A DNA stretch of 64,000 bases. It comes from a virus. This document shows, one piece after another, positions 1 through 64,000 of the stretch (positions within the stretch are counted from its first letter, which is position 1; every line of letters begins with the position of its first letter). The translations under genes and the position numbers were made by a program. The stretch covers positions 1 to 64,000 of the IMG/VR virus record IMGVR_UViG_3300034407_001956. One strand, 5' to 3'. Below the pieces are notes generated by a model. It did not search any database. It had not been told where the DNA came from and saw nothing but the letters and a program-made list of their open reading frames with translations.

Positions 1-1077
1 GCTGGAGTTCTTGCCGACTCTTTAAATAAGAAATTCAAAGACTATAAGGTTGCTTATTTCTTAGATGGTACAGACAATACACCAACGGATATAAAAGAAT
101 ACATTTCAACAGGTTCAACAATGTTAGACTTAGCAATTTCAAATCGCCCTAATGGTGGTATTGCAGTTGGTAGGATTACAGAATTGAATGGTTTGGAAAG
201 TAGTGGTAAATCATTAGTTGGTGCCCATCTACTTGCCGAAACTCAAAAGAAAGGTGGTGTCGCTGTTTACATAGATACAGAGACAGCAGTAAGTGAAGAT
301 TTCTTAGGAGTTATTGGTGTAGATATTAATAGTATGTTGTATCTTCATTTGGAAACAATAGAAGATATATTTGAAGCTATTGAAGAAATCGTAACCAAAG
401 TTAGAGAATCAGATAAGGATAGGTTAGTAACCATCTTAGTAGATTCATTAGCTGCTGCTACAACTAAGGTTGAATTAAATGCAGACTATGACAAAGATGG
501 TTGGGCTACTTCAAAGGCTATTATCATATCAAAGGCTATGAGAAAGATTACTCAGATGATTGGTAGACAAAGAGTTGCTTTGGTATTCACAAATCAGTTA
601 AGACAAAAACTCGGAGTAATGTTCGGAGACCCTTGGACTACATCAGGTGGTAAGGCTCTTCCTTTTCATGCATCAACTCGCGTGAGACTAAAGAACAAAG
701 GACAGATTAAAGATAGTAAAAAGAATACTATTGGTATGACTATTCTGGCTCAAGTGATTAAGAATCGTTTGGGTCCTCCACTAAGAAAGGCTGAGTTTCC
801 ACTCTACTTTGAAAGTGGTGTAGATGATGAGGGTAGTTGGTTACAAGTTCTTAAAGACCACAATTGTGTAAAGGTTGGTGGTGCTTGGTATACTATGAAA
901 GACCATAAAGGTGAGGAGATTAAGTTTCAATCTAAGGATTGGGCTGAGAAGTTAGAGGATGAAGAGTTTAAATCTTATTGCTATAAACTTATCTGTGACA
1001 AAGTTATACTAAAATACACCAAAGCTGATTTAGGTATTGATGATGTAGAAATTACAAAAGAGGTGTTAGGTGACTAA
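1..1077 (+). CDS. recA: RecA/UvsX recombinase (5' truncated by window edge)
   Basis: Frame open from base 1 (AGVLADSLNKK...ISTGSTMLDLAI); Walker A GLESSGKS, YIDTE, VDSLAA, FTNQLR, TSGGKALPFHAS, KNR. Confidence 0.95.
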   Translation, partial: AGVLADSLNKKFKDYKVAYFLDGTDNTPTDIKEYISTGSTMLDLAISNRPNGGIAVGRITELNGLESSGKSLVGAHLLAETQKKGGVAVYIDTETAVSEDFLGVIGVDINSMLYLHLETIEDIFEAIEEIVTKVRESDKDRLVTILVDSLAAATTKVELNADYDKDGWATSKAIIISKAMRKITQMIGRQRVALVFTNQLRQKLGVMFGDPWTTSGGKALPFHASTRVRLKNKGQIKDSKKNTIGMTILAQVIKNRLGPPLRKAEFPLYFESGVDDEGSWLQVLKDHNCVKVGGAWYTMKDHKGEEIKFQSKDWAEKLEDEEFKSYCYKLICDKVILKYTKADLGIDDVEITKEVLGD

Positions 1078-2104
1078 TGCCAAATACCTTTCGATACTTG
1101 AAGAGATAAAAAACAAAGGCGGTAAATTAGACTCAGAAGAACCTGATGATAAGGTACTGATTATAGATGGACTAAATACATTCATAAGATGTTTTAGCGC
1201 TATACCAACTCTCAATGATGACGGAGCTCATGTTGGGGGAATAGTTGGTTTTCTTAGGTCAGTCGGATACGCTATAAGGACTATTAGACCTACCCGAACT
1301 GTCATAGTATTTGATGGTAAAGGTGGGTCTAACCGCCGAAAAAAAGTATTTCCAGAGTATAAGGCTGGTAGGAATATGTCGGAAAGACTCAATCGTTCCT
1401 ATGATTTCAATGATAAAGAAGATGAACACCAATCTATGATTATGCAATTAACGAGAGTTATAGATTATTTAGATTATCTTCCAATCACATCGATTACGAT
1501 TGAGGGTATAGAAGCTGATGATACGATGGCTTATGTAACTAAACAAATCCTAAAAACATCTAAAATAGTTTTAATGTCTACGGACAAAGACTTTCTTCAA
1601 TTGGTAAATCACAGAGTATCGGTTTGGTCTCCAACGAAAAAGAAGATGTACGATCCTCCTAAAGTATTAGAGGACTATGGTATACCATCTCATAACTTTG
1701 CTGTCTACAGATCTATAGATGGTGATAAGTCTGATAATATAAATGGTGTTCGTGGTTGGGGATTAAAAACTATTCAAAAAAAACTACCGCTTTTGCTCGA
1801 AGATAAGATACTTAATATAGATGACATTATTAAAGAAGATGAAAAGCTTAAAGAGAGTGAAGAGTTGTTGAAAAGAAATTATCGGTTAATGCAATTAGAT
1901 GAAGTAGACATCAGCGCTTCTGCTAAAACTAAAATCTTAGACAAAATCAGAGAACCTATTAATAGGTTAAATAAAATACAATTCCAAAAGAGATTTATTG
2001 AGGATAGATTATTTGCTACATTACCAAATATGGATAGTTGGTTAGTACAATGCTTTGCTAAACTCAATCAAATGGCTGAGAAAACATATGGGAAGAAAAC
2101 GTAA
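1070..2104 (+). CDS. 5'-3' exonuclease / flap endonuclease (T4 RNase H, PolI 5'-exo family)
   Basis: IIDGLN, VFDG, EYKAGR, EADD, STDKD, GDKSDNINGVRGWGLKT (H3TH) motifs. Confidence 0.93.
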   Translation: MTNAKYLSILEEIKNKGGKLDSEEPDDKVLIIDGLNTFIRCFSAIPTLNDDGAHVGGIVGFLRSVGYAIRTIRPTRTVIVFDGKGGSNRRKKVFPEYKAGRNMSERLNRSYDFNDKEDEHQSMIMQLTRVIDYLDYLPITSITIEGIEADDTMAYVTKQILKTSKIVLMSTDKDFLQLVNHRVSVWSPTKKKMYDPPKVLEDYGIPSHNFAVYRSIDGDKSDNINGVRGWGLKTIQKKLPLLLEDKILNIDDIIKEDEKLKESEELLKRNYRLMQLDEVDISASAKTKILDKIREPINRLNKIQFQKRFIEDRLFATLPNMDSWLVQCFAKLNQMAEKTYGKKT

Positions 2105-2267
2105 ATACATTTCAGAAGAAGAACGTAGAGAAGCACAGCGTAAATGGTCTATGGAATATTATCACAGGAATAGGGTTGTTCTACAAGCAAAAGCTAGAGA
2201 ACGCTACCGTAGGAAAAAACAAATGGAATTAAAAGAAATACAAAGAAGAGAACTATATGGCGAGTGA
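2088..2267 (+). CDS. Small basic helical protein, possibly nucleic-acid binding
   Basis: MGRKRKY...; Arg/Lys-rich; overlaps both neighbours; ATG 2088 preferred over the track start. Confidence 0.6.
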   Translation: MGRKRKYISEEERREAQRKWSMEYYHRNRVVLQAKARERYRRKKQMELKEIQRRELYGE

Positions 2268-3627
2268 GAATTTTAATCAATTCGGTCCGACATTTCAATC
2301 AAAGATAATCTCATCTTTACTGTCGGACAATAAGTTCATACAAACAATAAGCGATATATTAGAACCAGAGTTCTTCGATTCGGATGCCAATAAATGGCTA
2401 ACAAAAGAAGTTAGTAAGTATTTTATGGAGTTTAGAAAAGCTCCTACATTAGAAGTTCTCAAAATAAAAATAACTCAAATGGATGATGAGATATTAAAAG
2501 TATCTATCATTGAGAATCTTAAAGAAGCTTGGAGAAACATAGAGGCTACTGATTTAGAGTTTGTAAAACAGGAGACTTTAGGTTTCTGTAAGAATCAGGT
2601 TATTAAAGAATCGATTATGCAATCGGTTGATTTATTAGAACAAAAGAAATATGATGAGATAAAGGTAATAATTGATGCGGCTATGAAAGCTGGTAGTGAA
2701 AGAGATTTAGGACATGACTATATTATATCTCTAAACGACAGACTTACAGAATCAGTAAGGGAGACATTACCAACACCTTGGGATTCTATTACCAATGTAA
2801 TGGATGGTGGATTAGCTGGTGGTGAGTTAGGAGTATTAGTTGCTGCTGCTGGTGTTGGTAAGACTTGGTGCTTACAATCTCTGGCTGCTCATTTGGTAAA
2901 GCAAGGTAAGACTGTAGTTCATTATACTTTAGAATTGAATGAGGCTTATGTTGGACTAAGATATGATACTGTGTTTAGTGGTACACCAACTGCTAATATA
3001 AAATACTATCAAGATGATGTTCAGAAAGTTATAGATAAGTTAGAAGGTAAGTTGATTATAAAATACTATCCAACTCGTTCTGCTTCGGTAAATACATTAG
3101 CTTCTCATCTGAAACAGATGGAAATACAGGAAATCAAACCTGATGTGGTTATAGTTGATTATGCTGATATTTTAAAACCAACCACATTCTATAAAGAGAA
3201 GAGGCATGCTACTGGTGAAACCTATGAGAATCTTCGTGGTATGGCTGGTGAGTTTGATATTCCAATATGGACTGCTTCACAGGCAAATAGAAGTTCGTTA
3301 GAAGAAGATGTGATTGATGCTAGTAAAGTATCAGAGGATTATAGTAAGGTTATGACAGCAGACTTTGTTATGTCAGTTAGTCGAAAGGTTGAGGATAAGA
3401 TTGCTAATACTGGTAGGGTGCATGTAATCAAAAACAGATTTGGTATTGATGGAATAACATTTCCTGCAGAAATCAATACAAATACAGGTCACATACAAGT
3501 GTATGAAGCATCAACGCAGGGTGGGAAATCAGCACAAGGTAAGATGGATAATTCAGAAGAATATTTAAGACAAACATTATCTAAAAAATATAATGACTTA
3601 AAACCAAAAACTGAAGGATTTGAGTAA
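2257..3627 (+). CDS. Replicative SF4 helicase (DnaB/T4 gp41-like)
   Basis: Walker A AAAGVGKT, YTLEL, VIVDYAD, WTASQANR, KNRFG. Confidence 0.95.
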   Translation: MASENFNQFGPTFQSKIISSLLSDNKFIQTISDILEPEFFDSDANKWLTKEVSKYFMEFRKAPTLEVLKIKITQMDDEILKVSIIENLKEAWRNIEATDLEFVKQETLGFCKNQVIKESIMQSVDLLEQKKYDEIKVIIDAAMKAGSERDLGHDYIISLNDRLTESVRETLPTPWDSITNVMDGGLAGGELGVLVAAAGVGKTWCLQSLAAHLVKQGKTVVHYTLELNEAYVGLRYDTVFSGTPTANIKYYQDDVQKVIDKLEGKLIIKYYPTRSASVNTLASHLKQMEIQEIKPDVVIVDYADILKPTTFYKEKRHATGETYENLRGMAGEFDIPIWTASQANRSSLEEDVIDASKVSEDYSKVMTADFVMSVSRKVEDKIANTGRVHVIKNRFGIDGITFPAEINTNTGHIQVYEASTQGGKSAQGKMDNSEEYLRQTLSKKYNDLKPKTEGFE

Positions 3628-3692
3628 AGAAGAATCGGTATATATTATATTTATTGATTGTGAGAAACAAACAGATTAATTTAGGAGTTACG

Positions 3693-5702
3693 ATGGAAAA
3701 ATTTACATTATCAGAAAATTTTATAAATAAGTTTAAAAGAAAAAAACCACCATTCGGTTTCAACGGATTAGGTGAGTTGGTTTATATGAGAACCTACTCA
3801 AGAATTAAAGAAGATGGAAAGAATGAAAGATGGTGGGAAACAGTTAGAAGAGTCGTAGAGGGAACATACTCTATGCAAAAAAATCACATTGATGGACATC
3901 AATTAGGGTGGAATCCGTGGCAAGCTCAAAAGTCAGCGCAAGATATGTATGAGCGCATTTTCAGTATGAAGTTTTTGCCACCTGGCCGTGGACTTTGGGC
4001 TATGGGAACAGCCATAACCGAAGAAAAGGGTTTATACGCCGCCCTCAACAATTGTGCATTTGTATCAACATCAACAATAAAAGATGACTATGCTAAACCA
4101 TTCTGTTTCCTTATGGATGCAAGTATGTTAGGAGTAGGAGTTGGATTTGATACTAAGGGTGCTGGTGAGATTATCGTAAAGGGTATAGACGAAAGTCGTG
4201 ATGAATCCCTATTTGAAATACCAGATACTCGTGAGGGTTGGGTTGAGTCTCTTAAAGTTCTTTTAGAAAGTTACTTTCACGGAACTGCTCCTATCAAATT
4301 TGATTACTCAAAGATAAGAGCGGCTGGAGAACCAATCGCAGGATTTGGTGGAGTATCAAGTGGTCACGAACCTTTGCTTGAAGTACACAAAGATATAATA
4401 AAGGTTTTAGAAAAAAATGAAGGTGAACCAATAACAATAACAACAATTGTAGACATAATGAATCTGATTGGCAAATGTGTTGTAGCAGGTAATGTAAGAA
4501 GAACTGCTGAGATTGTATTTGGTGATCCGCACGATGAAGAGTATTTAGATTTAAAAAATTACAAAGTAAATCCGGATAGGGAGACATATGGTTGGACTTC
4601 TAATAATAGTATATATGCAGAACTCGGTATGGATTATACTGATGTATGTCGAAGAATAGTAGATAATGGAGAACCAGGCTTTGCTTGGTTAGATAATATG
4701 AGACATTACTCTCGTATGAAGAATGGTGGGGATGATAAAGACCATAGGGTAATGGGCGGTAATCCTTGTTTAGAACAATCACTAGAATCATACGAGTTAT
4801 GTTGTTTAGTAGAAACATTTCCACACAATCACGATTCATTAGAAGATTATCAAAGAACTTTAAAATATGCATATTTGTATGCTAAAACAGTTACATTAGG
4901 AAGAACTCATTGGGCTGAAACCAATAGGGTTATGTTAAGAAATAGAAGAATAGGATGTTCTGTAAGTGGAGTAGCTCAGTTTATTACAAAGAATGGAATG
5001 GGTGAACTACAGAATTGGTTGGAGACAGGATATGATACAATACAAGAATGGGATAAACAATATTCTGATTGGTTTGCTGTACCGAAGTCAATTAAAACAA
5101 CATCAGTTAAACCAAGTGGCACTGTTTCCTTATTGGTTGGTGCTACTCCAGGAATGCATTACCCTGAGTCGAGGTTTTATATTAGGAGAATGAGATTATC
5201 AAAGCATTCAGAACTATTAGAACCACTAAAGAAAGCTAACTATAAATTAGAACCAGCTTTTGGTTCAGAGGACACAACAATGGTTGTTGAAGTTCCTGTA
5301 GATGTCGGTGAGGGGATAAGAACAGCAGCTGAACTTTCAATTTGGGAACAATTTAGTTTAGCTGCTTTCTTACAAAGACATTGGGCTGATAATCAGGTAA
5401 GTTGCACTGCTACTTTCGATCCAGAAACAGAAGCTAACCAACTACCACACGTTTTAAATTACTTTCAGTATAAATTAAAGGGTATATCATTACTACCACG
5501 ACACGAATTAGGTGCTTATAAACAGATGCCATATGAAGCTATCACAGAAGAAGAATATAATACTATGGTAGGTAAGTTAGGTAAATTATCTTTCGGTGTA
5601 ATCAAAAATGAAGAGGCTGATATAGATAAATTCTGTAATAACGATAGTTGTGAAGTACCACCTTTAACAGGTGATAATGACGATCAAGAATATGCAAATT
5701 AA
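3693..5702 (+). CDS. nrdJ: Class II adenosylcobalamin-dependent ribonucleotide reductase (monomeric RTPR type)
   Basis: PPGRGLW, LNNCAF, VVAGNVRRTAEI, NPCLEQ thiyl-radical loop, TTSVKPSGTVS, C-terminal CNNDSC pair; SD AGGAG at 3683-3687. Confidence 0.93.
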   Translation: MEKFTLSENFINKFKRKKPPFGFNGLGELVYMRTYSRIKEDGKNERWWETVRRVVEGTYSMQKNHIDGHQLGWNPWQAQKSAQDMYERIFSMKFLPPGRGLWAMGTAITEEKGLYAALNNCAFVSTSTIKDDYAKPFCFLMDASMLGVGVGFDTKGAGEIIVKGIDESRDESLFEIPDTREGWVESLKVLLESYFHGTAPIKFDYSKIRAAGEPIAGFGGVSSGHEPLLEVHKDIIKVLEKNEGEPITITTIVDIMNLIGKCVVAGNVRRTAEIVFGDPHDEEYLDLKNYKVNPDRETYGWTSNNSIYAELGMDYTDVCRRIVDNGEPGFAWLDNMRHYSRMKNGGDDKDHRVMGGNPCLEQSLESYELCCLVETFPHNHDSLEDYQRTLKYAYLYAKTVTLGRTHWAETNRVMLRNRRIGCSVSGVAQFITKNGMGELQNWLETGYDTIQEWDKQYSDWFAVPKSIKTTSVKPSGTVSLLVGATPGMHYPESRFYIRRMRLSKHSELLEPLKKANYKLEPAFGSEDTTMVVEVPVDVGEGIRTAAELSIWEQFSLAAFLQRHWADNQVSCTATFDPETEANQLPHVLNYFQYKLKGISLLPRHELGAYKQMPYEAITEEEYNTMVGKLGKLSFGVIKNEEADIDKFCNNDSCEVPPLTGDNDDQEYAN

Positions 5703-5708
5703 ACGCGG

Positions 5709-5742
5709 ACAGGCAGCTGACACACCTGTGAAAAAATGTGTC
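5709..5742 (+). promoter_or_regulatory. H-type pseudoknot in TBDR 5' leader (candidate riboswitch or cis-regulatory RNA)
   Basis: S1 ACAGG 5709-13/CCTGT 5725-29; S2 GACACA 5719-24/TGTGTC 5737-42; A-rich L3 GAAAAAA; SD AGAGGAG 5755-61. Confidence 0.6.
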
Positions 5743-5768
5743 TTAACTAAGAAAAGAGGAGAACGTTA

Positions 5769-8498
5769 ATGAAGAAACGTAATCTAATAATAACATTACT
5801 AATGACAACAGGATTGTTCGCACAATCTATCGTTGGAGTTGTTGGTAATGGTAAAGAACCATTGGCAGGAGCTAATGTGATTGTTGTCGGAACTGATAAA
5901 GGTGGTGTAACAGATGAGTCTGGTAAATATACTATCGATGTTGGAGCTGAAGGCACATACACATTAACTGCTTCTTTCATTGGGTACTCATCTTTAACAC
6001 TTGATGTTAAGGTGGGTGATATAGTTGGAACAGCAAACTTCGATTTAGAAGCAGATGTTTTAGCTATGTCAGCGCTTGAGGTTTTAGCATCAAGAGCTGA
6101 TGAAACAACGCCTGTTGCTTACACTAATGTTAGTAAAGAGGATTTGGAATTTCGTCTTGGTTCACAAGATATTCCAATGGCTCTAAATACTACACCGAGT
6201 GTATACGCTACTGGCCAAGGTGGTGGAGCTGGAGATGCTCGTATCAATGTACGTGGTTTCAACCAAAGAAACGTTGCTGTTATGATTAACGGTGTTCCCC
6301 AAAATGATATGGAGAACGGATGGGTTTATTGGTCTAACTGGGATGGTGTTGCAGACGCAGCCCAATCAGTTCAGATGCAAAGAGGACTATCTGCTGTTAA
6401 TTTAGCTACACCGTCTATTGGTGGAACTATGAACATAATCACAGATCCTGCTGCTCAAGAAAAGGGTGGTAAAGTAAAGCAAGAAGTAGGTGAGGGTGGA
6501 TTCCTCAAATCTACTTTGAATTATAACTCAGGTCTTATCAATGATAAACTAGCACTTAGTGGAACTATTGTTCGTAAAACTGGTGATGGTTTCATCGATG
6601 GAACTTGGACAGATGCATGGGCTTACTATTTCGGAAGTTCTTATCAGCTGAATGATGAACATCGATTTGAGTTATATGGAATAGGCGCCCCACAAAGACA
6701 CGGTCAAAACCTATATAAACAGAACATAGCGACTTACTCACAAGATTTAGCAGGAGACATTAGTGGTTATAATGATTCTGCTTATGTAGCTGGTGAGAAG
6801 TTTGAAACTGAAGCTGGTAGGTTCTACAATCAGAATTGGGCTCCTGTCGATCCTTCTTATAAAGGTAAACAATACTTTTATATGTATGGTGATAAAACAC
6901 AGGATAGATTCAGTTCTGATTTTCTAAATGAAAGAGAAAACTTCTTTCATAAACCACTTGTAAACCTAAATCACTTTTATGATATAAATGATGATATGAG
7001 GTTAAGTTCAGTACTTTACTGGAGTGGTGGTTCAGGTGGTGGAACTGGTACTTACGGAAGTGTCAGTAGAAAACCTGCAGTTGAAGGAGAACCTTGGTAC
7101 GCAAGTTCACCTTGGATGTGGGATTGGAATGCCGAGATAGCTCAGAACTCTGCTAATGTAGATTCTGCTTTCTCTGATGTTGAAAATCGTTCAACAGGTA
7201 TTCTTAGGAACTCAATCAATAGACAAAATACTTATGGTTTGATTTCAAAATTAAACTATGATGTATCAGATGCTCTTGAAATTCAAGTCGGTATTGATTG
7301 GAGAACTGCTGGAATAGAACATGCTAGAGAAGTTCGTGACTTACTTGGTGGAGACTACTATGTAGATTACGCTGATGACAATGCTCCTGATGGTAAGAAA
7401 GTTGGGTTAGGTGATATTATCGCTTACCACAACGAAACCACAGTTGATTGGTTTGGTGCTTTCTTACAAGGTAAGTATGACATCGCTAAGTTCAACTTAT
7501 ATGGTATGGGTGGAATATCCACTATTGGATATACATATCAAGACCATTTCTCAGTTGATAAAGAAGTTGTTAAGGCTGATGCTATTACTACTTTCCAAGT
7601 GAAAGGTGGTGGTAGATATAATCTTGATGACAGACTTTCAGCATTTGCTAACATTGGGTATGTTGAGAAACCACCAATCTTAGACAATGTGATTGATTAT
7701 GATGGTAATGTTTCACAGAATCCAGATAATGAAAAGTTCATTTCTAACGAAATCGGTGGAGAATACAGAAGCGATTTAGTTGCTATCAAAGGTAGTTTTT
7801 ATAATACCCAATGGAAAGATAGAAACCTTACCAAATCTGTAACTACTGGACAAGGTGATTCAGGCGACTCAGACATCATTTATCTTACTGGCGTAAATCA
7901 AACTCATAGTGGTTTTGAGATAGAGTCTAAAGTTGCTCTTCACAAAATGGTTGAGTTAGATGTAGCGATAAGTATTGGTTCTTGGAAGTTCGATGGAGAT
8001 GCTAAAGGTGACTACACAGAGATGGAATACAATGATGATAATCAAATTATTGGACAAACATCTACTGAGTACCAATATGCTCTTAATGGTCTAATGGTTG
8101 GTGATATGCCACAAACTGCTTATGTTGGTGGCCTTACACTTAAACCAATTGATGGACTTAGCTTACAAGGTCTCTATAGAATATACGACAATCACTATGC
8201 TGATTGGAGTCCTGATTCTCGTGAGGTTGATGGTGATGCTGATAGGGCGCAAGTTTGGAAATCTCCTGGATATTCTAAGCTTGATTTACATATTGCATAT
8301 AAACTACCAGAAATTGCAGGTTTAGATATGACTATAACAGGTCATCTATTCAATGCACTTGACAATGTTTATGTTCAAGACGCTGTTGATAATAGTCAAT
8401 ATAATGGGTATGGTGACAAAGTTCACGCTGCTCATAATGCTGAAGTATTTCTTGGAACACCAAGACACTTCAACTTAGGACTTGCTGTCAATTTCTAA
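5769..8498 (+). CDS. TonB-dependent outer-membrane receptor with N-terminal carboxypeptidase-regulatory-like domain
   Basis: Signal peptide; EPLAGANV...GGVTDESGKY...ASFIGY domain; plug (INVRGF, VMINGVP, GGTMNIIT); C-terminal beta-signal FNLGLAVNF. Confidence 0.93.
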   Translation: MKKRNLIITLLMTTGLFAQSIVGVVGNGKEPLAGANVIVVGTDKGGVTDESGKYTIDVGAEGTYTLTASFIGYSSLTLDVKVGDIVGTANFDLEADVLAMSALEVLASRADETTPVAYTNVSKEDLEFRLGSQDIPMALNTTPSVYATGQGGGAGDARINVRGFNQRNVAVMINGVPQNDMENGWVYWSNWDGVADAAQSVQMQRGLSAVNLATPSIGGTMNIITDPAAQEKGGKVKQEVGEGGFLKSTLNYNSGLINDKLALSGTIVRKTGDGFIDGTWTDAWAYYFGSSYQLNDEHRFELYGIGAPQRHGQNLYKQNIATYSQDLAGDISGYNDSAYVAGEKFETEAGRFYNQNWAPVDPSYKGKQYFYMYGDKTQDRFSSDFLNERENFFHKPLVNLNHFYDINDDMRLSSVLYWSGGSGGGTGTYGSVSRKPAVEGEPWYASSPWMWDWNAEIAQNSANVDSAFSDVENRSTGILRNSINRQNTYGLISKLNYDVSDALEIQVGIDWRTAGIEHAREVRDLLGGDYYVDYADDNAPDGKKVGLGDIIAYHNETTVDWFGAFLQGKYDIAKFNLYGMGGISTIGYTYQDHFSVDKEVVKADAITTFQVKGGGRYNLDDRLSAFANIGYVEKPPILDNVIDYDGNVSQNPDNEKFISNEIGGEYRSDLVAIKGSFYNTQWKDRNLTKSVTTGQGDSGDSDIIYLTGVNQTHSGFEIESKVALHKMVELDVAISIGSWKFDGDAKGDYTEMEYNDDNQIIGQTSTEYQYALNGLMVGDMPQTAYVGGLTLKPIDGLSLQGLYRIYDNHYADWSPDSREVDGDADRAQVWKSPGYSKLDLHIAYKLPEIAGLDMTITGHLFNALDNVYVQDAVDNSQYNGYGDKVHAAHNAEVFLGTPRHFNLGLAVNF

Positions 8499-8510
8499 AA
8501 TGGTAAACTT

Positions 8511-8535
8511 GGGGGGAATTTATTTCCCCCCTTTT
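8511..8535 (+). terminator. Intrinsic terminator after TBDR
   Basis: GGGGGGAA-TTTAT-TTCCCCCC followed by TTTT. Confidence 0.85.
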
Positions 8536-8548
8536 ATCAAAATAAACC

Positions 8549-8578
8549 TTGACTTATGTAAGGTTTTAGTTGTATATT
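8549..8578 (+). promoter_or_regulatory. Sigma70-type promoter for polB
   Basis: TTGACT-N18-TATATT. Confidence 0.7.
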
Positions 8579-8610
8579 AACGTATCGAAAATGGGGATAT
8601 TATAACCTAA

Positions 8611-11106
8611 ATGTATCAAAATATTTATTACGACAATAAAACGCAAACAGTTCATATTTGGGATGATGAAACAGGCTACTACACTTTACCATATAAGAAA
8701 TATGCTTATGTAAAAGACAGAGCTGGTACTCATATATCTCTATATGGAGATAAATTGAAGAAAGTATATAGATTCGATCCAGACACACCTAATTTATTTG
8801 AATCAGATGTACCGCCTGAAACTCGTGTGTTGGTAGACAACTACGCAGATTCAGAAGAACTATCAAATGGTCATCGTATTATGACAATCGATATTGAGGT
8901 AGAGGTTACAGATGGCTTTCCATATCCCGAAGATTCTAAAGATAAAATAACTGCTATCGCAGTTCATAACTCAGAAGAGGATGAGTATTATTGTTTGGTG
9001 TTAGATGAGAAAAAGAAACTCAGTTTGAAATCAAAAGATAATGAAATCATAGAATCCTTTGAAACAGAGTTTGATTTACTACAAAGATTTTTTCTATTAT
9101 ATTTAGATTGGAAACCAACCATTATTACAGGTTGGAACTCTGATTCATTTGATATGCCTTACATTTACAATAGAGCTTGTAAGATTGTTGGTTCTGATAT
9201 AGCTAATTTAATCTCACCAATAAGAGAAGTAAAGTGGAACAAACATCGTAAGAGGTTTATGTTTGCTGGTGTTAGTTGTTTAGATTACTTAGCTCTATAC
9301 AAACTATTCACATACACTCAACTATCCTCTTACAGATTAGATGCTGTAGCTGAACACGAACTTAGTGAAAAGAAAGTTGAGTATACAGGAACACTCAATG
9401 ACTTATATGAGAATAACATAGATAAGTTTGTGGAATATAATATCCATGATGTTAGGCTTGTAAAGAGATTGCACGACAAATTAGATTTAATCGATATGGC
9501 TAGAGGTGTGTGTCACGTAGGTCATGTTCCTTATGAGGATGTATATTTTTCCTCACGTTATTTAGAAGGTGCTATCTTAGTCTATTTAAAGAACTTAGAA
9601 GTCGTAGCACCAAATAAACCAGCAAGACCAAATATGAATAGTGATGAGAAGTTTGCTGGTGCTTATGTCCAACCACCACAAAGAGGTAAACACGATTGGG
9701 TATTTGATTTAGATATTACATCTATGTATCCATCCGTAATTATGTCTCTGAATGTATCACCCGAAACAAAGATGGGTAAATTAAAAGGTTGGGATGCTGA
9801 AGAATTTATGAAAGGTACAAAGAAAACCTATACCCTTATGTCAGGCGAAAAAGAGATGGGTAAACTTTCTGAATTAGAATTAAAAGATTTCTTTGACAAT
9901 AACAAAGTATCAGTATCTTCTAATGGTGTTCTATATCGTAGTGATAAGAAAGGTTTGATTCCAGCCCTATTAGAGAAGTGGTTCGATACTCGTGTGGAGT
10001 ATAGAAAGTTGATGAAGAAGTTCGGTGATGAGGGAAACAATGAAAAGTATACTTACTTTAAAAGTCGTCAGCTAATACAGAAGGTGGTTCTAAACTCTTT
10101 GTATGGTGTATTAGGTTTGCCAGTATTTAGGTTCTATGATTTAGATAATGCTGAGGCTACAACACTTACAGGTCAAGAGTTAATTAAGTTTACTAAAAAG
10201 ATTGGTAATCATTTCTACAATAAAGAATTGGGTACTAATGAAGATTATTGTATTTACATAGATACAGATTCAGTATTCTATTCAGCTCTTCCATTGGTTA
10301 AGAAGAGGTTTCCTACTATGGATTTCGATAGTGAGACTATGATGAGTAAGAGGATATTGGATGTGGCTGATGAGATGCAGGGGTTTCTAAATAAGTCTTA
10401 TGACTACTTCGGTAAGAAGTTCCTAAACTTAGATAAACATAGGTTTGAGATAAAGCAGGAATTGATTGCTAAATCAGGTTTATTCATTGTGAAGAAACGA
10501 TATGGTATGAAGATTATCAATGACAATGGAGTAAAGGTAAACAAACTGCATGTCAAAGGATTGGACTTGGTTCGTAGTAATTTTCCAAAGGCTATGGGTG
10601 AACTACTGAAGAGTGTGTTGGAAGATATTCTGGCTACTGTTCCAAAGGATAAGATAGATGAGAGGATTATAAACTTCAAAGAATCTATGAAACTATTAGA
10701 CTTTGATAGGATAGCGATGCCAACAGGTATAAATAATCTAAAGAAGTACACAAATGGTAAGGCTGGTAAGTTTACAAAGTTTGCTAAGGGTGCGCCTGCT
10801 CACATAAAAGCAGCACTAACCTATAATGATTTATTAAAACACTTCGGAGTTGGTAAGAAGTATGAGAAGATAAGTAACTCTGAAAAGATTAAGTGGGTGT
10901 ATCTCAGACCAAATGATTTAGGATTAGAATCATGCGGTTACAAAGGTTATGAAGACCCACCAGAAATAATTAATTTTATTAAGACAAACATAGATTACAA
11001 AAAGATGTATGCTCAGATGTTAGAGAAGAAGATAATGATGTTTTATGAATCTCTAAAATGGAATGAGCCGGTAAACAAAAAGACATCTATGGAAAGATTT
11101 TTTTGA
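8611..11106 (+). CDS. Family B DNA polymerase (T4 gp43-like)
   Basis: Exo DIEV, GWNSDSFD, YNIHDV; pol DITSMYPS, KVVLNSLYG, YIDTDS, KKRY. Confidence 0.97.
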   Translation: MYQNIYYDNKTQTVHIWDDETGYYTLPYKKYAYVKDRAGTHISLYGDKLKKVYRFDPDTPNLFESDVPPETRVLVDNYADSEELSNGHRIMTIDIEVEVTDGFPYPEDSKDKITAIAVHNSEEDEYYCLVLDEKKKLSLKSKDNEIIESFETEFDLLQRFFLLYLDWKPTIITGWNSDSFDMPYIYNRACKIVGSDIANLISPIREVKWNKHRKRFMFAGVSCLDYLALYKLFTYTQLSSYRLDAVAEHELSEKKVEYTGTLNDLYENNIDKFVEYNIHDVRLVKRLHDKLDLIDMARGVCHVGHVPYEDVYFSSRYLEGAILVYLKNLEVVAPNKPARPNMNSDEKFAGAYVQPPQRGKHDWVFDLDITSMYPSVIMSLNVSPETKMGKLKGWDAEEFMKGTKKTYTLMSGEKEMGKLSELELKDFFDNNKVSVSSNGVLYRSDKKGLIPALLEKWFDTRVEYRKLMKKFGDEGNNEKYTYFKSRQLIQKVVLNSLYGVLGLPVFRFYDLDNAEATTLTGQELIKFTKKIGNHFYNKELGTNEDYCIYIDTDSVFYSALPLVKKRFPTMDFDSETMMSKRILDVADEMQGFLNKSYDYFGKKFLNLDKHRFEIKQELIAKSGLFIVKKRYGMKIINDNGVKVNKLHVKGLDLVRSNFPKAMGELLKSVLEDILATVPKDKIDERIINFKESMKLLDFDRIAMPTGINNLKKYTNGKAGKFTKFAKGAPAHIKAALTYNDLLKHFGVGKKYEKISNSEKIKWVYLRPNDLGLESCGYKGYEDPPEIINFIKTNIDYKKMYAQMLEKKIMMFYESLKWNEPVNKKTSMERFF

Positions 11107-11163
11107 TTTTGGAAATAAAAACAGATATATATTTATATATCATAAACTACATAAGGAGTAAAA

Positions 11164-11880
11164 ATGAACAAACATTCACTAAGCCGCTTTATTGATAAGT
11201 ACTATCTTGGCGGAAATTGTTCATCGGTTGTAATTAATAGTAAAGGGGATAATCTCTCTACTCGGTTTATTACTGGTGATAAGAATCTACTTGGAGAACT
11301 AACAATGACTGGTTGGAAGTTCGATGATGCTGATTTAGGTGTATATAACACAGAGCAGCTTGTTAAGTTACTATCGGTTCTATCAGAAAACATAACAATG
11401 AATCTTACAAAAGCTGGAGATAAAGCAGTATCTCTTAAAATATCAGATAGTAATTCCGATGTTAATTATATGCTTTCAGATTTATCTGTTATTAGTTCAC
11501 CACCTAATCTAAAGTCTATACCTGATTTTGAGGTAAAGATAAAAGTTGATAAGTCTTTTATGCAGAAGTTTATTGCTGGTAAAGGTGCTTTGGCTGATAC
11601 TGATAATTTTACAGTATTGACAAATGACGATGGCGTAAAGATTGTAATTGGTTATGCTGAGATTAGTACAAATCGTGTTACGCTTCCTGTAGAAACAGAA
11701 TCTTTTGATAAGATAGACAATGTTTCTTTTAACGCTAATCTATTCAGAGATGTGTTGGTAGCTAATAAAGAATGTGAAGGTGCGACATTGGAAGTAAGTT
11801 CAGGCGGTTTGGCTAGAATTAATTTCAAAGTTGATGAGTATGATGCCACATATTATTTAGTTGCTGAACAAGATGTGTAA
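11164..11880 (+). CDS. Sliding clamp (gp45/PCNA-like)
   Basis: 238 aa acidic protein between PolB and clamp loader; C-terminal ATYYLVAE typical of clamps; SD AAGGAG. Confidence 0.75.
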   Translation: MNKHSLSRFIDKYYLGGNCSSVVINSKGDNLSTRFITGDKNLLGELTMTGWKFDDADLGVYNTEQLVKLLSVLSENITMNLTKAGDKAVSLKISDSNSDVNYMLSDLSVISSPPNLKSIPDFEVKIKVDKSFMQKFIAGKGALADTDNFTVLTNDDGVKIVIGYAEISTNRVTLPVETESFDKIDNVSFNANLFRDVLVANKECEGATLEVSSGGLARINFKVDEYDATYYLVAEQDV

Positions 11881-12647
11881 TGGAAGAAAAGTATGTAGAT
11901 AAGTCTAGAGTTTCTGTCAGGCCAATCTATAAACCATTGGCTAAGGATATGATAGAAAAAAACCACTATAGTGGTAGGTTGTCATCTTGTCGCTATCCGC
12001 TTGGAATCTTTTATCAAACTGATAATGAACATAAATTCTTTGCGGAACCTGAAGAGAAACTCATAGGAGTTGCTTGTTATGGTTTTCCTGTTGGAAGAAG
12101 GGTCTTAGGTTCTATCTTCTCTGAAGAGATATTAGAGAATAGAAACATATTAGAACTTACGAGACTCTTCATCCACGATGGTTATGGTAAGAATATTGAG
12201 TCTTTGGCATTAGGTCTTACATTCAAATGGATGAAAGATAATGCCAAAGATATAAAGGTTCTAATATCATATGCTGATCCCGAACAATCTCATGATGGTG
12301 CTATTTATCAAGCTACTAATTGGATTTATCAAGGTTGTGGTGCTTTTCAAATGGCACCAACCTTTTCTCTTAGACTTGAAGAAGATGGTGAATGGATGCA
12401 CAGTAGAAGTGTGTATTCAAAATTCGGTTCTTCTGCACCTGAAAAGATGAAGAAGTCAATAGGTCATGATTTTTGGTTAAAGAAGGAAGCCAGCAAACAT
12501 AGATACATTTACTTTTTAGGCAACAAAAAAGAGAATAGGAAATTTCATAGTGTGATGAAACACCCACAAATGAAGTATCCTAAGAACTACAAACACGATA
12601 TTGAAATAACAAAAATAGAGGTTAATAACGAAAAATGGAAAGATTAG
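11880..12647 (+). CDS. Mom-like GNAT-fold DNA modification protein (paralog 1)
   Basis: NHYS, LIGVACYG, LELTRLF, IES, LISYADP..HDGAIYQATNWIYQG, KHRYIYFL. Confidence 0.78.
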   Translation: MEEKYVDKSRVSVRPIYKPLAKDMIEKNHYSGRLSSCRYPLGIFYQTDNEHKFFAEPEEKLIGVACYGFPVGRRVLGSIFSEEILENRNILELTRLFIHDGYGKNIESLALGLTFKWMKDNAKDIKVLISYADPEQSHDGAIYQATNWIYQGCGAFQMAPTFSLRLEEDGEWMHSRSVYSKFGSSAPEKMKKSIGHDFWLKKEASKHRYIYFLGNKKENRKFHSVMKHPQMKYPKNYKHDIEITKIEVNNEKWKD

Positions 12648-13573
12648 ATAATACCCTATGGGTTGAAAAGTATCGCCCAAACGAATTAGATTCTTACATA
12701 GGTAATGATCATCTAAAGAAGAAAATCAAAGTTTATTTGGAGAGTGGAGATTTACCTCATCTACTATTGTATGGTAGAGCTGGAACAGGTAAAACTACAT
12801 TGGCTAAACTATTGGTTAATAATATAGAATGTGACCATATGTACATAAACGCTTCTGATGAAAATAGTGTAGATACAGTCCGTAATAAGGTTCGTGGGTT
12901 CGCTTCCACTATCGGATTCAAAGATATGAAGGTGGTTATATTAGATGAGTGTGATTACATTACACCTAACGCACAAGCTGCTCTTCGTAACCTTATGGAG
13001 ACTTTTTCTAAACACACTAGGTTTATTCTAACCTGTAACTATGTGGAGAGAATTATCGATCCGATACAGAGTCGTTGCCAACCATTTCAGATAGTTCCAC
13101 CATCGAGAAAAGAGGTTGCTATGCACCTACAAGAAATTCTGTCAGAGGAGAATGTTTCTAGAAAAACAGAAGATGTCGCTACATTAGTTAATGGTGGCTA
13201 TCCTGATATTCGTAGAGTCATAAACTTTGCTCAAAGACAGGTGGTTGATGGTGTGTTGTTAATCGACCAAGATAATCTAGCTGCTGTTGATTTAAATGTA
13301 AGTGTATTTTCTACACAGGTAGTTAATGTATTAAAAACTCAAGATAAAAAAGAGGCTTTCGTAACCATAAGAAAGATGTTAGGTGATAATCAAATATCAG
13401 ACTTTGCTGATGTATTTCGTTTATTGTATGATGAGGTAGATGATTATGGTAAAGGGCATGTAGCAGAGTGTATCTTATGTATAGCTAAGTATCAATTATC
13501 AGATGCACAAGTTGTTGATAAAGAAATCAATGTTATGGCTATGATGATAGAAATCTTAGGAATCATTAAATGA
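12635..13573 (+). CDS. Clamp loader AAA+ subunit (gp44/RFC small subunit-like)
   Basis: LWVEKYRP, GRAGTGKTT, INASDE, ILDECD, SRC motif. Confidence 0.95.
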   Translation: MERLDNTLWVEKYRPNELDSYIGNDHLKKKIKVYLESGDLPHLLLYGRAGTGKTTLAKLLVNNIECDHMYINASDENSVDTVRNKVRGFASTIGFKDMKVVILDECDYITPNAQAALRNLMETFSKHTRFILTCNYVERIIDPIQSRCQPFQIVPPSRKEVAMHLQEILSEENVSRKTEDVATLVNGGYPDIRRVINFAQRQVVDGVLLIDQDNLAAVDLNVSVFSTQVVNVLKTQDKKEAFVTIRKMLGDNQISDFADVFRLLYDEVDDYGKGHVAECILCIAKYQLSDAQVVDKEINVMAMMIEILGIIK

Positions 13574-14337
13574 GAGTATTAGTAGTCGGAGATAGTTGCC
13601 AAGATATATTTGTTTATGGTGATATAGATAGAATATGTCCCGAAGGACCTGTTCCAGTGTTCAATAGAGAATGGGAAAAGGGTAATAATGGTATGGCTCT
13701 GAATGTAGTAGCTAATTTAGAATCATTGGGAGCTGAAGTAAAATATGTTACTAATCAAATAGGTATAGTTAAAACCAGATATGTTGATAAACGTTCCAAT
13801 CAGCTTGTTATGAGAGTCGATGATAATGATAGATGTGATAGGATTGAAAAGGATTATCTGTATAAGATACGAAATAATGCTGTAGGTGATTGGAAGTTTG
13901 ACTCTTTAGTAATTGCTGATTATAATAAAGGATTTTTAGATGAGGAAGATATAGCTTACCTTTGCCAAAACAATACTAATGTATTTATAGATACTAAGAA
14001 ACCAATCGATGAGTATATGACAGAGTGTTCTTATATAAAGATAAATGAATTAGAATACAAAGCTATTAAAGAGAATGCTATAACAAATTGGTACGATGAT
14101 AAATTAATAGTTACTCTCGGAGAAGATGGTTGTCAATATGATGGAAATATATACGACACAACTAAAGTTACAGGAGGAGATGTATCGGGTGCCGGCGATA
14201 CTTTTATGGCAGCTTTAGTTGTGAAGTATGGTGAGAGTAACAAAATACAAAGGGCTATAAAGTATGCTTTAAAAGCTGCAACCGAAGTAGTCAAAAAAAG
14301 TGGAGTTTCAATAATTACTAAAGAGGAAATAAAATGA
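13570..14337 (+). CDS. Heptose-7-phosphate kinase-like PfkB enzyme (HldE/RfaE domain I, HldA-like)
   Basis: VLVVGD, RICPEGPVPV, GMALNV..NL, KTRY, DYNKG, DVSGAGDTF. Confidence 0.82.
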   Translation: MRVLVVGDSCQDIFVYGDIDRICPEGPVPVFNREWEKGNNGMALNVVANLESLGAEVKYVTNQIGIVKTRYVDKRSNQLVMRVDDNDRCDRIEKDYLYKIRNNAVGDWKFDSLVIADYNKGFLDEEDIAYLCQNNTNVFIDTKKPIDEYMTECSYIKINELEYKAIKENAITNWYDDKLIVTLGEDGCQYDGNIYDTTKVTGGDVSGAGDTFMAALVVKYGESNKIQRAIKYALKAATEVVKKSGVSIITKEEIK

Positions 14338-14585
14338 GTACAAAACCAATGAAACCAATAAAACAACCAGCTCCAAATACAAATGTGAGTATGTCAGATA
14401 CAGAACCATTTGTATGTGAAGATTGTGGTAATGCTGTATTTATACCAGCAGTATTTTTAAGAAGATTATCACCACTAATGTCACCAACAGGAAAAGAAGC
14501 TATGATTCCAATACAGGTTTATAGTTGTGGTAATTGTGGAAAAGTTCCAAGCACACTAATGAAGGAATTCAATGGCGAAGGTTAA
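14334..14585 (+). CDS. Small zinc-ribbon protein
   Basis: CEDCG...CGNCG. Confidence 0.65.
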   Translation: MSTKPMKPIKQPAPNTNVSMSDTEPFVCEDCGNAVFIPAVFLRRLSPLMSPTGKEAMIPIQVYSCGNCGKVPSTLMKEFNGEG

Positions 14586-15027
14586 AAAGAAAAGTTTATT
14601 TGATCATGTTAATGCTGTAACCAGCCAACAACATCCTAATTATTGGGATGAGATTTCAGATGATGATAAGAAGTCTTGGTCTAATTATATGATAAACAGG
14701 TTTCTATCTATGAAGCCTGATTGGATTGAATTTGTAAATGAAGTACAAAAGTATCCATTACAACCAAAAGAGTTATATAAAGTTTACACAGATATATTAC
14801 CAAAAAAGAAACAATGGTTAAAATATATTAAAGGAGATAAGAAAATGAAGTATCCAAAATGGGTTTATGAAATAGTTTCTAAACACTTACAATGTAGTAT
14901 GAGAGAAGCTAATGATGCCATAGAGATGTATGAAATCTCAGCTGGCGGACAAACAGAATTAGCAGATATTTTAGCTAAGTATGGGGTTGAACAAAAGGAG
15001 ATTCGTAAGCTCGGCTTAATATCGTAG
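14572..15027 (+). CDS. Clamp loader small subunit (gp62-like)
   Basis: YMINRFLS and KKKQWLKY motifs; position near gp44/gp45-like genes. Confidence 0.65.
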   Translation: MAKVKKKSLFDHVNAVTSQQHPNYWDEISDDDKKSWSNYMINRFLSMKPDWIEFVNEVQKYPLQPKELYKVYTDILPKKKQWLKYIKGDKKMKYPKWVYEIVSKHLQCSMREANDAIEMYEISAGGQTELADILAKYGVEQKEIRKLGLIS

Positions 15028-15029
15028 AG

Positions 15030-15671
15030 ATGAGCGTAAAGAACTTCACAGTCGAAGAAGTAACTAGAAAATCAATTGTCAGTTTTATAGAGAAACACCA
15101 CTATTCACATAACGTAAATGGTGTTCAATCATTGTATCACTATGGATTATATACTGAAGGAAACTTTGGTATTCCAAAGATGATTGGGGCTATGATGTAT
15201 GCTCACCCATCAATGCCAGCTACAGCAGCTAAGTACAATCCTATCAATCCTAATAAGTGTTTAGAACTTAGGAGATTGGTTTGTATTGATGATACGCCAA
15301 AGAATACAGAAAGTTATTTTATAGGACAAACATTTAAGTTACTCAAAAGAGATACAGATATGGAAGTCATAGTCTCATTTGCTGACCAACACCACGGACA
15401 CACAGGTGTAATCTACAAAGCTAGTAACTTTGATTATTTAGGAGAGACTAAGCCTGGTAGAATACTAATGGTGGATGGTAAAGAAATGCACAGTAGGTCT
15501 TTGAATCAGTTAGACAGACCTTATGGAAGAGAATTGAATCGTAGATACAAAGCTGGTGATAAAAATATATTTTGGAAGAACACAAAACCAAAGCATATTT
15601 ATACTTACTATCTAAATAAAAAAATCAAAAGACAAATAAAAAAGCTTGACTTATACACCAAAAATGTGTAA
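15030..15671 (+). CDS. Mom-like GNAT-fold DNA modification protein (paralog 2)
   Basis: HHYS, LELRRL, PKNTESYFIG, IVSFAD..HGHTGVIYKASNFDYLG, KHIY. Confidence 0.78.
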   Translation: MSVKNFTVEEVTRKSIVSFIEKHHYSHNVNGVQSLYHYGLYTEGNFGIPKMIGAMMYAHPSMPATAAKYNPINPNKCLELRRLVCIDDTPKNTESYFIGQTFKLLKRDTDMEVIVSFADQHHGHTGVIYKASNFDYLGETKPGRILMVDGKEMHSRSLNQLDRPYGRELNRRYKAGDKNIFWKNTKPKHIYTYYLNKKIKRQIKKLDLYTKNV

Positions 15672-15674
15672 CTT
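15646..15674 (+). promoter_or_regulatory. Sigma70-type promoter
   Basis: TTGACT-N17-TAACTT upstream of ORF 15698. Confidence 0.55.
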
Positions 15675-15697
15675 TAAGTGTAGAAAATGAGGATTAT

Positions 15698-16099
15698 ATG
15701 AAAAATATAAAAGAATCAAATACAAAAAAAGAAGTAAATTCTTACCTAACAGGTGATGGTGCCGATATAGTGGCATTGATGGAGAAAGAATGGCCGGAAA
15801 TGACTAAGGAGTTTCGTAGGTTACAAAAAGAACAATACGAATTATTTCTTAAAAAACAACACGACTATGGTCCTGGTAATATTTCCGTAGGAACACAATT
15901 ACAGACAGAAGAAGAAGTACATCTAGCACTTACTGGTTTATGGTTCAGAATGAACGATAAGATACAGAGGTTAAAAACTTTATTGATGGGTAAGAGAGGT
16001 AATGCGGTAGAAGGAGAACCAATGGAAGATGCTTATTTAGATGTGAGTAACTATGGTATTATGGCTACTATCGTAAAGAATGGTAAGTGGGGTAAATGA
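15698..16099 (+). CDS. DUF1599-like all-alpha nucleotide-modification-associated / NTP pyrophosphatase-like protein
   Basis: KQHDYG..N, RMNDKIQRL, EPMEDAYLDVSNYGI pattern. Confidence 0.65.
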   Translation: MKNIKESNTKKEVNSYLTGDGADIVALMEKEWPEMTKEFRRLQKEQYELFLKKQHDYGPGNISVGTQLQTEEEVHLALTGLWFRMNDKIQRLKTLLMGKRGNAVEGEPMEDAYLDVSNYGIMATIVKNGKWGK

Positions 16100-16233
16100 T
16101 GGGATACAAACCTAAATATAGACTTGAAGTAGAAGAGGGTTCTTATGAATCCGATAATTTATTCTTCTTGTTTTGTCAAATTATACTACATAGATTCTGG
16201 CATTTAGTAAAGCACGGAAAGTGGGCAGATTAA
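16096..16233 (+). CDS. Small hypothetical protein (45 aa, not in ORF track)
   Basis: MMGYKPKYRLEVEEG...GKWAD; ATGA and TAATG overlaps with both neighbours. Confidence 0.55.
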   Translation: MMGYKPKYRLEVEEGSYESDNLFFLFCQIILHRFWHLVKHGKWAD

Positions 16234-17099
16234 TGAAGAAAATAAGTTATAGTCAGTATTCAATGTGGGCTCAATGCCCATTCAGATGGAAAACTGCATA
16301 TGTAGATGGTAAGAGAGAGTTTACAGAATCGATACATACTCTCTTTGGAACATCAATGCATGAGGTAATACAAACATTTCTAACTGTGATGTATGAAGAT
16401 ACAGCAAAAGCAGCTGAGGCTCTGCCATTACCTGAAATGTTAAGAATTAGAATGAAACGTAATTATGAAAATGCTATGTCAAAGAATGGTGGTGTTGAGT
16501 TTTGTAGCCAAAAGGATATGGTGGAGTTTTATGAACACGGACTATTGATATTAGACTTTATCAAAAAGAAGAGGGCTCAGTACTTCAGTAAGAAAGGTTA
16601 TGAACTTATAGGCATAGAAGTTCCACTTGACTATGACTTACCTAATGGTATTAAGTTTATAGGTTATTTGGATGTGGTTATAAGAGATACAGTCAGAGAT
16701 GTAATTAAGATATACGACATTAAGACATCTACTATGGGTTGGAACAAATATCAAAAGGCTGATAAACTAAAGAGTGACCAATTATTATTATACAAACAAT
16801 TCTACTCAAAACAATTCAATCATCCGTTGGATAAGATAGAGGTTGAATATTTTATTGTGAAACGAAAGCTGTATGAGAACTTAGACTTTCCCCAAAAGAG
16901 GGTACAGAAATTTGTGCCTGCTAATGGCAAACCATCAATCAATCAGGTTACAAAAAGATTGAGTGAATTTATGGAAGAATGCTTTAAAACTGATGGAGAA
17001 TACAATACTGAACATACTTATAGTAAAGTGGCATCTAAGAAAAATTGCAGGTATTGTGATTTCAATCAAACAGAATTTTGTGACGCGGGAGTAAAATAA
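16233..17099 (+). CDS. PD-(D/E)XK nuclease, RecB/Cas4-like exonuclease
   Basis: SYSQ..QCP, FGTSMH, GYLDVV..YDIKT, QLLLY, CRYCDF..C. Confidence 0.85.
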   Translation: MKKISYSQYSMWAQCPFRWKTAYVDGKREFTESIHTLFGTSMHEVIQTFLTVMYEDTAKAAEALPLPEMLRIRMKRNYENAMSKNGGVEFCSQKDMVEFYEHGLLILDFIKKKRAQYFSKKGYELIGIEVPLDYDLPNGIKFIGYLDVVIRDTVRDVIKIYDIKTSTMGWNKYQKADKLKSDQLLLYKQFYSKQFNHPLDKIEVEYFIVKRKLYENLDFPQKRVQKFVPANGKPSINQVTKRLSEFMEECFKTDGEYNTEHTYSKVASKKNCRYCDFNQTEFCDAGVK

Positions 17100-17536
17100 T
17101 GAGTATGATGAAAATGAATCTAAGAATGAATCTATTTCATTTTCTTAATAAACCTTTTGAGGAAGAAGTTATAGAGAAATTAGAAAAAGCACATAAGGAT
17201 AATATTAAGTTTTATTTGTGTCTATGGTACAAAGATGGTACTTTAGAGCCAAAAGATTTGAAACAATTTTTACTAAAATATGAATCAAGGTTACATTTTA
17301 AAACTAATATAAATGTAGGAGATACATTAAAGCCTAATGACTTTATTTGGTACGATTTGTCAAATATACCTGATTATAGTGGTGATAGGATTAGATTTCA
17401 ATATACTTATATTGAGAAGGAAAACATTTTAAAGGGATTGGATGAGTTTTATAAGTGTGCTAAATTTTGTTCATCCGATAAGCCAGCTAAAAGACAAAAG
17501 AGGAATGACTATGAAAGTAGCGATAGTAGGAAGTAG
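17099..17536 (+). CDS. Hypothetical protein
   Basis: 145 aa ORF coupled to neighbours. Confidence 0.6.
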   Translation: MSMMKMNLRMNLFHFLNKPFEEEVIEKLEKAHKDNIKFYLCLWYKDGTLEPKDLKQFLLKYESRLHFKTNINVGDTLKPNDFIWYDLSNIPDYSGDRIRFQYTYIEKENILKGLDEFYKCAKFCSSDKPAKRQKRNDYESSDSRK

Positions 17537-17912
17537 ACAATATACAAACAAAAGAAAAATTCAGGAGTTTGTATTTAAACTAAAGCAAAAATATGGTGAA
17601 AAATTAGAAATAGTTAGTGGTGGACAAAAGGAAGGCGCTGATGGGTATGCTAAAAAGTATGCTTTAGAATTTGATGTAAACTATTCAGAGTTTCCACCAG
17701 CACACTACACTCACAATATGCATTGTGTCCTACCCAAATTCAGATATGGTAAAGCCTTTTATAAGAGTAATTATCACAAAAGAAACGCACAAATAGCTGA
17801 ACACTGTGATGTAATGGTAGCTTTCTTACCAAAAAATACTTCATCAAAAGGCACAGAAAGCGCTTTAAATGAAGCCAAAGAAAAACAAAAAAAATATGTA
17901 ATAATAAATTAA
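17505..17912 (+). CDS. SLOG-family (YspA/DprA-like) nucleotide-binding protein
   Basis: KVAIVGSR, IVSGG..EGAD, RN..IAE..D..VAF, SKGT. Confidence 0.78.
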   Translation: MTMKVAIVGSRQYTNKRKIQEFVFKLKQKYGEKLEIVSGGQKEGADGYAKKYALEFDVNYSEFPPAHYTHNMHCVLPKFRYGKAFYKSNYHKRNAQIAEHCDVMVAFLPKNTSSKGTESALNEAKEKQKKYVIIN

Positions 17913-17952
17913 TTTTATATACTTATATATATATATACGGAGGAAATGTTCA

Positions 17953-18141
17953 ATGTTAAAATTAACATCCGTAAAGTTATTAGATAATCTTTATAAGAAA
18001 TTTAAGATAAGTAATTTAGATGATAGCTTTACATTACAAAAGTTAGTTAATCGGTCTATGGATATGTATGTTCATGACAAAGAGTTTAGACAATCGATTA
18101 ATGAATGGAAAAACCTTAAACCAAGTGGGAGTGCATTATGA
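17953..18141 (+). CDS. Small hypothetical protein (possible ribbon-helix-helix)
   Basis: SD GGAGG; LTSVKL beta segment followed by two helices. Confidence 0.55.
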   Translation: MLKLTSVKLLDNLYKKFKISNLDDSFTLQKLVNRSMDMYVHDKEFRQSINEWKNLKPSGSAL

Positions 18142-18245
18142 ATGATAAATTAGAAAAAGCATTAAATCAAATAGTTAATCTTTTGACATCAATGAATAAT
18201 AAATTGCAAGATATAGAAACTGCAATTAAAAAACAAAAAAAGTAA
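18138..18245 (+). CDS. Small coiled-coil hypothetical (35 aa, not in track)
   Basis: MNDKLEKALNQIVNLL...KKQKK; ATGA overlap. Confidence 0.45.
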   Translation: MNDKLEKALNQIVNLLTSMNNKLQDIETAIKKQKK

Positions 18246-18247
18246 TT

Positions 18248-18487
18248 ATGAATAAATGGTTACGAGCAGAATTAGATTATTGGCAATCTCAAAAATCTCA
18301 ATCTTTAGCTACATTGGAATTGTATTTTAATAGTTCGGTAGGCATCGGAGAACACTCTGATATATCGAAAGAAATACACGAATGGACAGGCAAATTGTCT
18401 GAGTCTATAGAGAATTTGGAAAACCTTAAATCATTTTTTGGAAAAGATGGGAAAGTAAAAACAGAAAAAACGTTATTAAAAGACTAA
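18248..18487 (+). CDS. Phage hypothetical protein (VGIGEH motif)
   Basis: 79 aa helical protein with VGIGEHSDI. Confidence 0.6.
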   Translation: MNKWLRAELDYWQSQKSQSLATLELYFNSSVGIGEHSDISKEIHEWTGKLSESIENLENLKSFFGKDGKVKTEKTLLKD

Positions 18488-18496
18488 GAGGGTTAT

Positions 18497-19909
18497 ATGC
18501 AAGATAAAAAAAAGATATTACTTCTTTCAGACGATATGAGAATGTCATCTGGAGTTGGTACAATGTCTCGTGAATTTGTATTAGGAACATTAGAACACTA
18601 CCAATGGGTACAAATTGGTGGGGCGATTAAACATCCTGATGAAGGTAAAATCATTGATATGAATGAGTCTGTCAGAAAAGAAACAGGTATTGAAGATGCT
18701 TATCTTAAAATATATCCTGTGAGTGGTTATGGGAATGGTAGCCTATTGAAAGAAGTTTTGAAGATGGAGACAAAAGATGGTGTCGGTGTTGATGCTATTC
18801 TTCATTATACAGACCCTAGGTTTTGGGGTTGGTTGTATCAGATGGAACACGAAATAAGACAAAACATTCCTATATTCTATTATAATATTTGGGATGATTT
18901 ACCTTATCCAAGATGGAATGAACCATTCTATGAGTCTTGTGATTTGATTATGAATATATCTAAACAGACAGTTAATATTGTAGATAAAGTTTGTGAGAAA
19001 AAACCAAGAACAGATTGGGATAATACCTATGTACCACATGGAATTAATCATAAAAACTTTTATCCTGTAACTGAATTGAATACTAAAGAATGGGGTGATT
19101 TTTTAAATTTGAAACGTAATGTTACTAATAATAAAGAATACGATTTCGTAGTATTTTGGAACAACAGAAACATCAGAAGAAAATTACCTGGTGATGTTGT
19201 GATGTCTTATAAATTATTTTGTGATACACTAACAAAAGAACAATCAGAAAAATGTGCTTTGATAATGCACACTCAACCTCGTGATGAGAATGGTACAGAT
19301 TTACCTGCATTAGTTAAAGAACTTTGTCCAGATTATGATGTTATATTCTCACACAAAAAGTTAAGTGATAAAGAGTTATGTTATATGTACAACTTAGCTG
19401 ATGTTACAATCAATATGGCGTCTAACGAAGGTTTTGGTTTAGGAACTTGTGAGTCTCTGATGTGTGGAACGCCAATATCAGTTAATGTTACAGGTGGATT
19501 ACAAGACCAAGTTGGTTTTAAGTACAAAGATAAACTCTTAACCTATAAAGATTATAGTTGGATTGAGTCGTTGCATGATGATAAGAAGTGGAAAGACAAT
19601 GAAGATTTAACTTGGGGTGAATGGTGTAAGCCGGTTTGGCCATCCAATAGAAGCTTGCAGGGTTCAATACCTACACCATACATCTATGATGACAGGCCTC
19701 GTGCAGAAGATTTTGCTGATGCTTTGAAAGAGTGGTATGATATGGGTAAGGAAAAAAGAGATGAGTGTGGTAAGTTAGGTCATGAATTTGTTATGGGTGA
19801 GGATGCTATGATGACAGCTGAAGCTATGTCTAATTTGTTTATAGACCATATGGATACTGCATTTGATAAATGGACACCACGTAAACGTTACACAATTTTT
19901 GAAGGATAG
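18497..19909 (+). CDS. Glycosyltransferase, GT-B (GT4-like)
   Basis: SGVGT, VPHGI, NRNIRRK, YNLADV, SNEGFGLGTCESL. Confidence 0.85.
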   Translation: MQDKKKILLLSDDMRMSSGVGTMSREFVLGTLEHYQWVQIGGAIKHPDEGKIIDMNESVRKETGIEDAYLKIYPVSGYGNGSLLKEVLKMETKDGVGVDAILHYTDPRFWGWLYQMEHEIRQNIPIFYYNIWDDLPYPRWNEPFYESCDLIMNISKQTVNIVDKVCEKKPRTDWDNTYVPHGINHKNFYPVTELNTKEWGDFLNLKRNVTNNKEYDFVVFWNNRNIRRKLPGDVVMSYKLFCDTLTKEQSEKCALIMHTQPRDENGTDLPALVKELCPDYDVIFSHKKLSDKELCYMYNLADVTINMASNEGFGLGTCESLMCGTPISVNVTGGLQDQVGFKYKDKLLTYKDYSWIESLHDDKKWKDNEDLTWGEWCKPVWPSNRSLQGSIPTPYIYDDRPRAEDFADALKEWYDMGKEKRDECGKLGHEFVMGEDAMMTAEAMSNLFIDHMDTAFDKWTPRKRYTIFEG

Positions 19910-19917
19910 GAGTTAGA

Positions 19918-21261
19918 ATGAAACCATTAATGTTAATTACAGCGCCGGTTGCCACTAGAAGTGGATATGGTTCTCATAGTAGAGATTTAGTTAGAGGTCT
20001 CATATCTATGGATAAATTTGATATACACATCAACTCAATGAGGTGGGGTAATTGCCCAATGAACGCATTGAATGATAAGAATCCAAATGATAAAGTGATA
20101 TTAGATAGAGTTATACAACAGCAAAATCTACCAAGACAACCCGAAGTTCATATACAGATAAGTGTACCTAATGAATTTACACCAATAGCTAAATATAATA
20201 TAGGTATAACTGCTGGTATAGAAACCACAGCACCAAAGCCTGAATGGATTCAAGGTATGAATAAAATGGATTTGAATATTGTTCCATCTAAGTTTACAAA
20301 AGAAGTATTTGAAAAGACTACATATGAACAGATGGATGAAAAAACAAATCAGAAGATAGGTGAAGTCAAAGTTCTTAAACCAATCGAAGTTCTTTTTGAG
20401 GGTATTGATACAAATATTTATAAAAAGACAAATGAAATATCGGATGAATTAAATGAAGAGATGAATAAGATTCCTGAAAAGTTTGCATTTCTTTATACTG
20501 GTCATTGGTTGCAAGGTGGTTTAGGAGAAGATAGAAAAGATACTGGTATGTTAGTTAAGACTTTCTTAGAAAGTTTTAAAAATCATAAAAAACCACCAGC
20601 TCTTATTATGAAAACAAGTGGTGCTACCTTTTCAATCATAGATAGAAATGATATATTAGAAAAGATAGGAGAGATTAAGAAAACTGTAAAGGGTGATTTA
20701 CCAAAAATATATGTTTTGCATGGAGACTTAACTGATAAAGAAATGAATGAAATGTATAACCACCCAAAAGTAAAAGCGCATGTTAGTTTTACGCATGGTG
20801 AGGGTTTTGGTCGTCCTTTATTAGAAGCCAGCGTATCAGAAAAACCTGTTATTGCTCCTAATTGGAGTGGTCACGTAGACTTCTTAAATAAACAAAATGC
20901 TGTATTACTGCCAGGATCTTTAACAAAAGTTCCAGCAGCATCTTTACCACAAGAGATGCATGTAGAACAGGCGCAGTGGTTTACAATAAACTACCAATAC
21001 GCTTCTCAGATGTTAAAGAGTATATTTAAATCTAAAAAGAACTTTACTTTTAAAGCTAAGAAGCTTGCTATGTACAATAGAGTATCTTTTTCTTTAGATA
21101 ATATGAATAAGAAGTTTGAAACTATGTTAGATAATTATCTACCCGAGTTTCAGGAACAAGCACAGGCGGTTAATTTAAAACTACCTAAATTAAAAAAGGT
21201 GGGAGATGATAAACCAGCAGAACCAACTAAAATGAAATTACCTAAATTGAAAAGGGTTTAA
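19918..21261 (+). CDS. Glycosyltransferase, GT-B (GT4-like)
   Basis: SGYG, GIET, IVPS, RKD, HGEGFGRPLLEA, PVIAPNWSG. Confidence 0.85.
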   Translation: MKPLMLITAPVATRSGYGSHSRDLVRGLISMDKFDIHINSMRWGNCPMNALNDKNPNDKVILDRVIQQQNLPRQPEVHIQISVPNEFTPIAKYNIGITAGIETTAPKPEWIQGMNKMDLNIVPSKFTKEVFEKTTYEQMDEKTNQKIGEVKVLKPIEVLFEGIDTNIYKKTNEISDELNEEMNKIPEKFAFLYTGHWLQGGLGEDRKDTGMLVKTFLESFKNHKKPPALIMKTSGATFSIIDRNDILEKIGEIKKTVKGDLPKIYVLHGDLTDKEMNEMYNHPKVKAHVSFTHGEGFGRPLLEASVSEKPVIAPNWSGHVDFLNKQNAVLLPGSLTKVPAASLPQEMHVEQAQWFTINYQYASQMLKSIFKSKKNFTFKAKKLAMYNRVSFSLDNMNKKFETMLDNYLPEFQEQAQAVNLKLPKLKKVGDDKPAEPTKMKLPKLKRV

Positions 21262-21262
21262 T

Positions 21263-21730
21263 ATGGAACAACCAAAAGAAGTAAAAACAGATTGTCCTTT
21301 ATGTGCAGATATGCATGACAATTGTTTTGTAGAAACGACAGAGATAGATGGTAGTAAATTTGAATCATACATATGCTTTGCATGTGGTATGACAACCAAT
21401 TCGTATTTAGCTTTCGATAGTGATAAGTTAGAAGAGTATACAAAAAGCCACACTAAACTTATGAATGATTTGAAAATATTCGATAAGAAAAGAGACTTGG
21501 TTTGGTTTCCATCCGTAATCAATATGGGTGAAAAGGGTATAATTTATCCAGAGGGAGAAATTAACAATTGGTTTTGGTATTACGCTAAAGTTATAGATGT
21601 GCCTGAAGAAGAAAGAGAACAATATGAAGGTCACGCAAAAAGATTGGATATACAAAATCCTCAAAAATTTGGTCAGTTTGAGTTTATGGATGCTTGTATA
21701 GCGATGGGGATTATAAAAGACAATGGCTAA
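21263..21730 (+). CDS. Hypothetical protein with Cys pairs
   Basis: CPLC, CFACG. Confidence 0.6.
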   Translation: MEQPKEVKTDCPLCADMHDNCFVETTEIDGSKFESYICFACGMTTNSYLAFDSDKLEEYTKSHTKLMNDLKIFDKKRDLVWFPSVINMGEKGIIYPEGEINNWFWYYAKVIDVPEEEREQYEGHAKRLDIQNPQKFGQFEFMDACIAMGIIKDNG

Positions 21731-22133
21731 ATTACCATACACTTGGTCTAAGGTTAGTAGAGGTGATATTGTTTCATTTATATATGTAAGTAAAGAAGGT
21801 AGGAGACTACGCAGAACTATACTTGTATTAGAACCAAAACTAAAAGGTTTAGTTCACGGAATACAATTGGAAGTATCCAATGTACCAACCAACGCAGAGA
21901 TTAAAAAGATATTAGAATCCGCTGGTGATACAGAAATTGTAGATGCTGATAAGAAAATCTATAAAGTTAATTTGGCTGGCAATTCTAAAAAAGTTTATTC
22001 CAAATTAAAGACATTGATAAAAAGACACGGGATTTATAGAACCTACACTTATGATAAAGCCAAAAAAAGTCAAGTATTTTTAGAGGATTTGAAACTACCA
22101 TCTCAGTTTATAAGGGAATTAAATGAAAATTAG
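21723..22133 (+). CDS. Hypothetical basic protein
   Basis: 136 aa; YRTY motif. Confidence 0.55.
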   Translation: MAKLPYTWSKVSRGDIVSFIYVSKEGRRLRRTILVLEPKLKGLVHGIQLEVSNVPTNAEIKKILESAGDTEIVDADKKIYKVNLAGNSKKVYSKLKTLIKRHGIYRTYTYDKAKKSQVFLEDLKLPSQFIRELNEN

Positions 22134-22785
22134 TTATGGTATTACAGTTCATAATGAGTCAGATGAATTAAATAGGTTATTAGAAGTATTAGTACATAAT
22201 ATTACAGATGAAGATGAGATAGTAATTTGTATTGATGGTAATGATGAAAAGGTAAATGAAGTTGTAACAAGTTGGATACAGCAATATGGACATATTAGAG
22301 ATTTTATAACTTATAATAGAAAACTTAATGGTAATTTTTCAGACCAAAAAAATTCAGTTATAGAAAAGTCAAGTGGTGATTATATCTTTCATATTGATGC
22401 TGATGAATATCCAAATAAGGTATTACTACAACAATTAAAACAAATATTAGAAATGAATGATGGTGTTGATTTGATTTGGATTCCACGAGTAAATACAATT
22501 GATGGTATGAAAGAAGAACACATACAAAGATGGGGTTGGAAAGTTAGCGAAAAAGGTTGGGTAAACTATCCTGATTATCAAGCTCGTGTGTTTCGTAATG
22601 ATGAAAAGATTAGATGGACACGACCACTACACGAATTTATAGATGGGTGTAAAACATATTCACATTTGCCACCACACGAAGAATTGAGTTTATATCATCC
22701 AAAAACTATTCAAAGGCAAGAAGAACAGAATATTTGGTACAACAAAAACTTTAGCAAAGAAATGAATGTAAGGAGTGGAATTTGA
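22123..22785 (+). CDS. Glycosyltransferase GT2
   Basis: ISYGITVHNE, FSDQKN, IFHIDADE, YPDYQARVF. Confidence 0.85.
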   Translation: MKISYGITVHNESDELNRLLEVLVHNITDEDEIVICIDGNDEKVNEVVTSWIQQYGHIRDFITYNRKLNGNFSDQKNSVIEKSSGDYIFHIDADEYPNKVLLQQLKQILEMNDGVDLIWIPRVNTIDGMKEEHIQRWGWKVSEKGWVNYPDYQARVFRNDEKIRWTRPLHEFIDGCKTYSHLPPHEELSLYHPKTIQRQEEQNIWYNKNFSKEMNVRSGI

Positions 22786-24239
22786 TGGAAGAAATAAAAC
22801 CTATATTCTTTAGAATGGTGGATGATAAATTATATCACGCCGGCGAAGTTGATACATTAGGTTTTGAAGAAGCTGAAGGTTATAGAATACCAGATGATTA
22901 TTTACAAAAAGGTGAGTTTACAATTATGAGAACTTGTCATGGAATAGGTGATTGGGGAATACTATCTGCGATGCCTCGTTTATTGAAAGAGAAGTATCCA
23001 AATTGTAAGGTATTCATACCATCTGTAAAATTATTAGAAAAGATTTGTGGAGATATTGGAGATGAATGGGGAAGTTGGAAAAACCCATTAGAAAATGCAA
23101 TCAACGTATTTAAAAATAATCCATATGTAGATGATTTTGTAGATAGTGTAGCTGGTGAAATATTTCACGATCACTATAGGGTTTATAATAAAGATAATCC
23201 GAATATTCCATTATTAGAACAAATGTTAAAGTTTTGGCAGTTTGAAGAAAGTGAATACATAGACTCAGCACCAGAACTATATTTTAGTGATGAAGAAAAA
23301 AAGATGGGTGAAGAAATCATCACCCAACATAGCGATGGGGAGTTTGGTTGTTTACTTCTATCAGATAGATATGATTATACTATGGATAGATTAATGTTAG
23401 ATGTTATAGATTCAAAATTAAAACATTTCTATTGGACAGAGAGACCAATCGAACATACATCATTTGGTTTTTTAGATAGAGCGTTGGATATGAGACATAT
23501 GCCAGTTAGGATGCAACTTTATATTAGGTCTAAAGCTAAGTATAATGTCGGAAATCAATGTGGAACTACACAACTGGTAGTTAGAAGTTCTGATGTGTAC
23601 ACTGTACAAAGACAATTTCCTATAGGTGGCAATTATGTTAATGATGAAATATATCTAACAGATGATAAGATAAGGAATCTATTGAAGGGATTGCCTGATA
23701 AGACAGAATCAAAAACCACTACGAGCTTAAAATTCAAAGCTGATTTCATAAACTTCTTTGATAAAGAAGAATACAAAGATATGAAAGTATTAGAGGTTGG
23801 TTCTTCATTAGGGCATAGTACAGGAATGTTGAGTTACTTATTTAAAAAGGTTATAGCCCTTGACAATCTTTATGAAAGACACGAAGAATCAAAGAAATTA
23901 AATAGTAATTGTGATAATGTTGATTATATTGTAATAGATGTGTACACTCAAACTTGGAACTTTGAACCAGTTGATGTTGTATTTATAGATTGTGTTCACG
24001 ATTATACTCACGTAAAAAGTGATATAGACAATTCTCTGAATAGTTTTGGCAAAGGAACTATAATTGCTTTTGATGACTATGGTTTATTTCCTGAAGTGAA
24101 ACGAGCTATAGATGAGTATATTGATAGAGGACAATTAAAAGTTTTAAAAAAGATAGGCCAGTTAAAGGGTACATACTTCCCAACAACACAATTTAAAGTA
24201 TTAAAAGATTATGAGGGTATAATATGTCAAAGCGTGTAA
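22785..24239 (+). CDS. GT9-like glycosyltransferase fused to class I SAM methyltransferase
   Basis: N-terminal GIGD..ILSAMPRLLKEKYP, NNPYVD; C-terminal VLEVGSSLG, VFIDCVHDY, AFDDY. Confidence 0.7.
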   Translation: MEEIKPIFFRMVDDKLYHAGEVDTLGFEEAEGYRIPDDYLQKGEFTIMRTCHGIGDWGILSAMPRLLKEKYPNCKVFIPSVKLLEKICGDIGDEWGSWKNPLENAINVFKNNPYVDDFVDSVAGEIFHDHYRVYNKDNPNIPLLEQMLKFWQFEESEYIDSAPELYFSDEEKKMGEEIITQHSDGEFGCLLLSDRYDYTMDRLMLDVIDSKLKHFYWTERPIEHTSFGFLDRALDMRHMPVRMQLYIRSKAKYNVGNQCGTTQLVVRSSDVYTVQRQFPIGGNYVNDEIYLTDDKIRNLLKGLPDKTESKTTTSLKFKADFINFFDKEEYKDMKVLEVGSSLGHSTGMLSYLFKKVIALDNLYERHEESKKLNSNCDNVDYIVIDVYTQTWNFEPVDVVFIDCVHDYTHVKSDIDNSLNSFGKGTIIAFDDYGLFPEVKRAIDEYIDRGQLKVLKKIGQLKGTYFPTTQFKVLKDYEGIICQSV

Positions 24240-24910
24240 TTTACACTTCTATATTTGGTGGATATGATAAGGTTACAGAACAGAGTTCTGATGGTTGGGA
24301 TTGGAAATGCTTTAGTGAAGAAAATAGTACACCATTGTATGAAGATAATAATAGAAATGCTAAAAAGTTTAAGGTATTACCACACAGATATTTACAGGAC
24401 TATGAGTATAGTATTTTTATAGATGGTAATATGGATGTAAGAGGAAACTTGGATGAGTTGGTTGATAAGTATTTAAGTGACAAAAATGTTGCTTTTTTCA
24501 GTCACAATAATAATAAATTAGATGCAAGGATTTGTCCTTTCAAAGAAGCACAGACTATAATTGACTTAGGTAATAAGAATATGAAACTTACACCCGAAAG
24601 GGGCATGTTGAATTACAAAGATGATCCTTACCTAATTCAAAAACAGATGACTAAGTATGCTATGTTAGGATTTCCAAGAAAAAACGGATTAATTACTGGT
24701 ATGGTTATTCTAAGGAGACACAACGAAAAGGATTGTATAAAAACTATGGAAGATTGGTGGACAGAAATTAAGTATGGTAGTAAGAGAGACCAACTTAGTT
24801 TTAATTATTGTGCTTGGAAGAACAAATTAAAATTTAATTATATGGATGGTGATTCGAGAGACAATGAATATTTTTACAGAAGTACAACTGCACATATAGG
24901 AAAGAAATGA
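24224..24910 (+). CDS. DUF616-like glycosyltransferase
   Basis: VIYTSIFGGYD, KVLPH, SIFIDGN, RDQLSFNY. Confidence 0.75.
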   Translation: MSKRVIYTSIFGGYDKVTEQSSDGWDWKCFSEENSTPLYEDNNRNAKKFKVLPHRYLQDYEYSIFIDGNMDVRGNLDELVDKYLSDKNVAFFSHNNNKLDARICPFKEAQTIIDLGNKNMKLTPERGMLNYKDDPYLIQKQMTKYAMLGFPRKNGLITGMVILRRHNEKDCIKTMEDWWTEIKYGSKRDQLSFNYCAWKNKLKFNYMDGDSRDNEYFYRSTTAHIGKK

Positions 24911-25713
24911 AGAATATAATTTTTATACCTTATATCAAAAGAGAAAAAGATTTAACTGGTGAATCAAGCATAGGACACTCAAACAGACATCAAGGTTATG
25001 AATGGGGAATAAAGTCTTGGAAAGCTTGGGCTAAAAAGAATGGTCACGAAGTATATGTTATGTCAGACTTACTTTGTCCTGAATCTGAAATGTTAATAAC
25101 TTGGCAGAGATGGCAGGTTCTAAATATATTAGAACACAACGAAATAGAATACGACCAAGTATTAGTTGTCGATGCTGATTCAGTAGTTCATCCTGATTGT
25201 CCTAACTTTTTTGAGATGACAGATGGTAAATTTACAAGTGTTTTAACTGATGGGGATTTTGAGTGGATGAACAGAGCTATAAATGGTTACTCTAAAATGT
25301 TTTGGAACAAAGAGTTTTGTATACCATCTTTTGAGTTCTTTCAAACTGGCTTTGTTATTATCAATAAAACACATCAAGACTTTTTTAATAAAGTATTTGA
25401 TTTTTATGAAAAGAACAAACAAAAGATTATTGATTCATATGATATATTATTGACTGGTAGTGATATAACATTGATGAATTGTATGAGAAAAGAATTTGGT
25501 TTAGAACTAAATTTATTACCAAGACAATTTGGTATGATGGATATGATTAGAAAGCAGTTATTTTATTATCACGAAAGTTGTTATTGGGAAGATAGCTTAA
25601 CAAATCTTTATAATTCAGCTTGGGTTTATCAGTATAATGCCATACCACCAAGTGAAATGGGAAGAGACAGAACTTATTGGATGAAACGTACATATGAGGA
25701 GTTATACAAATGA
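24907..25713 (+). CDS. GT-A glycosyltransferase (GT8/GT34-like)
   Basis: YDQVLVVDAD..VHPDCPNFF, FFQTGF. Confidence 0.7.
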   Translation: MKNIIFIPYIKREKDLTGESSIGHSNRHQGYEWGIKSWKAWAKKNGHEVYVMSDLLCPESEMLITWQRWQVLNILEHNEIEYDQVLVVDADSVVHPDCPNFFEMTDGKFTSVLTDGDFEWMNRAINGYSKMFWNKEFCIPSFEFFQTGFVIINKTHQDFFNKVFDFYEKNKQKIIDSYDILLTGSDITLMNCMRKEFGLELNLLPRQFGMMDMIRKQLFYYHESCYWEDSLTNLYNSAWVYQYNAIPPSEMGRDRTYWMKRTYEELYK

Positions 25714-26513
25714 GATTATTAGTAACTGGTACAGAGGGTTTTATTGGAAAGAATGTTTATCAAAAACTTATGAAAATTGATGATGTCACTAAAGTAACTT
25801 GTTTAGAAAAAGATTATATGAATCACATTGGGTGGGAAACTACATTAGCAAAATGTGTTGATGAGTGTGATGCTATATTACACATAGGTGCTATATCAGA
25901 TACTATGTTGAAAGACCCAAATGAAATGTTAAAGTACAATTATCTATTTAGTAAAGAACTATTTGATTTGGCATTGATATATGAAAAGAAAGTAGTATAC
26001 TCTTCTTCAGCTGCAAATACAGGTGAAAATGGAACACCATCTAATATCTATGGTTGGTCTAAATATTTAGCTGAAGAGTATGGTTCTTGTAGAGTCAAAG
26101 ATTTTTATGCTCTGAGATATTTCAATGTTTACGGGCCTGGTGAAGAACACAAAGGTAAGATGGCTTCTGTTGCTTATCAAGCTCATTCAGCTGGTAGGTT
26201 TATGTTATTTCCAAAAAAACCTCTGAGAGATTTTGTTTATATAGATGATGTTGTTGATGCTACATTATATCCATTGTTCAATGATGTACAAAATGGTGTT
26301 TATGAAGTTGGTAGTGGAGAAGCCCGTTCTTTTGAGGATGTTTTAGAGCTGATGGAAATACCATATGAATATAAAGGTGAGTATGAAATACCAAAAGGCT
26401 ATCAGTTCTACACAAAGTCATCTGAAATCAAATTTATGAGTGGGTGGAAACCAAAGTACAATTTGGAAAAGGGGATAAAAAAATACAAAGAATATCTCAA
26501 TGAAAGCATGTAG
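25710..26513 (+). CDS. hldD: ADP-L-glycero-D-manno-heptose 6-epimerase-like SDR
   Basis: TGTEGFIG, HIGAISDT, YSSSAA, YGWSK, LRYFNVYGPGEEHKGKMASV, RDFVYIDDV. Confidence 0.8.
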   Translation: MRLLVTGTEGFIGKNVYQKLMKIDDVTKVTCLEKDYMNHIGWETTLAKCVDECDAILHIGAISDTMLKDPNEMLKYNYLFSKELFDLALIYEKKVVYSSSAANTGENGTPSNIYGWSKYLAEEYGSCRVKDFYALRYFNVYGPGEEHKGKMASVAYQAHSAGRFMLFPKKPLRDFVYIDDVVDATLYPLFNDVQNGVYEVGSGEARSFEDVLELMEIPYEYKGEYEIPKGYQFYTKSSEIKFMSGWKPKYNLEKGIKKYKEYLNESM

Positions 26514-27642
26514 ACATTTCAAAGGAGACAGGCCTTGTAAATACTATTGGATAGATAGGTCTTGGAATTGTTTTGAATGTGAACACCATAATCCATATAA
26601 TGAAAGAATACTATTAATAAAATTAGATGCTTTGGGTGATGTAGTTAGAGCAACTGCTCTAGCGGAAGGAATCAAAAAGAAGTATCCTAATTGCCAGTTG
26701 AGTTGGTTGACTGTGAAAGATGCTGTATATTTTGTAGAGTCAAATCCATTCGTAGATAGAACATTAGAATACAATACAGAAAATGTAAGACGATTACAAT
26801 TTGAAAAATTCGATACTATTATAAATTTAGACAAAGACCCAAAGGCTACATCAATGATGATGTCTTTTAATTCAGAAGATAAAAGAGGTTATGGATTGAG
26901 TTCTGAAGGGCATGTTGTACCCTTAAACGATGGTAGTAAATACCACTATAACATTTGTTTGGATAATTATGGTGGGAAAACTAAGAATCAAAAAAGCTAT
27001 CAACAATTAATATTTGAAGTAGCTGATTTAGATTATGATAATGAGAAACCATTTTTTGAGTTGGATTCAGAAAGGTTTAAAAGCTTTAAGGAATCATTTC
27101 TATACAGCGATGATAATCTACAGCCTTTGTATATTAAAGATTTGATAATATTAAACACTGGTTGTGGACCTGTATACCCACATAAGAAATGGACTTATGA
27201 TGGATACAATAAACTCATAAAACGTTTATCAAAAGATAGTGAGTGTGTCGTTCTACTCTGTGGTTCAAAGTCTGAAGTTGAATTAAATAAAAAATTATAT
27301 GACGAAAATAAATCGGACAGTTTGATAAACCTAACAGATAATTATTCAATAGAAGAGTTTAGTTATTTGATTAAAATGGCAAATGTTATAGTCACAGGCG
27401 ATACAGTTGCTTTACATATCGCTATCTCATTAGGTACAAAAATAGTTAGTTTCTTTGGTCCGACACCACATCAGGAAGTTAATCTTTTTGGGTTGGGTAT
27501 AAAACTATTTAGAGAGGAGTTAGATTGTTTGAATTGTTACGATCAGTTTCCGTGTCCATATGATGGTAAGTGTATGAGTTTAATATCAGATAAAGATGTG
27601 TATAAATCTATAAGAAGAATTTTATTAGGGGGAACATATTGA
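26500..27642 (+). CDS. Heptosyltransferase-like GT9
   Basis: IKLDALGDVVR, KKW, VTGDTVALHIA, FFGPT, C-terminal Cys cluster. Confidence 0.85.
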   Translation: MKACRHFKGDRPCKYYWIDRSWNCFECEHHNPYNERILLIKLDALGDVVRATALAEGIKKKYPNCQLSWLTVKDAVYFVESNPFVDRTLEYNTENVRRLQFEKFDTIINLDKDPKATSMMMSFNSEDKRGYGLSSEGHVVPLNDGSKYHYNICLDNYGGKTKNQKSYQQLIFEVADLDYDNEKPFFELDSERFKSFKESFLYSDDNLQPLYIKDLIILNTGCGPVYPHKKWTYDGYNKLIKRLSKDSECVVLLCGSKSEVELNKKLYDENKSDSLINLTDNYSIEEFSYLIKMANVIVTGDTVALHIAISLGTKIVSFFGPTPHQEVNLFGLGIKLFREELDCLNCYDQFPCPYDGKCMSLISDKDVYKSIRRILLGGTY

Positions 27643-28400
27643 GTTTAGATATAATTTTCGCAGAGTTTGGTGATAGAGATAAAGCTAATCAAAAGTGGGA
27701 AAATCCAATCGGTAGATTAGATCCAACATATGAGGGAGTTAAGGAGTATTTTCCTGAAGCTAATATAATTTGTTATTCGGATGACAAATCAATAGGTGAT
27801 AATTACGATGTGGAACTTAGGTATGTAGATCCTGAATCAACGCCCTTTGATAAGAATTATAAAGAGGGTAGCGGTAAATTAAAGTGGGGCTATCATTGTT
27901 GTGACTACTATCAGATAAAAGGTTTATTAGAGTCTACAGCAGATGTTGCTATAGCTATGGATTCAGATTTGATGTTTGTATCTGATGAAGTCAGAACTTT
28001 AGTTCCTATCATAAAAAGATTTGGAATTTGTTGTCCACAAAATGAGAGACAAATGGTTAAGGTTGATGGTTTACATACTCGTGGGAATGATGGAGATTAT
28101 CGTATAGGAGAAGATGAGAGTGGCGGAAATACATTGACATATGATTTGTGGTGGACTGGATTTCGTACAGATGATAATAGAGGTCGGGCTTATTTAAGTG
28201 AGTTTCTTAAACTTATGAAATCTAATCCAAAGAGGGGGCCTTTACAATTGAGTAGAGCAGCTTGGAATACAGGAGTATATCCGTATCCGATGCCAAAACA
28301 ATTTGGAGTTGGTGTTGGACACATAGGTTGTGGAAATGAAATAATATTACACGTTGGTCACGATGCTGTACAAGACCACTATTTAGAAAGGAGAATATAA
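27639..28400 (+). CDS. Putative GT-A glycosyl/phosphotransferase
   Basis: AIAMDSD DxD motif, terminal ILHV; cluster context. Confidence 0.5.
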   Translation: MSLDIIFAEFGDRDKANQKWENPIGRLDPTYEGVKEYFPEANIICYSDDKSIGDNYDVELRYVDPESTPFDKNYKEGSGKLKWGYHCCDYYQIKGLLESTADVAIAMDSDLMFVSDEVRTLVPIIKRFGICCPQNERQMVKVDGLHTRGNDGDYRIGEDESGGNTLTYDLWWTGFRTDDNRGRAYLSEFLKLMKSNPKRGPLQLSRAAWNTGVYPYPMPKQFGVGVGHIGCGNEIILHVGHDAVQDHYLERRI

Positions 28401-29626
28401 TGAAGATATATTGTATACTAATGGACACAGTTCCAAGACACGGAAAGATTAGAGATGCTTTTAATAGTAAGGGAGTACAATTTTCAGACCACATAACTTG
28501 TAGTTCTACTGTGCCAACTCTTATAACTATGTTTGGTGGCAAAACGCCAACAGAAATGTTTGGAATAGGTGGGGTTGGTCATTCACATTCGTATGGTAGA
28601 TTGGTTACTGATAAGAAGAAGTGGGATGAACAGATGTTGTTTCATATGATTCCTAATGATTGGACAATACATATTCACTCAATGCCATTAACTAGAGGAG
28701 ATGGAGGAAGAGGTGATTTCGGAGACACTAGCTTTAAACTTTTACCTGATGATATATGTGGTAGAACAGACAATATGAAATTCTATGAATACGATTCAAT
28801 GCGAGATGAGAATACTTTTATAAAAAAGATGCAGAACTTACCAACAGATGGTGTAGCTCGAGACATTCCATCTAAACCAAATCACTTCATAGTTTTAAAG
28901 TTTAATCACTACCACGACTCAGCTAGAGGACATCATATAAATTACGGTGGTGAGACAATAGAAGCTACTTCTGAAAATATAATAGATATGTATGCTGATA
29001 TGATAAAGGAAATGGATTTTGAACAACCGGATTCTTTATTTTGGGTATTTGCAGATCATGGAGAACCACATAATATTAATATAATGATGCCGCCGCCAGA
29101 TTCTTGGTTGGCTTGGTGTGGTGTTAAGGATAATATTAGTGGCAGAAAAGATATTAAGAAAATAATAGGTTGCGATGACTTTAAGAATACAGTATTAAAT
29201 AGAGTATATGATACAAGTAAAGGAGATGAAGAGCACATTCCTTTGCCAAATGATGCTTTCGGTGAGTTGGATATGGATAGAATTTATGTTCGTGAAGATG
29301 GTAGAAGTGCTGTAAATCCTAATTATGCTTCAACAGTATCTGCTGTGAAGGCTTTAGATGAGGATCGTTACATACAATATATAAACCACTCACCGAATGC
29401 ACATAAAAGACAATTTCACAATCAACAAGAAAGAGTTATTATCTACAATAAAACTACAAATACCATTGATATACCAAATGTAATAGAATCAGAAATTGGT
29501 GAAAAATTAAAACAACACCTTTTAGATGGGCCTTGGGAATGGTACTTTAGGAGAGTAGATGGAGAAGATGAAGAGGAAAAGAAAAGAGCTGAACCTAAAC
29601 CTGTAAAGAGAAGAGTAATAGGATGA
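28400..29626 (+). CDS. Alkaline phosphatase/sulfatase-superfamily protein (Thr nucleophile)
   Basis: ILMDTVPR, STVPTL..MFGG, HYHD, VFADHG. Confidence 0.6.
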   Translation: MKIYCILMDTVPRHGKIRDAFNSKGVQFSDHITCSSTVPTLITMFGGKTPTEMFGIGGVGHSHSYGRLVTDKKKWDEQMLFHMIPNDWTIHIHSMPLTRGDGGRGDFGDTSFKLLPDDICGRTDNMKFYEYDSMRDENTFIKKMQNLPTDGVARDIPSKPNHFIVLKFNHYHDSARGHHINYGGETIEATSENIIDMYADMIKEMDFEQPDSLFWVFADHGEPHNINIMMPPPDSWLAWCGVKDNISGRKDIKKIIGCDDFKNTVLNRVYDTSKGDEEHIPLPNDAFGELDMDRIYVREDGRSAVNPNYASTVSAVKALDEDRYIQYINHSPNAHKRQFHNQQERVIIYNKTTNTIDIPNVIESEIGEKLKQHLLDGPWEWYFRRVDGEDEEEKKRAEPKPVKRRVIG

Positions 29627-30912
29627 GCAAAGTTTATGTTGGAATGTGTGCTGATTTAATTCATCACGGACATCTTAATATAATAAAAGAAGCTAAAAAA
29701 TATGGAGATGTTGTGGTAGGTTTACTTACTGATTCTGCTATAGCTAGTTATAAAAGATTACCTGCTTTAAGTTACAAAGAAAGAAAAATAGTTGTAGAAA
29801 ATATAGTCGGTGTTAGTGAAGTTATACCACAAGAAACATTGGATTATATACCTAACATAGAAGAACTGAAACCAAAATATGTGGTGCACGGAGATGATTG
29901 GAAAGAAGGAGTTCAAAAGCAAGTTAGGCAGGGAGTGATAGATAAGTTAAAAGAGTGGGGTGGAGAAGTTATTGATGTTCCATATACTAAAGGAGTATCA
30001 TCTACTAAATTGCACAATCACTTAAAGGATATAGGAACAACGCCTGATATTAGAAGGAAGATGTTAAAGAGATTGTTGAATTCAAAACCGATTGTAAAGG
30101 TATTAGAAGCACACAATGGATTGACTGGTTTAATCGTAGAAAAAACAAAGGTGGGAAGTGATGAGTTTGATGCTATGTGGTTAAGTAGCCTAACTCATTC
30201 AGCCTCTAAAGGTAAACCAGACAATCAGTATGTAGATATAACCACAGTTAGTCAAACGTTAAGTGAGATATTTGATGTTACAACAAAGCCGATGATTGTT
30301 GATTTAGATAATGGTGGTATGATTGAACACTTTAAATTTACAATAAGAACCTTAGAAAGAATGGGTGTATCTGCTGTAATAATTGAAGATAAGATTGGTT
30401 CTAAAAGAAACTCTCTTTTTAAAGATACATCTAATCAGACACAAGATAATCCGAATGAGTTTGGAAACAAAATATCAGAGGGTAAAAAGTCTTTAGTAAC
30501 AAAAGAGTTTATGATTATAGCTAGGATAGAAAGTTTTATATTAGATAAGGGTATTGATGACGCTATCTATAGAGCAAGCATTTATATCAGTAATGGTGCT
30601 GATGGTATTATGATTCATAGTAAGAGTGAAAGTACCAATGAAATATTATCTTTCTGTAAACGTTATGAAAAGTTTAAGAAAAAAGTTCCTTTGGTGGTTG
30701 TGCCATCTACTTATAATAGAGTGGTAGAAGAAGAATTAATTAATATTGGAGTAGATGTAGTTATTTATGCTAATCATTTATTAAGAAGTTCTTATCCAGC
30801 GATGATTAATACTGCTAAATCTATTTTAGAAAATAAAAGGTCTTATGAGGCTAATAAAAGTTGTTTACCAATAAAAGAAGTTTTGGAGTTAATACCAAAT
30901 GATTATACTTAA
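29623..30912 (+). CDS. pepM: Cytidylyltransferase-phosphoenolpyruvate mutase fusion
   Basis: N-terminal DLIHHGH (HxGH), VVHGDDW, GVSST; PepM EAHNGLTG, DLDNGG, signature EDK-IGSKR-NS, IARIES, IYANH. Confidence 0.93.
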   Translation: MSKVYVGMCADLIHHGHLNIIKEAKKYGDVVVGLLTDSAIASYKRLPALSYKERKIVVENIVGVSEVIPQETLDYIPNIEELKPKYVVHGDDWKEGVQKQVRQGVIDKLKEWGGEVIDVPYTKGVSSTKLHNHLKDIGTTPDIRRKMLKRLLNSKPIVKVLEAHNGLTGLIVEKTKVGSDEFDAMWLSSLTHSASKGKPDNQYVDITTVSQTLSEIFDVTTKPMIVDLDNGGMIEHFKFTIRTLERMGVSAVIIEDKIGSKRNSLFKDTSNQTQDNPNEFGNKISEGKKSLVTKEFMIIARIESFILDKGIDDAIYRASIYISNGADGIMIHSKSESTNEILSFCKRYEKFKKKVPLVVVPSTYNRVVEEELINIGVDVVIYANHLLRSSYPAMINTAKSILENKRSYEANKSCLPIKEVLELIPNDYT

Positions 30913-31288
30913 AGCAGTTACAGATGATGGTTATAATTTCTTCACAGGAGTACCTGATAGTGGATTAAAACCATTCATAAAAGAGATACAGAAATCAGAA
31001 TTTGAACACATACCCGCAACCAATGAAGGACAAGCGATTGGAATCGCAGTTGGTGCAGAGTTGGCTGGTATGAAGAGTTGTGTTTATTTACAAAACTCAG
31101 GACTTGGCAATTGTATAAACGCTTTGACAAGTTTATGTATACCACACAATATACTTCCATTGTTAGTGATAGGACACAGACATACTTTGCCACAACATGC
31201 GATAATGGGTAGGGTGGATAAACAAATGTTAGATTTGATTGGTTATTGGAATTATATAATAGTAGAGGGGGATAATAATGTCAAGTAG
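30899..31288 (+). CDS. Phosphonopyruvate decarboxylase, N-terminal (alpha) subunit
   Basis: FFTGVPDS, NEGQAIGIA, YLQNSGLGNCINALTSL, PQH..MG. Confidence 0.85.
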   Translation: MIILKAVTDDGYNFFTGVPDSGLKPFIKEIQKSEFEHIPATNEGQAIGIAVGAELAGMKSCVYLQNSGLGNCINALTSLCIPHNILPLLVIGHRHTLPQHAIMGRVDKQMLDLIGYWNYIIVEGDNNVK

Positions 31289-31748
31289 AAAAAAGGCTAT
31301 AGAATTTATATTTGATAGACATCCTGATGCTATCTTTGTAACCAATACAGGTTATATATCTAGAGCAGTTTATGATATGTATCCAAAAAGTAAAAACATA
31401 TTCTATATGCAAGGTAGTATGGGATTGGCTCCGTGTATCGGATTCGGTATGGCTTTGAATACAAACAAAGAGGTTGTAGTTTTGAGTGGAGATGCTGCTC
31501 TGTTAATGCACTTAGGAATAACTCACACCATAGCTGATAGAGAGTTGGGTAATCTTTTTGTATATGTTTTAGATAATGGATGCCACGAATCAGTTGGTGA
31601 GTTTTTTAGTTCTCAATTAGAAGATTCTTATTTAGGTATTGATGATATAATCCCAATTACCAAAGATGGTAAGAAGGGAAGAGTAGAATTAGATTGTGAA
31701 AAGAATACAAAACAAATAAAGGAGTTATTTAATAGTGAGAGGATTTAA
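31278..31748 (+). CDS. Phosphonopyruvate decarboxylase, ThDP-binding (beta) subunit
   Basis: TGYISR, FYMQGSMGLA, GDAALLMHLG, DNGCHESVG. Confidence 0.85.
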   Translation: MSSRKKAIEFIFDRHPDAIFVTNTGYISRAVYDMYPKSKNIFYMQGSMGLAPCIGFGMALNTNKEVVVLSGDAALLMHLGITHTIADRELGNLFVYVLDNGCHESVGEFFSSQLEDSYLGIDDIIPITKDGKKGRVELDCEKNTKQIKELFNSERI

Positions 31749-32520
31749 TGGTACATTATTAGTATGTTCAGAATCTACTAAAGATTTTATGGATGGATTT
31801 GATAAAGTTAGAGTTGTAAAAGGAGCTCCTGATGTTAGTATTTTAGATGAGCTTGGAACTTATGAAAAGGTTACAGCAATAGGTGGTGGTGCTGTAATAG
31901 ATACAGCAAAAATACTAGCTAAGAATCCTATAATATCATATCCAACTACAGCAGCTGGTTCTACAGAAACTTCTTGGTCTGTTTATTGGGATGGTAAAAA
32001 GAAGTGTAGTGTAAAAAGACATAAACCAAGAGATGTTATTATAAACTCAGAGTTCTTAAATTTACCATATGGGATTGTAGCTGAGACTACGTTTGATGTT
32101 GTGAGTCATTGTTTGGATAGTATGAATTCAAAAAAGGCTACAAAAGAAAGCGTAGAATATTGTAATAGAGCTTTAAAGATATTAAGAAATAGTGGTAGAG
32201 GTAATGTCGATTTGATTAGGGCTGGTCGAGAAGCAGGAAAAGCTATAGAAATTGCTGGTACTAATTTATTACACTCACTTTCTTATCCATTAACAGGACA
32301 CTATGGTGTATCGCATGGATTAGCTTTAGGTTATTTCTTACCAAAGATTTCAGATTTTATGATGCATGATGTGGATGGCATTATATCTCAATTCTCAAAC
32401 TTCACAATTGATTTCGATATTGATTTAGAAATGGTAGTTGATGAAGCACTAAAATATGATAAGATTTATGAGTGTAATATATTTATTGATAAATCAATTT
32501 TAATGGAGGTTTTAAAATGA
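31735..32520 (+). CDS. Fe-dependent alcohol dehydrogenase, phosphonoacetaldehyde reductase-like (PhpC/FomC type)
   Basis: AIGGGAVIDTAK, PTTAAG, D..SHCLDS, HSLSYPLT, VSHG; follows pepM-ppd. Confidence 0.8.
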   Translation: MRGFNGTLLVCSESTKDFMDGFDKVRVVKGAPDVSILDELGTYEKVTAIGGGAVIDTAKILAKNPIISYPTTAAGSTETSWSVYWDGKKKCSVKRHKPRDVIINSEFLNLPYGIVAETTFDVVSHCLDSMNSKKATKESVEYCNRALKILRNSGRGNVDLIRAGREAGKAIEIAGTNLLHSLSYPLTGHYGVSHGLALGYFLPKISDFMMHDVDGIISQFSNFTIDFDIDLEMVVDEALKYDKIYECNIFIDKSILMEVLK

Positions 32521-33236
32521 GTAGTTTGACAGAGATAGCTGCTAAGTATGATTGTGACAAATATGATTTAGGTTATTTACAACACTATGAAGATAAATTT
32601 GAACCTATAAGAAATGATGTTACTAAGATATTGGAGATAGGCTTAAATACAGGTGGCTCACATTTGATGTGGTTAGAATATTTTCCAAACGCTATGGTGT
32701 ATGCTATCGACAGCAGAATACTTTATGAAGTGGTTGTTAAAAATAAACACACTGGTGGAAGAATAGAAATGGTTGATGGATGGAATGAAAGAGATGAAGA
32801 TAGGTTAGTTGTATTTGAGGGTGACCAATCCAGTGATGAGGATTTAAATAAATTCTGTAGTTTATATGGTGGAGAATTTGATATTATTATCGATGATGGT
32901 GGGCATTCAATGAGACAACAACAAATATCTCTAAGAGCTTTATATAATCAATTAAAGTCAAATGGAATTTATGTAATAGAAGATTTGCATACTGGCAGTA
33001 ACCAATGGCCAAATCTATACGACAGTTCAGTTATTGAAGAAGGAGACACTATAACAATAGATTTGATGAAGGACTTTGAAAACAATGATGGTTCGATATT
33101 AGAAACTAAACATATATCAAATGAACAGATGGTTGGAATTAGACAGAAAATAACCGATTGTAAAGTTTTAGTTGGAATGGATAGATATAAAAATTATAAA
33201 TGGGCAACAACATTAGCTTTTATGGATTTCAAATGA
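32517..33236 (+). CDS. Sugar O-methyltransferase-like (MycE/TylE-type class I MTase)
   Basis: DK, ILEIG, GSHLMW..YFPNA, GDQS, DIIIDDGGH, YVIEDL. Confidence 0.75.
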   Translation: MSSLTEIAAKYDCDKYDLGYLQHYEDKFEPIRNDVTKILEIGLNTGGSHLMWLEYFPNAMVYAIDSRILYEVVVKNKHTGGRIEMVDGWNERDEDRLVVFEGDQSSDEDLNKFCSLYGGEFDIIIDDGGHSMRQQQISLRALYNQLKSNGIYVIEDLHTGSNQWPNLYDSSVIEEGDTITIDLMKDFENNDGSILETKHISNEQMVGIRQKITDCKVLVGMDRYKNYKWATTLAFMDFK

Positions 33237-33967
33237 GTAAGGTTGCAGTCATAGTAGAAACCAGAGAACACGATGCTTTCCCATTTGTTATTAATAATGT
33301 TATGTCGATTTTGCCAGATGATTGGAGTCTGCAGGTATTTCACGGTACATCTAACTATGATTATGTTTATGATTCTGTTGAAAATGATATGACGTTGCTT
33401 TGGAAAGAAGTTGAGTTTACAAATTTAGGAATAGATTCAATATCTGCTGATGACTCTAGCTTAGAGATTATGCTAACGGAAGATTTTTGGAATAAGGTGG
33501 TTGGTGAAACTGTATTGTACTTTGAATGTGATTCGATGCTATGTCCTAATTCAGAACATAAAGTTGAGGACTTTGAACACTTTGATTTCATAGGTGGTTA
33601 TTGGGGAAATCAATTAGATATGTTAGACAATGATTACTCAAAGGTTATGAATGGTGGGTTGTCAATTAGAAAGAAGAGTTTTATGTTGGACATAATTAAA
33701 AACGAATTACAACCATATTTAGAGAGAGGTGGAAATCCTTGTGAGGATTACTTTGTGACAGACAGAATAAGAACTAAACCAAAGGTAAGAGATGTGTTGA
33801 ACTTCTCAATAGACAATGGTTATATGTATCCATTGGATGACAAAGCACCATTTGGATTACACAAACCGTGGGGTGTTAATCCAGCAAAAGGTCACGGAAA
33901 GTATTATAATGAAATTAAAAAAGTATGTAAAGATGTAGAGAAATTGGAGATTTACAATGGCGTATAG
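33233..33967 (+). CDS. DUF5672-like putative glycosyltransferase
   Basis: AVIVETR, FECDS, FDFIG, NGGLSIR, EDYF, PFGLHK. Confidence 0.65.
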   Translation: MSKVAVIVETREHDAFPFVINNVMSILPDDWSLQVFHGTSNYDYVYDSVENDMTLLWKEVEFTNLGIDSISADDSSLEIMLTEDFWNKVVGETVLYFECDSMLCPNSEHKVEDFEHFDFIGGYWGNQLDMLDNDYSKVMNGGLSIRKKSFMLDIIKNELQPYLERGGNPCEDYFVTDRIRTKPKVRDVLNFSIDNGYMYPLDDKAPFGLHKPWGVNPAKGHGKYYNEIKKVCKDVEKLEIYNGV

Positions 33968-34610
33968 AGCTGGAGAAACAATGAGATTAGAGGATGTTGA
34001 TAAATTAGGAATCCATCCAAATGCTATCTTAGATATAGGTGCACATTCAGGTCAGTTTCATAGTTGGGCTAAAAGGGTTTGGGGTGATGCTGGCGTATTT
34101 ATGATAGAAGCTAATCCATTACACGAAGGTGTTCTAAGAAACATAGCAAGTGCTAATGGTGATAATTATTTGATTGCTGCTATGGGTGATGAGGAAAGAG
34201 ATGTTACTTTTTACACTCGAAGTGATAAACCACATACTGAGGGTAATTCTTATTACAAAGAGAATAACTATTGGGATATACCACAACTGGTACAGGAAAG
34301 TAAAGTAACCTTACAGAAGTTAGATAATCTATTTGAGGATGATGCTGTATTTGATATTATAAAAGTTGATACGCAAGGTTCTGAAATAGATATATTGAAG
34401 GGTGGTAAAGATTTGGTTAGTAGAGCACAAGCGGTTATATTGGAAGTTTCTTTTATACCATATAATGAAGGAGCACCAACAGACCAAGAAACTATTGACT
34501 ATATGAATGAGATTGGTTTTGAGGAAAGAATGAGTGTCGGTGAACATTATGATGGAGACACAATAGTTCAGAAAGATTTAATATTTACAAATAAGGAGTT
34601 AGTTAGATGA
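33957..34610 (+). CDS. FkbM-family methyltransferase
   Basis: LDIGAHSG, IEAN, IKVDTQGSE..ILKG, LEV. Confidence 0.85.
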   Translation: MAYRAGETMRLEDVDKLGIHPNAILDIGAHSGQFHSWAKRVWGDAGVFMIEANPLHEGVLRNIASANGDNYLIAAMGDEERDVTFYTRSDKPHTEGNSYYKENNYWDIPQLVQESKVTLQKLDNLFEDDAVFDIIKVDTQGSEIDILKGGKDLVSRAQAVILEVSFIPYNEGAPTDQETIDYMNEIGFEERMSVGEHYDGDTIVQKDLIFTNKELVR

Positions 34611-35794
34611 AGAGAGAGTTTTTAGACTTAGGTAGACAACCTATAGCAAATAAGTTTTTAAAGGAAGAAGAAATTAATGATGAGTTCTTCTTTGATTTAA
34701 AAGTAGTTTTTGATGAAGAGACTAAATTAGTTTCTATGAAGGACTTTGTAAAGCCAGAGTTGATGTTCAATGAAGATTACAAATACAATACATCATTGTC
34801 TACACCAATGGTTAATCACTTCAGAGATACTGCACAAATGTTAGATGAAAGGTTTAAACCTAATAAAGTATTGGAGATAGGTTCTAATGACGGTCCTTTC
34901 ATAAGTAATTTTGAAAAAGAAAATTCTATTTGTGTAGAACCTTGTGATAATTTTGCAAAGGTTACGGCTGATATGGGATACAAAACAAGCACAGAGTTTT
35001 GGACAACAGAACTTTCTCAGAAGATTAAAGATTCCAATGGTGAGATGGATTTAATTTACTCTGCTAATTGTATATGTCATATACAGGACTTAGACGATTG
35101 TTTTAGTGCAGTAGCTAACTTACTTAGTGATAAAGGAGTGTTTGTATTTGAAGACCCATCTTTGCTTAGGATGTTAGAAAGAGGTTCATATGACCAAATA
35201 TATGACGAACACGCGCATGTATTTTCAGTCACAGCACTCGATAATATTTTAAGAAAGAATGGTTTGATTATATTTGATGTTGACAACTTATCAGTTCACG
35301 GTGGTTCTAATAGAATCTATGCTAAAAAACCAAATATTCCATCTAACAATACTATAAGTGAAAATGTTCACAGAAATCTAAAAGAGGAAGAATCTTTTGG
35401 AGTTGGTAATTTTGAAACATATGAAATATTTGCCAAAAGAGTTAAAGACTCAAAGGATGAGTTGCTTAGGTGTTTGAAAAACCTAAGACATAATGGTAAA
35501 TCGATAATCAGTATTGGTGCTACATCAAAGTCTACTACTGTATTTAATTATTGTGGTATTGATAGTTCTTTGATTGATTGTATTACCGACACAACACCTG
35601 ATAAACAGAACTTACTTGCGCCAGGTAGTCACATACCTGTAGTAGATAGAGAGTCAGTAAACTTAAATGATTACGACTATGCTTTCTTAGGCGCTTGGAA
35701 CTTCAAAGATGTTATAGCAAATAAGGAAAGTGAATTTGTTGCTGGTGGTGGACAATTCATAACGCATGTACCAAAAATAATGACATTTTCATAA
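34607..35794 (+). CDS. NDP-hexose C-methyltransferase (TylC3/NovU-like)
   Basis: LDLGRQPIAN, LEIGSNDG, N..CHI, YDQIYDEH, VHGGSNR, GATSKS, D....KQ..LAPGSHIP, AWNF. Confidence 0.87.
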   Translation: MKREFLDLGRQPIANKFLKEEEINDEFFFDLKVVFDEETKLVSMKDFVKPELMFNEDYKYNTSLSTPMVNHFRDTAQMLDERFKPNKVLEIGSNDGPFISNFEKENSICVEPCDNFAKVTADMGYKTSTEFWTTELSQKIKDSNGEMDLIYSANCICHIQDLDDCFSAVANLLSDKGVFVFEDPSLLRMLERGSYDQIYDEHAHVFSVTALDNILRKNGLIIFDVDNLSVHGGSNRIYAKKPNIPSNNTISENVHRNLKEEESFGVGNFETYEIFAKRVKDSKDELLRCLKNLRHNGKSIISIGATSKSTTVFNYCGIDSSLIDCITDTTPDKQNLLAPGSHIPVVDRESVNLNDYDYAFLGAWNFKDVIANKESEFVAGGGQFITHVPKIMTFS

Positions 35795-35805
35795 AGGAGA
35801 TTGAT

Positions 35806-36189
35806 ATGTATTACAATGAGGATGATAGAGCTCAAAGGTTATTAGATGTTTTTGAAGTTTTAGACGGACAAATAAATGTTTCATACGTTAATAGTACAGA
35901 ACACATTGTCGCTTGGCATAAACACGATATACAATCGGATTATTGGACTTGCATCAAAGGTTCTTTTAAGGTGGGAATGGCTACCGAAGAAGATGGTTGT
36001 GATTTTGTGTATCTATCAGACAAAGACCCGAGAGTCGTTGAAATGAAACCAGGAGTCTATCACGGATATAAAGCATTAGAACCAGGTTCTATACTACTAT
36101 ATTACCTAACAGAGAAGTATAATCCCAACGATGAGTTCAGAGTACCAGTTGGACATTTCGGAGAGGAATGGGGAAGGGCAAATAAATGA
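35806..36189 (+). CDS. RmlC-like dTDP-sugar 3,5-epimerase (cupin)
   Basis: EDDR, AWHKH, PGVYHGYKAL, Y.PNDE. Confidence 0.72.
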   Translation: MYYNEDDRAQRLLDVFEVLDGQINVSYVNSTEHIVAWHKHDIQSDYWTCIKGSFKVGMATEEDGCDFVYLSDKDPRVVEMKPGVYHGYKALEPGSILLYYLTEKYNPNDEFRVPVGHFGEEWGRANK

Positions 36190-37094
36190 AAAACTACTTG
36201 GAAGAGTATATGGATTTTTATTCTGAAAAGAACAATTTAGATAGAGGTTCAGTTGGAAAGGTTTTTTACAAATCTATGGGTGCTTTTAAAGATGGTAAAG
36301 GTTGGAATGGTGAGGGTTTGTTAGAGCTTGGAGACACTATGGCAGAGATTATGCAGTGGAAATACATTTCAAAAGAAAAAGAAAGTAGTTTCTACAATGA
36401 TGACAGAATAGATTTTAGAAAAATGTATATTTATATGCAAGATTTAGATTTAATGAGAATGTTGTCTTACGGTCCTTCACTAAATGAAGAACATTTGAAA
36501 GATATTACAAGAGATTTTGTTAATAATTTGCGTGATAAATATAATTATAGTCAAATGAATATCAGTTGGGTTGGTGGAAATCAAAATAATGAAGATTTAA
36601 AAGAAATATCAATAGTTGATTATGGTTGTGGTTTAGCTTATTGGACAATATCTATTTGTAAACAATTAACCGAAATGGGAATCCCAAACAAATTAACATT
36701 GGTAGATATTAACAGAGAATCTTTTGTTGAATTTCTAGATTATCTCTGTAAAAAAAGAAATATTAATTATGAGTTTATAGAAGTTACACATAGTAAATTA
36801 GTTCCCGAACTACCTAAATTTGATTACGCACATATTATGGCAGTTTTAGAACATACTTCAGAGCCTGAAGAAATTGTTGAAGAATTAGTTGAAAAGGCAA
36901 GACACAGTGCTCTTATATTTGGAACATTTTACGATGATCCTTTTGATGACTTTGAACATATATCATATGATTTAAGTGGTTGTAGAGAAATATTGGAGAA
37001 CAACAAAAAATGGGATATTACAAACATTGGTTCTCATTGGAATGATGAGACAACTGTTTATCAGATTTCAAAACCTAATGAGGCGTGGAATTAG
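36186..37094 (+). CDS. Class I SAM methyltransferase
   Basis: IVDYGCG, LVDI, VLEH. Confidence 0.7.
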   Translation: MKNYLEEYMDFYSEKNNLDRGSVGKVFYKSMGAFKDGKGWNGEGLLELGDTMAEIMQWKYISKEKESSFYNDDRIDFRKMYIYMQDLDLMRMLSYGPSLNEEHLKDITRDFVNNLRDKYNYSQMNISWVGGNQNNEDLKEISIVDYGCGLAYWTISICKQLTEMGIPNKLTLVDINRESFVEFLDYLCKKRNINYEFIEVTHSKLVPELPKFDYAHIMAVLEHTSEPEEIVEELVEKARHSALIFGTFYDDPFDDFEHISYDLSGCREILENNKKWDITNIGSHWNDETTVYQISKPNEAWN

Positions 37095-37508
37095 ATGACA
37101 ACGATAGATGATGTTAAAAGAATCAATTTAAAGTATATTGAAGATTACGATGGAAAATTGGCACCAATTGAATTTCATAAAGATGTTCCATTTGAAGTTA
37201 AAAGAATGTTCTATGTATTTGGTGTACATAATCAGAACGACAGAGGAAAGCATAGTCACTATAAAACTAAACAATTACTAATTTCTATAGCTGGTAAGAT
37301 TATTGTTAGATGTGATGATGGTTTAGGGTTTGTATCAAGTCATATATTAGATAAACCGTGGAAGGCTTTATACATACCTGAAATGATTTGGGATGAACAA
37401 ATTTATACTAGTAAGGATTCTGTGTTATTGGTATTGTCGAATACTTTATACGATCCTTCTGATTATATAGAGGACTTTAAAAAATTTGTGGAGATAAAAA
37501 ATGGCTAG
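37095..37508 (+). CDS. FdtA/QdtA-like sugar 3,4-ketoisomerase
   Basis: GKL..IE, PFEVKRMFY, RGKHSH, LYIPEMIW, LLVL...Y...DYI. Confidence 0.85.
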   Translation: MTTIDDVKRINLKYIEDYDGKLAPIEFHKDVPFEVKRMFYVFGVHNQNDRGKHSHYKTKQLLISIAGKIIVRCDDGLGFVSSHILDKPWKALYIPEMIWDEQIYTSKDSVLLVLSNTLYDPSDYIEDFKKFVEIKNG

Positions 37509-38151
37509 AACTATAAGTTATAATCCATATCCTTGGATGACTATAGAAAACTTTCATCCATCAGAGGCTATGGTAAGAGCAGCTGCTGAAAGCTTTGATG
37601 ATGTAAAAGATTGGGTTAAATATGGTGGTGATGATGCTGGACAGATTCAGTATTGTTCTAAGTTAGGTCGTCAGAATGTACCAGCACCCGCCTTACTTTT
37701 ATTAGACTATATAGCAACACATTGTAATCCCGATAATGAGATGGGATTCGATACTAAATGTTTTCCCGATATGTCTCACTATGGTGGTGGTATGATGATT
37801 ACACCTAATAAAAATGGTGAAGGTGGTTATTTAGGAGCGCATGTAGATGCTAGTCATCACGGAATACATAACGATTGGAAAAGGGAGTTTAGTGCTATAC
37901 TCTGTTTGTCAGAAGATTACGATTCTTCTTTTGATTTAAGAGTAAGTGATGGGAAAGAGCAAGGAACTATACCATATAAATTTAATCAGTTAAATGTGTT
38001 CAAATGTTCTGATAATTCTTGGCATGGTTTACCTGAGATTACAAAGGGTATGGATAGAAAAACGTTAGGAGTTATGTTTTGGTCTAAGGATGAAGAGGGT
38101 AAACAAATAAAAGCTAAATTCAATAATGATTTGGAGTGGGATAATGAGTAA
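37501..38151 (+). CDS. 2OG-Fe(II) oxygenase
   Basis: GGG, LGAHVD (HxD), SWHG, RK. Confidence 0.8.
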   Translation: MARTISYNPYPWMTIENFHPSEAMVRAAAESFDDVKDWVKYGGDDAGQIQYCSKLGRQNVPAPALLLLDYIATHCNPDNEMGFDTKCFPDMSHYGGGMMITPNKNGEGGYLGAHVDASHHGIHNDWKREFSAILCLSEDYDSSFDLRVSDGKEQGTIPYKFNQLNVFKCSDNSWHGLPEITKGMDRKTLGVMFWSKDEEGKQIKAKFNNDLEWDNE

Positions 38152-38965
38152 AAAATATAAAGTACTTGATTTAGAAACATATAAAGCAGGCATTGGTACT
38201 TCTACAAGACCAATGTGGAAAGATTTAGAGTTACAACCAAAAGAACTTTGGGATAAAGTATATGATGAAAATTATCTTAACTGGTGGCATACTGATTCTA
38301 AAAGTGGAGAGGGAACTGTAAAAGAAGCTGATAGAAGAATCAGAGTAATAAATAATATTTTAGAAGATTATGAAATAGAGAACATTTTAGATATAGGTTG
38401 TGGTGATTTGTATTGGGCAAAAAAACTGAACTTAGATAAAATAAAAAGATATGCTGCAGTAGATATTTCAGAAAGATGCGTAGCAGAAAATCTTTATAAA
38501 GAAACAGATACTTTAGAAATTTACCAATGTGATATGACAAACCCAAATGAGAATTACAGATTTTACAGTCCAAGAACTCTGAAGTATCCAAAAAATGAAT
38601 GGGATTTGGTTATGATGTTTGATGTATTGAACCATTGTATTCAAGAAGAGATTGATGAGATAATAAACTTTTTACTGAATGCTAATGTAAAATATGTTCT
38701 TACCAATAACTTCTCTTTAAAAAGAATGGAGTTTGAAAATAAAGAGTTTGAAAATACTCCCGAAGAGACTGGCGTATGGTGGCCTGGACATTGGGATGGT
38801 AAAACAAAAGAGGTTAGAAATATGCCTGTCAATTTAGAAATACACCCAAAGTGGAGATGGAAAACTATAAAGTCTGATGAAGAGTTTCATCTAACGACAT
38901 CAGAAAGTGGAACGCAATTGCCACAAGGAAATGAGTGTTTAGATTTATATAAAATAAATGAATAG
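38144..38965 (+). CDS. Class I SAM methyltransferase
   Basis: SGEG, ILDIGCGD..W, VDIS, DLVMMFDVLNH. Confidence 0.75.
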   Translation: MSKKYKVLDLETYKAGIGTSTRPMWKDLELQPKELWDKVYDENYLNWWHTDSKSGEGTVKEADRRIRVINNILEDYEIENILDIGCGDLYWAKKLNLDKIKRYAAVDISERCVAENLYKETDTLEIYQCDMTNPNENYRFYSPRTLKYPKNEWDLVMMFDVLNHCIQEEIDEIINFLLNANVKYVLTNNFSLKRMEFENKEFENTPEETGVWWPGHWDGKTKEVRNMPVNLEIHPKWRWKTIKSDEEFHLTTSESGTQLPQGNECLDLYKINE

Positions 38966-39695
38966 AATATTAGTTACGGGTGGGGATGGAGAATTTTGTA
39001 AAAACTTAGTCGAACAAGGAACAGATTGTCAATTTCTAACACCAACAAAAAAAGAAGCTGATGTAAAAGACTATTGGAATTTAGATAGTTATTTTTATAC
39101 ACATCAAAAAGAATTTGATTATGTAATACACGCAGCTGCTATTACACGACCTATGGTTATACACGAAGATAATCCACCACTAAGTATAAAGACAAATATA
39201 GTTGGTACTTCTAATGTGGTATTAATGTGTGAAAGGTATAATAAAAAAATAGTTTACATATCTACTGATTACGTTTATGAGGGAACAGATGGTAATTACA
39301 AAGAGAAAGATGCTTTAAAACCATTCACTAAATATGGTTGGTCTAAGTTAGGTGGAGAATGTGCAGTGCAAATGTATGACAACCATTTAATATTAAGAAT
39401 GGCTATGAATAAGAAACCATTTCCACATCCAAAAGCATTGATAGATATGAAAAAGAGTTTGATGTGGATTGAAGATGCCGCTAAAACAACTTTAAAATTA
39501 TTAGATGAAACTGGCATAGTAAATGTCGGTGGGAAGTCACAATCTGTTTATGACTTTGTGAAGGAAGAAAATCCTAAAATCAAACCAATCGTATTGGATG
39601 ATATACCTGATGTTAATATGGCTACTGATTGTTCTATGGATACAACAAAGTTAAAGATGTTATTAAAAATGAAGAGGCTTATAGATGAATCTTAA
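38958..39695 (+). CDS. RmlD-like NDP-4-keto-sugar reductase
   Basis: ILVTGGDG, IHAAA, YISTDYVYEG..GNYKE, YGWSKLGGE. Confidence 0.85.
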   Translation: MNRILVTGGDGEFCKNLVEQGTDCQFLTPTKKEADVKDYWNLDSYFYTHQKEFDYVIHAAAITRPMVIHEDNPPLSIKTNIVGTSNVVLMCERYNKKIVYISTDYVYEGTDGNYKEKDALKPFTKYGWSKLGGECAVQMYDNHLILRMAMNKKPFPHPKALIDMKKSLMWIEDAAKTTLKLLDETGIVNVGGKSQSVYDFVKEENPKIKPIVLDDIPDVNMATDCSMDTTKLKMLLKMKRLIDES

Positions 39696-40701
39696 AGCTT
39701 ATGGAGGACACAAACGTGTATGTATAATTGGACATAAAGGTTATATTGGTTCTACTCTTTACAATGTATTAAAGAGTAGTGATGTACACACAACAATATT
39801 TGATGATTTAAATATAAACTCTTGTCGTGATGTTGAAGAAGCTTTTCTTCCCTCATTTGCAGGCGGCCGCCATAAAAAGTTTGATGTTATATTTTGGTTA
39901 GCATCAGCTGATTTATCTTCCATACCAAGCAATATGAAAGAAAAGGATATAGATGCTTTAATCAGAGAAAGAGGTGTAAATTGTGATTCTCTTTTATACT
40001 TATACAAAGCTCTTGAAGGACAAACACCAACAATTGTATTTACAAGCTCTACAAATGTTTATGGTGATATTCCACATCAAATTGTTTCTGAAGATACAAT
40101 TGAAAATCCACAAACTTTATGGCAAGCACACAAAATCTTATCTGAAAATTATATAAACACTCTGTTTCCAAATTCTATTTGTTTAAGAATACCTAACATT
40201 TATGGTATTATGCCATATCGTAATAAAGAGGTGTATGGTGCAAACTCACACGATACAAGTATGCCTAAAGAACAACTTCTTAATACAAATACATACTTTA
40301 GACCTGTAGTAAATAAAATTATTCGTTTGGGTATTGAAGATGAAAAATTAACCTTATATAAAAATAAATTGTGTTTCAGAGATTATCTACATATTTATGA
40401 TCTAATAAACGCTTTGGTATTAGCTGGTTTACAGAAATCAACTGAAAAAAGATACTACACGTTGGGTTGTGGAAGTCGTTCAACAATTGAGGATGTTTGG
40501 AACATTATCGCTGAGTATCTCGGTAGTATACCTATAGAATATAATGACAAAGCATTAAGCGATATGGAGACTCGTAGTTTTACTTCAGATTACACTCGGT
40601 TTAAAGATTTAACGGGGTGGAATCCTAAGTATACATTACGTTTTGGCATAAAGGAGAGTATAGAACAAATCAAAAAGGTTTTAAATGATTCAACTTTTTA
40701 A
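39685..40701 (+). CDS. NAD-dependent epimerase/dehydratase (atypical active site)
   Basis: GHKGYIG, FTSSTNVYG, WQAHK (W in place of catalytic Y), LRIPNIYG, RDYLHI. Confidence 0.75.
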   Translation: MNLKAYGGHKRVCIIGHKGYIGSTLYNVLKSSDVHTTIFDDLNINSCRDVEEAFLPSFAGGRHKKFDVIFWLASADLSSIPSNMKEKDIDALIRERGVNCDSLLYLYKALEGQTPTIVFTSSTNVYGDIPHQIVSEDTIENPQTLWQAHKILSENYINTLFPNSICLRIPNIYGIMPYRNKEVYGANSHDTSMPKEQLLNTNTYFRPVVNKIIRLGIEDEKLTLYKNKLCFRDYLHIYDLINALVLAGLQKSTEKRYYTLGCGSRSTIEDVWNIIAEYLGSIPIEYNDKALSDMETRSFTSDYTRFKDLTGWNPKYTLRFGIKESIEQIKKVLNDSTF

Positions 40702-41617
40702 TGTAAATAATCACATAGTAGATACATCTGAATTTTCTAATATGTTACACGATGATATAGTGATTCAGTATGAAAAAGAGATTGCAAATTATGTTGGTGC
40801 TAAATATGCTTGTGCTGTAAATAGTGCGACCAATGCTATATTTTTAACGATGGTGATGGAAAAATATATGAATCCACGAGTCATCAAAATACCGAGCATA
40901 ATACCACCTGTAGTTGCTAACGCAATAATAACAAGCGGAAATAAAGTAGAGTTTACTGATAATGTTGAGTGGGTTGGTGATTCTTATGTACTACATAAAT
41001 TCAGAACATATAAGGTGGTTGATTCTGCACAGAAATTAGAAAGAAATCAGTTTACAAAAGAATGTAATCCAAATGATTTGATGATGTTTAGTCACTATCC
41101 AACAAAACCTTTAGGTGGTGCTGATGGTGGAGTTATTGTTACAGATGATTATAAGAAGTATAAATGGTTTAAACAAGCAGTTTTAAATGGAACTACATTC
41201 TCTAATAATAATTGGGAAAGGGGTATATCTTTTCCTGGTTACAAATCTTATATGAGTTCTATACAAGCAAAAATAATTATGAATAACTTCGTAAACTTTG
41301 ATAAAAAAATGAGAAGTTTGGGTAGTTTAGTTGATATGTATAATAAAGAATTAGGTTATGAAAACACTAGTAAACATCTTTATAGGATTGAGGTTGTGAA
41401 TCAAGAAAAGTTCATTAATAATATGAAAAGAGCTGGAATAGTTTGTGGTATACATTACCCAGCATTACATCTTAATTCCATTTACAATAATGGTAAGAAA
41501 TTCGATTTACCAAAATCTGAAAAGGTAGCTAAACATACTGTTTCAATACCAATGAATGAAACCTTATCTTTTAATGATATGGAATATCTTTTAGAAAAAA
41601 TAAAGGAGAATATGTAG
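40685..41617 (+). CDS. DegT/DnrJ/EryC1 sugar aminotransferase
   Basis: VNSATNA, DSAQ, FSHYPTKPLGGADGG (PLP Lys), GIHYP, VSIP. Confidence 0.85.
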   Translation: MIQLFNVNNHIVDTSEFSNMLHDDIVIQYEKEIANYVGAKYACAVNSATNAIFLTMVMEKYMNPRVIKIPSIIPPVVANAIITSGNKVEFTDNVEWVGDSYVLHKFRTYKVVDSAQKLERNQFTKECNPNDLMMFSHYPTKPLGGADGGVIVTDDYKKYKWFKQAVLNGTTFSNNNWERGISFPGYKSYMSSIQAKIIMNNFVNFDKKMRSLGSLVDMYNKELGYENTSKHLYRIEVVNQEKFINNMKRAGIVCGIHYPALHLNSIYNNGKKFDLPKSEKVAKHTVSIPMNETLSFNDMEYLLEKIKENM

Positions 41618-42225
41618 TGGCTGTATCTTTTTATGATGGCACATCGGACTTTTATCTCAATGATTCTGAGTTTAACGGTCCTCGTGATAAGGGTAAATTA
41701 GAGCCAGTTTATACTAAATTGTATGAGTTGGTTAAGAATGCCAAACCTAATAATATAGTGGAGTTAGGAGTTGGTTCAGGTGCTTGTACTGTCGCTATGG
41801 CTAGAGGTTTGGAAGAAGTAAATGCTGATGGTAGGATGATTGGTTTCGATACTTTTGATGCTTGGGGTGGAATCAGAACTGTTTATAAGAAGTTAAAATC
41901 ACGGAACCTACATAATTTCATACATAGTATGAAAGAGGGTAATGTCTTTGATTTATGGGTAAATAATCCAACTGATTTTGATTTTTTGTGGATAGACATT
42001 GACAACACTTGGAGAAGTACATATGATGTTGTTTTTGGTAATGAAAAGATACTAAACCAAATAAAAGAAGGTAGTCCTGTTTACATAGAAGGTGGTGCTG
42101 ATGCACATCCGAGAATGAATAAAAATACTCTCAATGATTTCCATAATAGTTTGGGTAAAGAAGTTTTTAAGTACACACTTCTATCAGGTTTGAGAGTTAG
42201 TATCTCAAAATTAGAATTAATATAA
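41617..42225 (+). CDS. Class I SAM methyltransferase
   Basis: IVELGVGSG, GFDTF, DFLWIDID. Confidence 0.7.
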   Translation: MAVSFYDGTSDFYLNDSEFNGPRDKGKLEPVYTKLYELVKNAKPNNIVELGVGSGACTVAMARGLEEVNADGRMIGFDTFDAWGGIRTVYKKLKSRNLHNFIHSMKEGNVFDLWVNNPTDFDFLWIDIDNTWRSTYDVVFGNEKILNQIKEGSPVYIEGGADAHPRMNKNTLNDFHNSLGKEVFKYTLLSGLRVSISKLELI

Positions 42226-42233
42226 GGAATAGT

Positions 42234-43157
42234 ATGAAAAAAATATTGGTATTAGCAACTGGTTGGCATTTCAGTTCTCATTTTTATGAGGAGATGGTTA
42301 AACAAAAAGTACCTGATGGTTGGGAAGTTGATTATTTTTGTATTGCACATAGAGCACCTGAAGATGAGAATACTATAGCTGAGAAACAAAACATCAGAGA
42401 TTCGGAGCCTGAAAACTTCTTAGTTGAGATGGATAAACAAATGTATGAGTATCCAATAACTGAAGAAGATTTAACCAATTTAGGGTGGATTTATTTGTTG
42501 GAAGATAATACCTGTTGTGATGGTGAAATATTTAATCAATGGGCAGATAATGAAAACCATAACTACGAAGATTACGACATTATATGTTTAACGCACGATG
42601 ACAATTACATACTATCAGATAATCTGTTTATGGATATGTTAGAGAATAATATTAAGGTACACAAACCAATAATTCATAGTAGATATGGTGTAGCTAACCA
42701 TCAATTTAAAACTGAAGAGGTTGCTATAAATGATATAGATTGGATGTTCTTAGAAAATGGTTATAGTGAACACGTTCCAAAGGCTTTCACACCAAGATCT
42801 TCCTTTTGTTTCTTTAAAAAAGAATTAGTTGATTTACTACCTGATAATAGATTTGACATAACTGAAACAGTGACTGGTAATAAACTGATGAGTAGAGTTG
42901 GTGAGACAAAAAGTTTTGATGAACATATGGATTTAAATGATTGGAATAGTCCTGTTGGAACATTGAGAGAATGGTTATACAATGTAAAGCCGGATTTAGG
43001 AATGTTAAATCATTGTGGATGGTTCTCAGTATCAGCTCAAAGGGTTAGTCGTTATTGTATAGAAGGAGAAAGAGGACTTGTCAGTAAACATCAAAGTGAT
43101 TGTGGTAAATATGTTCCATCACTTCTAAAACAATTAGAAGAAATAGGGATGGTGTGA
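42234..43157 (+). CDS. Putative GT-A glycosyltransferase
   Basis: YDIICLTHDD motif; cluster context. Confidence 0.5.
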   Translation: MKKILVLATGWHFSSHFYEEMVKQKVPDGWEVDYFCIAHRAPEDENTIAEKQNIRDSEPENFLVEMDKQMYEYPITEEDLTNLGWIYLLEDNTCCDGEIFNQWADNENHNYEDYDIICLTHDDNYILSDNLFMDMLENNIKVHKPIIHSRYGVANHQFKTEEVAINDIDWMFLENGYSEHVPKAFTPRSSFCFFKKELVDLLPDNRFDITETVTGNKLMSRVGETKSFDEHMDLNDWNSPVGTLREWLYNVKPDLGMLNHCGWFSVSAQRVSRYCIEGERGLVSKHQSDCGKYVPSLLKQLEEIGMV

Positions 43158-43158
43158 T

Positions 43159-43896
43159 ATGAATATAACTACGCCAGTAATTCACGATAGACATTTAGTT
43201 AGAGAAGCCTTTGAACTTCTGAAGAGTCAAACAGAACCAGGTATATTTACACATCCAAAAGACTTAACAATATTGACTTGTAGAAATGAGGGTTCGTTAG
43301 AGGATAGAATTATAGATAGTTTGGTTGGTTATGATGAGACTTCGATATTAGAAGCTAATACAGAATATTTAGGTTTGGATTTAGTTGTACTGAAAGATGC
43401 TAGATTACCTTGGAGAAACACATTTAAATTTGAATTGATAAACAACTATCTTCAATCGGGCAAATGTACTACAGAATATTTTATGTTTTGTGATGCTGTC
43501 GATGTTATTTTTGTAGACCATCCAACTAAAGTTATTGATATATTTAAATCTTTTCAATGTCAAGCTTTATTTATGTCTACCTCATCGTTAGATGGATACA
43601 ATTGTATGCCAGAGGTATTAGATTGGGTTCATAATACAAATGGGGGTATACCTCGTTATTTAAATAGTGGTGTCTATATTGGAAAAACATCTTTCATAAA
43701 AGAATTATTTGAAATGTCTATGGAATATGCTCTACCACACGGAGTCATTATGGATGAATACAGAGATTATTTAGCTAAAGAACCTAAAGATTATCCGCAT
43801 GGTTCACAAGACCAAGATATTATTAGATATTTAGAACCAAAACTTTATCCACAATTAAGGGTGGATTATCAAAACAAAATGGCATTTAGGGGTTGA
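43159..43896 (+). CDS. PLOD/LH3-GT-like glycosyltransferase
   Basis: K, MFCDAVDVIF, RYLNSGVYIG, DQD, VDY. Confidence 0.65.
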   Translation: MNITTPVIHDRHLVREAFELLKSQTEPGIFTHPKDLTILTCRNEGSLEDRIIDSLVGYDETSILEANTEYLGLDLVVLKDARLPWRNTFKFELINNYLQSGKCTTEYFMFCDAVDVIFVDHPTKVIDIFKSFQCQALFMSTSSLDGYNCMPEVLDWVHNTNGGIPRYLNSGVYIGKTSFIKELFEMSMEYALPHGVIMDEYRDYLAKEPKDYPHGSQDQDIIRYLEPKLYPQLRVDYQNKMAFRG

Positions 43897-43897
43897 T

Positions 43898-44806
43898 ATG
43901 AAAATATTAATAACAGGAGGAACTGGAACTGTAGGTAAATCTCTCATAAAACAAAATGATAATGAGTATATCAGCATAAGTAGGAATGAAGAGAACATAA
44001 CTAATTTAAAAAGAGAATATCCAAATGTTAAATGTTATGTTGGTAATATAGAAGATAAGTCTTTACTGCTCAGAGTATTTAAAGATGTAAAGCCAGATGC
44101 TGTAGTACACGCAGCTGCTATGAAACACATTGATTTGATGGAAGAGAATCCAATAGCTGGTTGTAATGTAAATGTTGTGGGAAGTCTGAATGTGGTAGAG
44201 GCTAGTATTATAAATGATGTTCCAATAACCATTGGTGTCAGTACAGACAAAGCTTGCTTATCAGAAAGTGTTTATGGTGCTTCAAAGTATCTGATGGAAA
44301 GAGTCTTTATGAATAGCAACAATGATAATGGTAGTAGATTTGCTTTGACTAGATTTGCTAATGTGGCTCATAGTAATGGTTCAGTATTACCATTTTGGTT
44401 GAAGTTAAAATCAGAACGTAAACCACTCAAACTTACAGATCCAAAGATGAACAGATTAATATTCTCAAAAGATGACGCTGCTAGTTTGATTAATAGAACC
44501 ATTGACTTTACCCAAAAATATGGTGGTGGATTTGTAAAGTCGTATAAGATGAAATGTGTGAATATGCTAGATTTAGCTAAAGTAATATCTGATAATATAG
44601 AGATAGTCGGTACGAGACCTGGTGAAAAAAGAGATGAGGATTTAATATCTGAAAGAGAAATAGCTCGTACTTTTATTTATGATGACGACATACATATAAA
44701 AGCTGAAAAGAATACTGAAGTAAATAGGTTATTTGAACCATATAATTCAGCTAGTGCTGAGAAGATGAGTTGGGAAGAGATGTTAGAGTTGGTCAATAGA
44801 TGTTAA
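43898..44806 (+). CDS. UDP-GlcNAc 4,6-dehydratase (PseB/FnlA/CapD-like)
   Basis: ITGGTGTVG, HAAAMKH, STDKA, YGASK, RFANVAHSNGSV, TDPKMNR, RPGEK. Confidence 0.87.
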   Translation: MKILITGGTGTVGKSLIKQNDNEYISISRNEENITNLKREYPNVKCYVGNIEDKSLLLRVFKDVKPDAVVHAAAMKHIDLMEENPIAGCNVNVVGSLNVVEASIINDVPITIGVSTDKACLSESVYGASKYLMERVFMNSNNDNGSRFALTRFANVAHSNGSVLPFWLKLKSERKPLKLTDPKMNRLIFSKDDAASLINRTIDFTQKYGGGFVKSYKMKCVNMLDLAKVISDNIEIVGTRPGEKRDEDLISEREIARTFIYDDDIHIKAEKNTEVNRLFEPYNSASAEKMSWEEMLELVNRC

Positions 44807-45819
44807 AAGATTATAAAATAGCTTGGTTCACAGAAGGTGGATGGACAGGTAAAGTTGGATTAGATAATCCTAATATGAGAAATGATGTATCTACGATGTA
44901 TACATTAGGAGCTGAACACTTTCCTATATTTCAAATATCACAAGTCTTACAACATTTTGGTGAGAATCACTTTGATTTTGGTATTGTAACTTTACCAAAA
45001 ACAAAGACAGAAGAACTAATGAAGTTTGATATGGTTGGTGATTTAAAGAAGTTATGTAAGAAAACTATATCAATGCAAGAAGGTCCTCATTGGTTGTTTC
45101 AAGACTACACAATGGAACAACAGATTTGGTGGTTTAATGCCCTTACAGAATTTGATTTACTATTTGCTCATAATAAAAAAGATGTAAACTATTATAAAGG
45201 GGTTACAGATAAACCTGTACATAAAATGCCAACACTAATGTTAGCGGAGAGGCTTGGAGTAGTTCCTAAAATTGATTCTTTGGTAGATGAGTATGGAGAT
45301 TTACCCAGCCCAAAAGCTTATGAACAACACAAAGTAATTATCGGCGGTAATATGGTAAGATGGTATGGTGGGTTTGATTCTTATGTGATTGCTAGAGAAT
45401 TTGATATGCCAATTGTTGCTCCATCTATGGGTAGAAGAATAGAAAGAGAAGAAGAAATGGGTATAAATCATCTTCCTTATATGGGCTGGACAGAATGGAT
45501 GAATAATTTGAGTTCAATGTACATCGGTGTTCATCTGATGCCAACACATGCGGCTGGTACATTTGCATTGAATTGTGCATACCACGGAATACCTTGTATT
45601 GGTTACAGAGGATTAGATACTCAACAGGAACTACATCCTTTATTATCGGTGGATGATGGGGATTTAAATGCTGCTATAAACTTAGCACAGAGATTAAAAG
45701 AACCAAATCATTATAATCAATATAGTATTAGTTGTAGAGAGAATTATAAAAACTCTCTTTATAACGAAGAGAACTTTGTACCTTACATAACAGAAATATT
45801 GGAGTCTTTAAATGGATAA
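44800..45819 (+). CDS. Putative GT-B glycosyltransferase
   Basis: C-terminal GTFALNCAYHGIPCIG; cluster context. Confidence 0.55.
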   Translation: MLKDYKIAWFTEGGWTGKVGLDNPNMRNDVSTMYTLGAEHFPIFQISQVLQHFGENHFDFGIVTLPKTKTEELMKFDMVGDLKKLCKKTISMQEGPHWLFQDYTMEQQIWWFNALTEFDLLFAHNKKDVNYYKGVTDKPVHKMPTLMLAERLGVVPKIDSLVDEYGDLPSPKAYEQHKVIIGGNMVRWYGGFDSYVIAREFDMPIVAPSMGRRIEREEEMGINHLPYMGWTEWMNNLSSMYIGVHLMPTHAAGTFALNCAYHGIPCIGYRGLDTQQELHPLLSVDDGDLNAAINLAQRLKEPNHYNQYSISCRENYKNSLYNEENFVPYITEILESLNG

Positions 45820-46060
45820 TAAATTACAAGAGCTATTAACAATCACAATGGAAGAATGTGGTGAGTTGATTCAAGCATGCAGTAAAGCAATTCGTTGTGA
45901 TACATACTATGATAATGATAAGCTATTGGAGGAGGTTGGTGATGTCCAACAGATGATAGAGCTGATGCACGATTACGATTTAATTAGTTGGGAAGATGTT
46001 CAAGTCCGTATGAAGTTAAAAGAAGAAAAATTAAAGAAATGGAGTAAGTTATATGATTGA
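45812..46060 (+). CDS. MazG-like NTP pyrophosphohydrolase
   Basis: EECGELIQA.SK, EEVGDV. Confidence 0.75.
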   Translation: MDNKLQELLTITMEECGELIQACSKAIRCDTYYDNDKLLEEVGDVQQMIELMHDYDLISWEDVQVRMKLKEEKLKKWSKLYD

Positions 46061-47285
46061 TGATAGAATAATAAGTTTTATCCAACCTAGCAGAAATAAT
46101 TTAAAGTATTTAAAATGGAGCTATAATAGTATCCGTAAGAACTTAGGATACAGACACGAGATATGTTGGGCTGATGATTTCTCTGATGATGGAACTTGGG
46201 AGTGGATGCAGGAGATTGCAGACAAAGATAAGAATGTAAAGATATATAGAAACGAAGGACCTGAAAGATTAGGACATACTATATTATATGATACATTAGT
46301 CAAAATAGCAACAAGTGATATTGTAATGATATATCATGCAGATATGTATGCTTGTCCTGGTATGGATGATGCAGTTCTACGACATTTAGAACGTGGGAAG
46401 GTGGTTAGTGCTACTAGAATAGAACCACCACTACATCCAGACGGGCCTGAGAAAATATTAGTAGATTTCGGAATAGAACCTGAAGAGTTTGAAGAACAAA
46501 AACTGATGGAATGGTTAGAGGGTGATATGAAAGTCTCAACAAATGTGGGTAGAACTACTGAAGGAATATTTGCTCCGTGGGCTATATACAAAGATGATTT
46601 TTTGGCAATCGGTGGGCACGATCCTTTGTACGCTCCACAATCAAAAGAGGACTCTGATATATTCAATAGGTTTGTATTAGCTGGATACGAAACAATACAG
46701 ACTTGGCAGGGCTTTGTATACCATATGACTTGTAGAGGTAGTAGATTCAAAGATGGTGCTATGAGGAATCCTGCTGGTCAGGTCTTTATGAAAGGTAGAG
46801 AATCGTCAGAGTGGTTGGCTCAAAATCTAAGGAGTACTCGTAACTTCATTCGTAAATGGGGGCATATGGTAAATCACGACCAATTTCTTAAACCTATTGT
46901 ACCACCCAAATATGACATAGGGTTTGTGGTAAAAAATTGTGATAGCAATATGTTGAAAGAATTAGAACCTTGGTGTTCTGATATGTATGGTGATTGGGTT
47001 GGACATAAAGGTTTTGGTGTGAATCAGTATATCGAAGAAGAACAACCAAATACAAAGTTTAAATTGAGTAATAAATTACACTCACATCATACAAAACCAA
47101 CCAATGATATAGTAGTTAGTTTCGATGCTCAAAAGCTAACACCACAGAACTTTCAGGTCATTGTCAATATGTCTGAACTAATAACAGATAGTGGTGAGGT
47201 GGGTGAGATGGAATATGATATATTTAAATTTAAAATCAACTCTATAAAAACATATGAAAAGGAGTTAATAATATGCGAGTCTTAG
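46053..47285 (+). CDS. Glycosyltransferase GT2
   Basis: DDFSDDGT, YHADM, IGGHD, EDSDIF, YH. Confidence 0.85.
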   Translation: MIDDRIISFIQPSRNNLKYLKWSYNSIRKNLGYRHEICWADDFSDDGTWEWMQEIADKDKNVKIYRNEGPERLGHTILYDTLVKIATSDIVMIYHADMYACPGMDDAVLRHLERGKVVSATRIEPPLHPDGPEKILVDFGIEPEEFEEQKLMEWLEGDMKVSTNVGRTTEGIFAPWAIYKDDFLAIGGHDPLYAPQSKEDSDIFNRFVLAGYETIQTWQGFVYHMTCRGSRFKDGAMRNPAGQVFMKGRESSEWLAQNLRSTRNFIRKWGHMVNHDQFLKPIVPPKYDIGFVVKNCDSNMLKELEPWCSDMYGDWVGHKGFGVNQYIEEEQPNTKFKLSNKLHSHHTKPTNDIVVSFDAQKLTPQNFQVIVNMSELITDSGEVGEMEYDIFKFKINSIKTYEKELIICES

Positions 47286-48193
47286 TAACAGGTGGTGCCG
47301 GATTTGTTGGAACTAATCTAATAAAGAGATTATTAAAAGATGGTCACGAAGTAGTATCGGTAGACAATTATTCAACAGGTAAAAAAGAAAATGAACAAAA
47401 AGGTTGTGAATATCATCACAGAGATTTGTCAAATAGTGATTGGTGGGCATTATGGGATAATTGTGAGTGCCAGTTTAGCTGTGACTGTCAGATAGAACCT
47501 GTCGATATAATATATCATTTAGCTGCTCTACCAAGAATTGTACCATCATTTGAAAAGCCGGTTGATACATTTAAATCAGGTCCTATGGCAACTATTAATG
47601 TATTAGATTGGGCTAAACATTCAGAGACACCAGTCATATATGCTGGTTCATCATCAGTTACAGGCGATGTGTATGCTAATCCATATACCTTTACTAAGTG
47701 GCAGAATGAACATCTAATGGATTTGTATAATAAGCTATTTAGTGTTCCAACTGCTATTTGTAGGTTCTACAATGTGTATGGTGAACACCAGGCAAGCGAA
47801 GGTAGTTATTGTAATGTATTGGGTATATTCCAAAGACAGTTCAGTAATGGAGAACCACTAACCATTACAGGCGATGGAGAACAACGAAGGGATTTTACAT
47901 ATGTTGGCGATATTGTAGATGGTTTAGTTAAATGTGGTACATCTTTGTTGATTCCAAATGCATATCACGCTAAAATCAATGGTGAATCATTTGAATTGGG
48001 TAATGGTGATAATCGTTCTATCAACGAATTGGCTGAAGCATTCGGAGACTATCCTACAGAGTATATTGACGCTAGGCCAGGTGAAATGAGAGAGACTCTA
48101 AATACGGATACAAAAGCTCAAGAAAAGTTAGGTTGGAAACCAAATGGTGACATAATAAGATTTATTAAAGAAAATTATGTTTTAGATAAATGA
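47273..48193 (+). CDS. NDP-sugar 4-epimerase (GalE/WbpP-like SDR)
   Basis: VTGGAGFVG, HLAA, YTFTK, RFYNVYG, GDGEQRRDFTYV, RPGE. Confidence 0.88.
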   Translation: MRVLVTGGAGFVGTNLIKRLLKDGHEVVSVDNYSTGKKENEQKGCEYHHRDLSNSDWWALWDNCECQFSCDCQIEPVDIIYHLAALPRIVPSFEKPVDTFKSGPMATINVLDWAKHSETPVIYAGSSSVTGDVYANPYTFTKWQNEHLMDLYNKLFSVPTAICRFYNVYGEHQASEGSYCNVLGIFQRQFSNGEPLTITGDGEQRRDFTYVGDIVDGLVKCGTSLLIPNAYHAKINGESFELGNGDNRSINELAEAFGDYPTEYIDARPGEMRETLNTDTKAQEKLGWKPNGDIIRFIKENYVLDK

Positions 48194-48426
48194 CATACTA
48201 TATATTATTAGGTAATGATTCCGTAGAAGATATATGGGATGAAAACATTTTAGGAGAAGAATCTTTTGAAACGTTTTATACAGGTAATGGTTTTAAAGCT
48301 TTAAATAATATAGTTATAAGACAACCTGATTTATTAGAGACTGTAACTATTATAGATGAACAAAAAAGGACATACGAAGTGTCAGAATTTTTGGATTTAA
48401 TTACAAAATGGAAAATAATGTCTTGA
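48190..48426 (+). CDS. Hypothetical protein
   Basis: 78 aa, ATGA-coupled. Confidence 0.55.
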   Translation: MTYYILLGNDSVEDIWDENILGEESFETFYTGNGFKALNNIVIRQPDLLETVTIIDEQKRTYEVSEFLDLITKWKIMS

Positions 48427-48452
48427 CTTTTAGTGTAAAAGTTGAGTATATT
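48423..48452 (+). promoter_or_regulatory. Sigma70-type promoter
   Basis: TTGACT-N18-TATATT. Confidence 0.65.
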
Positions 48453-48466
48453 TAGGAGAAGATAAG

Positions 48467-48646
48467 ATGAATTTAGACTACAGGGATTGGGAAGAGCTTG
48501 AAGATGAAGCATTGGAAGAATCTCAACAGACTAAGAAAAAACCAAAAAAGAAAAAGAAAACTTGGAAGGAATTAAACACAAATGAACAGACTAAAAGGAA
48601 TAAAAAGACTGGCAAACTATGGTCTAATCACCCTAATAGGATTTAA
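48467..48646 (+). CDS. Small acidic/basic hypothetical (59 aa, not in track)
   Basis: SD AGGAG then MNLDYRDWEELEDE...KKKPKKKKK. Confidence 0.5.
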   Translation: MNLDYRDWEELEDEALEESQQTKKKPKKKKKTWKELNTNEQTKRNKKTGKLWSNHPNRI

Positions 48647-49130
48647 CTTATTTATAGGTTGTGAAGATAGCAACCACATAGAGCCGATAGAATTTGTATT
48701 AGAATCTAATTTAACTGAAGATTCTAATGGCTTTTACCACTTAGAGATAGATACTTCGGTATGGCAAACTCTACATAGAATAAGTGGTGGTGTTTACAGA
48801 AATGGCGAATCTGTAGATGTAATAAAATTTGGATGGTACAGTTCTCATCATTGGATAATAGGAGATGAGTTCGGTTACGTTATAGCTAACAATGGATTAA
48901 CCGATGATATGACATACGTTGGTTATGACACGACATATATTACTTGGTTTACTGGTTGGGAAGTTCCAATCGTAAATGGTGCATCTTATAGTAATTCGGA
49001 TGGAGAAGTGAATACTATGATGGCGCCTATAAAAACTATGGTAGGAGATACTGCTGCTATTCAATACTCTTTCTACGATGACTGGAGAGGGGAAGAAACC
49101 AATGGGGTATTTTATGTAATATTTGATTAG
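48582..49130 (+). CDS. Putative lipoprotein
   Basis: Basic N-terminus, hydrophobic stretch, lipobox FIGC. Confidence 0.6.
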   Translation: MNRLKGIKRLANYGLITLIGFNLFIGCEDSNHIEPIEFVLESNLTEDSNGFYHLEIDTSVWQTLHRISGGVYRNGESVDVIKFGWYSSHHWIIGDEFGYVIANNGLTDDMTYVGYDTTYITWFTGWEVPIVNGASYSNSDGEVNTMMAPIKTMVGDTAAIQYSFYDDWRGEETNGVFYVIFD

Positions 49131-49143
49131 TAGGAGATGAGCT

Positions 49144-49392
49144 ATGAAGTTTGTGTTGGTAGATAAATTAGACAACATAACTGATAAGAGAGATTTTAGC
49201 AATATAGAAGAAGCTAATAGGTATTTTATCAGCAGGAAGCAAATAGAAGAGAATGAATTTAATAACTTGTGGAAAGTAATGTTACAGAGTGATTATGACA
49301 CTCAAAGGCAGATTTCACAAAGGCAAGGAAGTACAATACAATATGAGTGGTGGAGAGAAGAGGATACATATTTGGATGGGGAGAAGTCGTAA
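49144..49392 (+). CDS. Hypothetical protein
   Basis: SD AGGAG; 82 aa. Confidence 0.6.
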   Translation: MKFVLVDKLDNITDKRDFSNIEEANRYFISRKQIEENEFNNLWKVMLQSDYDTQRQISQRQGSTIQYEWWREEDTYLDGEKS

Positions 49393-49477
49393 TGAATTGG
49401 AATAAATTTATAAGAGATGAAATGGTACACATTTATATTGGTATGTTTATATTAATTATTTTAATCGTGTTGAATAA

Positions 49478-49645
49478 ATGAAAGAATTAACTAAAGAACA
49501 ACAAAAAGAATTGGAAATGCTGGCTACTGAAATAGAAGCAGAAGCTATCCAAATGAAAATAGACTATGAGAACAATCCATCAGAAATGAGCGGAAGTATT
49601 GTAGTTGTACACGAAGAATCAGAATACTTAGATGAGGAAGAGTGA
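49478..49645 (+). CDS. Small acidic hypothetical (55 aa, not in track)
   Basis: MKELTKEQQKELE...LDEEE; GTGA overlap with next gene. Confidence 0.5.
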   Translation: MKELTKEQQKELEMLATEIEAEAIQMKIDYENNPSEMSGSIVVVHEESEYLDEEE

Positions 49646-50406
49646 CTAAAAAATATGTAGATACATCTAAACTATCTGTTAGAGAAATAGATAGAAAGAT
49701 TGCTAAGAAATTAATAGTTGAGAATCATTATTCACATCAATGGACAAAATGTACTCACGCATTGGGTTTGTTTACCACAACGGGTAGAGAACACTCATTT
49801 TTTGATGAACCTGAAGAGAAGTTAATTGGTGCTATATGTTATGGAGATCCAATAGGTAGAAACTCTGGCGCTTCAATATCATTAGCAGTACCGAGAACAG
49901 CAGTATTTGAGTTGGTAAGATTATTTGTATTTGATGGTTATGGTGGCAATATAGAATCATATCTAATAGGTGAGAGTTTTAGGTGGTTGAAGAAGAATAG
50001 GCCGGATATAAAAGCTCTCATATCATATTCAGACCCAATGCAAGGTCATGTTGGAACTGTGTATCAGGCAACCAATTGGATATACCAAGGTAATAATATA
50101 AGGTGGTCTGATAGTTGGTTGTTTAGATTTGAAGAGGATGGTAAGTGGCAACACGGAAGAACTATATTTCCTTATTATGGCACAAATGATATAAAGAAGA
50201 TGAAAGGCTTAGTTAAGAATGACTTTTGGGTAAAGAAAGAGGTGAAGAAACATAGATATGTTTATCTATTAGGAACTAAGGGAGACAGAAAGAAAGCTTT
50301 AAGAAAAATAAAACATCCGATTCTACCATATCCGAAAACAGGTGATATAATGGAATCAGAAATAGTAAAAATAAAAGTACACAAATTTGGGAGGATTGAT
50401 GGCTAA
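49642..50406 (+). CDS. Mom-like GNAT-fold DNA modification protein (paralog 3)
   Basis: NHYS, LIGAICYG, FELVRLF, NIESYLIG, LISYSDP..GHVGTVYQATNWIYQG, KHRYVYLL; close to paralog 1. Confidence 0.78.
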   Translation: MTKKYVDTSKLSVREIDRKIAKKLIVENHYSHQWTKCTHALGLFTTTGREHSFFDEPEEKLIGAICYGDPIGRNSGASISLAVPRTAVFELVRLFVFDGYGGNIESYLIGESFRWLKKNRPDIKALISYSDPMQGHVGTVYQATNWIYQGNNIRWSDSWLFRFEEDGKWQHGRTIFPYYGTNDIKKMKGLVKNDFWVKKEVKKHRYVYLLGTKGDRKKALRKIKHPILPYPKTGDIMESEIVKIKVHKFGRIDG

Positions 50407-50947
50407 TCACGTATGGACAAGAACAGTAATAAATTCGGATAAAGAAGAGGTTCATTCTAAATTATTGGAGTGGTATGGTGAAATAAAACAACACCACGAT
50501 GTAAAAGGAGTTGTTGAACCAATATTCGGAAAAGATTGGGATTATGATATAAACTTAATAGGTAGCAAATGGATTGTGATAGAAGATTGTACATTAGGTG
50601 ATGCTCCAGATACAGAGATTAACTTCTGTTCAGCCTGGTCTCCGCCAATAGAGTTTATGGAAGAATTTACGGCAACTTTAGTAGCTATAGATGATACAGT
50701 TACGGTAGAGTTTACAGGCGATGAAGAATCAGATGACTTTTTGTTTGCTGGTTATGGTAGTAAGAATGGATTTCATTGTGAAGAAGATTCTGATGTTCCT
50801 GAAAGACCATTTGAAGAAGAATGTGAAGAGGATGGTACAGATTATGATGAATTGGTAGATGAGTTTTACGATGAGTGTTGGTCGATACAAAATAATATGT
50901 TAAGTATGTGTAAAAAGAAGGTAGAAGAAAATGATAAAGATAATTAG
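50399..50947 (+). CDS. YubB/DUF1281 ferredoxin-like acidic protein
   Basis: MANHV, GSKW, FCSAWSPP. Confidence 0.6.
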   Translation: MANHVWTRTVINSDKEEVHSKLLEWYGEIKQHHDVKGVVEPIFGKDWDYDINLIGSKWIVIEDCTLGDAPDTEINFCSAWSPPIEFMEEFTATLVAIDDTVTVEFTGDEESDDFLFAGYGSKNGFHCEEDSDVPERPFEEECEEDGTDYDELVDEFYDECWSIQNNMLSMCKKKVEENDKDN

Positions 50948-51086
50948 TATAACGCTAGCATTGTTACTTTTCAATAGTTGCGCTTGGTTGTCTGCACCTT
51001 ACGAATCAGACAATGATAGGCAGACAGAAAAAAAGAAGAAACAAAAACGAAACAAAGGTGAAAAGCCTGATTTAGATAGGATGTAA
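50931..51086 (+). CDS. Small putative lipoprotein (51 aa, not in track)
   Basis: MIKIISITLALLLFNSC lipobox. Confidence 0.5.
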   Translation: MIKIISITLALLLFNSCAWLSAPYESDNDRQTEKKKKQKRNKGEKPDLDRM

Positions 51087-51088
51087 AT

Positions 51089-51328
51089 ATGATACAAATA
51101 GAAATAATAGGTTGGGTGTGGTTAGGAATAATCGTAGGTATGCTAATAGGCATAGTTTTAAGTTCTTTAATGGGTGCTAGTAAGTTTGGTGATTTACAGG
51201 CAGACAATGTAAAGCTTAAATTTATAGCAGACTCACTCAAAGAGGAAATATTCAGATTAGAAAACCAAGTCAAGCCAAAACCAAGAAAGAAAAGAATTCA
51301 AGCTAAATCAATAAAAATTGGTGAATAA
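51089..51328 (+). CDS. Membrane protein (N-terminal TM + coiled coil)
   Basis: Hydrophobic helix then heptad-like segment. Confidence 0.6.
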   Translation: MIQIEIIGWVWLGIIVGMLIGIVLSSLMGASKFGDLQADNVKLKFIADSLKEEIFRLENQVKPKPRKKRIQAKSIKIGE

Positions 51329-51395
51329 ATAATATCTTTGATATTTATTTATAAGTTAAAAAACTGCAGAATATAACTTAAATGGAGATCGAATA

Positions 51396-51677
51396 GTGAA
51401 TCAAAATGACCGGAAGGAATTTGAGATTGTTCATTTAAAGATAGATGAACTCAAAAATAATATAGAGAAAATGCAAGCAGATATGGAAAAGGCTCATCTT
51501 AAAACGGATGACAATCTAAGTTTCATTAAGGAAAATCTATTCAATCCCCAAGAAGGCCTATGGGCTGAGACAAAACAAAATAGTCAATTCAGAGAATCCG
51601 CTGGTAAGTGGAGAAGTATGATTGGCGCTGGTTTTATTGGGCTGTTCTTCAAGCAGCTATATGACGTTTTCGGATAA
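51396..51677 (+). CDS. Coiled-coil protein with C-terminal hydrophobic segment
   Basis: SD GGAG, GTG start. Confidence 0.6.
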   Translation: MNQNDRKEFEIVHLKIDELKNNIEKMQADMEKAHLKTDDNLSFIKENLFNPQEGLWAETKQNSQFRESAGKWRSMIGAGFIGLFFKQLYDVFG

Positions 51678-52152
51678 AATATCACCAATAAACTTAGAAT
51701 CGTTTCTCAATATGACTGTCGTTACAGGTCATGGTGGGAAAGAAGTCGTTAATTTAGATGGAAAGCTAAAGACTGTCAGAGAATTAGTTGATTATTGGAA
51801 TCCTCAAAGAATACAACAAACTATAGATAAACTATCAATGGGTAAAAATAAAGAGACAATGGAGAAAACTGGTTCATTTGATTTTTGCCGTAATCCACAA
51901 TATTTAAATTGTATGGTGGCTGGCTTCAGACATAATGTAGCAAACCACCACGAAATTGGTTGGGATAAGATGACTAAAGAATATTATGATTCATTAGAAC
52001 CAATGAGTGATGAAGAGATAGAGATATACCTAAGAGAGAATCCAGTAGAGTTTGATAAAGGACATATACATAGCTCGTATCACAGAGCTTGTGCTATGGT
52101 TGGTAGATTAATAAAAGGTCAAAAATATATAACATTTTATGTACGAGAATAA
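51661..52152 (+). CDS. Hypothetical protein (weak ParB/Srx-like YHR motif)
   Basis: SSYHRACAM. Confidence 0.5.
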   Translation: MTFSDKISPINLESFLNMTVVTGHGGKEVVNLDGKLKTVRELVDYWNPQRIQQTIDKLSMGKNKETMEKTGSFDFCRNPQYLNCMVAGFRHNVANHHEIGWDKMTKEYYDSLEPMSDEEIEIYLRENPVEFDKGHIHSSYHRACAMVGRLIKGQKYITFYVRE

Positions 52153-52660
52153 GGATTGGATTTGGATGATGCCCCACGGAGACATAACACGAGTAAAGTA
52201 TTTAGATGAGGTGGATATGCCAAAGGATGAGTTTGCTATATGCCAGTCTAGCATATTAGCTCTGATGGGTATAAGAGATAATGAAGATTTAGATATAATA
52301 ACAACCAATGAACCAACTAAACGAACTGAACCACACAATGAACATTCTTTATCTGCTTGGGGGCGTGGTAGTACAAATGGTCACGTTGAGTCGGTTCATC
52401 CATATGAATATGGTATAGATAATATAGAAGATAGTAGTTTCAAATTCAAAGGTTATAATTTCCTATATCCTAAGTACTATTTCAGATATAAGAAAGTGCC
52501 ACCAATGGGTGACCAAAACGATTGGGAAAGGGATATATCAGATTGGAAAGGTATAGTACAATTCTTTGATATTAGTAGTCACTTAGACTATCCATTTAAT
52601 CAGCTAACAGAAGAACAATTAGGAGTCGAATATCTTAAAAGATATACAGAAACTATTTGA
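52139..52660 (+). CDS. Nucleotidyltransferase-fold-like protein
   Basis: QSSILALMGIR...DLDII; late RDISD. Confidence 0.45.
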   Translation: MYENKDWIWMMPHGDITRVKYLDEVDMPKDEFAICQSSILALMGIRDNEDLDIITTNEPTKRTEPHNEHSLSAWGRGSTNGHVESVHPYEYGIDNIEDSSFKFKGYNFLYPKYYFRYKKVPPMGDQNDWERDISDWKGIVQFFDISSHLDYPFNQLTEEQLGVEYLKRYTETI

Positions 52661-53153
52661 GTGGGTAGGCGATAGAGAAGTCGTAGATTTAGGTAGGAAT
52701 GGTGGATTCGCTCATAAGGGTATGTATAAGATAGAAAACAAATGGATAATGAAAGTTACTAATCTAAGAGAGTATACTATTACTCATCATTTACAAGGGC
52801 ACGACAATATAGTATCTATGATGCCAATGTCTCAAAGGAGTGGTAAATACGCTTCGGTAGTTATGGAGTATTGTGATAAAGGTAATCTATCCAACTGTGA
52901 TATTACAGAGATTGGTAAACAAAATATAATAGAGGATATAACTAAAGGCATAGGATATATGCTGAGTAAGGGATATATTCAGAATGACTTATGGAGAGAA
53001 AGAGGAGAACACCTTAGTAATTTCTTCGTAAGAAAGAACGGAACTGTGGTATTGGGTGACTTCGGTAATGTGAGTAAGGTTACTAATAAAAATCTAACAG
53101 AATTAATGAAACAACTTGATAATATTATTGAATATATTAATATATATTGTTGA
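52632..53153 (+). CDS. Miniature eukaryotic-type protein kinase-like protein (start uncertain)
   Basis: In-frame upstream LGRNGGF G-loop, IMK, HDNIV, VVMEYCDKGNL, NDL...N, DFG; track ATG is 52722. Confidence 0.65.
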   Translation: MLKDIQKLFEWVGDREVVDLGRNGGFAHKGMYKIENKWIMKVTNLREYTITHHLQGHDNIVSMMPMSQRSGKYASVVMEYCDKGNLSNCDITEIGKQNIIEDITKGIGYMLSKGYIQNDLWRERGEHLSNFFVRKNGTVVLGDFGNVSKVTNKNLTELMKQLDNIIEYINIYC

Positions 53154-53304
53154 GGGGTGTCAATGGCGGAGACACCGAAAACGCGTGTGAATACGTGTAT
53201 CGCTTAATTTCTTTGACACCATTGGTAAAATCTACTAATCGTAGATTTCACCTATAATTGTACTTAATGGTAAATCATAAGGCTTTCCCAATTGAGGGAA
53301 ATGC
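53154..53304 (+). ncRNA. Structured intergenic RNA (unknown class)
   Basis: GGTGTCAA/TTGACACC, ACGCGTG/TACGTGT, AAATCTAC/GTAGATTT and TTTCCC/GGGAAA helices in a GC-richer gap. Confidence 0.45.
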
Positions 53305-53322
53305 TCGGTCGGGAGATTAGTT

Positions 53323-53496
53323 ATGAAAAGGGATATATTAAAAAGGTTTTTGGAATTGGTTCAATCAAAGAATAGGCTCGGTGAGTTAGAAGAATCACTA
53401 CTCAGAGCAAAAACACTCATCAGCTTAGACATAAAGCTTGATAGTATAGAGGATGATTACTTTATGAACCGTGAACATAGAAGGGTAAAGAAATGA
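53323..53496 (+). CDS. Small hypothetical (57 aa, not in track)
   Basis: SD GGGAG; MKRDILKRFLELV...; ATGA overlap. Confidence 0.55.
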   Translation: MKRDILKRFLELVQSKNRLGELEESLLRAKTLISLDIKLDSIEDDYFMNREHRRVKK

Positions 53497-53828
53497 AAAT
53501 GAGATGGCAAGATTTATATCTGCTTCCGAAGTGGTGGAGCATAGCGGTATGGTCAATAACAATAATCCTATACCTAACCCTAATCGGTTGTAAGGAGGAT
53601 ATGTATATAATGGGCTACGGATTGGTGCCGGGTGATAAGGAAGAAGCAACCCTAAACTTTCCCCTAATTGATAAGAACAATGTAACGCACAACTTTCTTA
53701 AAGAATATAACATCGGTATATACGATGAGGATGTAATGTATTGTGCTAGTCATCATACTTGGGAAAGCATACGTGGTGTATACGATATGGAATCCGATAT
53801 GAAGGTATACGAGGTAAGGGATAAATAA
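53493..53828 (+). CDS. Membrane-anchored or lipoprotein hypothetical
   Basis: Hydrophobic helix ending LIGC. Confidence 0.55.
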   Translation: MKMRWQDLYLLPKWWSIAVWSITIILYLTLIGCKEDMYIMGYGLVPGDKEEATLNFPLIDKNNVTHNFLKEYNIGIYDEDVMYCASHHTWESIRGVYDMESDMKVYEVRDK

Positions 53829-53921
53829 TAATATAATGGAGAAATATAATGAAAGAATATAAATGTCCAAATTGCACCTGCAGTGATGATGATTTGTGTG
53901 CTTGTTGTATAAATAAATAAT

Positions 53922-54338
53922 ATGGTAAATAAAAATGATATGAGATGGCCTAAGGTTTGTGAGGGTGAATGTGTACCGAAGGGATGGGGAGAAGAAATAA
54001 TAATAGCTAATAACAAAGACTATTGTGGTAAGGTATTGGTATTCAAAGAAAGCGGTAAGTTCTCAATGCACTTCCATATGATAAAGGACGAGACGTGGTA
54101 TGTAGAGAAGGGAAGGTTTGTGTATAGGTGGATAGATATATTAACAGCGGAGATAAAAGAAAACCTATTAAAGCCAGGCGACGTGGTAAGACAAAGGCCA
54201 GGCCAACCTCACCAATTGGAGTGTCTAAACGGTGGCGGTAGGATATTTGAGGTGAGTACAGAACATAAGGATTCAGACTCATATAGGGTAATGCCAGGTG
54301 ACTCTCAATCTAAGAAGGACATCAACCCATTTAAGTAA
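53922..54338 (+). CDS. Cupin (mannose-6-P isomerase/lyxose isomerase-like)
   Basis: VPKGWG.E, YCGK, SMHFH..KDETW, PGQPH, EVST...DSYRV..GD. Confidence 0.8.
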   Translation: MVNKNDMRWPKVCEGECVPKGWGEEIIIANNKDYCGKVLVFKESGKFSMHFHMIKDETWYVEKGRFVYRWIDILTAEIKENLLKPGDVVRQRPGQPHQLECLNGGGRIFEVSTEHKDSDSYRVMPGDSQSKKDINPFK

Positions 54339-54368
54339 AATAAATTTCAGCGTCATATACTTATATGT

Positions 54369-54644
54369 ATGACAGACAACTTCAAAAAGCTAGATAAGAT
54401 TCCAACAATCAAATCATTGGATACTAAGGTAAGAAGGCTTACCAATGTAATAAAGGATCCTGATGGTTATAATAGTGGAATAGCCTCATCGAAGAGGATT
54501 GAAAAAGTAGAGGAGAGAGTGGATGAATTAACCGCTATTTCCCACCCACCTGTTGATTTCTCCCATAAGTTAGATTCATTACACCATAAGATAGATAGGA
54601 TGATTGAGATGCTTGAGCGTCTTACAGACGAGCAATCAAATTAA
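54369..54644 (+). CDS. Hypothetical coiled-coil protein
   Basis: 91 aa ORF followed by terminator. Confidence 0.55.
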   Translation: MTDNFKKLDKIPTIKSLDTKVRRLTNVIKDPDGYNSGIASSKRIEKVEERVDELTAISHPPVDFSHKLDSLHHKIDRMIEMLERLTDEQSN

Positions 54645-54646
54645 TT

Positions 54647-54670
54647 GGTTAGAGATTCTCTCTAGCCTTT
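54647..54670 (+). terminator. Intrinsic terminator
   Basis: GGTTAGAGA-TTC-TCTCTAGCC then TTT. Confidence 0.55.
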
Positions 54671-54720
54671 ACTATCTATTACTATTCATCCTCATATGTA
54701 AACTATGGTGGGATGAGACT

Positions 54721-54750
54721 TAACCCACTTTAACCCTTTTTGACACACTT
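54721..54750. repeat. Three imperfect 10-bp tandem repeats
   Basis: TAACCCACTT TAACCCTTTT TGACACACTT. Confidence 0.45.
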
Positions 54751-54882
54751 CACTACTTATTAGATATAAATCAGTATGTCAGGGAGCGCAGAGTATATCG
54801 CTCGTATGTCATACTGTCAGAGTATTTTTTATAGTAGCTTTGATATTATCGGTATGTCAAAGTGACAGAAATGGAGGGTTTT

Positions 54883-55398
54883 ATGGCTAAAGTAAGCAAA
54901 TCTAAGGTAGTATGGGCGATTAATGAGACTCAGAGTATGCGTCAAGCCTCTCAATTGTTAGGCTTAGCGTATAATACGTTTAAGAAGTACGCAAAGTTGT
55001 ATGAGGTGTGGGCTCCGTTAGAGACAAACGCAGGTATACCACAGCGTAGTAGCGGAGGACTTAAACCAGCTGAGTTGGAAGATATATTCGCTGGAAAGAA
55101 TCCATCGTATAGTTCTACTAAGTTATTACACCGCTGTTTTAGGGAAGGATACTTAGCAGAGGAGTGTAGTAACTGTGGATATGATGAGTACCGCCCCTCT
55201 GATATGACTAAACCGCTAATGTTGGATTACTTAGATGATGACCAGACCAATAAGGAGCTAGCCAATCTCAGGGTATTGTGTTATTGTTGTTATTATATAC
55301 TCAAAATGGACAGATTAGAGGTAGAAGTACCAGCAAATGTCAAATCCTTTCAGAAAGCCATATACACCGCTTTTAATCAGAGTAACGAATCCAAGTAG
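54883..55398 (+). CDS. HTH + zinc-binding HNH-like protein with degenerate catalytic residues
   Basis: SMRQASQLLGLAYNTFKKYAK HTH; CSNCG...LMLDYLDDDQTN..LANLRVLCYCCY; SD GGAGG. Confidence 0.75.
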   Translation: MAKVSKSKVVWAINETQSMRQASQLLGLAYNTFKKYAKLYEVWAPLETNAGIPQRSSGGLKPAELEDIFAGKNPSYSSTKLLHRCFREGYLAEECSNCGYDEYRPSDMTKPLMLDYLDDDQTNKELANLRVLCYCCYYILKMDRLEVEVPANVKSFQKAIYTAFNQSNESK

Positions 55399-55426
55399 TT
55401 TGTTATATCTTTCAGGGCCAACCCTG

Positions 55427-55455
55427 AATTTACACAATTCTGACGTAAAAGTCAA
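55427..55455 (-). promoter_or_regulatory. Minus-strand sigma70-type promoter
   Basis: TTGACT-N17-TAAATT with TG extended -10 on the reverse strand. Confidence 0.55.
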
Positions 55456-55518
55456 GCCATAATATAACTTTTTTTAATAGAAGCGCTGTCATGATGCCGT
55501 GCGCAGAGTCGCCAATCC

Positions 55519-55702
55519 AAAATAAATGAAAATAAGGCTTGACATTGTGGTTTATTCTGTGTATATTAAGGTGTTGAATGAGGGGATTAAACGATGGATT
55601 CAACGCTCTTTGAAAATTAGTTAAAAAAAGTTAAAATAAGGCTTGACTTTCTCATTTATTCTCTGTATATTAAGGGGTTGGATGAGGTGAGTTTTTTGAA
55701 AA
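55519..55702 (+). promoter_or_regulatory. Tandem duplicated sigma70 promoters P1/P2, each followed by a boxA-like element
   Basis: P1 TTGACA 55539-N17-TATATT; P2 TTGACT 55643-N17-TATATT; A-tract UP elements; CGCTCTTTGAAAA 55604-16 and GTTTTTTGAAAA 55691-702. Confidence 0.8.
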
Positions 55703-55711
55703 GTTAAAGAA

Positions 55712-56140
55712 TTAGGAACTAAGGTTAAGAGCCACTGCTAGTCGTCATTCGACTTCTGGAGTTCCGAAAGACATCGCACCGAAAGGGGCTGAAACGCTGG
55801 GTTTGGAAACCTAACTGAGTAAGGTGCGGACATAGAAGGCCTGTGATAGAGTTCTAATCAAACTCTTAGGTAAGAGGTTGTCTGAGGACAAAAGGGAGTG
55901 ATTGCCTGAGTAGTCCGTTAGTAAGGCTGTGGGGTTCGAATCCCCACCTTTGTTTTCGGTTGTTGGTCCGATATAAAACCAACAAAGATTTTAGTTGAGC
56001 TGAGGAGCCAAAAACCGACCCGATTAAATACGAGCTTGATGATGGGTGTTAATAGACAGTTTAAAGCCTGATGGACAGACAACTAAGTATGGAGGCTGGA
56101 GACTAGCGATGTCAATAAGACTCTCTCCCCTCCGCCGGTT
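55712..56140 (+). ncRNA. Large structured non-coding RNA (~430 nt), class unassigned
   Basis: No ORF of 60 aa or more on the + strand; GC-richer; long-range helices GACATCGC/GCGATGTC, GCTAGTC/GACTAGC, GTTGTCTG/CAGACAAC; T-loop hairpin; local hairpins. Confidence 0.72.
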
Positions 56141-56235
56141 TTGTGACAGAATGACAGAGTAATATAATATCAGCGGTACGCTGAAAAATAAGTAGCTCAT
56201 AACTATTTATTACCATATAACGGAGAACACTATAT

Positions 56236-56427
56236 ATGAAGCAAACTAAGAAAGCAACAGATTTCGACATAATAGAGATAATAGAGCAGGAGATGATAAG
56301 CATGTGGAATACAGGTGAGATTCCCTATCTGCTGAAGAAGGATCCGGAATTCGTACAGGTGATAATGGAAGGGCTGATGTTGGAACGCAGCTTTTGGAGT
56401 CAGAATATGGTGGTGGGAGAGGCTTGA
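56236..56427 (+). CDS. Small hypothetical protein
   Basis: SD GGAG; 63 aa. Confidence 0.5.
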   Translation: MKQTKKATDFDIIEIIEQEMISMWNTGEIPYLLKKDPEFVQVIMEGLMLERSFWSQNMVVGEA

Positions 56428-56589
56428 CAATATGACATACCCCCGGCATTAAGTCGTTAATCGCCAAACTATGACAAAGTGACAGGCGCTCCATATTGGT
56501 TCCTGAATCGGACCAGGTTTTGAGTTCCTATAGAAATTGATATATTATGTGTATCGTAAACGATAAAAAATAAACAGCTAGGAGTTATA

Positions 56590-56928
56590 ATGAAAAGAAT
56601 ATTAGGAAGTATAATACATATACTTTTGGTATTAGGTACTTTACTATTATGTACATCTAAACTAAATGGGATGCAGAGTAATGTAGAGATGATTCCATAT
56701 AGATTAGTTCCATCGATGGATATAGAGTGTCCTATACAGATAGAAATAATCCATCCTATATCTATATTGGGTGTTCCAATAATATATGAGGATGAGTTCA
56801 TAGAGGTTATAAAAGAAAGGGTTATATTTGAAACCACCAATCCATTCGCTCAGAATGAGATATTCAGTATAGATGGTAAACAATACTATTTACTCAGAGT
56901 TCCCTACACAGGAGTTAGTTGGAAATAA
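56590..56928 (+). CDS. Secreted/membrane hypothetical
   Basis: SD AGGAG; N-terminal signal-like segment. Confidence 0.6.
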   Translation: MKRILGSIIHILLVLGTLLLCTSKLNGMQSNVEMIPYRLVPSMDIECPIQIEIIHPISILGVPIIYEDEFIEVIKERVIFETTNPFAQNEIFSIDGKQYYLLRVPYTGVSWK

Positions 56929-56941
56929 TTAAAGAAAAGGC

Positions 56942-56971
56942 TTGACTCGTATAGGTATTTCTTCGTATGAT
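56942..56971 (+). promoter_or_regulatory. Sigma70-type early promoter
   Basis: TTGACT-N18-TATGAT with upstream A-tract. Confidence 0.7.
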
Positions 56972-56976
56972 CTGGT

Positions 56977-57252
56977 ATGAGAAAAGAGAGATTAACTAAC
57001 TTTACAAAAGGAAAAAGAATGAAGAATTTAAAAGTAAACGCTTTCGGTGATGTAGTGGAAAGAGGATTGTATGACTATGGTAATCACAAAGCCCAACTAA
57101 GTTTTAACTTTGAAAAAAAGTACGAAGTAGTAATGCATCAAATAAACATTCAGAAGATGGGAGAGTTCAAATTAAAGATGAATGAATTACAGAATGAGAT
57201 GGATGACTGGTTTAAACAAATGGATGCTGAATTAAAAAAAGGAAATAACTAA
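56977..57252 (+). CDS. Hypothetical early protein
   Basis: ORF just after promoter; second Met is an alternative start. Confidence 0.55.
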   Translation: MRKERLTNFTKGKRMKNLKVNAFGDVVERGLYDYGNHKAQLSFNFEKKYEVVMHQINIQKMGEFKLKMNELQNEMDDWFKQMDAELKKGNN

Positions 57253-57584
57253 TGAACTTAAACGAAACTATATTTCATAAGAATCACATAATCGGTGTCG
57301 AAGAGTTAGACCCACCATTCAGAGAGGTTCGCTTCCAACATCTAATGAAAGAGTTCTGTGAGGACTACAATCATTATGAGGCTGATGAATTTGCCGTAGT
57401 ATGGTATGAGAAAGATGAAGATTTATATATCGAACAAATATACAATCACGATACAGGTGAGGTATATTGGGAAGATAGGAGTAAACAACTTCCAAACCCA
57501 AATTGGACAGACAACGATGAGATACTTTATTGTAGTCTTTTAATGTGGGGTAATTTAGAACAAACTATAGGAATGAATATATAA
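57252..57584 (+). CDS. Hypothetical acidic protein
   Basis: TAATG-coupled ORF. Confidence 0.6.
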   Translation: MNLNETIFHKNHIIGVEELDPPFREVRFQHLMKEFCEDYNHYEADEFAVVWYEKDEDLYIEQIYNHDTGEVYWEDRSKQLPNPNWTDNDEILYCSLLMWGNLEQTIGMNI

Positions 57585-57826
57585 TGGCCATATTAAAATC
57601 AGCGCCCTACAACAAACCAATGATTGACTTATCAGGTCCGAAAGGTAATGCTTTCTATCTGCTTAATTTAGCACAGAAGTATGGTAAACAATTCGGTTGG
57701 GGAGTTATGGAGATTAATGCTATGCTTGATAATCTAAAGAGCGGAGACTATAAACATTTGGTAGAAGCATTCGATGGGTACTTTGGTGAGGTTGTTGATT
57801 TAAATCTAGCGGGCATAGAACTATAA
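57584..57826 (+). CDS. Phage hypothetical protein (IDLSGPKGNAF motif)
   Basis: GPxGNAFxL and SGDYxxL motifs. Confidence 0.65.
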   Translation: MAILKSAPYNKPMIDLSGPKGNAFYLLNLAQKYGKQFGWGVMEINAMLDNLKSGDYKHLVEAFDGYFGEVVDLNLAGIEL

Positions 57827-58062
57827 TGTGGGAAGAGAAGGCTGAAAGAGAACTAAAATATCGTCAGCGATTTAAAAGGTTACAGAGTACTATGATGAGA
57901 TGGGCTGATAAGAATAAACGAGCTCATCTATATGGGGATTATGAACTAACCGATAGATGGAAACAGGACCTAAAGGTTGTATTGGTGTATGAGCGACAGA
58001 AGCACCTAACGGCTGAGGCTATGAGGATATTGAATGACTTATATAATAAATATAGGTCTTGA
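57826..58062 (+). CDS. Hypothetical protein
   Basis: Coupled ORF. Confidence 0.55.
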   Translation: MWEEKAERELKYRQRFKRLQSTMMRWADKNKRAHLYGDYELTDRWKQDLKVVLVYERQKHLTAEAMRILNDLYNKYRS

Positions 58063-58077
58063 CTCGTATAACATATT

Positions 58078-58290
58078 ATGAGTAAGTTCTTTGATTATGG
58101 AGATGTCGATTCCGAAGATTCCCAATGGTTTCATATTAAGGCTAGGGATATGGATATATTCCAACCTGATGGTAAGGTTATTACCTTTTGGCTATGGGGA
58201 GTATCGGAAACAGACATACGACATATACTCTCTAAAAAAAATATAAAGGATATAGAATGGATAAAGAAAAAGACACCACCCTTTGCGTAG
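58078..58290 (+). CDS. Hypothetical protein
   Basis: 70 aa ORF. Confidence 0.5.
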   Translation: MSKFFDYGDVDSEDSQWFHIKARDMDIFQPDGKVITFWLWGVSETDIRHILSKKNIKDIEWIKKKTPPFA

Positions 58291-58799
58291 GTTGTGAGAC
58301 CACCCTATCCGATGAGCGTATACACTTAGGCTTTACCGATTGTGTGGAGTGTAGTAAGGTAGATAAGTATTCTTCTCATACCATATACCCACATAAGACA
58401 GGTGGCTTTATACAACCTGTGTCAGCTGAACAAGCGGACAATATGAAAAGGCTAGACCGCCGAAGTGTAGGCGGTGAGCGTAGAGCCAAAGGAATCGTAG
58501 CGGATAATAGTTGGGATAGGTGGTTGAAGGATTACCTATCTAAGAAAGACTCTCCCCCAAGTGAGCCTAAGACTAATCCATTACCTACACCATTACCAAT
58601 TTTCATCCCTTACCAAAAAGCAATCGATGAGGCGTTAGCCAAGTTTGAAGATAGGGGTTACGAAGCAGCGGCGGAACTTACACAATCGATGTATACGAGC
58701 GACAAGATTTCGTTAGCACACAAAGCGAAGATTATGAACGAGCTTTCCTCACTAGCCCTACTCACGACCAAGCAACGAAGATGGATGAAAAAATTATGA
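58257..58799 (+). CDS. DksA/TraR-like C4 zinc-finger protein with C-terminal extension
   Basis: CVGC...ERI...CVECS. Confidence 0.55.
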   Translation: MDKEKDTTLCVGCETTLSDERIHLGFTDCVECSKVDKYSSHTIYPHKTGGFIQPVSAEQADNMKRLDRRSVGGERRAKGIVADNSWDRWLKDYLSKKDSPPSEPKTNPLPTPLPIFIPYQKAIDEALAKFEDRGYEAAAELTQSMYTSDKISLAHKAKIMNELSSLALLTTKQRRWMKKL

Positions 58800-59056
58800 T
58801 GTTTAACAAATTGGGGCACTATTTATTTAAGAGAATGAGCAAAGACCAAATAGCGTTAAGGAAAACTAGACCACAAAATATGGTGGGTTTATACATCAAT
58901 TCAAAAGACATTCAACAGTACATAAATGATTATTATAATTATGGTATAGATTATATGGGTGACGATAATATGTCATCAGAAGATTTTGTAGAATCACAAA
59001 TAAACGAACCAGGCGAAGAACTTTATTGGGATGACGCTGATGGGGAGGAAAGTTAA
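58796..59056 (+). CDS. Hypothetical protein with acidic tail
   Basis: ATGA-coupled. Confidence 0.55.
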   Translation: MMFNKLGHYLFKRMSKDQIALRKTRPQNMVGLYINSKDIQQYINDYYNYGIDYMGDDNMSSEDFVESQINEPGEELYWDDADGEES

Positions 59057-59172
59057 TGAGGGCAAAAATGTTAGATGAGGTAATGAAGAGTAGGAGTAAC
59101 ATACCAATGTTACTATTCGTTGCGGTAGTTTGTTTTTTAATAGGATTAACAATAGGAGTTATGTCAGTATGA
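59056..59172 (+). CDS. Small single-TM protein (38 aa, not in track)
   Basis: ...MLLFVAVVCFLIGLTIGVMSV; coupled at both ends. Confidence 0.45.
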   Translation: MRAKMLDEVMKSRSNIPMLLFVAVVCFLIGLTIGVMSV

Positions 59173-60080
59173 ACATAGGTTACGCTTGTATCAATATGCA
59201 ATTATCATCACAGAAACCAAAGGTGTATACCGGCAGAAGTATGATTAAACGAACCTTTAAAGCTAGGGGCATTGAGTATGCATCTGAGCTAGGTTTACAG
59301 AATTGTAAAGACTTATTTGAAATAGTTAAATGGAATAATGAGAATGGGTTTCCTTTCTTTCGTATTACATCTAATTTATTTCCTTGGTCATCTGAATACA
59401 AACTTGAGGATATGCCAGACTATTTTGAGATAGGTAGTACACTAGCAAATGTGGGTAAGTATGTAGCTGACAATAATATGAGGATTACTTCTCATCCTGG
59501 TCCATTCAATGTTCTTACTTCACCACACCCACACGTTGTAGATAATTGTATCAATGACTTATCCACACACGGAGAAGTATTTGATATGATGGGATTGAGT
59601 AGAACACCTTACAACAAAATCAATATTCATATTGGTGGTGCTTATGGAGATAAGGAATCAGCTATGGCTAGATTCTGTACCAACTTTGTTAGATTGCCAG
59701 ATTCGGTTAAGAGTAGACTCACTGTTGAGAATGATGATAAGGCTACTATGTATTCTGTTAGAGATTTATATGATGGAGTTTACAAAGTAATTGGTATTCC
59801 TATTGTATTTGATTACCACCACCATCAGTTCTGTACAGGTGATTTGACAGAACAAAAAGCATTGGAGTTGGCTATTAAAACGTGGGGTGATATTAAACCT
59901 GTTGTTCATTATTCAGAGAGCAGACGTGACGAAAAGAAAGATGATACTATCAGAGTACAGGCTCATTCAGATTATGTTTATGAGAAGATTGAGACATATG
60001 GTCACGACATTGATATTATGATTGAGGCTAAACATAAAGAGCTAGCAGTTCAGAGATATAGGGAACTACATATTGACTAA
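59169..60080 (+). CDS. uvsE: UV-damage endonuclease
   Basis: IGYACIN, FFRITSNLFP, SHPGPF, NIHIGG, LTVENDD, VFDYHHH, HYSES, AHSDY, MIEAKHKE. Confidence 0.93.
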   Translation: MNIGYACINMQLSSQKPKVYTGRSMIKRTFKARGIEYASELGLQNCKDLFEIVKWNNENGFPFFRITSNLFPWSSEYKLEDMPDYFEIGSTLANVGKYVADNNMRITSHPGPFNVLTSPHPHVVDNCINDLSTHGEVFDMMGLSRTPYNKINIHIGGAYGDKESAMARFCTNFVRLPDSVKSRLTVENDDKATMYSVRDLYDGVYKVIGIPIVFDYHHHQFCTGDLTEQKALELAIKTWGDIKPVVHYSESRRDEKKDDTIRVQAHSDYVYEKIETYGHDIDIMIEAKHKELAVQRYRELHID

Positions 60081-60846
60081 TCTAAATATGACAGTATACC
60101 ACATACCGAGATGTGCTGGTACAACCTTTCAATACTATCTATTAAGTCTGTATGGTGTAGGAGTAGAAGTAGAAAAATATGATACTTCAGATAGTAATCC
60201 ACACCTACAGATAAACGAATTGGAATTTACAGGTGATTTGGTTAGAGACTACTCATCTATAAATTGGGATTCTAAAACATTTGGCTATAAGATATTATTG
60301 GATAATGAAAGCACTGTAAATGAAGATGTTGGAGAAAACATATACAGATACGGAGATGTAGACTTTGATTTGATGTATGGACATTTTGGTATAGATAAGT
60401 ATCCATCAGAAAATCGTAATAAAGTAGTTTGGTTAAGAGAACCATTAGAAAGAGCATTATCACAAGCTAAGTATCTGGCATACGCTCAAAGATACTACGC
60501 TTCAGATTTAGATTGGCCGTTTGAGAATATGGATATAAATGATTACATAAACTCTGATGATGTTGTGAATACTATGACAAAATATGTTGGTAAAGATTTA
60601 TCTGATTTTAAGTTTGTTGGTATAGTTGAACATATGGATAGAGATATTGCAAGGTTTCAAGATATGTTTGGATTAGAAAAAACTAAGCTACCTAAAACAA
60701 ATCAGTATGATTCTATGGTTAGAGTAGCTCCAATACATTGTGATGAGTGCTCCAAAAGATTTGATTTCATATCAGCTGATATAGATAGACAAAGATTTTT
60801 TGAAAATAATAAAGAGGACTATGAACTATACAATACTTATATATAA
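60073..60846 (+). CDS. Sulfotransferase-family protein
   Basis: YHIPRCAGTT (5'-PSB), GHF, LREPLERALS (3'-PB), FVGIVE, N..D.ELY. Confidence 0.75.
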   Translation: MTNLNMTVYHIPRCAGTTFQYYLLSLYGVGVEVEKYDTSDSNPHLQINELEFTGDLVRDYSSINWDSKTFGYKILLDNESTVNEDVGENIYRYGDVDFDLMYGHFGIDKYPSENRNKVVWLREPLERALSQAKYLAYAQRYYASDLDWPFENMDINDYINSDDVVNTMTKYVGKDLSDFKFVGIVEHMDRDIARFQDMFGLEKTKLPKTNQYDSMVRVAPIHCDECSKRFDFISADIDRQRFFENNKEDYELYNTYI

Positions 60847-60858
60847 ACGGAGAATATT

Positions 60859-61164
60859 ATGTACTTAGATGATAATAAATCTTACCTTTTATTTGGAAAG
60901 GATTTAAATTCAATTATAGCAATTTTACAATCGGTAAGCGATCGTAATCCTGATATAGATAAGTTAAATGAACTTATACAGAAGCTAAAAGATATGAGGT
61001 CTTATGAAGATATGTTAAATGATTTTATATTTGGTGACCAAAAAACTTATCCGAGAGATAAAAAAGAAATTGGTAAAAAGGATAATATGACATTAGAAGA
61101 AATGATGAAAGATTTGGAATTGAGATTTATGGATGAGAGGGATAAAGATAATGGAAAGAATTGA
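60859..61164 (+). CDS. Hypothetical protein
   Basis: SD GGAG; 101 aa. Confidence 0.6.
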   Translation: MYLDDNKSYLLFGKDLNSIIAILQSVSDRNPDIDKLNELIQKLKDMRSYEDMLNDFIFGDQKTYPRDKKEIGKKDNMTLEEMMKDLELRFMDERDKDNGKN

Positions 61165-61435
61165 CCATATAGCTATAGTAGTTACAAACATATCACAGGC
61201 GGTTAGATGGTATACCAATAAATTTGATTGTAAAGTAAACTACGAAGATAAGAGTTGGGCAGAATTACAATTTGATAATATTAAGTTAGCTTTGGTATTA
61301 CCACAAGACCATCCACCACACATAGCATTTGAATCAGATGATTTAACTAACCCAACCAAACACAGAGATGGTTCTGAATCTGTTTACGATCACGATTCGT
61401 TTGGTAATATAATAGAGTATATAAAGTATGAGTAG
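61151..61435 (+). CDS. VOC/glyoxalase-family protein
   Basis: IDHIAIVV, HIAF, HRDG, D..GNIIE. Confidence 0.82.
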   Translation: MERIDHIAIVVTNISQAVRWYTNKFDCKVNYEDKSWAELQFDNIKLALVLPQDHPPHIAFESDDLTNPTKHRDGSESVYDHDSFGNIIEYIKYE

Positions 61436-61552
61436 TAAAGAACAAATAGAATATATCTACATCGGCATAGCTATTGGTTTTATGATTGGATTTGCCGTAG
61501 GTTTTTATTTAGAAAGCTATTTAGCGGTAGAGAATTTAGTTATGGAAATGTC

Positions 61553-61582
61553 TTGACATATATAGTATTTATTTAGTATATT
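61553..61582 (+). promoter_or_regulatory. Sigma70-type promoter
   Basis: TTGACA-N18-TATATT. Confidence 0.7.
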
Positions 61583-61605
61583 CATATATGACAAAAGGGG
61601 TAAAA

Positions 61606-62139
61606 ATGAAAAAGACAATAATTTTTGATTTAGATGGAACACTAGCAGACATCGAAGCTAGGAGGCAGTTGGCTATGATTCCAGGTAAAAGAGTCAATGA
61701 GAATGGATTCAATGTTCCTAAATTGGATTGGGATATATTCTTTGATGCTGAAAGCATTAAGTTAGATAAACCAAATGCTCCTGTTATTAAGATGGCTCAG
61801 ATGTTTAAAGCTGATGGTTTTAAGATTGTCATCTTTAGTGGTAGGAATGATAGGTCTTTCTTTACTACTAAAAAATGGTTATTAGATAATGATGTACCAT
61901 TTGATTTATTGGTGTTAAGGCCTGATAAGTTTCAAGCTGATTCTTGGCCGATTGCTGATGGTAATCCAGCTACTAAAGAAATGAGGTTTATGCCTGATGA
62001 AATCCTAAAGAAGAAGATGTTAGATACTTTTGTAGACATTGACGATGTATTCTTAGTTGTCGATGACAGACAGAAAGTTGTGGATATGTGGAGAGCTTTA
62101 GGACTTAATACATTTCAGGTAGCACCAGGAAATTTCTAA
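61606..62139 (+). CDS. HAD phosphatase, T4 PNKP (PseT) phosphatase-domain-like
   Basis: IFDLDGTLA, FSGR, K, VDDRQKVVDMWR..G. Confidence 0.85.
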   Translation: MKKTIIFDLDGTLADIEARRQLAMIPGKRVNENGFNVPKLDWDIFFDAESIKLDKPNAPVIKMAQMFKADGFKIVIFSGRNDRSFFTTKKWLLDNDVPFDLLVLRPDKFQADSWPIADGNPATKEMRFMPDEILKKKMLDTFVDIDDVFLVVDDRQKVVDMWRALGLNTFQVAPGNF

Positions 62140-62147
62140 AAAAAGTC

Positions 62148-62177
62148 TTGACTTGTATTGCAATTATATATTATATT
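62148..62177 (+). promoter_or_regulatory. Sigma70-type promoter
   Basis: TTGACT-N18-TATATT with A-tract. Confidence 0.7.
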
Positions 62178-62204
62178 TACATATAACAAAAAAGGAAAAA
62201 ATAA

Positions 62205-62540
62205 ATGACTTACACTTTTGAAAAAACATTTGGAAAATTTGACTCTTCCACTAACTTTGAAGGAAACAAACTCATTGTAGAGTATGTTTACTCTTCTGTT
62301 AGTGATTGTATCAAAGTAGTTGAGATGAGTAGGGTTGATTCTGAGGGTACTCACTTCCATAGGCTTAATTGGATGAGTAAAGAAGGTCAAGCTTCTTTGA
62401 TGGAAGATTTAGAAAATGATATGACAGATAGAATGTGTGGTACTGGTAATTATAGTAATAGTATAGAGAATGATTTAGAGATTGCCAATATGGAAGCGGA
62501 TTGGTTGATACAAAAAGCAGAAATACATTATGGTATATAG
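62205..62540 (+). CDS. Hypothetical protein
   Basis: SD AAGGA; 111 aa. Confidence 0.6.
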   Translation: MTYTFEKTFGKFDSSTNFEGNKLIVEYVYSSVSDCIKVVEMSRVDSEGTHFHRLNWMSKEGQASLMEDLENDMTDRMCGTGNYSNSIENDLEIANMEADWLIQKAEIHYGI

Positions 62541-62748
62541 GTTAAATAGTATTAAAGCTGAGTTGGATGGAGACACCATACAATATGATAATGGAGAGAG
62601 TATATGGTTAGTTACTTATCTATCTCAATATGATTGGGATAATCCAGCTCCACATAGTACTGAAGATGCGTTTAAGATTGGTAAGGTGGTTAAAGAATAT
62701 AATATCACTTGGCAAGAAATAGAAGAAGAAGCGAGGATGTATGTATAA
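62530..62748 (+). CDS. Hypothetical protein
   Basis: Coupled ORF. Confidence 0.55.
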   Translation: MVYRLNSIKAELDGDTIQYDNGESIWLVTYLSQYDWDNPAPHSTEDAFKIGKVVKEYNITWQEIEEEARMYV

Positions 62749-62965
62749 AGAAATATTAGAAAAGTTAGAGGCTATAGGTGTTGCTATAGATGATGGTTAT
62801 AATACTGCAGTGGATACAGAAGAGAACAGCGATTCAATGTACTATACTAATCACGCTAGTGATTTACTTAACGAACTGATGGTTAGTGTTGAGAAGCAAA
62901 TTCAAAGTGAGAGAGAAGAAATACCTGGCTTTGAGGGAACTATGGGAGCATTGGAAAACTTATGA
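62741..62965 (+). CDS. Hypothetical acidic protein
   Basis: Coupled ORF; PGFEGT. Confidence 0.55.
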   Translation: MYKEILEKLEAIGVAIDDGYNTAVDTEENSDSMYYTNHASDLLNELMVSVEKQIQSEREEIPGFEGTMGALENL

Positions 62966-63177
62966 ATCTATTAGACAAACTAATTGAAACATTTGATGGC
63001 GAAATTATGGTAGACAATCAATGGCGTGTAAATGGTTCTAATGGTGTTCACTATACAGTAGAATGGGATCCTTATCACAGACATTATAGTTGTGGTTGTA
63101 AAGGTTATAAGTTTAGAAGAAAATGTAGACACATTACAGAATTGAGCGAATCATTTAGGAAAAGAATACAAAACTAA
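62962..63177 (+). CDS. SWIM zinc-finger protein
   Basis: GSNG..YTV...SCGC.GY.FR.KCRHI. Confidence 0.8.
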   Translation: MNLLDKLIETFDGEIMVDNQWRVNGSNGVHYTVEWDPYHRHYSCGCKGYKFRRKCRHITELSESFRKRIQN

Positions 63178-63182
63178 AAACT

Positions 63183-63254
63183 GCGAGTATCGTATAATGG
63201 TTATTACCTTAGCCTTCCAAGCTAATGATGTTGGTTCGATTCCAACTACTCGCT
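63183..63254 (+). tRNA. tRNA-Gly(UCC); CCA not encoded
   Basis: Acceptor GCGAGTA/TACTCGC, anticodon arm TTAGC-CTTCCAA-GCTAA, T arm GTTGG-TTCGATT-CCAAC, U discriminator. Confidence 0.95.
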
Positions 63255-63283
63255 CAAAAATTTATAAAAACTAAGGAGTAAAA

Positions 63284-63496
63284 ATGGTTGAAATACAAAA
63301 AAATAGCCGTGAGGTTATTCGTATATCTGAATCTGAATACGAAGGTCATAAGTTTGTAGACCTACGAATTTGGTATACTGATGGTGGAGATTATAAACCT
63401 ACAAAAAAAGGTATATCATTCCATCCATCTAAAACTAAAGAAATAGTTGAAGGGATATTAAAGATAGCTGAATCAGGTGATTGGGATAATTTTTAG
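63284..63496 (+). CDS. PC4/p15-like ssDNA-binding protein
   Basis: EYEGHKFVDLRIWY...KPTKKGIS. Confidence 0.85.
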   Translation: MVEIQKNSREVIRISESEYEGHKFVDLRIWYTDGGDYKPTKKGISFHPSKTKEIVEGILKIAESGDWDNF

Positions 63497-63843
63497 TGAG
63501 TAAATTGTGGTGGGCTGTAGGAGCTCAAGCACTTGGTTCTATAATTGCTTTCTATCAGTTACAAGGACACTACGCATTTCCTCAATATAAAAAGTTTTTT
63601 GGTAGCATGTGGTTTGTGTACTTAACGAGTATACCAATAGCACCACTATTCTTTTATGCTACTAAATGGTCTTATGAACACTTTGGTGCATTTTGGAATT
63701 TTAGATTGGCTGGATTTGGTATTGGTACAATTGTATTTGGTATGATGGCTTGGTATATATTTGGAGAAGTACCAACCTTAAAAACTATTATCAGTTTGCT
63801 GTTGGCTATGGCAATAATATTAATACAGGTTTCTAATTTATAG
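63496..63843 (+). CDS. Four-TM small membrane protein (DMT/SMR-like)
   Basis: Four hydrophobic helices; FGE before the last TM. Confidence 0.55.
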   Translation: MSKLWWAVGAQALGSIIAFYQLQGHYAFPQYKKFFGSMWFVYLTSIPIAPLFFYATKWSYEHFGAFWNFRLAGFGIGTIVFGMMAWYIFGEVPTLKTIISLLLAMAIILIQVSNL

Positions 63844-63914
63844 AAGTAATACTAAAAACTTAATTTTTATATATTTATTTACATAACAATAACGCGTTAA
63901 TTGAGGACTGTATT

Positions 63915-64000
63915 ATGAAAACAATACTAACAACAATACTTTCTTTGTTTATCTTCTTTGGTGCTGTTCCAAATTTGAATGCTTCAGATATGAAGATGGA
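63915..64000 (+). CDS. Secreted protein, 3' truncated
   Basis: SD GAGGA; MKTILTTILSLFIFFGAVPNLNA signal peptide. Confidence 0.5.
   Translation, partial: MKTILTTILSLFIFFGAVPNLNASDMKM

What the first reader, a model, noticed from the sequence alone, without database searches (positions are those of the whole stretch)
3693..8535. Full-length TonB-dependent receptor inside the phage replisome, directly behind a B12-dependent RNR
Seen: a 909-aa TBDR (signal peptide, plug, barrel ending in Phe) sits between nrdJ and polB. No terminator is evident between nrdJ and the TBDR, and a strong one follows it. Known: class II RNRs need adenosylcobalamin, and Gram-negatives import cobalamin via TBDRs (BtuB). 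Inference: the phage may bring its own outer-membrane importer for a cofactor or precursor feeding dNTP synthesis. Receptor swapping or superinfection exclusion are alternatives. The substrate cannot be read from the sequence.
Basis: partly seen in the sequence, partly recalled or inferred. Interest (0 to 1): 0.72.

Follow-up and report, generated by a model that had tools for sequence, protein, structure and literature searches.

The report
Phage-carried SAR406 outer-membrane importer gene
A widespread group of uncultured marine T4-like phages carries an intact, strongly conserved copy of an outer-membrane TonB-dependent importer taken from SAR406 (Marinimicrobia) bacteria. It sits behind the phage's B12-dependent ribonucleotide reductase, but the evidence says it is neither the vitamin B12 nor the thiamine receptor.

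Summary
Window 5769-8498 encodes a complete 909-aa TonB-dependent transporter (TBDT) with a signal peptide, a CarboxypepD_reg N-domain, a TonB box, a plug, a barrel and a terminal Phe. It lies between nrdJ (3693-5702) and polB (8611-11106). There is no terminator before it and a strong one after it (8511-8535).

It is not an assembly chimera: nrdJ precedes the TBDT in 75 of 76 related IMG/VR loci with enough upstream flank.

The gene is host-derived. Phage copies form one clade nested inside a single-copy Marinimicrobia (SAR406) orthologue group (51-67% identity). They evolve under strong purifying selection (dN/dS about 0.13).

The B12 reading is not supported:
- Host orthologues carry no cobalamin riboswitch.
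- Host genomes have separate riboswitch-linked BtuB-like and TPP-linked receptors.
- The TBDT occurs without nrdJ (L079).
- It has been lost at least five times, once leaving a deletion scar (L235).

The gene travels with its own phage-specific 34-nt H-type pseudoknot leader (5709-5742), which is supported by covariation.

The best reading is a nutrient-uptake auxiliary gene that adds copies of a host importer of unknown cargo.

The scan has already found this module on other DNA, and my tests agree with those reports. New here are a secreted TonB_C-only protein in the same phage, the exclusion of thiamine, and the loss count.

The parts
3565..3594 (+). Sigma-70-like promoter match upstream of nrdJ (TTAAGA-18-TATAAT); candidate start of an nrdJ-TBDT transcript
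   Evidence: Consensus scan only. The number of such sites equals the shuffle expectation, so this is weak.
3693..5702 (+). nrdJ, an adenosylcobalamin-dependent ribonucleoside-triphosphate reductase (monomeric class II)
   Evidence: TIGR02505 at 350.5 bits, above the cut-off; phrog_367 at E 9e-136. It is 76-94% identical across relatives. It was not found with this query in 5 Marinimicrobia genomes.
5709..5742 (+). Phage-specific H-type pseudoknot leader of the TBDT. S1 is 5709-5713 paired with 5725-5729. S2 is 5719-5724 paired with 5737-5742. The A-rich loop is 5730-5736.
   Evidence: It is present once, on the + strand, directly upstream of the TBDT in all 77 TBDT loci that have upstream sequence. 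It is absent from TBDT-less phage loci and from host loci. 98.4% of cells are paired, 5 of 11 pairs have compensatory changes, and 0 of 500 shuffles reach this. There is no Rfam match.
5754..5761 (+). Shine-Dalgarno AAGAGGAG, 7 nt before the ATG and 12 nt after the pseudoknot
   Evidence: Read from the sequence.
5769..5825 (+). TBDT signal peptide (aa 1-19), with predicted cleavage LFA|QS
   Evidence: Read from the sequence. The A|Q ending is shared by other secreted proteins of this phage.
5826..6068 (+). CarboxypepD_reg-like N-terminal extension (aa 20-100)
   Evidence: PF13715 at 57.2 bits and PF13620 at 44.3 bits. This is the most variable part in both phage and host copies.
6069..6101 (+). 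TonB-box/linker (aa 101-111, ...ALEVLASRADE)
   Evidence: E104, V105, A107, S108 and R109 are invariant across 37 phage and host sequences. Entropy is 0.22 in phage and 0.38 in host copies.
6102..6464 (+). Plug domain (aa 112-232)
   Evidence: PF07715. This is the most conserved region, with entropy 0.18 in phage copies. pLDDT is about 90 in the model.
6465..8498 (+). Beta-barrel (aa 233-909) ending in Phe, plus the stop codon
   Evidence: AF2 model and Foldseek hits to full-length TBDTs. F909 is nearly invariant.
8511..8535 (+). Intrinsic terminator closing the cassette
   Evidence: GGGGGGAATTTATTTCCCCCC followed by TTTT. It is retained in the TBDT-deletion scar of L235.
8549..8578 (+). Promoter-like element (TTGACT-18-TATATT) before polB
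   Evidence: Consensus scan. The same CTTGAC...GTATATT block precedes polB in TBDT-less relatives.
8611..11106 (+). T4-type family B DNA polymerase (flanking phage core gene)
   Evidence: PF00136 and PF03104; phrog_262 at E 4.5e-187. It is 46% identical to Microcystis phage Mel-JY01.

Best explanation
The gene is an auxiliary, host-derived nutrient-uptake gene. An ancestor of this marine T4-like phage lineage captured, once, the single-copy CarboxypepD_reg-Plug-barrel TonB-dependent transporter of its Marinimicrobia (SAR406) host. The phage copy is transcribed with or just after nrdJ in the replication-gene block. Its translation is set by a phage-evolved H-type pseudoknot placed 12 nt before the ribosome-binding site. 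The protein is then exported by the host Sec machinery, inserted by BAM through its C-terminal Phe signal, and energised by the host TonB-ExbBD through its unchanged TonB box. Extra transporter copies raise uptake of the same cargo as the host orthologue during a long infection in nutrient-poor water. This is the logic of cyanophage pstS. The cargo is not known; it is not cobalamin and not thiamine. Adjacency to nrdJ reflects the insertion site of a self-contained cassette (leader, gene, terminator) rather than a biochemical coupling. Shown here: intactness, host origin, single capture, purifying selection, cassette autonomy, repeated loss, and non-orthology to the host B12 and thiamine receptors. 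Inferred: expression timing, membrane insertion, TonB coupling, the benefit to the phage, and the role of the leader.
For: All TBDT features are intact. 79 of the 80 best cellular loci lack phage genes (the other, L081, is a mis-binned phage contig); they are 51-67% identical, most are labelled Marinimicrobia/Fidelibacterota, and many share synteny (SRAP upstream; dnaE and dnaG nearby). A mostly single-copy match at E<=1e-100 is found in 61 of 121 sampled genomes of that phylum. The phage copies form one clade (SH-aLRT 100, stem 0.24) nested among Marinimicrobia. The median pairwise dN/dS is 0.13 with synonymous sites near saturation (pS 0.57), against 0.22 for polB. Site-wise conservation in phage copies tracks that of host copies (r 0.64). 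The plug and TonB box are the most conserved parts, loops are no more variable than strands (0.50 against 0.51 bits), and there are only 13 fixed phage-versus-host differences in 909 sites. The leader always travels with the TBDT, including when 0.6-1.1 kb is inserted after nrdJ and in the nrdJ-less context of L079. Phage G+C (about 33%) matches surface Marinimicrobia loci (31-36%).
Against: No ligand, expression or membrane localisation has been shown. The host neighbourhood gives no substrate clue, because it holds housekeeping genes. Outer-membrane proteins are stable, so the need for extra copies within one infection is an assumption. The gene is dispensable: there are at least 5 presence/absence changes on the nrdJ tree, and 13 of 72 loci lack it. 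The same phage encodes a secreted TonB_C-only protein. By established knowledge of periplasmic TonB fragments, such a protein would be expected to inhibit TonB-dependent transport rather than help it.
Confidence: 0.55

Rival explanations
1. One reading: the TBDT imports cobalamin (or a precursor) to feed the adenosylcobalamin-dependent NrdJ encoded just upstream.
For: nrdJ directly precedes the TBDT with no terminator in most relatives. BtuB shares the fold (rank 18). The phage also has CobT-like and CobS-like genes.
Against: There is no BtuB HMM hit. There is no cobalamin riboswitch in the window or at six host orthologues. Hosts have a separate riboswitch-linked BtuB-like receptor that is unrelated to this protein. 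The TBDT cassette occurs without nrdJ, and nrdJ occurs without it. BtuB is no closer structurally than siderophore, PQQ or copper transporters.
Confidence: 0.07
2. Receptor-related role. The abundant host orthologue is the receptor of this or competing phages, and the phage copy alters adsorption (superinfection exclusion, a decoy at lysis, or receptor replacement). It may act together with the secreted TonB_C-only protein, which would block TonB-dependent entry.
For: TBDTs are classic phage receptors (FhuA with T5/T1, FepA with H8; established knowledge; Foldseek hits 8a8c and 8a60). The host orthologue is a conserved, probably constitutive outer-membrane protein. The phage encodes a signal-peptide + TonB_C-only protein, conserved in 4 of 5 long relatives, and a roughly 30-kb surface-glycan gene block.
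Against: Predicted extracellular loops of the phage copies are not hypervariable and carry only 4 of the 13 fixed differences from host copies, so the phage copy would look like the host protein to any phage. Making more receptor would trap progeny. The conserved TonB box and plug are unnecessary for a decoy. The TonB_C gene is kept in a relative that deleted the TBDT.
Confidence: 0.15
3. Non-import envelope role. The barrel acts as an export or assembly channel (as Myxococcus Oar does for PopC) or as a structural partner for the phage's glycan/phosphonate surface-modification genes.
For: The CarboxypepD_reg-Plug-barrel architecture is shared with Oar-type proteins (established knowledge, not tested here). 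In L079 the cassette sits between a sulfotransferase/glycosyltransferase and a KDO8P/DAHP-synthase-like gene. The window holds a large glycan cluster.
Against: In most relatives the cassette lies in the replication block, far from the glycan genes. Host orthologues are not next to secretion or glycan genes. No homology to Oar was tested.
Confidence: 0.08

Closest known systems
Uncharacterised CarboxypepD_reg-Plug-barrel TBDT orthologue group of Marinimicrobia/Fidelibacterota (e.g. loci L084, L085, L088)
   Same: Same length and architecture, 51-67% identity over the full length. The TonB box and plug are nearly invariant, and the site-wise conservation profile is the same. The phage clade is nested inside this group.
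   Different: The host genes lie in a housekeeping neighbourhood (SRAP, dnaE, dnaG), lack the pseudoknot leader and are not next to an RNR. No member has a known substrate.
SusC-like TonB-dependent receptor genes of marine megaphage Mar_Mega_1 and LR745206 (PMC9723777)
   Same: A phage-encoded TBDT proposed as a nutrient-uptake auxiliary gene.
   Different: Similarity is limited to the plug region (about 26-30% over 130-190 aa to the LR7xxxxx megaphages). The phage lineage and likely host are different, and no nrdJ linkage or RNA leader is described.
BtuB (E. coli cobalamin transporter, PDB 1NQE/2GSK)
   Same: Same TBDT fold and TonB-box mechanism.
   Different: 14-15% identity, about 300 residues shorter, and no N-terminal extension. 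There is no TIGR01779/NF007926 hit and no cobalamin riboswitch. The host has its own BtuB-like gene.
Thiamine-regulated outer-membrane receptor (Omr1/OMthi type), the automatic name of one near cluster in the ESM Atlas
   Same: CarboxypepD_reg + Plug architecture; the name appears on a neighbouring cluster.
   Different: There is no TPP riboswitch at the phage gene or at host orthologues. TPP riboswitches in host genomes precede a different 764-790-aa receptor that is about 30% identical over the N-terminal 300 aa only.
Cyanophage nutrient-acquisition auxiliary genes (pstS, phoA)
   Same: It works alike: a host-derived uptake component, patchily distributed among related phages, under purifying selection and expressed during infection (established knowledge).
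   Different: Different protein family and cell compartment. The regulation here is a phage-specific RNA leader rather than a host Pho box. The benefit is not demonstrated.
T4 gene 32 mRNA leader pseudoknot and small pseudoknot riboswitches (preQ1-I/II, SAM-II)
   Same: A compact H-type pseudoknot with an A-rich third loop, just upstream of an unstructured A/U-rich ribosome-binding region in a T4-like phage (the comparison is from memory).
   Different: No Rfam family matches. No ligand or protein partner is known. It occurs only before the TBDT.

Membership tests
TonB-dependent transporter superfamily | N-terminal signal peptide | tested here: met
   MKKRNLIITLLMTTGLFA|QS, read from the translation. 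No dedicated predictor was available.
TonB-dependent transporter superfamily | Plug domain (PF07715) above the Pfam cut-off | tested here: met
   54.8 bits against 23.9.
TonB-dependent transporter superfamily | Conserved TonB box before the plug | tested here: met
   The ALEVLASRADE motif has E104, V105, A107, S108 and R109 invariant in 37 phage and host sequences. Binding to TonB was not shown.
TonB-dependent transporter superfamily | Large beta-barrel enclosing the plug, with a C-terminal aromatic residue | tested here: met
   AF2 model with pLDDT 89.5. Foldseek E 7e-35 to Fiu, with TM-scores (target-normalised) of 0.7-0.82 to PqqU, YncD, FecA and BtuB. The protein ends ...VNF. The strand count was not checked on coordinates.
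BtuB / TonB-B12 (TIGR01779, NF007926) | HMM score at or near the curated cut-off | tested here: not met
   No hit at E<=0.01, whereas the host riboswitch-linked receptors give full-length hits.
BtuB / TonB-B12 (TIGR01779, NF007926) | Cobalamin riboswitch (RF00174) control | tested here: not met
   None in the window or in six host orthologue loci. The single RF00174 copies in host genomes precede another gene.
BtuB / TonB-B12 (TIGR01779, NF007926) | Cobalamin binding and transport | not testable with these tools
   Needs a binding assay or btuB complementation.
SusC/RagA (TIGR04056) | Full-length HMM match and an adjacent SusD-like lipoprotein | tested here: not met
   46.7 bits over the N-terminal 160 aa only, against a cut-off of 368. 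The neighbours are nrdJ and polB. The host neighbours tested are not SusD-like; two conserved ones have no family hit.
Thiamine Omr1/OMthi-type receptor | TPP riboswitch control, or orthology to the TPP-linked receptor | tested here: not met
Phage auxiliary metabolic gene (host-derived, phage-maintained) | Flanked by phage core genes on many independent contigs, nested in a host clade, under purifying selection | tested here: met
Known riboswitch or leader RNA families (Rfam 15) | Covariance-model match for the 5709-5742 pseudoknot | tested here: not met
   The only match was a chance hit at E 8.1 on the other strand.

The most novel reading that the evidence does not exclude
The 34-nt pseudoknot is a new minimal riboswitch or protein operator that gates translation of the captured importer according to the infected cell's nucleotide or nutrient state. 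Together with the phage's secreted TonB_C-only protein, it would let the phage take over TonB-dependent traffic across the SAR406 outer membrane. The phage would silence host receptors, and TonB-dependent entry of rival phages, while controlling its own channel.
Probability: 0.12. Interest if true: 0.8.

Novelty: new variant of a known kind. Interest (0 to 1): 0.55.

Why it matters
SAR406/Marinimicrobia is an abundant, uncultured ocean phylum with no isolated phage. This cassette gives a gene-level link between a large, globally distributed T4-like phage group and that host. It also marks one specific outer-membrane importer as valuable enough for phages to keep under strong selection over a long period. 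Finding its cargo would show which nutrient limits phage production in these cells. The covarying pseudoknot leader is a compact, testable regulatory RNA. The result also warns against reading function from adjacency: the attractive nrdJ-B12 story fails every test that could be run.

Tried and rejected
- **B12 importer:** rejected on HMM, riboswitch, orthology and linkage tests.
- **Thiamine receptor:** this was a lead from an automatic cluster name. It is rejected because TPP riboswitches precede a different receptor.
- **Chimeric assembly:** rejected by recurrence on many independent contigs.
- **Recent exchange explaining the high conservation of nrdJ and the TBDT relative to polB:** rejected as the main cause. 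Synonymous sites are near saturation (pS 0.57-0.63), so stronger purifying selection explains it.
- **Leader inherited from the host:** the motif is absent from all host loci.
- **Leader as a stop-codon readthrough or frameshift stimulator for nrdJ:** rejected because its distance from the nrdJ stop varies from 6 nt to over 1 kb while its distance to the TBDT start stays fixed.
- **Ordinary MFE folding of the leader:** not informative (z -0.93), because it cannot model the pseudoknot.
- **Structure search for substrate clues:** only generic TBDT matches at 12-15% identity. The first AF2 run on a shallow alignment gave a poor plug and was replaced.
- **Complex prediction of the TBDT (aa 96-909) with the phage TonB_C protein:** returned no answer. 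It counts neither for nor against binding.
- **The search for related loci with the single TonB_C protein:** found nothing.
- **Literature:** six searches found no description of this lineage or cassette.
Full report
**What is there**

The window is part of a 94-kb, roughly half-complete viral record. All of its genes lie on the + strand and its G+C is about 33%. The first 14 kb is a T4-type replication block:
- 5'-3' exonuclease
- DnaB-like helicase
- nrdJ
- the TonB-dependent receptor
- PolB
- sliding clamp
- a Mom-like protein
- clamp loader

PolB is 46% identical to Microcystis phage Mel-JY01 and about 31-33% identical to pelagimyophage HTVC008M and cyanomyophages. The phage is therefore a distant member of the T4-like assemblage.

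The 909-aa ORF at 5769-8498 has every feature of a TonB-dependent transporter (TBDT):
- a signal peptide
- a CarboxypepD_reg N-terminal extension
- a conserved TonB box
- a Plug domain above the Pfam cut-off
- a barrel ending in Phe

With an 81-sequence alignment the AlphaFold2 model reaches pLDDT 89.5 and pTM 0.83. It matches full-length solved TBDTs at Foldseek E values down to 7e-35. The 66-nt gap after nrdJ has no terminator, and a strong terminator follows the TBDT at 8511-8535.

**It is real and widespread**

A scan of IMG/VR found 313 relatives at 74-85% identity, and a metagenome protein search found thousands.
- In the 80 loci kept, nrdJ precedes the TBDT in 75 of the 76 with upstream room, and polB follows in most loci that extend far enough downstream.
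- The backbone of these phages is very diverse (PolB 27-93%, helicase 52-94% identity to the window).
- nrdJ (76-91%) and the TBDT (74-85%) stay similar across them.
- Pairwise Nei-Gojobori estimates show this is due to constraint, not recent exchange. Synonymous sites are near saturation for all genes. The median dN/dS is 0.13 for the TBDT and 0.08 for nrdJ, against 0.22 and 0.20 for polB and the helicase.

**Where it came from**

Of the 80 best matches in one-genome-per-species prokaryote contigs, 79 carry no phage genes. Most are labelled Marinimicrobia, Neomarinimicrobiota or Fidelibacterota, and a few bear other bin labels. They are 51-67% identical over the full length.
- The one exception (L081, binned as Flavobacteriales) is a mis-binned phage fragment with nrdJ and polB.
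- The host gene is mostly single-copy. It was found at E<=1e-100 in 61 of 121 sampled genomes of the phylum, many of them incomplete.
- It lies in a conserved housekeeping neighbourhood: an SRAP peptidase gene upstream on the same strand, with dnaE, dnaG, cvpA and yqeY nearby.
- In an IQ-TREE analysis the phage copies form one clade (SH-aLRT 100, stem 0.24 substitutions per site) nested among Marinimicrobia sequences (the FastTree of all 164 sequences agrees).
- One 4.3-kb MAG contig (L082) falls inside the phage clade and is of unclear origin.

The simplest history is a single capture from a Marinimicrobia host. Two further points fit that host. The phage's G+C matches low-GC surface Marinimicrobia loci. 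The signal peptides of the TBDT and other secreted phage proteins end in A|Q, the pattern known from the Bacteroidetes "Q-rule" (my own knowledge).

**Is it the B12 receptor?**

Every test that could be run says no.
1. NCBIfam's BtuB models do not hit the protein at E<=0.01.
2. Rfam finds no cobalamin riboswitch in the window or in six host orthologue loci.
3. Four of five Marinimicrobia genomes contain exactly one cobalamin riboswitch. In each it sits directly upstream of a different 681-688-aa receptor whose best family hit is TonB-B12 over its full length. That receptor shows no significant similarity to the phage protein (E 0.018).
4. The linkage to nrdJ is not obligatory:
   - In L079 the leader-TBDT cassette lies between a sulfotransferase/glycosyltransferase and a KDO8P/DAHP-synthase-like gene, with no nrdJ nearby.
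   - Some relatives have 0.6-1.1 kb inserted between nrdJ and the cassette.
   - In 13 of 72 nrdJ-anchored loci with room, the TBDT does not follow nrdJ; polB follows directly in 12 of them.
   - One of these, L235, has a backbone 84-92% identical to the window. It retains the last ten or so codons of the TBDT and its terminator fused after nrdJ, which is a deletion scar.
   - On an nrdJ tree of 95 distinct loci, presence or absence of the TBDT needs at least 5-6 changes.
5. The phage-type nrdJ was not found with this query in five host genomes. The two genes therefore did not arrive together.

An automatic cluster name in the ESM Atlas suggested a thiamine-regulated receptor. I tested this too. 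TPP riboswitches in four host genomes precede yet another receptor of 764-790 aa. That receptor resembles the phage protein only in the N-terminal 300 residues, at about 30% identity in two of them.

**What the sequence says about function**
- Site-wise entropy in 82 phage copies correlates with that in 71 host copies (r 0.64).
- The TonB box and plug are the most conserved parts in both sets.
- The long, presumably extracellular, loops are no more variable than the strands in the phage copies (0.50 against 0.51 bits).
- Only 13 of 909 positions are fixed differences between phage and host, and they are spread over all regions.

This is the signature of a protein that still does what the host protein does and still talks to the host TonB. 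It is not the signature of a decoy or of a receptor in an arms race. Structure comparison gives only the generic fold: Fiu, PqqU, YncD, FhuA, FecA, OprC and BtuB all match at 12-15% identity. The host neighbourhood is housekeeping. The cargo therefore cannot be read from the data available. Earlier reports of this scan suggested nucleotide-type or organophosphate cargo. I saw only weak hints of that: replication genes beside the host orthologue and a weak alkaline-phosphatase-superfamily hit four genes upstream. I do not adopt it.

**The leader**

The gap holds a compact H-type pseudoknot:
- S1 is ACAGG/CCUGU (5709-13 paired with 5725-29).
- S2 is GACACA/UGUGUC (5719-24 paired with 5737-42).
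- The third loop is A-rich.
- The structure ends 12 nt before the Shine-Dalgarno sequence.

It is present once, directly before the TBDT, in all 77 TBDT loci that have upstream sequence. It is never found in TBDT-less relatives or in host loci. In 51 distinct sequences, 98.4% of cells pair and 5 of 11 pairs show compensatory changes (CG to UA, AU to UA, AU to GC). No shuffle or slid register comes close. No Rfam family matches.

It is therefore a phage-evolved part of the cassette. It could be a riboswitch, a protein operator of the T4 gene 32 type, or a stability or translation element. This remains open.

**Other things in the same phage**
- Outside the window, the same record encodes a 107-aa protein made of a signal peptide plus a TonB C-terminal domain only (PF03544, 45.5 bits). 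Homologues with the same architecture occur in four of five long related records, including the one that deleted the TBDT. It matches no PHROG family. Free periplasmic TonB C-domains inhibit TonB-dependent transport in E. coli (my own knowledge). This gene therefore fits a receptor-blocking or exclusion role better than a helper role, and it is the main reason I keep 15% on the receptor-related rival.
- The window also carries a roughly 30-kb block of surface-glycan genes, including a PEP-mutase/cytidylyltransferase fusion.
- The record encodes pilin-like proteins and a CobT/CobS-like pair.

**Verdict**

The finding is a genuine, long-maintained but dispensable, host-derived outer-membrane importer cassette in a large group of probable SAR406 phages.
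- It works, most likely, like other nutrient-acquisition auxiliary genes.
- It is a member of the TBDT superfamily.
- It is not a member of the BtuB, SusC or thiamine-receptor families.

Phage-borne TBDTs have been mentioned before, for megaphages (PMC9723777). I found no published description of this lineage, its host link or its leader. Earlier follow-ups of this scan reached the same main conclusions on other genomes, and I re-derived them independently here. New in this report are the thiamine exclusion, the loss count, the loop analysis and the TonB_C protein.

Noticed in passing
G000:76746-77069 (= L246:12746-13069), outside the window in the same phage record: A 107-aa protein made of a signal peptide plus a TonB C-terminal domain only (PF03544, 45.5 bits). 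Homologues 42-50% identical, with the same architecture, occur in 4 of 5 long related phage records, including the TBDT-deleted one. It matches no PHROG family. It may be a periplasmic TonB-box binder or decoy.
   Followed up: partly
window 18497-47285: A block of about 30 kb of surface-glycan/LPS-type genes: several glycosyltransferases (GT2, GT9 heptosyltransferase), a DegT aminotransferase, an NDP-sugar epimerase, C-methyltransferases, and a PEP-mutase fused to a cytidylyltransferase (29623-30912), which implies phosphonate decoration.
   Followed up: partly
L235:4412-4560 (IMG/VR contig of 95,890 bp): A close relative (exonuclease 92%, helicase 88%, PolB 84% identical) has nrdJ fused to the last ten or so codons of the TBDT plus its terminator. 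This is a clean deletion scar showing secondary loss.
   Followed up: yes
L079:7890-13580: The leader + TBDT cassette lies in a different phage context, between a sulfotransferase/GT2 fusion (664 aa) and a KDO8P/DAHP-synthase-like gene, with no nrdJ or polB within 10 kb.
   Followed up: partly
L165:3946-6012, L166:3250-5316, L167:381-2426, L168:310-2358 (Marinimicrobia genomes): Each genome's single cobalamin riboswitch precedes a 681-688-aa BtuB-like receptor. In one genome a DUF5074 protein with a T9SS sorting tail follows it. This is probably the host's B12 uptake locus.
   Followed up: partly
L256:1788-4082, L257:1675-4020, L258:205-2553, L259:1766-4138: TPP riboswitches in four Marinimicrobia genomes precede a 764-790-aa ORF; two of these show clear N-terminal (CarboxypepD_reg + Plug region) similarity to the phage receptor. 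It is a likely thiamine receptor, distinct from the phage gene's orthologue.
   Followed up: partly
many phage loci just 5' of the pseudoknot (e.g. L042:4180-4200) and host loci L083, L085, L086, L106, L133 upstream of the orthologue: A short TTCACATA(C) motif recurs upstream of the TBDT in many phage relatives and upstream of several host orthologues, but not in this window. It may be a remnant of the captured host upstream region or a promoter element.
   Followed up: no
L246:14055-17540 (G000:78055-81540): A CobT-like VWA protein (705 aa) and a CobS-like MoxR AAA+ ATPase (402 aa). This pair is common in marine T4-like phages and is often annotated as cobalamin biosynthesis.
   Followed up: no
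L246:8687-12643: A cluster of envelope-directed proteins: a secreted thioredoxin-like protein, a POPDC-like cNMP-binding membrane protein, two type IV pilin-like proteins (with an N-terminal methylation motif) and further secreted proteins. Several signal peptides end in A|Q.
   Followed up: no
window 11880-12647: A Mom-family protein (PF25680, 151.7 bits) lies between the sliding clamp and the clamp loader. It is present in only some relatives.
   Followed up: no
L082 (4,266-bp contig binned in a Neomarinimicrobiota MAG): Its TBDT falls inside the phage clade on the tree but lacks the pseudoknot leader and has no nrdJ upstream. It is either a mis-binned phage fragment or a transfer back to a cell.
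   Followed up: no
window 63183-63254: One tRNA gene (Rfam RF00005, 66.1 bits). Two TBDT-less relatives (L234, L237) carry a tRNA between nrdJ and polB.
   Followed up: no

What the first reader, a model, noticed from the sequence alone, without database searches (positions are those of the whole stretch)
5703..5768. Compact H-type pseudoknot in the 66-nt nrdJ-TBDR gap: candidate new riboswitch
Seen: S1 ACAGG(5709-13)/CCTGT(5725-29) and S2 GACACA(5719-24)/TGTGTC(5737-42), all Watson-Crick, with a 5-nt L1 and A-rich L3 GAAAAAA, ending 12 nt before the SD AGAGGAG. Known: a 5-bp stem with ~11-nt loop and A-tract tail is the architecture of the smallest riboswitches (preQ1-I, compact NAD+-II), and transporter leaders are typical riboswitch sites. 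The loop lacks the preQ1-I consensus as I recall it. Inference: a variant or novel aptamer, or a protein-bound translational operator like the T4 gene 32 pseudoknot, whose ligand could reveal the TBDR substrate.
Basis: partly seen in the sequence, partly recalled or inferred. Interest (0 to 1): 0.75.

Follow-up and report, generated by a model that had tools for sequence, protein, structure and literature searches.

The report
Conserved pseudoknot leading a phage receptor gene
A 34-base RNA pseudoknot sits in front of an outer-membrane receptor gene carried by a large family of uncultured T4-like phages; it is strongly conserved, matches no catalogued RNA family, and probably controls how much of the receptor is made, though what binds it is unknown.

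Summary
S1 (5709-13/5725-29) and S2 (5719-24/5737-42) lie exactly as described, in H-type order.

The window is part of a T4-like phage. The motif lies between a B12-dependent triphosphate reductase gene and a TonB-dependent-receptor-like gene. Loci were gathered only by similarity of that receptor protein. All 155 with upstream DNA carry the motif at the same place.

Both stems are kept through many compensatory changes. Six of 11 pairs show them, and no shuffle in 500 reaches the observed score. The motif occurs once per phage record. It was not found in cellular genomes except on phage-like contigs binned into MAGs, and not at the chromosomal Bacteroidota orthologues of the receptor. Rfam gives no match even at E 10.

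No helix links the motif to the Shine-Dalgarno box. An unstructured, A-rich linker of 13-28 nt, often starting UUAA, separates them.

This layout mirrors the T4 gene 32 operator. My best reading (0.4) is a translational operator bound by a phage protein. A phage-restricted riboswitch (0.2) and a constitutive stability or processing element (0.2) remain open.

It is a real, undescribed RNA motif whose effector is unknown.

The parts
3654..5702 (+). Upstream gene: adenosylcobalamin-dependent ribonucleoside-triphosphate reductase (class II RNR, RTPR type). Stop codon TAA at 5700-5702.
   Evidence: TIGR02505 scores 350.5 bits against a cut-off of 340; Pfam RNR_Alpha and RNR-II_ins_dom also match. 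It lies directly upstream of the motif in 167 of 177 related loci.
5705..5708 (+). GCGG 5' flank. Conserved in the main clade but replaced by other sequences in more distant relatives, so it is not part of the core.
   Evidence: Alignments A2 and A3.
5709..5713 (+). S1 5' strand, ACAGG.
   Evidence: Pairs with 5725-5729. Variants ATAGG/CCTAT, ACTGG/CCAGT, CCTGG/CCAGG and GCAGG/CCTGC occur. Three of 5 pairs show compensatory change.
5714..5718 (+). L1, CAGCU. Length is 5 nt in nearly all relatives. CA(G) is nearly invariant and the last two bases are free.
   Evidence: Exceptions are CAAAT, CATTT, CAAGC and ATAAG (L319).
5719..5724 (+). S2 5' strand, GACACA. It abuts the S1 3' strand with no L2.
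   Evidence: Pairs with 5737-5742. Variants GGCACA/TGTGCC, GACGCA/TGCGTC, AGCACA/TGTGCT and AACACA/TGTGTT occur. Three of 6 pairs are compensatory, and 99.5-100% of cells are paired.
5725..5729 (+). S1 3' strand, CCUGU.
5730..5736 (+). L3, GAAAAAA. The last five A are invariant and the first two positions are free. Length is 7 nt, rarely 4 or 9.
5737..5742 (+). S2 3' strand, UGUGUC.
5743..5757 (+). Unstructured A-rich linker, beginning UUAAC.
   Evidence: In 199 loci the linker is 13-28 nt long with 55% A and 6% G. Mean MFE is -0.29 kcal/mol. UUAA follows S2 directly in 39 of 98 distinct linkers, against 1.6 expected.
5758..5761 (+). GGAG, the core of the Shine-Dalgarno box AGAGGAG (5755-5761), 7 nt before the ATG.
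   Evidence: GGAG is present in 199 of 199 leaders, 6-8 nt before the ATG in 191.
5769..8498 (+). TonB-dependent-receptor-like gene, 909 aa, with signal peptide, CarboxypepD_reg-like domain and Plug domain.
   Evidence: Pfam PF13715, PF07715 and PF13620. More than 5800 relatives in metagenomes. Chromosomal Bacteroidota orthologues share 44-52% identity over the full length.
8511..8531 (+). Terminator-like GC hairpin followed by a T-run, closing the RTPR-receptor unit.
   Evidence: No such site lies between the RTPR and receptor genes.

Best explanation
Shown: the gap holds a sense-strand RNA element. It is a compact H-type pseudoknot (S1 5 bp, L1 5 nt, S2 6 bp, no L2, L3 7 nt A-rich). It belongs to the leader of the phage's TonB-dependent-receptor-like gene, occurs once per phage genome, and is confined to one family of uncultured T4-like phages.

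Inferred: it is a translational operator recognised by a trans-acting phage protein, in the manner of the T4 gene 32 operator. The folded pseudoknot would be the specific nucleation site. Binding would then extend over, or sterically cover, the unstructured UUAA-containing A-rich linker and the Shine-Dalgarno box 13-28 nt downstream. Receptor synthesis would thereby be tuned separately from the co-transcribed reductase gene.

Candidate binders are the gp32-type single-strand-binding protein, encoded 6-8 kb upstream in related records, and the gp43-type polymerase, encoded just downstream. No evidence chooses between them or another protein.
For: - Existence and conservation: all 78 leaders of the first protein-gathered set carry the motif. 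So do all 77 of the second set that have upstream DNA.
- Motif core pairwise identity is 89%, against 47% in both flanks.
- Covariation: 97.7-98.6% of cells are paired. Five to 6 of 11 pairs have double changes, and 0 of 500 shuffles reach the covariation score. Slid controls pair in only 18-62% of cells.
- On a tree of the receptor protein, the five clearly covarying pairs need at least 4, 8, 9, 16 and 18 changes of state; the often mismatched terminal S1 pair needs 26.
- Sense-strand RNA: internal G.U wobbles occur (GGCACA/TGTGTC, GCAGG/CCTGT).
- Gene-specific: there is one hit of 69.7 bits in the window and the next best is 8.8 bits. There is one hit in the 94-kb record and one strong hit in each of five records of 100-132 kb.
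- The motif stays with the receptor gene where the upstream gene differs.
- Phage-specific: of 41 matches to the pattern in about 186,000 species genomes, only 4 satisfy both stems, and all lie on phage-like contigs. No real hit was found in 151 Flavobacteriales genomes or at chromosomal orthologues.
- Operator-like layout: no terminator lies between the two genes, the linker is unstructured, UUAA is enriched next to S2 and GGAG is invariant.
- T4-like setting: the polymerase matches the DNA polymerases of T4-like cyanophages and of Pelagibacter phage HTVC008M. A gp32-family gene is present in 5 of 5 longer relatives.
Against: - No binding protein has been identified or tested.
- The downstream gene is a membrane receptor, not an RNA- or DNA-binding protein, so this would not be autogenous control as in T4 genes 32 and 43.
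- The gp32 leaders of related phages use a different structure, a hairpin with GGUUAY in the loop, and show no sequence likeness to this pseudoknot.
- No RegA or gp32 gene was found in the 94-kb record itself, although that record is only about half a genome.
- Invariant junction-proximal pairs and conserved loop bases are equally what a ligand pocket would show.
- UUAA enrichment may be partly inherited rather than selected.
Confidence: 0.4

Rival explanations
1. Riboswitch. The pseudoknot is a small-molecule aptamer of a new class, confined to this phage lineage. Ligand binding at the S1/S2 junction stabilises or remodels the fold and changes access of the 30S subunit to the nearby ribosome binding site.
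For: - The five pairs next to the helical junction never vary (G-C, G-C, A-U, C-G, C-G). The loop bases that would face them are nearly invariant: CA(G) at the start of L1 and AAAAA at the end of L3. Distal pairs and distal loop bases vary freely.
- Leaders of TonB-dependent receptor genes are classic riboswitch sites (own knowledge).
- Compact H-type pseudoknots do serve as aptamers: preQ1-I/II, SAM-II/V and guanidine-III (own knowledge).
- No protein partner is known.
Against: - No Rfam match, even at E 10.
- No conserved alternative helix or SD sequestration. The probability of SD pairing with the motif is 0.06, against 0.14 with a shuffled motif, and RNAalifold finds only S2.
- There are no unpaired junction nucleotides for a preQ1-I-like pocket, because L2 = 0.
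- The motif was not found in any cellular genome searched or upstream of the cellular orthologues. Phage riboswitches known to me also occur in cellular genomes (own knowledge).
- The same conservation pattern is expected from loop-helix triples that merely stabilise a short pseudoknot.
Confidence: 0.2
2. Constitutive structural element with no specific effector. Possible roles are a 5' cap-like stabiliser of a processed receptor mRNA, a 3' exonuclease barrier for the reductase mRNA, an RNase processing signal, or an insulator that keeps the A-rich ribosome binding site from pairing with upstream coding sequence.
For: - The motif lies in a very short intercistronic gap of a probable polycistronic transcript. 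There is no terminator between the genes and a strong one after the receptor gene. The distance from the RTPR stop to S1 is 2-55 nt.
- In T4, gene 32 mRNA is cut by RNase E just 5' of its pseudoknot and is unusually stable (PMC3014915).
- The A-rich single-stranded linker would be a natural RNase E target (own knowledge).
- No expression platform is detectable.
Against: - Sequence is conserved far more than a generic stable structure requires. Five of 11 pairs never vary and loop bases are nearly fixed over receptor divergence down to about 50-65% identity.
- There is only one such element in 94-132 kb of phage genome. A general stabiliser or insulator would be expected at other genes too.
Confidence: 0.2
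3. Not a pseudoknot. S1 and S2 are two alternative hairpins of a conformational switch and never form together.
For: Each hairpin alone is computed at -4.4 kcal/mol, so the two are isoenergetic.
Against: - The two stems share no nucleotide, so nothing forces them to exclude each other.
- Loop lengths are held at values that fit the classical H-type geometry: L1 5 nt across a 6-bp deep groove, L3 7 nt across a 5-bp shallow groove, and L2 0 for coaxial stacking (geometry from own knowledge).
- Conservation is concentrated at the S1/S2 junction and in the loop segments that would face it. Two independent hairpins with those bases in their loops would not explain this.
Confidence: 0.08
4. DNA-level element: interleaved inverted repeats that serve as an operator for dimeric DNA-binding proteins, or as a hairpin in single-stranded replication intermediates.
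For: - The motif lies in the replication gene cluster (exonuclease, helicase, RNR, polymerase).
- Half-sites of a dimeric operator can change in parallel and mimic covariation (own knowledge).
- A TTCACATAC box of unknown role lies just upstream in many relatives.
Against: - G.U intermediates would be A.C mismatches on the other strand.
- The A-run is strand-specific, and the position is fixed relative to the SD and ATG of one gene whatever lies upstream.
- Two different, interleaved repeats with fixed loop lengths fit an RNA fold better than protein half-sites do.
Confidence: 0.04

Closest known systems
Bacteriophage T4/T2/RB69 gene 32 autoregulatory mRNA operator (H-type pseudoknot plus A+U-rich linker)
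   Same: - Both occur in T4-type phages.
- Both have two coaxially stackable short stems at the 5' side of a leader. The T4 pseudoknot lies 67 nt upstream of the start codon; here it spans -60 to -27.
- In both, an unstructured A/U-rich stretch with UUAA follows and runs into the ribosome binding site (PMC3014915).
- The phage family encodes a gp32-type protein.
   Different: - The regulated gene is an outer-membrane receptor, not gene 32.
- The sequence is unrelated and L1 is 5 nt. By my recollection L1 is 1 nt in T2/T4.
- The gp32 leaders of these same phages carry a different hairpin.
- Binding by gp32 or any other protein is untested.
preQ1-I riboswitch (Rfam RF00522)
   Same: A 5-bp first stem, a loop of about 11 nt, an A-rich 3' tail forming L3, an H-type fold and a total size of about 34 nt.
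   Different: - No covariance-model match at E 10.
- No L2 junction bases, and no conserved C to pair with the ligand.
- S2 is a stable 6-bp helix rather than a 3-4-bp ligand-dependent P2.
- The SD lies 13-28 nt downstream, not inside P2.
- The gene context is a receptor, not queuosine metabolism.
- The motif was found only on phage or phage-like contigs.
Other compact pseudoknot aptamers: SAM-II, SAM-V, guanidine-III, NAD+-II (pnuC motif)
   Same: H-type or pseudoknotted folds under 60 nt with conserved loop bases that form triples with a helix. SAM-V is likewise marine.
   Different: - No Rfam match to any of them.
- The conserved sequences are different.
- No shared gene association.
- No SD sequestration.
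T4 gene 43 (DNA polymerase) translational operator
   Same: - A phage replication protein represses translation by binding a small structured RNA upstream of an SD.
- The operator loop contains UAAC (PMC3014915), and UUAAC follows S2 here in 29 of 98 distinct linkers.
- A gp43-type polymerase gene lies immediately downstream of the receptor gene.
   Different: - The T4 operator is a simple hairpin overlapping the SD of gene 43 itself.
- Here the structure is a pseudoknot in front of a different gene.
- UAAC in an AT-rich linker may be coincidence.

Membership tests
preQ1-I riboswitch (RF00522) | Match to the family covariance model | tested here: not met
   cmscan of 5500-5950 at E up to 10 gave no match to any family. 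The gathering-threshold scan of the whole window found only a tRNA.
preQ1-I riboswitch (RF00522) | Unpaired junction (L2) with a conserved C that pairs with the ligand, and a short P2 that contains or abuts the SD | tested here: not met
   The S2 5' strand abuts the S1 3' strand, so L2 = 0. S2 is 6 bp with 99.5-100% of cells paired. GGAG lies 13-28 nt after S2.
preQ1-I riboswitch (RF00522) | Association with queuosine or preQ1 biosynthesis or transport genes | tested here: not met
   Where downstream DNA exists, a receptor-like gene (or its truncated remnant in three loci) follows the motif.
NAD+-II riboswitch (pnuC motif) | Covariance-model match and association with pnuC | tested here: not met
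   No Rfam match. The downstream gene is receptor-like.
SAM-II / SAM-V / guanidine-III pseudoknot riboswitches | Covariance-model match | tested here: not met
   No Rfam match at E 10.
Riboswitch (generic) | Conserved structured aptamer with invariant unpaired bases upstream of functionally coherent genes | tested here: met
Riboswitch (generic) | Expression platform: an alternative helix, terminator or SD sequestration coupled to the aptamer | tested here: not met
   No terminator. RNAalifold finds only S2. SD-motif pairing probability is 0.06, below the shuffled control.
Riboswitch (generic) | Direct, selective binding of a small molecule | not testable with these tools
   Needs in-line probing, ITC or reporter assays.
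T4 gene 32-type translational operator | H-type pseudoknot at the 5' side of the leader with coaxially stackable stems | tested here: met
   Loop lengths are fixed.
T4 gene 32-type translational operator | Unstructured A+U-rich linker with UUAA(A) between the pseudoknot and the ribosome binding site | tested here: met
   The linker is 78% A+U with mean MFE -0.29. UUAA occurs in 59 of 98 distinct linkers against 22.7 expected. The feature is as described in PMC3014915.
T4 gene 32-type translational operator | Lies in the leader of gene 32 itself (autogenous control) | tested here: not met
   The downstream gene is receptor-like. In relatives gp32 lies 6-8 kb upstream and has a different leader.
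T4 gene 32-type translational operator | Bound by gp32 with repression of translation | not testable with these tools
   Needs gel-shift or footprinting and reporter assays.

The most novel reading that the evidence does not exclude
The pseudoknot is the aptamer of a riboswitch class that exists only in phages. It would have evolved on the phage after capture of a Bacteroidota receptor gene. It would sense a metabolite tied to phage DNA synthesis (the receptor's cargo, a nucleotide, or the cobalamin needed by the adjacent reductase) and so set receptor production during infection.
Probability: 0.2. Interest if true: 0.85.

Novelty: new variant of a known kind. Interest (0 to 1): 0.62.

Why it matters
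- The phage family is widespread in metagenomes. Several hundred viral contigs carry the receptor gene, and more than 5800 receptor relatives (E up to 0.001) turn up in metagenome and genome protein collections. The family places a host-derived outer-membrane transporter in the middle of its replication genes.
- A dedicated, tightly conserved RNA element in front of that one gene implies that receptor dosage matters to the phage. It also gives a small, testable handle (34-46 nt) on how a phage regulates a captured host gene.
- If a protein binds it, this would be a second example of pseudoknot-nucleated translational control in T4-type phages. It would also be the first acting on a gene other than the binder's own.
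- If a metabolite binds it, this would be a new and unusually small riboswitch class, and the ligand would point to the receptor's role.
- In either case the motif is a ready addition to RNA family databases.

Tried and rejected
- Known RNA family: Rfam found nothing at the gathering threshold over 64 kb or at E 10 over 5500-5950.
- General phage promoter, terminator or repeat: the motif occurs once per record. The upstream TTCACATAC box is not enriched in the window.
- Intrinsic terminator or attenuator: no terminator-like site lies between the two genes.
- Anti-SD or expression-platform helix: none was found by RNAalifold or by ensemble pairing probabilities. A possible hairpin around the start codon showed no specific covarying pairs.
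- Upstream ORF from the invariant AUG in L3/S2: lengths run from 3 to 18 codons, or read into the receptor frame. All three frames are used and the stops are scattered.
- Third hairpin in the linker: only about 5% of linkers fold at -2 kcal/mol or better.
- Read-through or frameshift signal for the reductase: the distance from the stop codon to S1 varies from 2 to 55 nt, and the motif persists with other upstream genes.
- Host origin of the motif: none was found in about 186,000 species genomes with the strict pattern, apart from phage-like contigs in MAGs. None was found in 151 Flavobacteriales genomes with the model; one weak hit was inspected and is chance. None was found at five chromosomal orthologue loci.
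- RegA and gp32 genes in the window's own record: not found, but the record is about half a genome.
- Literature: a search for the 10-mer GGACAGGCAG returned only unrelated primer sequences. Searches on phage-encoded receptors gave no paper on this element.
- Close cultured relative: no nucleotide match was found in the phage collection.

Full report
**The observation.**
- S1 is ACAGG 5709-5713 with CCTGT 5725-5729.
- S2 is GACACA 5719-5724 with TGTGTC 5737-5742.
- L1 is CAGCT, no base lies between the S2 5' strand and the S1 3' strand, and L3 is GAAAAAA.
- AGAGGAG lies at 5755-5761, 12 nt after S2, and the ATG is at 5769.

A nested MFE fold of the gap is no better than shuffles (z 0.28), but that program cannot represent pseudoknots. 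An H-type arrangement of at least this quality turned up in 13 of 20000 dinucleotide-preserving shuffles of the 66-nt gap. That is unusual, but not conclusive on one sequence.

**Context.** The window is the first 64 kb of a 94-kb uncultivated virus record estimated to be about 51% complete. G+C is 33.6% and nearly all genes are on one strand. The genes around the gap are these:

| Coordinates | Gene |
|---|---|
| 1070-2104 | 5'-3' exonuclease |
| 2257-3627 | DnaB-like helicase |
| 3654-5702 | Adenosylcobalamin-dependent ribonucleoside-triphosphate reductase (TIGR02505, above cut-off) |
| 5769-8498 | 909-aa protein with CarboxypepD_reg-like and TonB-receptor Plug domains |
| 8611-11106 | Family B DNA polymerase |

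The polymerase matches the DNA polymerases of T4-like cyanophages and Pelagibacter phage HTVC008M at 31-33% identity. It matches Microcystis phage Mel-JY01 at 46%. Related longer records carry a gp32-family gene. So this is a T4-type phage. No terminator-like site separates the reductase and receptor genes, and a strong one follows the receptor gene at 8511-8531. The two genes are therefore probably co-transcribed (inference).

**Conservation.** I collected relatives by similarity of the receptor protein only, so the sample is not biased towards the motif.
- The first scan gave 313 viral contigs, of which 80 loci were kept (74-85% identity). All 78 leaders with enough upstream DNA contain the motif.
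- A second scan was centred on a relative only 64% identical to the window's protein. It gave 80 more loci. A covariance model of the motif hit 77 of them at the same position. The three misses have no upstream DNA.
- An exact-pattern scan added more than 100 further contigs, each with one copy. In 103 of 117 the receptor-like gene begins about 56-74 nt downstream of the matched pattern. In 11 of the other 14 the contig ends first, and the remaining three are deletion variants. Those variants keep the motif and the first ~25 codons but have lost the rest of the gene.
- Pairwise identity is 89% in the 34-nt core and 47% in both flanks.

**Covariation.** On the unbiased alignment A1, 98.6% of cells pair and 5 of 11 pairs show changes on both sides. 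No shuffle in 500 reaches the observed score, and sliding the partners drops pairing to 18-56%. The non-redundant alignment A2 and the second unbiased set A3 agree: 98.3% and 97.7% paired, with 6 of 11 pairs compensatory. In A3 only S2 was in the model, so the S1 counts are not fitted.
- S1 variants: ACAGG/CCTGT, ATAGG/CCTAT, ACTGG/CCAGT, CCTGG/CCAGG and GCAGG/CCTGC.
- S2 variants: GACACA/TGTGTC, GGCACA/TGTGCC, GACGCA/TGCGTC, AGCACA/TGTGCT and AACACA/TGTGTT.

On a FastTree of the first 400 residues of 153 distinct receptor proteins, the variable pairs need at least 4 to 18 changes of state each (26 for the often mismatched terminal S1 pair). The double changes are therefore not a single inherited event. 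Recombination between leader and gene could inflate these counts. Internal G.U wobbles would be A.C mismatches on the other strand, so the structure belongs to the sense-strand RNA.

**Pseudoknot or two hairpins.** The stems share no nucleotide. Alone, each hairpin is worth -4.4 kcal/mol. Loop lengths are held at 5 nt for L1, 0 for L2 and 7 nt for L3 (rarely 4 or 9). These are the classical values for coaxially stacked H-type pseudoknots (established geometry, own knowledge).

The pattern of invariance is telling. The pairs next to the S1/S2 junction never vary: G-C and G-C in S1, and A-U and C-G in S2, plus one further C-G deeper in S2. The loop bases that would lie against them are nearly fixed: CA(G) at the start of L1 and AAAAA at the end of L3. 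The distal pairs and the distal loop bases are free. That is what loop-helix triples in a folded pseudoknot predict (inference). Two independent hairpins would not explain it. I put the two-hairpin reading at 0.08.

**Specificity.**
- The model scores 69.7 bits at 5701-5746. Nothing else in the window exceeds 8.8 bits with filters off.
- The 94-kb record has one hit. Five related records of 100-132 kb each have one strong hit.
- The reductase gene lies directly upstream in 167 of 177 loci. In the other ten the motif stays with the receptor gene.
- A pattern scan of one genome for each of about 186,000 prokaryote species gave 41 matches, near chance expectation. Only four satisfy both stems. 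Those four contigs sit in MAGs labelled Flavobacteriales, Methanobacteriota, Pelagibacter and unclassified. The one with enough sequence shows the same reductase-motif-receptor-polymerase order, so I read them as binned phage contigs.
- The model found nothing real in 151 Flavobacteriales genomes. One hit at E 0.009 was inspected and lacks the fold.

**No expression platform.**
- RNAalifold on full leaders predicts only S2.
- In 112 distinct leaders the ensemble probability that GGAG pairs with the motif is 0.06. With a shuffled motif it is 0.14.
- The linker between S2 and GGAG is 13-28 nt long (median 18) with 55% A and 6% G. It is essentially unstructured, with mean MFE -0.29 kcal/mol.
- UUAA follows S2 directly in 39 of 98 distinct linkers, against 1.6 expected. 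It occurs somewhere in 59, against 22.7 expected. Shared descent may contribute to these counts.
- GGAG is present in all 199 leaders, 6-8 nt before the ATG in 191 of them.
- The invariant AUG inside L3/S2 does not start a conserved upstream ORF.
- A hairpin around the start codon is not supported.

**Comparison with known systems.** Rfam 15 has no match, even at E 10. The likeness to preQ1-I is architectural only: a 5-bp stem, a loop of about 11 nt and an A-rich tail. The defining junction bases, the short ligand-dependent P2 that overlaps the SD, and the gene context are all missing.

The closest analogue in layout is the T4 gene 32 operator. [quoted passage not shown] Here the regulated gene is not gene 32. 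The gp32 leaders of related phages use a different hairpin, with GGUUAY in the loop, followed by a UUAA-rich linker.

**Mechanism.** What is shown is a conserved, gene-specific, phage-specific RNA pseudoknot followed by a single-stranded A-rich linker and a strong SD. What is inferred is its role.
- Translational operator for a phage protein: 0.4. The motif has no cellular counterpart, there is no expression platform, and the T4-type setting offers known precedents.
- Phage-restricted riboswitch: 0.2. The invariant junction could equally be a ligand pocket.
- Constitutive stabiliser, processing signal or insulator within the bicistronic transcript: 0.2.
- DNA-level element: 0.04.
- The remainder is unassigned.

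**Origin of the receptor gene.** Full-length orthologues at 44-52% identity occur in about 25 of 301 sampled Bacteroidota genomes. No match at E 1e-90 or better was found in 401 Pseudomonadota genomes. The gene therefore most likely came from a Bacteroidota host (inference). The chromosomal loci have neither the motif nor any Rfam riboswitch. The pseudoknot therefore appears to have arisen on the phage. In three of six distinct chromosomal loci a type I phosphodiesterase / nucleotide pyrophosphatase gene follows the receptor gene. That hints at nucleotide or organophosphate uptake rather than, or besides, cobalamin.

**Verdict.** The element matches no family in Rfam release 15, and the literature searches found no description of it. 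Its effector is unknown.

Noticed in passing
window 5769-8498; loci L324-L331: The phage receptor gene has full-length chromosomal orthologues (44-52% identity) in about 25 of 301 sampled Bacteroidota genomes. None was found at E 1e-90 or better in 401 Pseudomonadota. In 3 of 6 distinct chromosomal loci a type I phosphodiesterase / nucleotide pyrophosphatase gene (PF01663) follows it on the same strand. This suggests nucleotide or organophosphate cargo rather than cobalamin.
   Followed up: partly
relatives, e.g. L022:1480-1500, L042:3916-3940; absent in the window: A conserved TTCACATAC box lies between the reductase stop codon and the pseudoknot in many relatives, 0-10 nt 5' of S1. It is not enriched elsewhere in the window and does not covary with S2. 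Its role is unknown.
   Followed up: partly
L154, L164, L176 (motif at oriented positions 5121, 7886, 1987): These are deletion variants. The pseudoknot, the SD and about 25 codons of the receptor gene are kept, the rest of the gene is missing, and a different 483-aa ORF follows.
   Followed up: no
L332-L336 (records G437-G441): Related phages encode a gp32-family single-strand-binding protein 6-8 kb upstream of the pseudoknot on the same strand. Its leaders carry a hairpin with GGUUAY in the loop, then a UUAA-rich A/U linker and AGGAG. This is a T4 gene 32-like layout that may be an autoregulatory operator of its own. The window's record begins too late to include this gene.
   Followed up: partly
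window 8511-8531: A strong terminator-like hairpin (GGGGGGAA...TTCCCCCC followed by a T-run) lies just after the receptor gene. A sigma-70-like promoter match at 8549-8578 precedes the polymerase gene.
   Followed up: no
window, all ORF starts: About half of 76 crude ORF calls have an SD-like box at -18 to -4, and GGAG is invariant before the receptor gene. Yet the receptor's nearest cellular relatives are Bacteroidota, whose ribosomes are reported to make little use of SD pairing (own knowledge).
   Followed up: no
L208, L216, L229, L239: Contigs of this phage family are binned into MAGs labelled Flavobacteriales, Methanobacteriota and Candidatus Pelagibacter, and into one unclassified bacterial MAG. 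The inconsistent labels suggest mis-binning rather than host evidence.
   Followed up: partly
relatives' linkers, e.g. L035, L059, L190: A minority of linkers contain short palindromes that could form a small third hairpin, such as TTCGTTAACGAA and ATTTCATGAATGAAAT. Only about 5% fold at -2 kcal/mol or better.
   Followed up: yes

What the first reader, a model, noticed from the sequence alone, without database searches (positions are those of the whole stretch)
55712..56140. Large, pseudoknotted ~430-nt non-coding RNA of unrecognised class
Seen: a GC-richer stretch with no sizeable + strand ORF in an otherwise gene-packed genome. Long-range complements: GCTAGTC(55737-43)/GACTAGC(56101-07) and GACATCGC(55770-77)/GCGATGTC(56106-13) in A-B-A'-B' pseudoknot order, the 3' partners lying largely in the loop of a GGAGG..GGAGA/TCTCC.CCTCC hairpin (56091-133); GTTGTCTG(55877-84)/CAGACAAC(56076-83); GGAACT/AGTTCC; CGCACC/GGTGCG; AGAGTT/AACTCT; TTGTTGGT/ACCAACAA; TCGGTT/AACCGA; GCGGAC(55826-31)/GTCCGT(55913-18). 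It lacks RNase P, tmRNA and intron consensus. Known: phages carry large ornate ncRNAs of unknown function (GOLLD, ROOL). Inference: a new or divergent class, highly expressed from host-type promoters, possibly a decoy, scaffold or ribozyme, or an RNP with the dead HNH.
Basis: partly seen in the sequence, partly recalled or inferred. Interest (0 to 1): 0.88.

Follow-up and report, generated by a model that had tools for sequence, protein, structure and literature searches.

The report
Phage array of structured small RNAs
This stretch is not one giant knotted RNA but a string of three separable, conserved, folded small RNAs (one with a tRNA-type arm), probably made early in infection by an uncultured marine phage; they match no described RNA family and their function is unknown.

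Summary
Homologues from 6 viral contigs and about 60 marine metagenome contigs show three independent cassettes. These are X (55715-55765), module 1 (55770-55947, plus a linker hairpin to 55987) and module 2 (55993-56142).

- **Module 1:** eight helices are supported by covariation. Of all sequence-by-pair cells, 97% form a pair, and 27 of 43 pairs show compensatory changes; 0 of 500 shuffles reach the observed score. It contains a canonical tRNA-type T-arm and two invariant loops that are perfectly complementary.
- **Module 2:** it has its own covarying closing helix and 3' hairpin.
- **Separability:** the cassettes occur alone, in other orders and with other cassettes. One near-identical relative has cleanly lost module 1.
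- **Long-range pairs:** the five pairings that defined the "pseudoknot" show no covariation and break in relatives.

No Rfam family matches, and ARAGORN calls nothing here. The unit sits behind two tandem sigma70-type promoters and boxA-like leader motifs of the rRNA-operon type, which suggests a Rho-protected untranslated RNA operon. Function is unknown. My best guess is trans-acting stable RNAs, with module 1 offering a tRNA-elbow mimic to a host tRNA-binding factor. Another first-stage note in this scan covered the same stretch on the same genome.

The parts
55539..55567 (+). Promoter P1 (-35 TTGACA, 17-nt spacer, -10 TATATT) with an A-rich upstream tract
   Evidence: Promoter scan, 11 of 12 matches. 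It belongs to a repeated promoter family of this genome.
55571..55615 (+). P1 leader: a hairpin (55571-79 with 55598-606) followed by a boxA-like motif at 55605-55615
   Evidence: The motif matches the published boxA consensus GYTCTTTAANA (PMC5725501) at 10 of 11 positions. Relatives carry perfect matches about 37 nt after the -10 element. Function is inferred.
55643..55671 (+). Promoter P2, an 84%-identical duplicate of the P1 unit
55691..55701 (+). Degenerate boxA-like motif in the P2 leader (9 of 11 positions)
   Evidence: Read from the sequence and compared with relatives' leaders.
55715..55765 (+). Cassette X: a closing helix (55715-20 with 55760-65) around a conserved stretch and a variable inner hairpin (55740-44 with 55750-54)
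   Evidence: The closing helix covaries at two positions. The cassette stands alone in L008, L009 and L014, and lies after module 1 in L006.
55770..55947 (+). Module 1, a structured RNA of about 180 nt. Helices: H1 55774-80/55823-29; hpA 55800-03/55808-11; H2 55839-41/55869-71; hpB 55848-53/55861-66 with 7-nt loop 55854-60; H5 55880-83/55924-27; H3 55886-89/55913-16; H4 55894-96/55905-07 with loop 55897-904; T-arm 55929-34/55942-47 with loop UUCGAAU
   Evidence: RNAalifold on a MAFFT alignment of 28 sequences gives 18 of 32 pairs compensatory. On the covariance-model alignment of 31 distinct sequences, 97.3% of cells pair, 27 of 43 pairs change on both sides, and the covariation score is 0.418 against 0.160 for shuffles (0 of 500 reach it) and at most 0.08 for slid controls. 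Frequent G-U pairs fix the strand as +.
55855..55904 (+). Candidate kissing-loop pseudoknot inside module 1: hpB loop UAAUCA (55855-60) with H4 loop UGAUUR (55899-904)
   Evidence: The two loops are complementary in every one of the 30 distinct sequences that have letters at both loops, including the 5'-truncated forms (L004, L005). Five pairs never vary and one varies U-A/U-G, so there is no covariation proof.
55948..55992 (+). Linker: hairpin 55960-67 with 55978-85, then an A/U-rich junction (AAAGAUUUU)
   Evidence: Relatives replace it with a different hairpin of similar placement. The same junction follows every cassette.
55993..56142 (+). Module 2, about 150 nt: P1 55993-97/56080-84; P1b 56000-02/56076-78; P2 56018-21/56044-47; P3 56057-59/56068-70; long 3' hairpin 56091-56133 with a conserved loop; U-tract 56139-42
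   Evidence: On a MAFFT alignment of 42 distinct sequences, 98.1% of cells pair, 14 of 28 pairs are compensatory, and the covariation score is 0.255 against 0.108 (0 of 500 shuffles reach it). It stands alone in L031, L083 and L095, in L095 behind its own promoter.
54862..55398 (+). Neighbouring 178-aa HNH-like ORF. It is context only and not shown to belong to the RNA.
   Evidence: Matches PHROG HNH endonuclease families at E 2.6e-9 and 1.3e-8. Where I read the catalytic His-His it has Asp-Tyr (inspection only). Used as the synteny anchor.

Best explanation
**What it is.** The interval is the body of one untranslated early transcription unit. It is about 465 nt from P2 and about 570 nt from P1, and ends at the 56091-56142 hairpin and U-tract. 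It strings together three independently evolving structured RNA cassettes: X, module 1 and module 2.

**How it works**
1. Host RNA polymerase starts at strong sigma70-type promoters (inferred).
2. A boxA-like motif in the leader recruits the host Nus factors, as in rRNA operons. The long untranslated transcript then escapes Rho and reads through the weak linker hairpins (inferred).
3. The precursor is probably cut at the A/U-rich junctions after each hairpin into stable small RNAs (inferred, not shown).

**Module 1.** It folds into a compact body locked by an internal loop-loop interaction and displays a canonical tRNA T-arm without an acceptor stem. My best guess, at about 0.3, is that this elbow mimic engages a host tRNA-recognising protein. 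Candidates are a modification or processing enzyme or a tRNA-directed nuclease. The RNA would then act as a decoy, or would borrow tRNA-like stability.

**Module 2 and X.** They are separate trans-acting RNAs with unknown partners.

**Shown:** conservation, strand, secondary structures and modularity. **Not shown:** transcript ends, processing, partners and function.
For: - **Conservation and synteny:**
- **Covariation-supported structures:** module 1, module 2, X.
- **Modularity:**
  - L006 has module 1 followed by its own promoter and X.
  - L031 and L095 have module 2 alone.
  - L008 has X alone.
  - Other cassettes are interleaved in many loci.
  - L083 is near-identical to the window but lacks 55587-55983, and keeps module 2 with a compensatory change in its hairpin.
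- **Promoters and leader:**
- **T-arm:** the loop fits the tRNA consensus and the stem covaries (UA/GC/CG and GC/AU). In some relatives the hpA hairpin is replaced by a second T-arm.
- **No coding signal:**
- **No known family:**
Against: - No direct evidence of transcription, RNA ends or processing. RNA-library contigs cover the region, but DNA carry-over cannot be excluded.
- The window's own boxA-like motifs are imperfect (10 of 11 and 9 of 11).
- The 3' hairpin of module 2 is separated from its U-tract by about 5 nt, so it is not a textbook terminator.
- The kissing loop has no covariation because both loops are invariant. It could equally be intermolecular.
- Module 1 is absent from 4 of 5 larger relatives' contigs, so it is accessory.
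- Nothing identifies a protein partner. No antisense target was found in the 94 kb held.
Confidence: 0.6

Rival explanations
1. One reading: one ~430-nt RNA whose 5' and 3' parts are tied together by long-range helices in pseudoknot order.
For: The complementary motifs exist in this sequence and in its 5 closest relatives. Nothing between the modules looks like a promoter.
Against: - On 19 full-length homologues the five long-range helices have a covariation score of 0.062 against 0.057 for shuffles.
- No more pairs change on both sides than in shuffles, and many one-sided changes break pairs.
- The loop motif said to pair with 55770-77 is present in 15 loci that lack module 1 altogether. Only 7 of 31 loci that have module 1 carry it.
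- Each partner of these helices is already used by a covarying local helix.
- The modules occur apart.
Confidence: 0.05
2. A single multi-domain RNA that is never processed. The cassettes are domains of one functional molecule whose domain content varies between phages, without base pairing between domains.
For: - The cassettes are co-linear behind shared promoters with only weak hairpins between them.
- Most loci that have module 1 also carry module 2 downstream; these loci were collected by a module-2 pattern.
Against: - Module order and content vary freely.
- Single cassettes exist with their own promoter and terminator-like end.
- A near-isogenic deletion of module 1 survives in nature.
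Confidence: 0.2
3. A cis-acting leader: tandem riboswitch- or attenuator-like elements that control read-through into the downstream small early genes (56236 onward).
For: - Each cassette ends in a hairpin followed by U-rich sequence.
- Module 2 has a highly conserved junction core directly before a terminator-like hairpin.
- A gene follows within 100 nt.
Against: - A separate promoter-like site (56141-68) lies between module 2 and the next gene.
- In many loci module 2 is followed by another promoter or cassette instead of a gene.
- Downstream genes differ between loci.
- The boxA-like leader suggests antitermination across the unit.
Confidence: 0.1
4. A decayed tRNA or tmRNA gene, or an attachment-site relic, that merely retains a T-arm.
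For: - A T-arm with a perfect tRNA-type loop, and a 12-bit local match to the tmRNA model.
- The phage encodes a real tmRNA and two tRNAs elsewhere.
Against: - No acceptor stem, no CCA, no D-arm and no conserved tag frame.
- No similarity to the phage's own tmRNA beyond the T-arm.
- The sequence 3' of the T-arm is not conserved, whereas the T-stem and seven other helices covary under selection.
Confidence: 0.05

Closest known systems
tRNA-like domains of tmRNA and of bacterial Y RNAs (YrlA)
   Same: A hairpin with the canonical T-loop and a G-C closing pair, embedded in a larger non-tRNA scaffold. Elbow mimicry is the working principle of both (established knowledge).
   Different: - No acceptor stem, CCA end or D-arm analogue.
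- No Rfam match at gathering score.
- No conserved tag reading frame.
- No Ro/TROVE gene in the 94 kb held.
Stable RNAs C and D (species 1 and 2) of phage T4, encoded beside its tRNA genes (my own knowledge, not checked here)
   Same: Small stable RNAs of unknown function in a T4-like phage, co-transcribed in an untranslated RNA gene cluster from early promoters.
   Different: No sequence match to any of 50,697 phage records. The T4 RNAs sit within a tRNA cluster, whereas here the nearest tRNA is 7 kb away.
rRNA operon leaders (tandem promoters, boxB-like hairpin, boxA)
   Same: Duplicated strong promoters, a hairpin, then a motif matching GYTCTTTAANA in front of a long untranslated structured transcript.
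   Different: The products are not rRNA. Nus factor binding is untested, and the window's own motifs carry one and two mismatches.
phi29 prohead RNA, and the ROOL and GOLLD assemblies
   Same: Structured phage-associated RNAs in which complementary loops mediate RNA-RNA contacts. The complementary loop pair of module 1 could act within or between molecules.
   Different: No sequence or model match. The RNAs are much smaller than ROOL or GOLLD. This phage is distantly T4-like, a group not known to use packaging RNA (my own knowledge). Oligomerisation is pure conjecture here.

Membership tests
tRNA | Cloverleaf with acceptor stem, D-arm, anticodon arm and T-arm | tested here: not met
   ARAGORN finds no gene in 55400-56300. 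The Rfam tRNA model has no hit there. Only the T-arm is present.
tmRNA (one-piece or permuted) | Score at or above the Rfam gathering threshold; 5'/3' acceptor pairing; tag reading frame | tested here: not met
   RF00023 scores 12 bits against a gathering score of 47, over the T-arm only. The candidate frame is broken by a 1-nt indel among homologues. The sequence 3' of the T-arm is not conserved and has no 5' partner.
GOLLD, ROOL, OLE, HEARO, RNase P, group I/II introns, 6S, SRP, known ribozymes | Match to the Rfam covariance model | tested here: not met
   cmscan of the window at gathering scores, and of 55400-56300 at E up to 10, lists none of them. Relatives' cassettes also have no match.
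YrlA / bacterial Y RNA | Rfam match, and a Ro (TROVE) protein gene in the genome | tested here: not met
   No Rfam hit. No TROVE match in the 94-kb record. The record is only about 51% complete.
Structured non-coding RNA (generic) | Conserved helices maintained by compensatory changes; no conserved ORF | tested here: met
boxA / Nus antitermination leader | GYTCTTTAANA-type motif shortly after the promoter of an untranslated unit | tested here: inconclusive
   Nine distinct relatives' leader contexts match perfectly, and 17 of the 21 sites found with a relaxed pattern lie in array leaders. Spacing after the -10 element is 37-38 nt in the 7 leaders where a promoter was called. The window has 10 of 11 and 9 of 11 matches. 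Binding was not tested.
Intrinsic terminator (3' end of module 2) | GC-rich stem immediately followed by a U-tract | tested here: inconclusive
   The stem covaries strongly, but the U-tract starts about 5 nt after it and the loop is 15 nt. The scan tool did not list it.

The most novel reading that the evidence does not exclude
Abundant marine myoviruses carry a mix-and-match operon of several undescribed structured RNA classes, transcribed under rRNA-type antitermination. One class (module 1) is an acceptor-less mimic of the tRNA elbow that neutralises or hijacks a host tRNA-directed enzyme or defence nuclease. This would be an RNA-based host-takeover or counter-defence toolkit.
Probability: 0.2. 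Interest if true: 0.85.

Novelty: new variant of a known kind. Interest (0 to 1): 0.6.

Why it matters
Phage-encoded structured RNAs with strong covariation support and no family assignment are rare starting points for finding new RNA functions. These ones occur in dozens of marine metagenome contigs from many samples, and come as exchangeable cassettes behind rRNA-like control signals. One combines a bona fide tRNA T-arm with a candidate kissing-loop lock. If they act on host tRNA biology or defence, they would add an RNA layer to phage takeover in the ocean. If not, they are still well-defined new motifs for Rfam and for structural work.

Tried and rejected
- **Cultured phages:** blastn of the region against 50,697 phage records found no match.
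- **Bacterial genomes:** the one pattern hit (L096) lies in GC-rich sequence with none of the rest of module 2. I read it as a chance match inside a bacterial gene.
- **Ro/TROVE protein:** none in the genome.
- **Similarity to the phage's own tmRNA:** only the T-arm.
- **tmRNA tag idea** (a GCC-started frame in module 2): the frame is not conserved.
- **Acceptor-stem searches:** I looked for a 5' partner of the sequence after the T-arm, and for a helix enclosing the linker. Neither is conserved (by eye).
- **Hammerhead type II reading of the H1 junction:** the essential G of CUGANGA is missing, and there is no Rfam hit.
- **Antisense targets of conserved single-stranded segments in the 94-kb record:** only 9-11-mers, which I judge within chance for 94 kb; no control was run.
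- **Alternative arm 55904-07/55924-27 from another first-stage note:** it fails in many relatives, whereas 55880-83/55924-27 holds in all (and by eye).
- **RNA libraries:** 14 runs recorded as RNA hold part of the stretch. Contigs from four of them lie on 55200-56500, including 248-nt and 229-nt pieces inside 55651-55916. These are assembled contigs, the flanking genes are also covered and DNA carry-over is possible, so they are not evidence of expression, ends or strand.
- **Fremin 2023 catalogue of viral structured RNAs (PMC10690425):** it could not be checked for this motif because no supplementary files are held.

Full report
**Context.** The window is the first 64 kb of a 94-kb IMG/VR viral contig, estimated to be about 51% complete. 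Its family B DNA polymerase is 46% identical to that of Microcystis phage Mel-JY01 and about 31-33% identical to those of pelagiphage and cyanophage T4-like myoviruses. Helicase, ribonucleotide reductase and glycosyltransferase genes fit a large lytic myovirus. All sizeable ORFs run on the + strand.

**The observation.** The finding lies in a 0.8-kb gap between a 178-aa ORF (54862-55398) and a 63-aa ORF (56236-56427).
- The GC rise is real.
- Two sigma70-type promoters precede the region, at 55539-67 and 55643-71. The second is an 84%-identical duplicate of the first.
- The single sequence gives no statistical support for structure. The + strand minimum free energy has a z-score of +0.55. Complementary 6-8-mers, local or long-range, are no more frequent than in dinucleotide shuffles.

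**Known families.** cmscan against Rfam 15 finds nothing in the region at gathering scores. At E up to 10 it finds only chance-level hits, plus a 12-bit match of the tmRNA model to a 15-nt T-loop segment at 55931-45. ARAGORN calls nothing there.

**Homologues.** The upstream ORF served as a synteny anchor and brought in 25 viral loci. Five carry recognisable homologues of the region directly downstream. A 20-nt conserved pattern from the 3' half then retrieved 62 marine metagenome loci, 61 of them true. No cultured phage record matches. The single hit in 185,579 species genomes I read as a chance match inside a bacterial gene, since none of the rest of module 2 is present there.

**Modularity.** The alignments show at once that the region is a concatenation of cassettes.
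- L006 has the 5' part (module 1) and then a new promoter.
- L031 and L095 have only the 3' part (module 2), in L095 directly behind its own promoter.
- L004 and L005 carry a 5'-truncated module 1.
- Many loci interleave other conserved cassettes between or instead of these.
- L083 is near-identical to the window on both sides but lacks 55587-55983. It therefore lacks P2, cassette X, module 1 and the linker. P1 then drives module 2 directly, and its hairpin carries a compensatory A-U to G-C change.
- The short 5' element X (55715-65) stands alone in L008, L009 and L014, and follows module 1 in L006. Its closing helix covaries at two positions.
- Module 1 is missing from four of five larger relatives' contigs, so it is accessory.

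**Structure of module 1.**
- A MAFFT alignment of 28 distinct copies gave an RNAalifold structure in which 18 of 32 pairs show compensatory changes.
- I built a covariance model from this alignment with a hand-checked structure. It re-found 40 copies, including a distant 28-bit variant in L018.
- On the resulting alignment of 31 distinct sequences, 97.3% of cells pair and 27 of 43 pairs change on both sides. The covariation score is 0.418 against 0.160 for shuffles (0 of 500 reach it), and at most 0.08 when partners are slid by 1-3 columns. This alignment is fitted to the model, so the figures lean towards it. The structure-blind alignment points the same way.
- The architecture is as follows:
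  - A 7-bp closing helix H1 surrounds a purine-rich junction and a hairpin. In some relatives that hairpin is replaced by a second T-arm.
  - Helix H2 carries a 6-bp hairpin with an invariant 7-nt loop.
  - Helices H5, H3 and H4 stack and end in an invariant 8-nt loop.
  - A 6-bp T-arm has the loop UUCGAAU.
- Six nucleotides of the two invariant loops (55855-60 and 55899-904) are complementary in every sequence that has letters at both loops, including the truncated forms. This is a plausible kissing-loop pseudoknot. It is unproven because nothing varies.
- Abundant G-U pairs assign the RNA to the + strand.

**Structure of module 2.** On 42 distinct sequences aligned by MAFFT, the closing helices P1 and P1b, a small hairpin P3 and the long 3' hairpin covary. 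Of all cells, 98.1% pair, 14 of 28 pairs are compensatory, and the covariation score is 0.255 against 0.108, with 0 of 500 shuffles reaching it. The core between them is almost invariant in sequence.

- I wrote the five proposed helices as a pseudoknotted structure on an alignment of 19 full-length homologues. The covariation score was 0.062 against 0.057, and no more pairs changed on both sides than in shuffles. Substitutions simply break the pairs, for example in 11 of 19 and 14 of 19 sequences at individual positions.
- The hairpin-loop motif said to pair with 55770-77 occurs in 22 of 61 loci. Fifteen of those have neither module 1 nor the partner motif upstream. Only 7 of 31 loci with module 1 carry it.
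- The 3' partners of two of the helices lie in the covarying 3' hairpin of module 2, and the partner at 56076-83 is used by P1/P1b. 55913-18 belongs to H3 and 55826-29 to H1.
- The pseudoknot is therefore a coincidence of this lineage.

**Transcription signals.** The promoter type recurs seven times in the genome and also drives protein genes, so I take it to be the phage's early promoter class (inferred).
- Another first-stage note proposed a boxA element in the leader. I checked it against the consensus GYTCTTTAANA derived by Baniulyte et al. (PMC5725501).
- Nine distinct relatives' leader contexts match it perfectly. With a relaxed pattern, 17 of the 21 sites in 1.28 Mb of fetched sequence (both strands counted) lie in array leaders. 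The spacing after the -10 element is 37-38 nt in the seven leaders where my promoter pattern fired.
- The window has GCTCTTTGAAA after a hairpin in the P1 leader (10 of 11) and a weaker copy after P2 (9 of 11).
- This fits Nus-dependent protection of a long untranslated transcript, as in rRNA operons. Binding is untested.

**Expression.** Fourteen runs recorded as RNA hold part of the stretch, and contigs from four of them lie on it. They are assembled contigs, the flanks are also covered and DNA carry-over cannot be excluded. I do not count this as evidence.

**Function.** No antisense target was found in the 94 kb, no Ro protein and no similarity to the phage's tmRNA beyond the T-arm.
- The upstream ORF belongs to HNH endonuclease families. 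Where I read the catalytic His-His it has Asp-Tyr (inspection only).
- Its link to the RNAs is adjacency only. In L018 the module 1 variant lies 4 kb from it, and L008 has only cassette X beside it.
- I therefore commit only to trans-acting stable RNAs released from an rRNA-operon-like precursor. Module 1 would be an acceptor-less tRNA-elbow mimic for a host tRNA-binding factor, at a probability of about 0.3.
- The rivals are a single unprocessed multi-domain RNA, a cis-acting leader, and a tRNA or tmRNA relic. They are scored in their own sections.

**Verdict.** The RNA call and the claim of no known family stand, and are now backed by covariation. The 430-nt pseudoknotted single molecule does not stand. 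What is there is a cassette array of at least three new structured RNA motifs in an abundant group of uncultured marine myoviruses.

Noticed in passing
G000:C1:89665-90074 (outside the window; L098:11665-12074): A complete one-piece tmRNA gene: Rfam RF00023 at 74.4 bits (gathering score 47), also called by ARAGORN with a long tag ending YAYA. A relative's contig (L034:502-919) carries one at 99.2 bits. Phage tmRNAs are already known in marine myophages (PMC9004378).
   Followed up: partly
G000:C1:77352-77553 (L097:13352-13553): A manA RNA motif (RF01745) at 64.7 bits, above its gathering score of 55.2.
   Followed up: no
window 63183-63255 and G000:C1:91491-91563: Two different tRNA-Gly(UCC) genes 28 kb apart. 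Their sequences differ, so they are not a duplication artefact.
   Followed up: partly
window 15620, 55513, 55617, 62122; G000 80268, 85641, 86474: A repeated family of strong sigma70-type promoters, each preceded by an A-rich tract. Some of them drive protein genes.
   Followed up: partly
Relatives, e.g. L035:1352-1540, L072:1520-1620, L034 upstream of its module 2, L040, L091: At least three further conserved RNA-like cassettes of about 70-190 nt are interleaved in the arrays. None has an Rfam match. They were not analysed for covariation.
   Followed up: partly
L083:700-1240 (- strand): A natural near-isogenic deletion variant that lacks the equivalent of window 55587-55983. The end points lie at short similar sequences, which suggests recombination between them.
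   Followed up: yes
window 54862-55398: An HNH-family ORF with an N-terminal region that looks to me like a helix-turn-helix (not tested). Where I read the catalytic His-His it has Asp-Tyr, and the relatives read by eye do too. It may be an inactivated homing endonuclease turned DNA-binding protein.
   Followed up: partly
window 53922-54338: A cupin-fold ORF that matches a PHROG annotated as cysteine dioxygenase (E 9e-34).
   Followed up: no
L018:9809-9970: A distant variant of module 1 (28 bits) that keeps H1, H5 and the T-arm but replaces the two kissing arms with shorter elements. It could help define the minimal core.
   Followed up: partly
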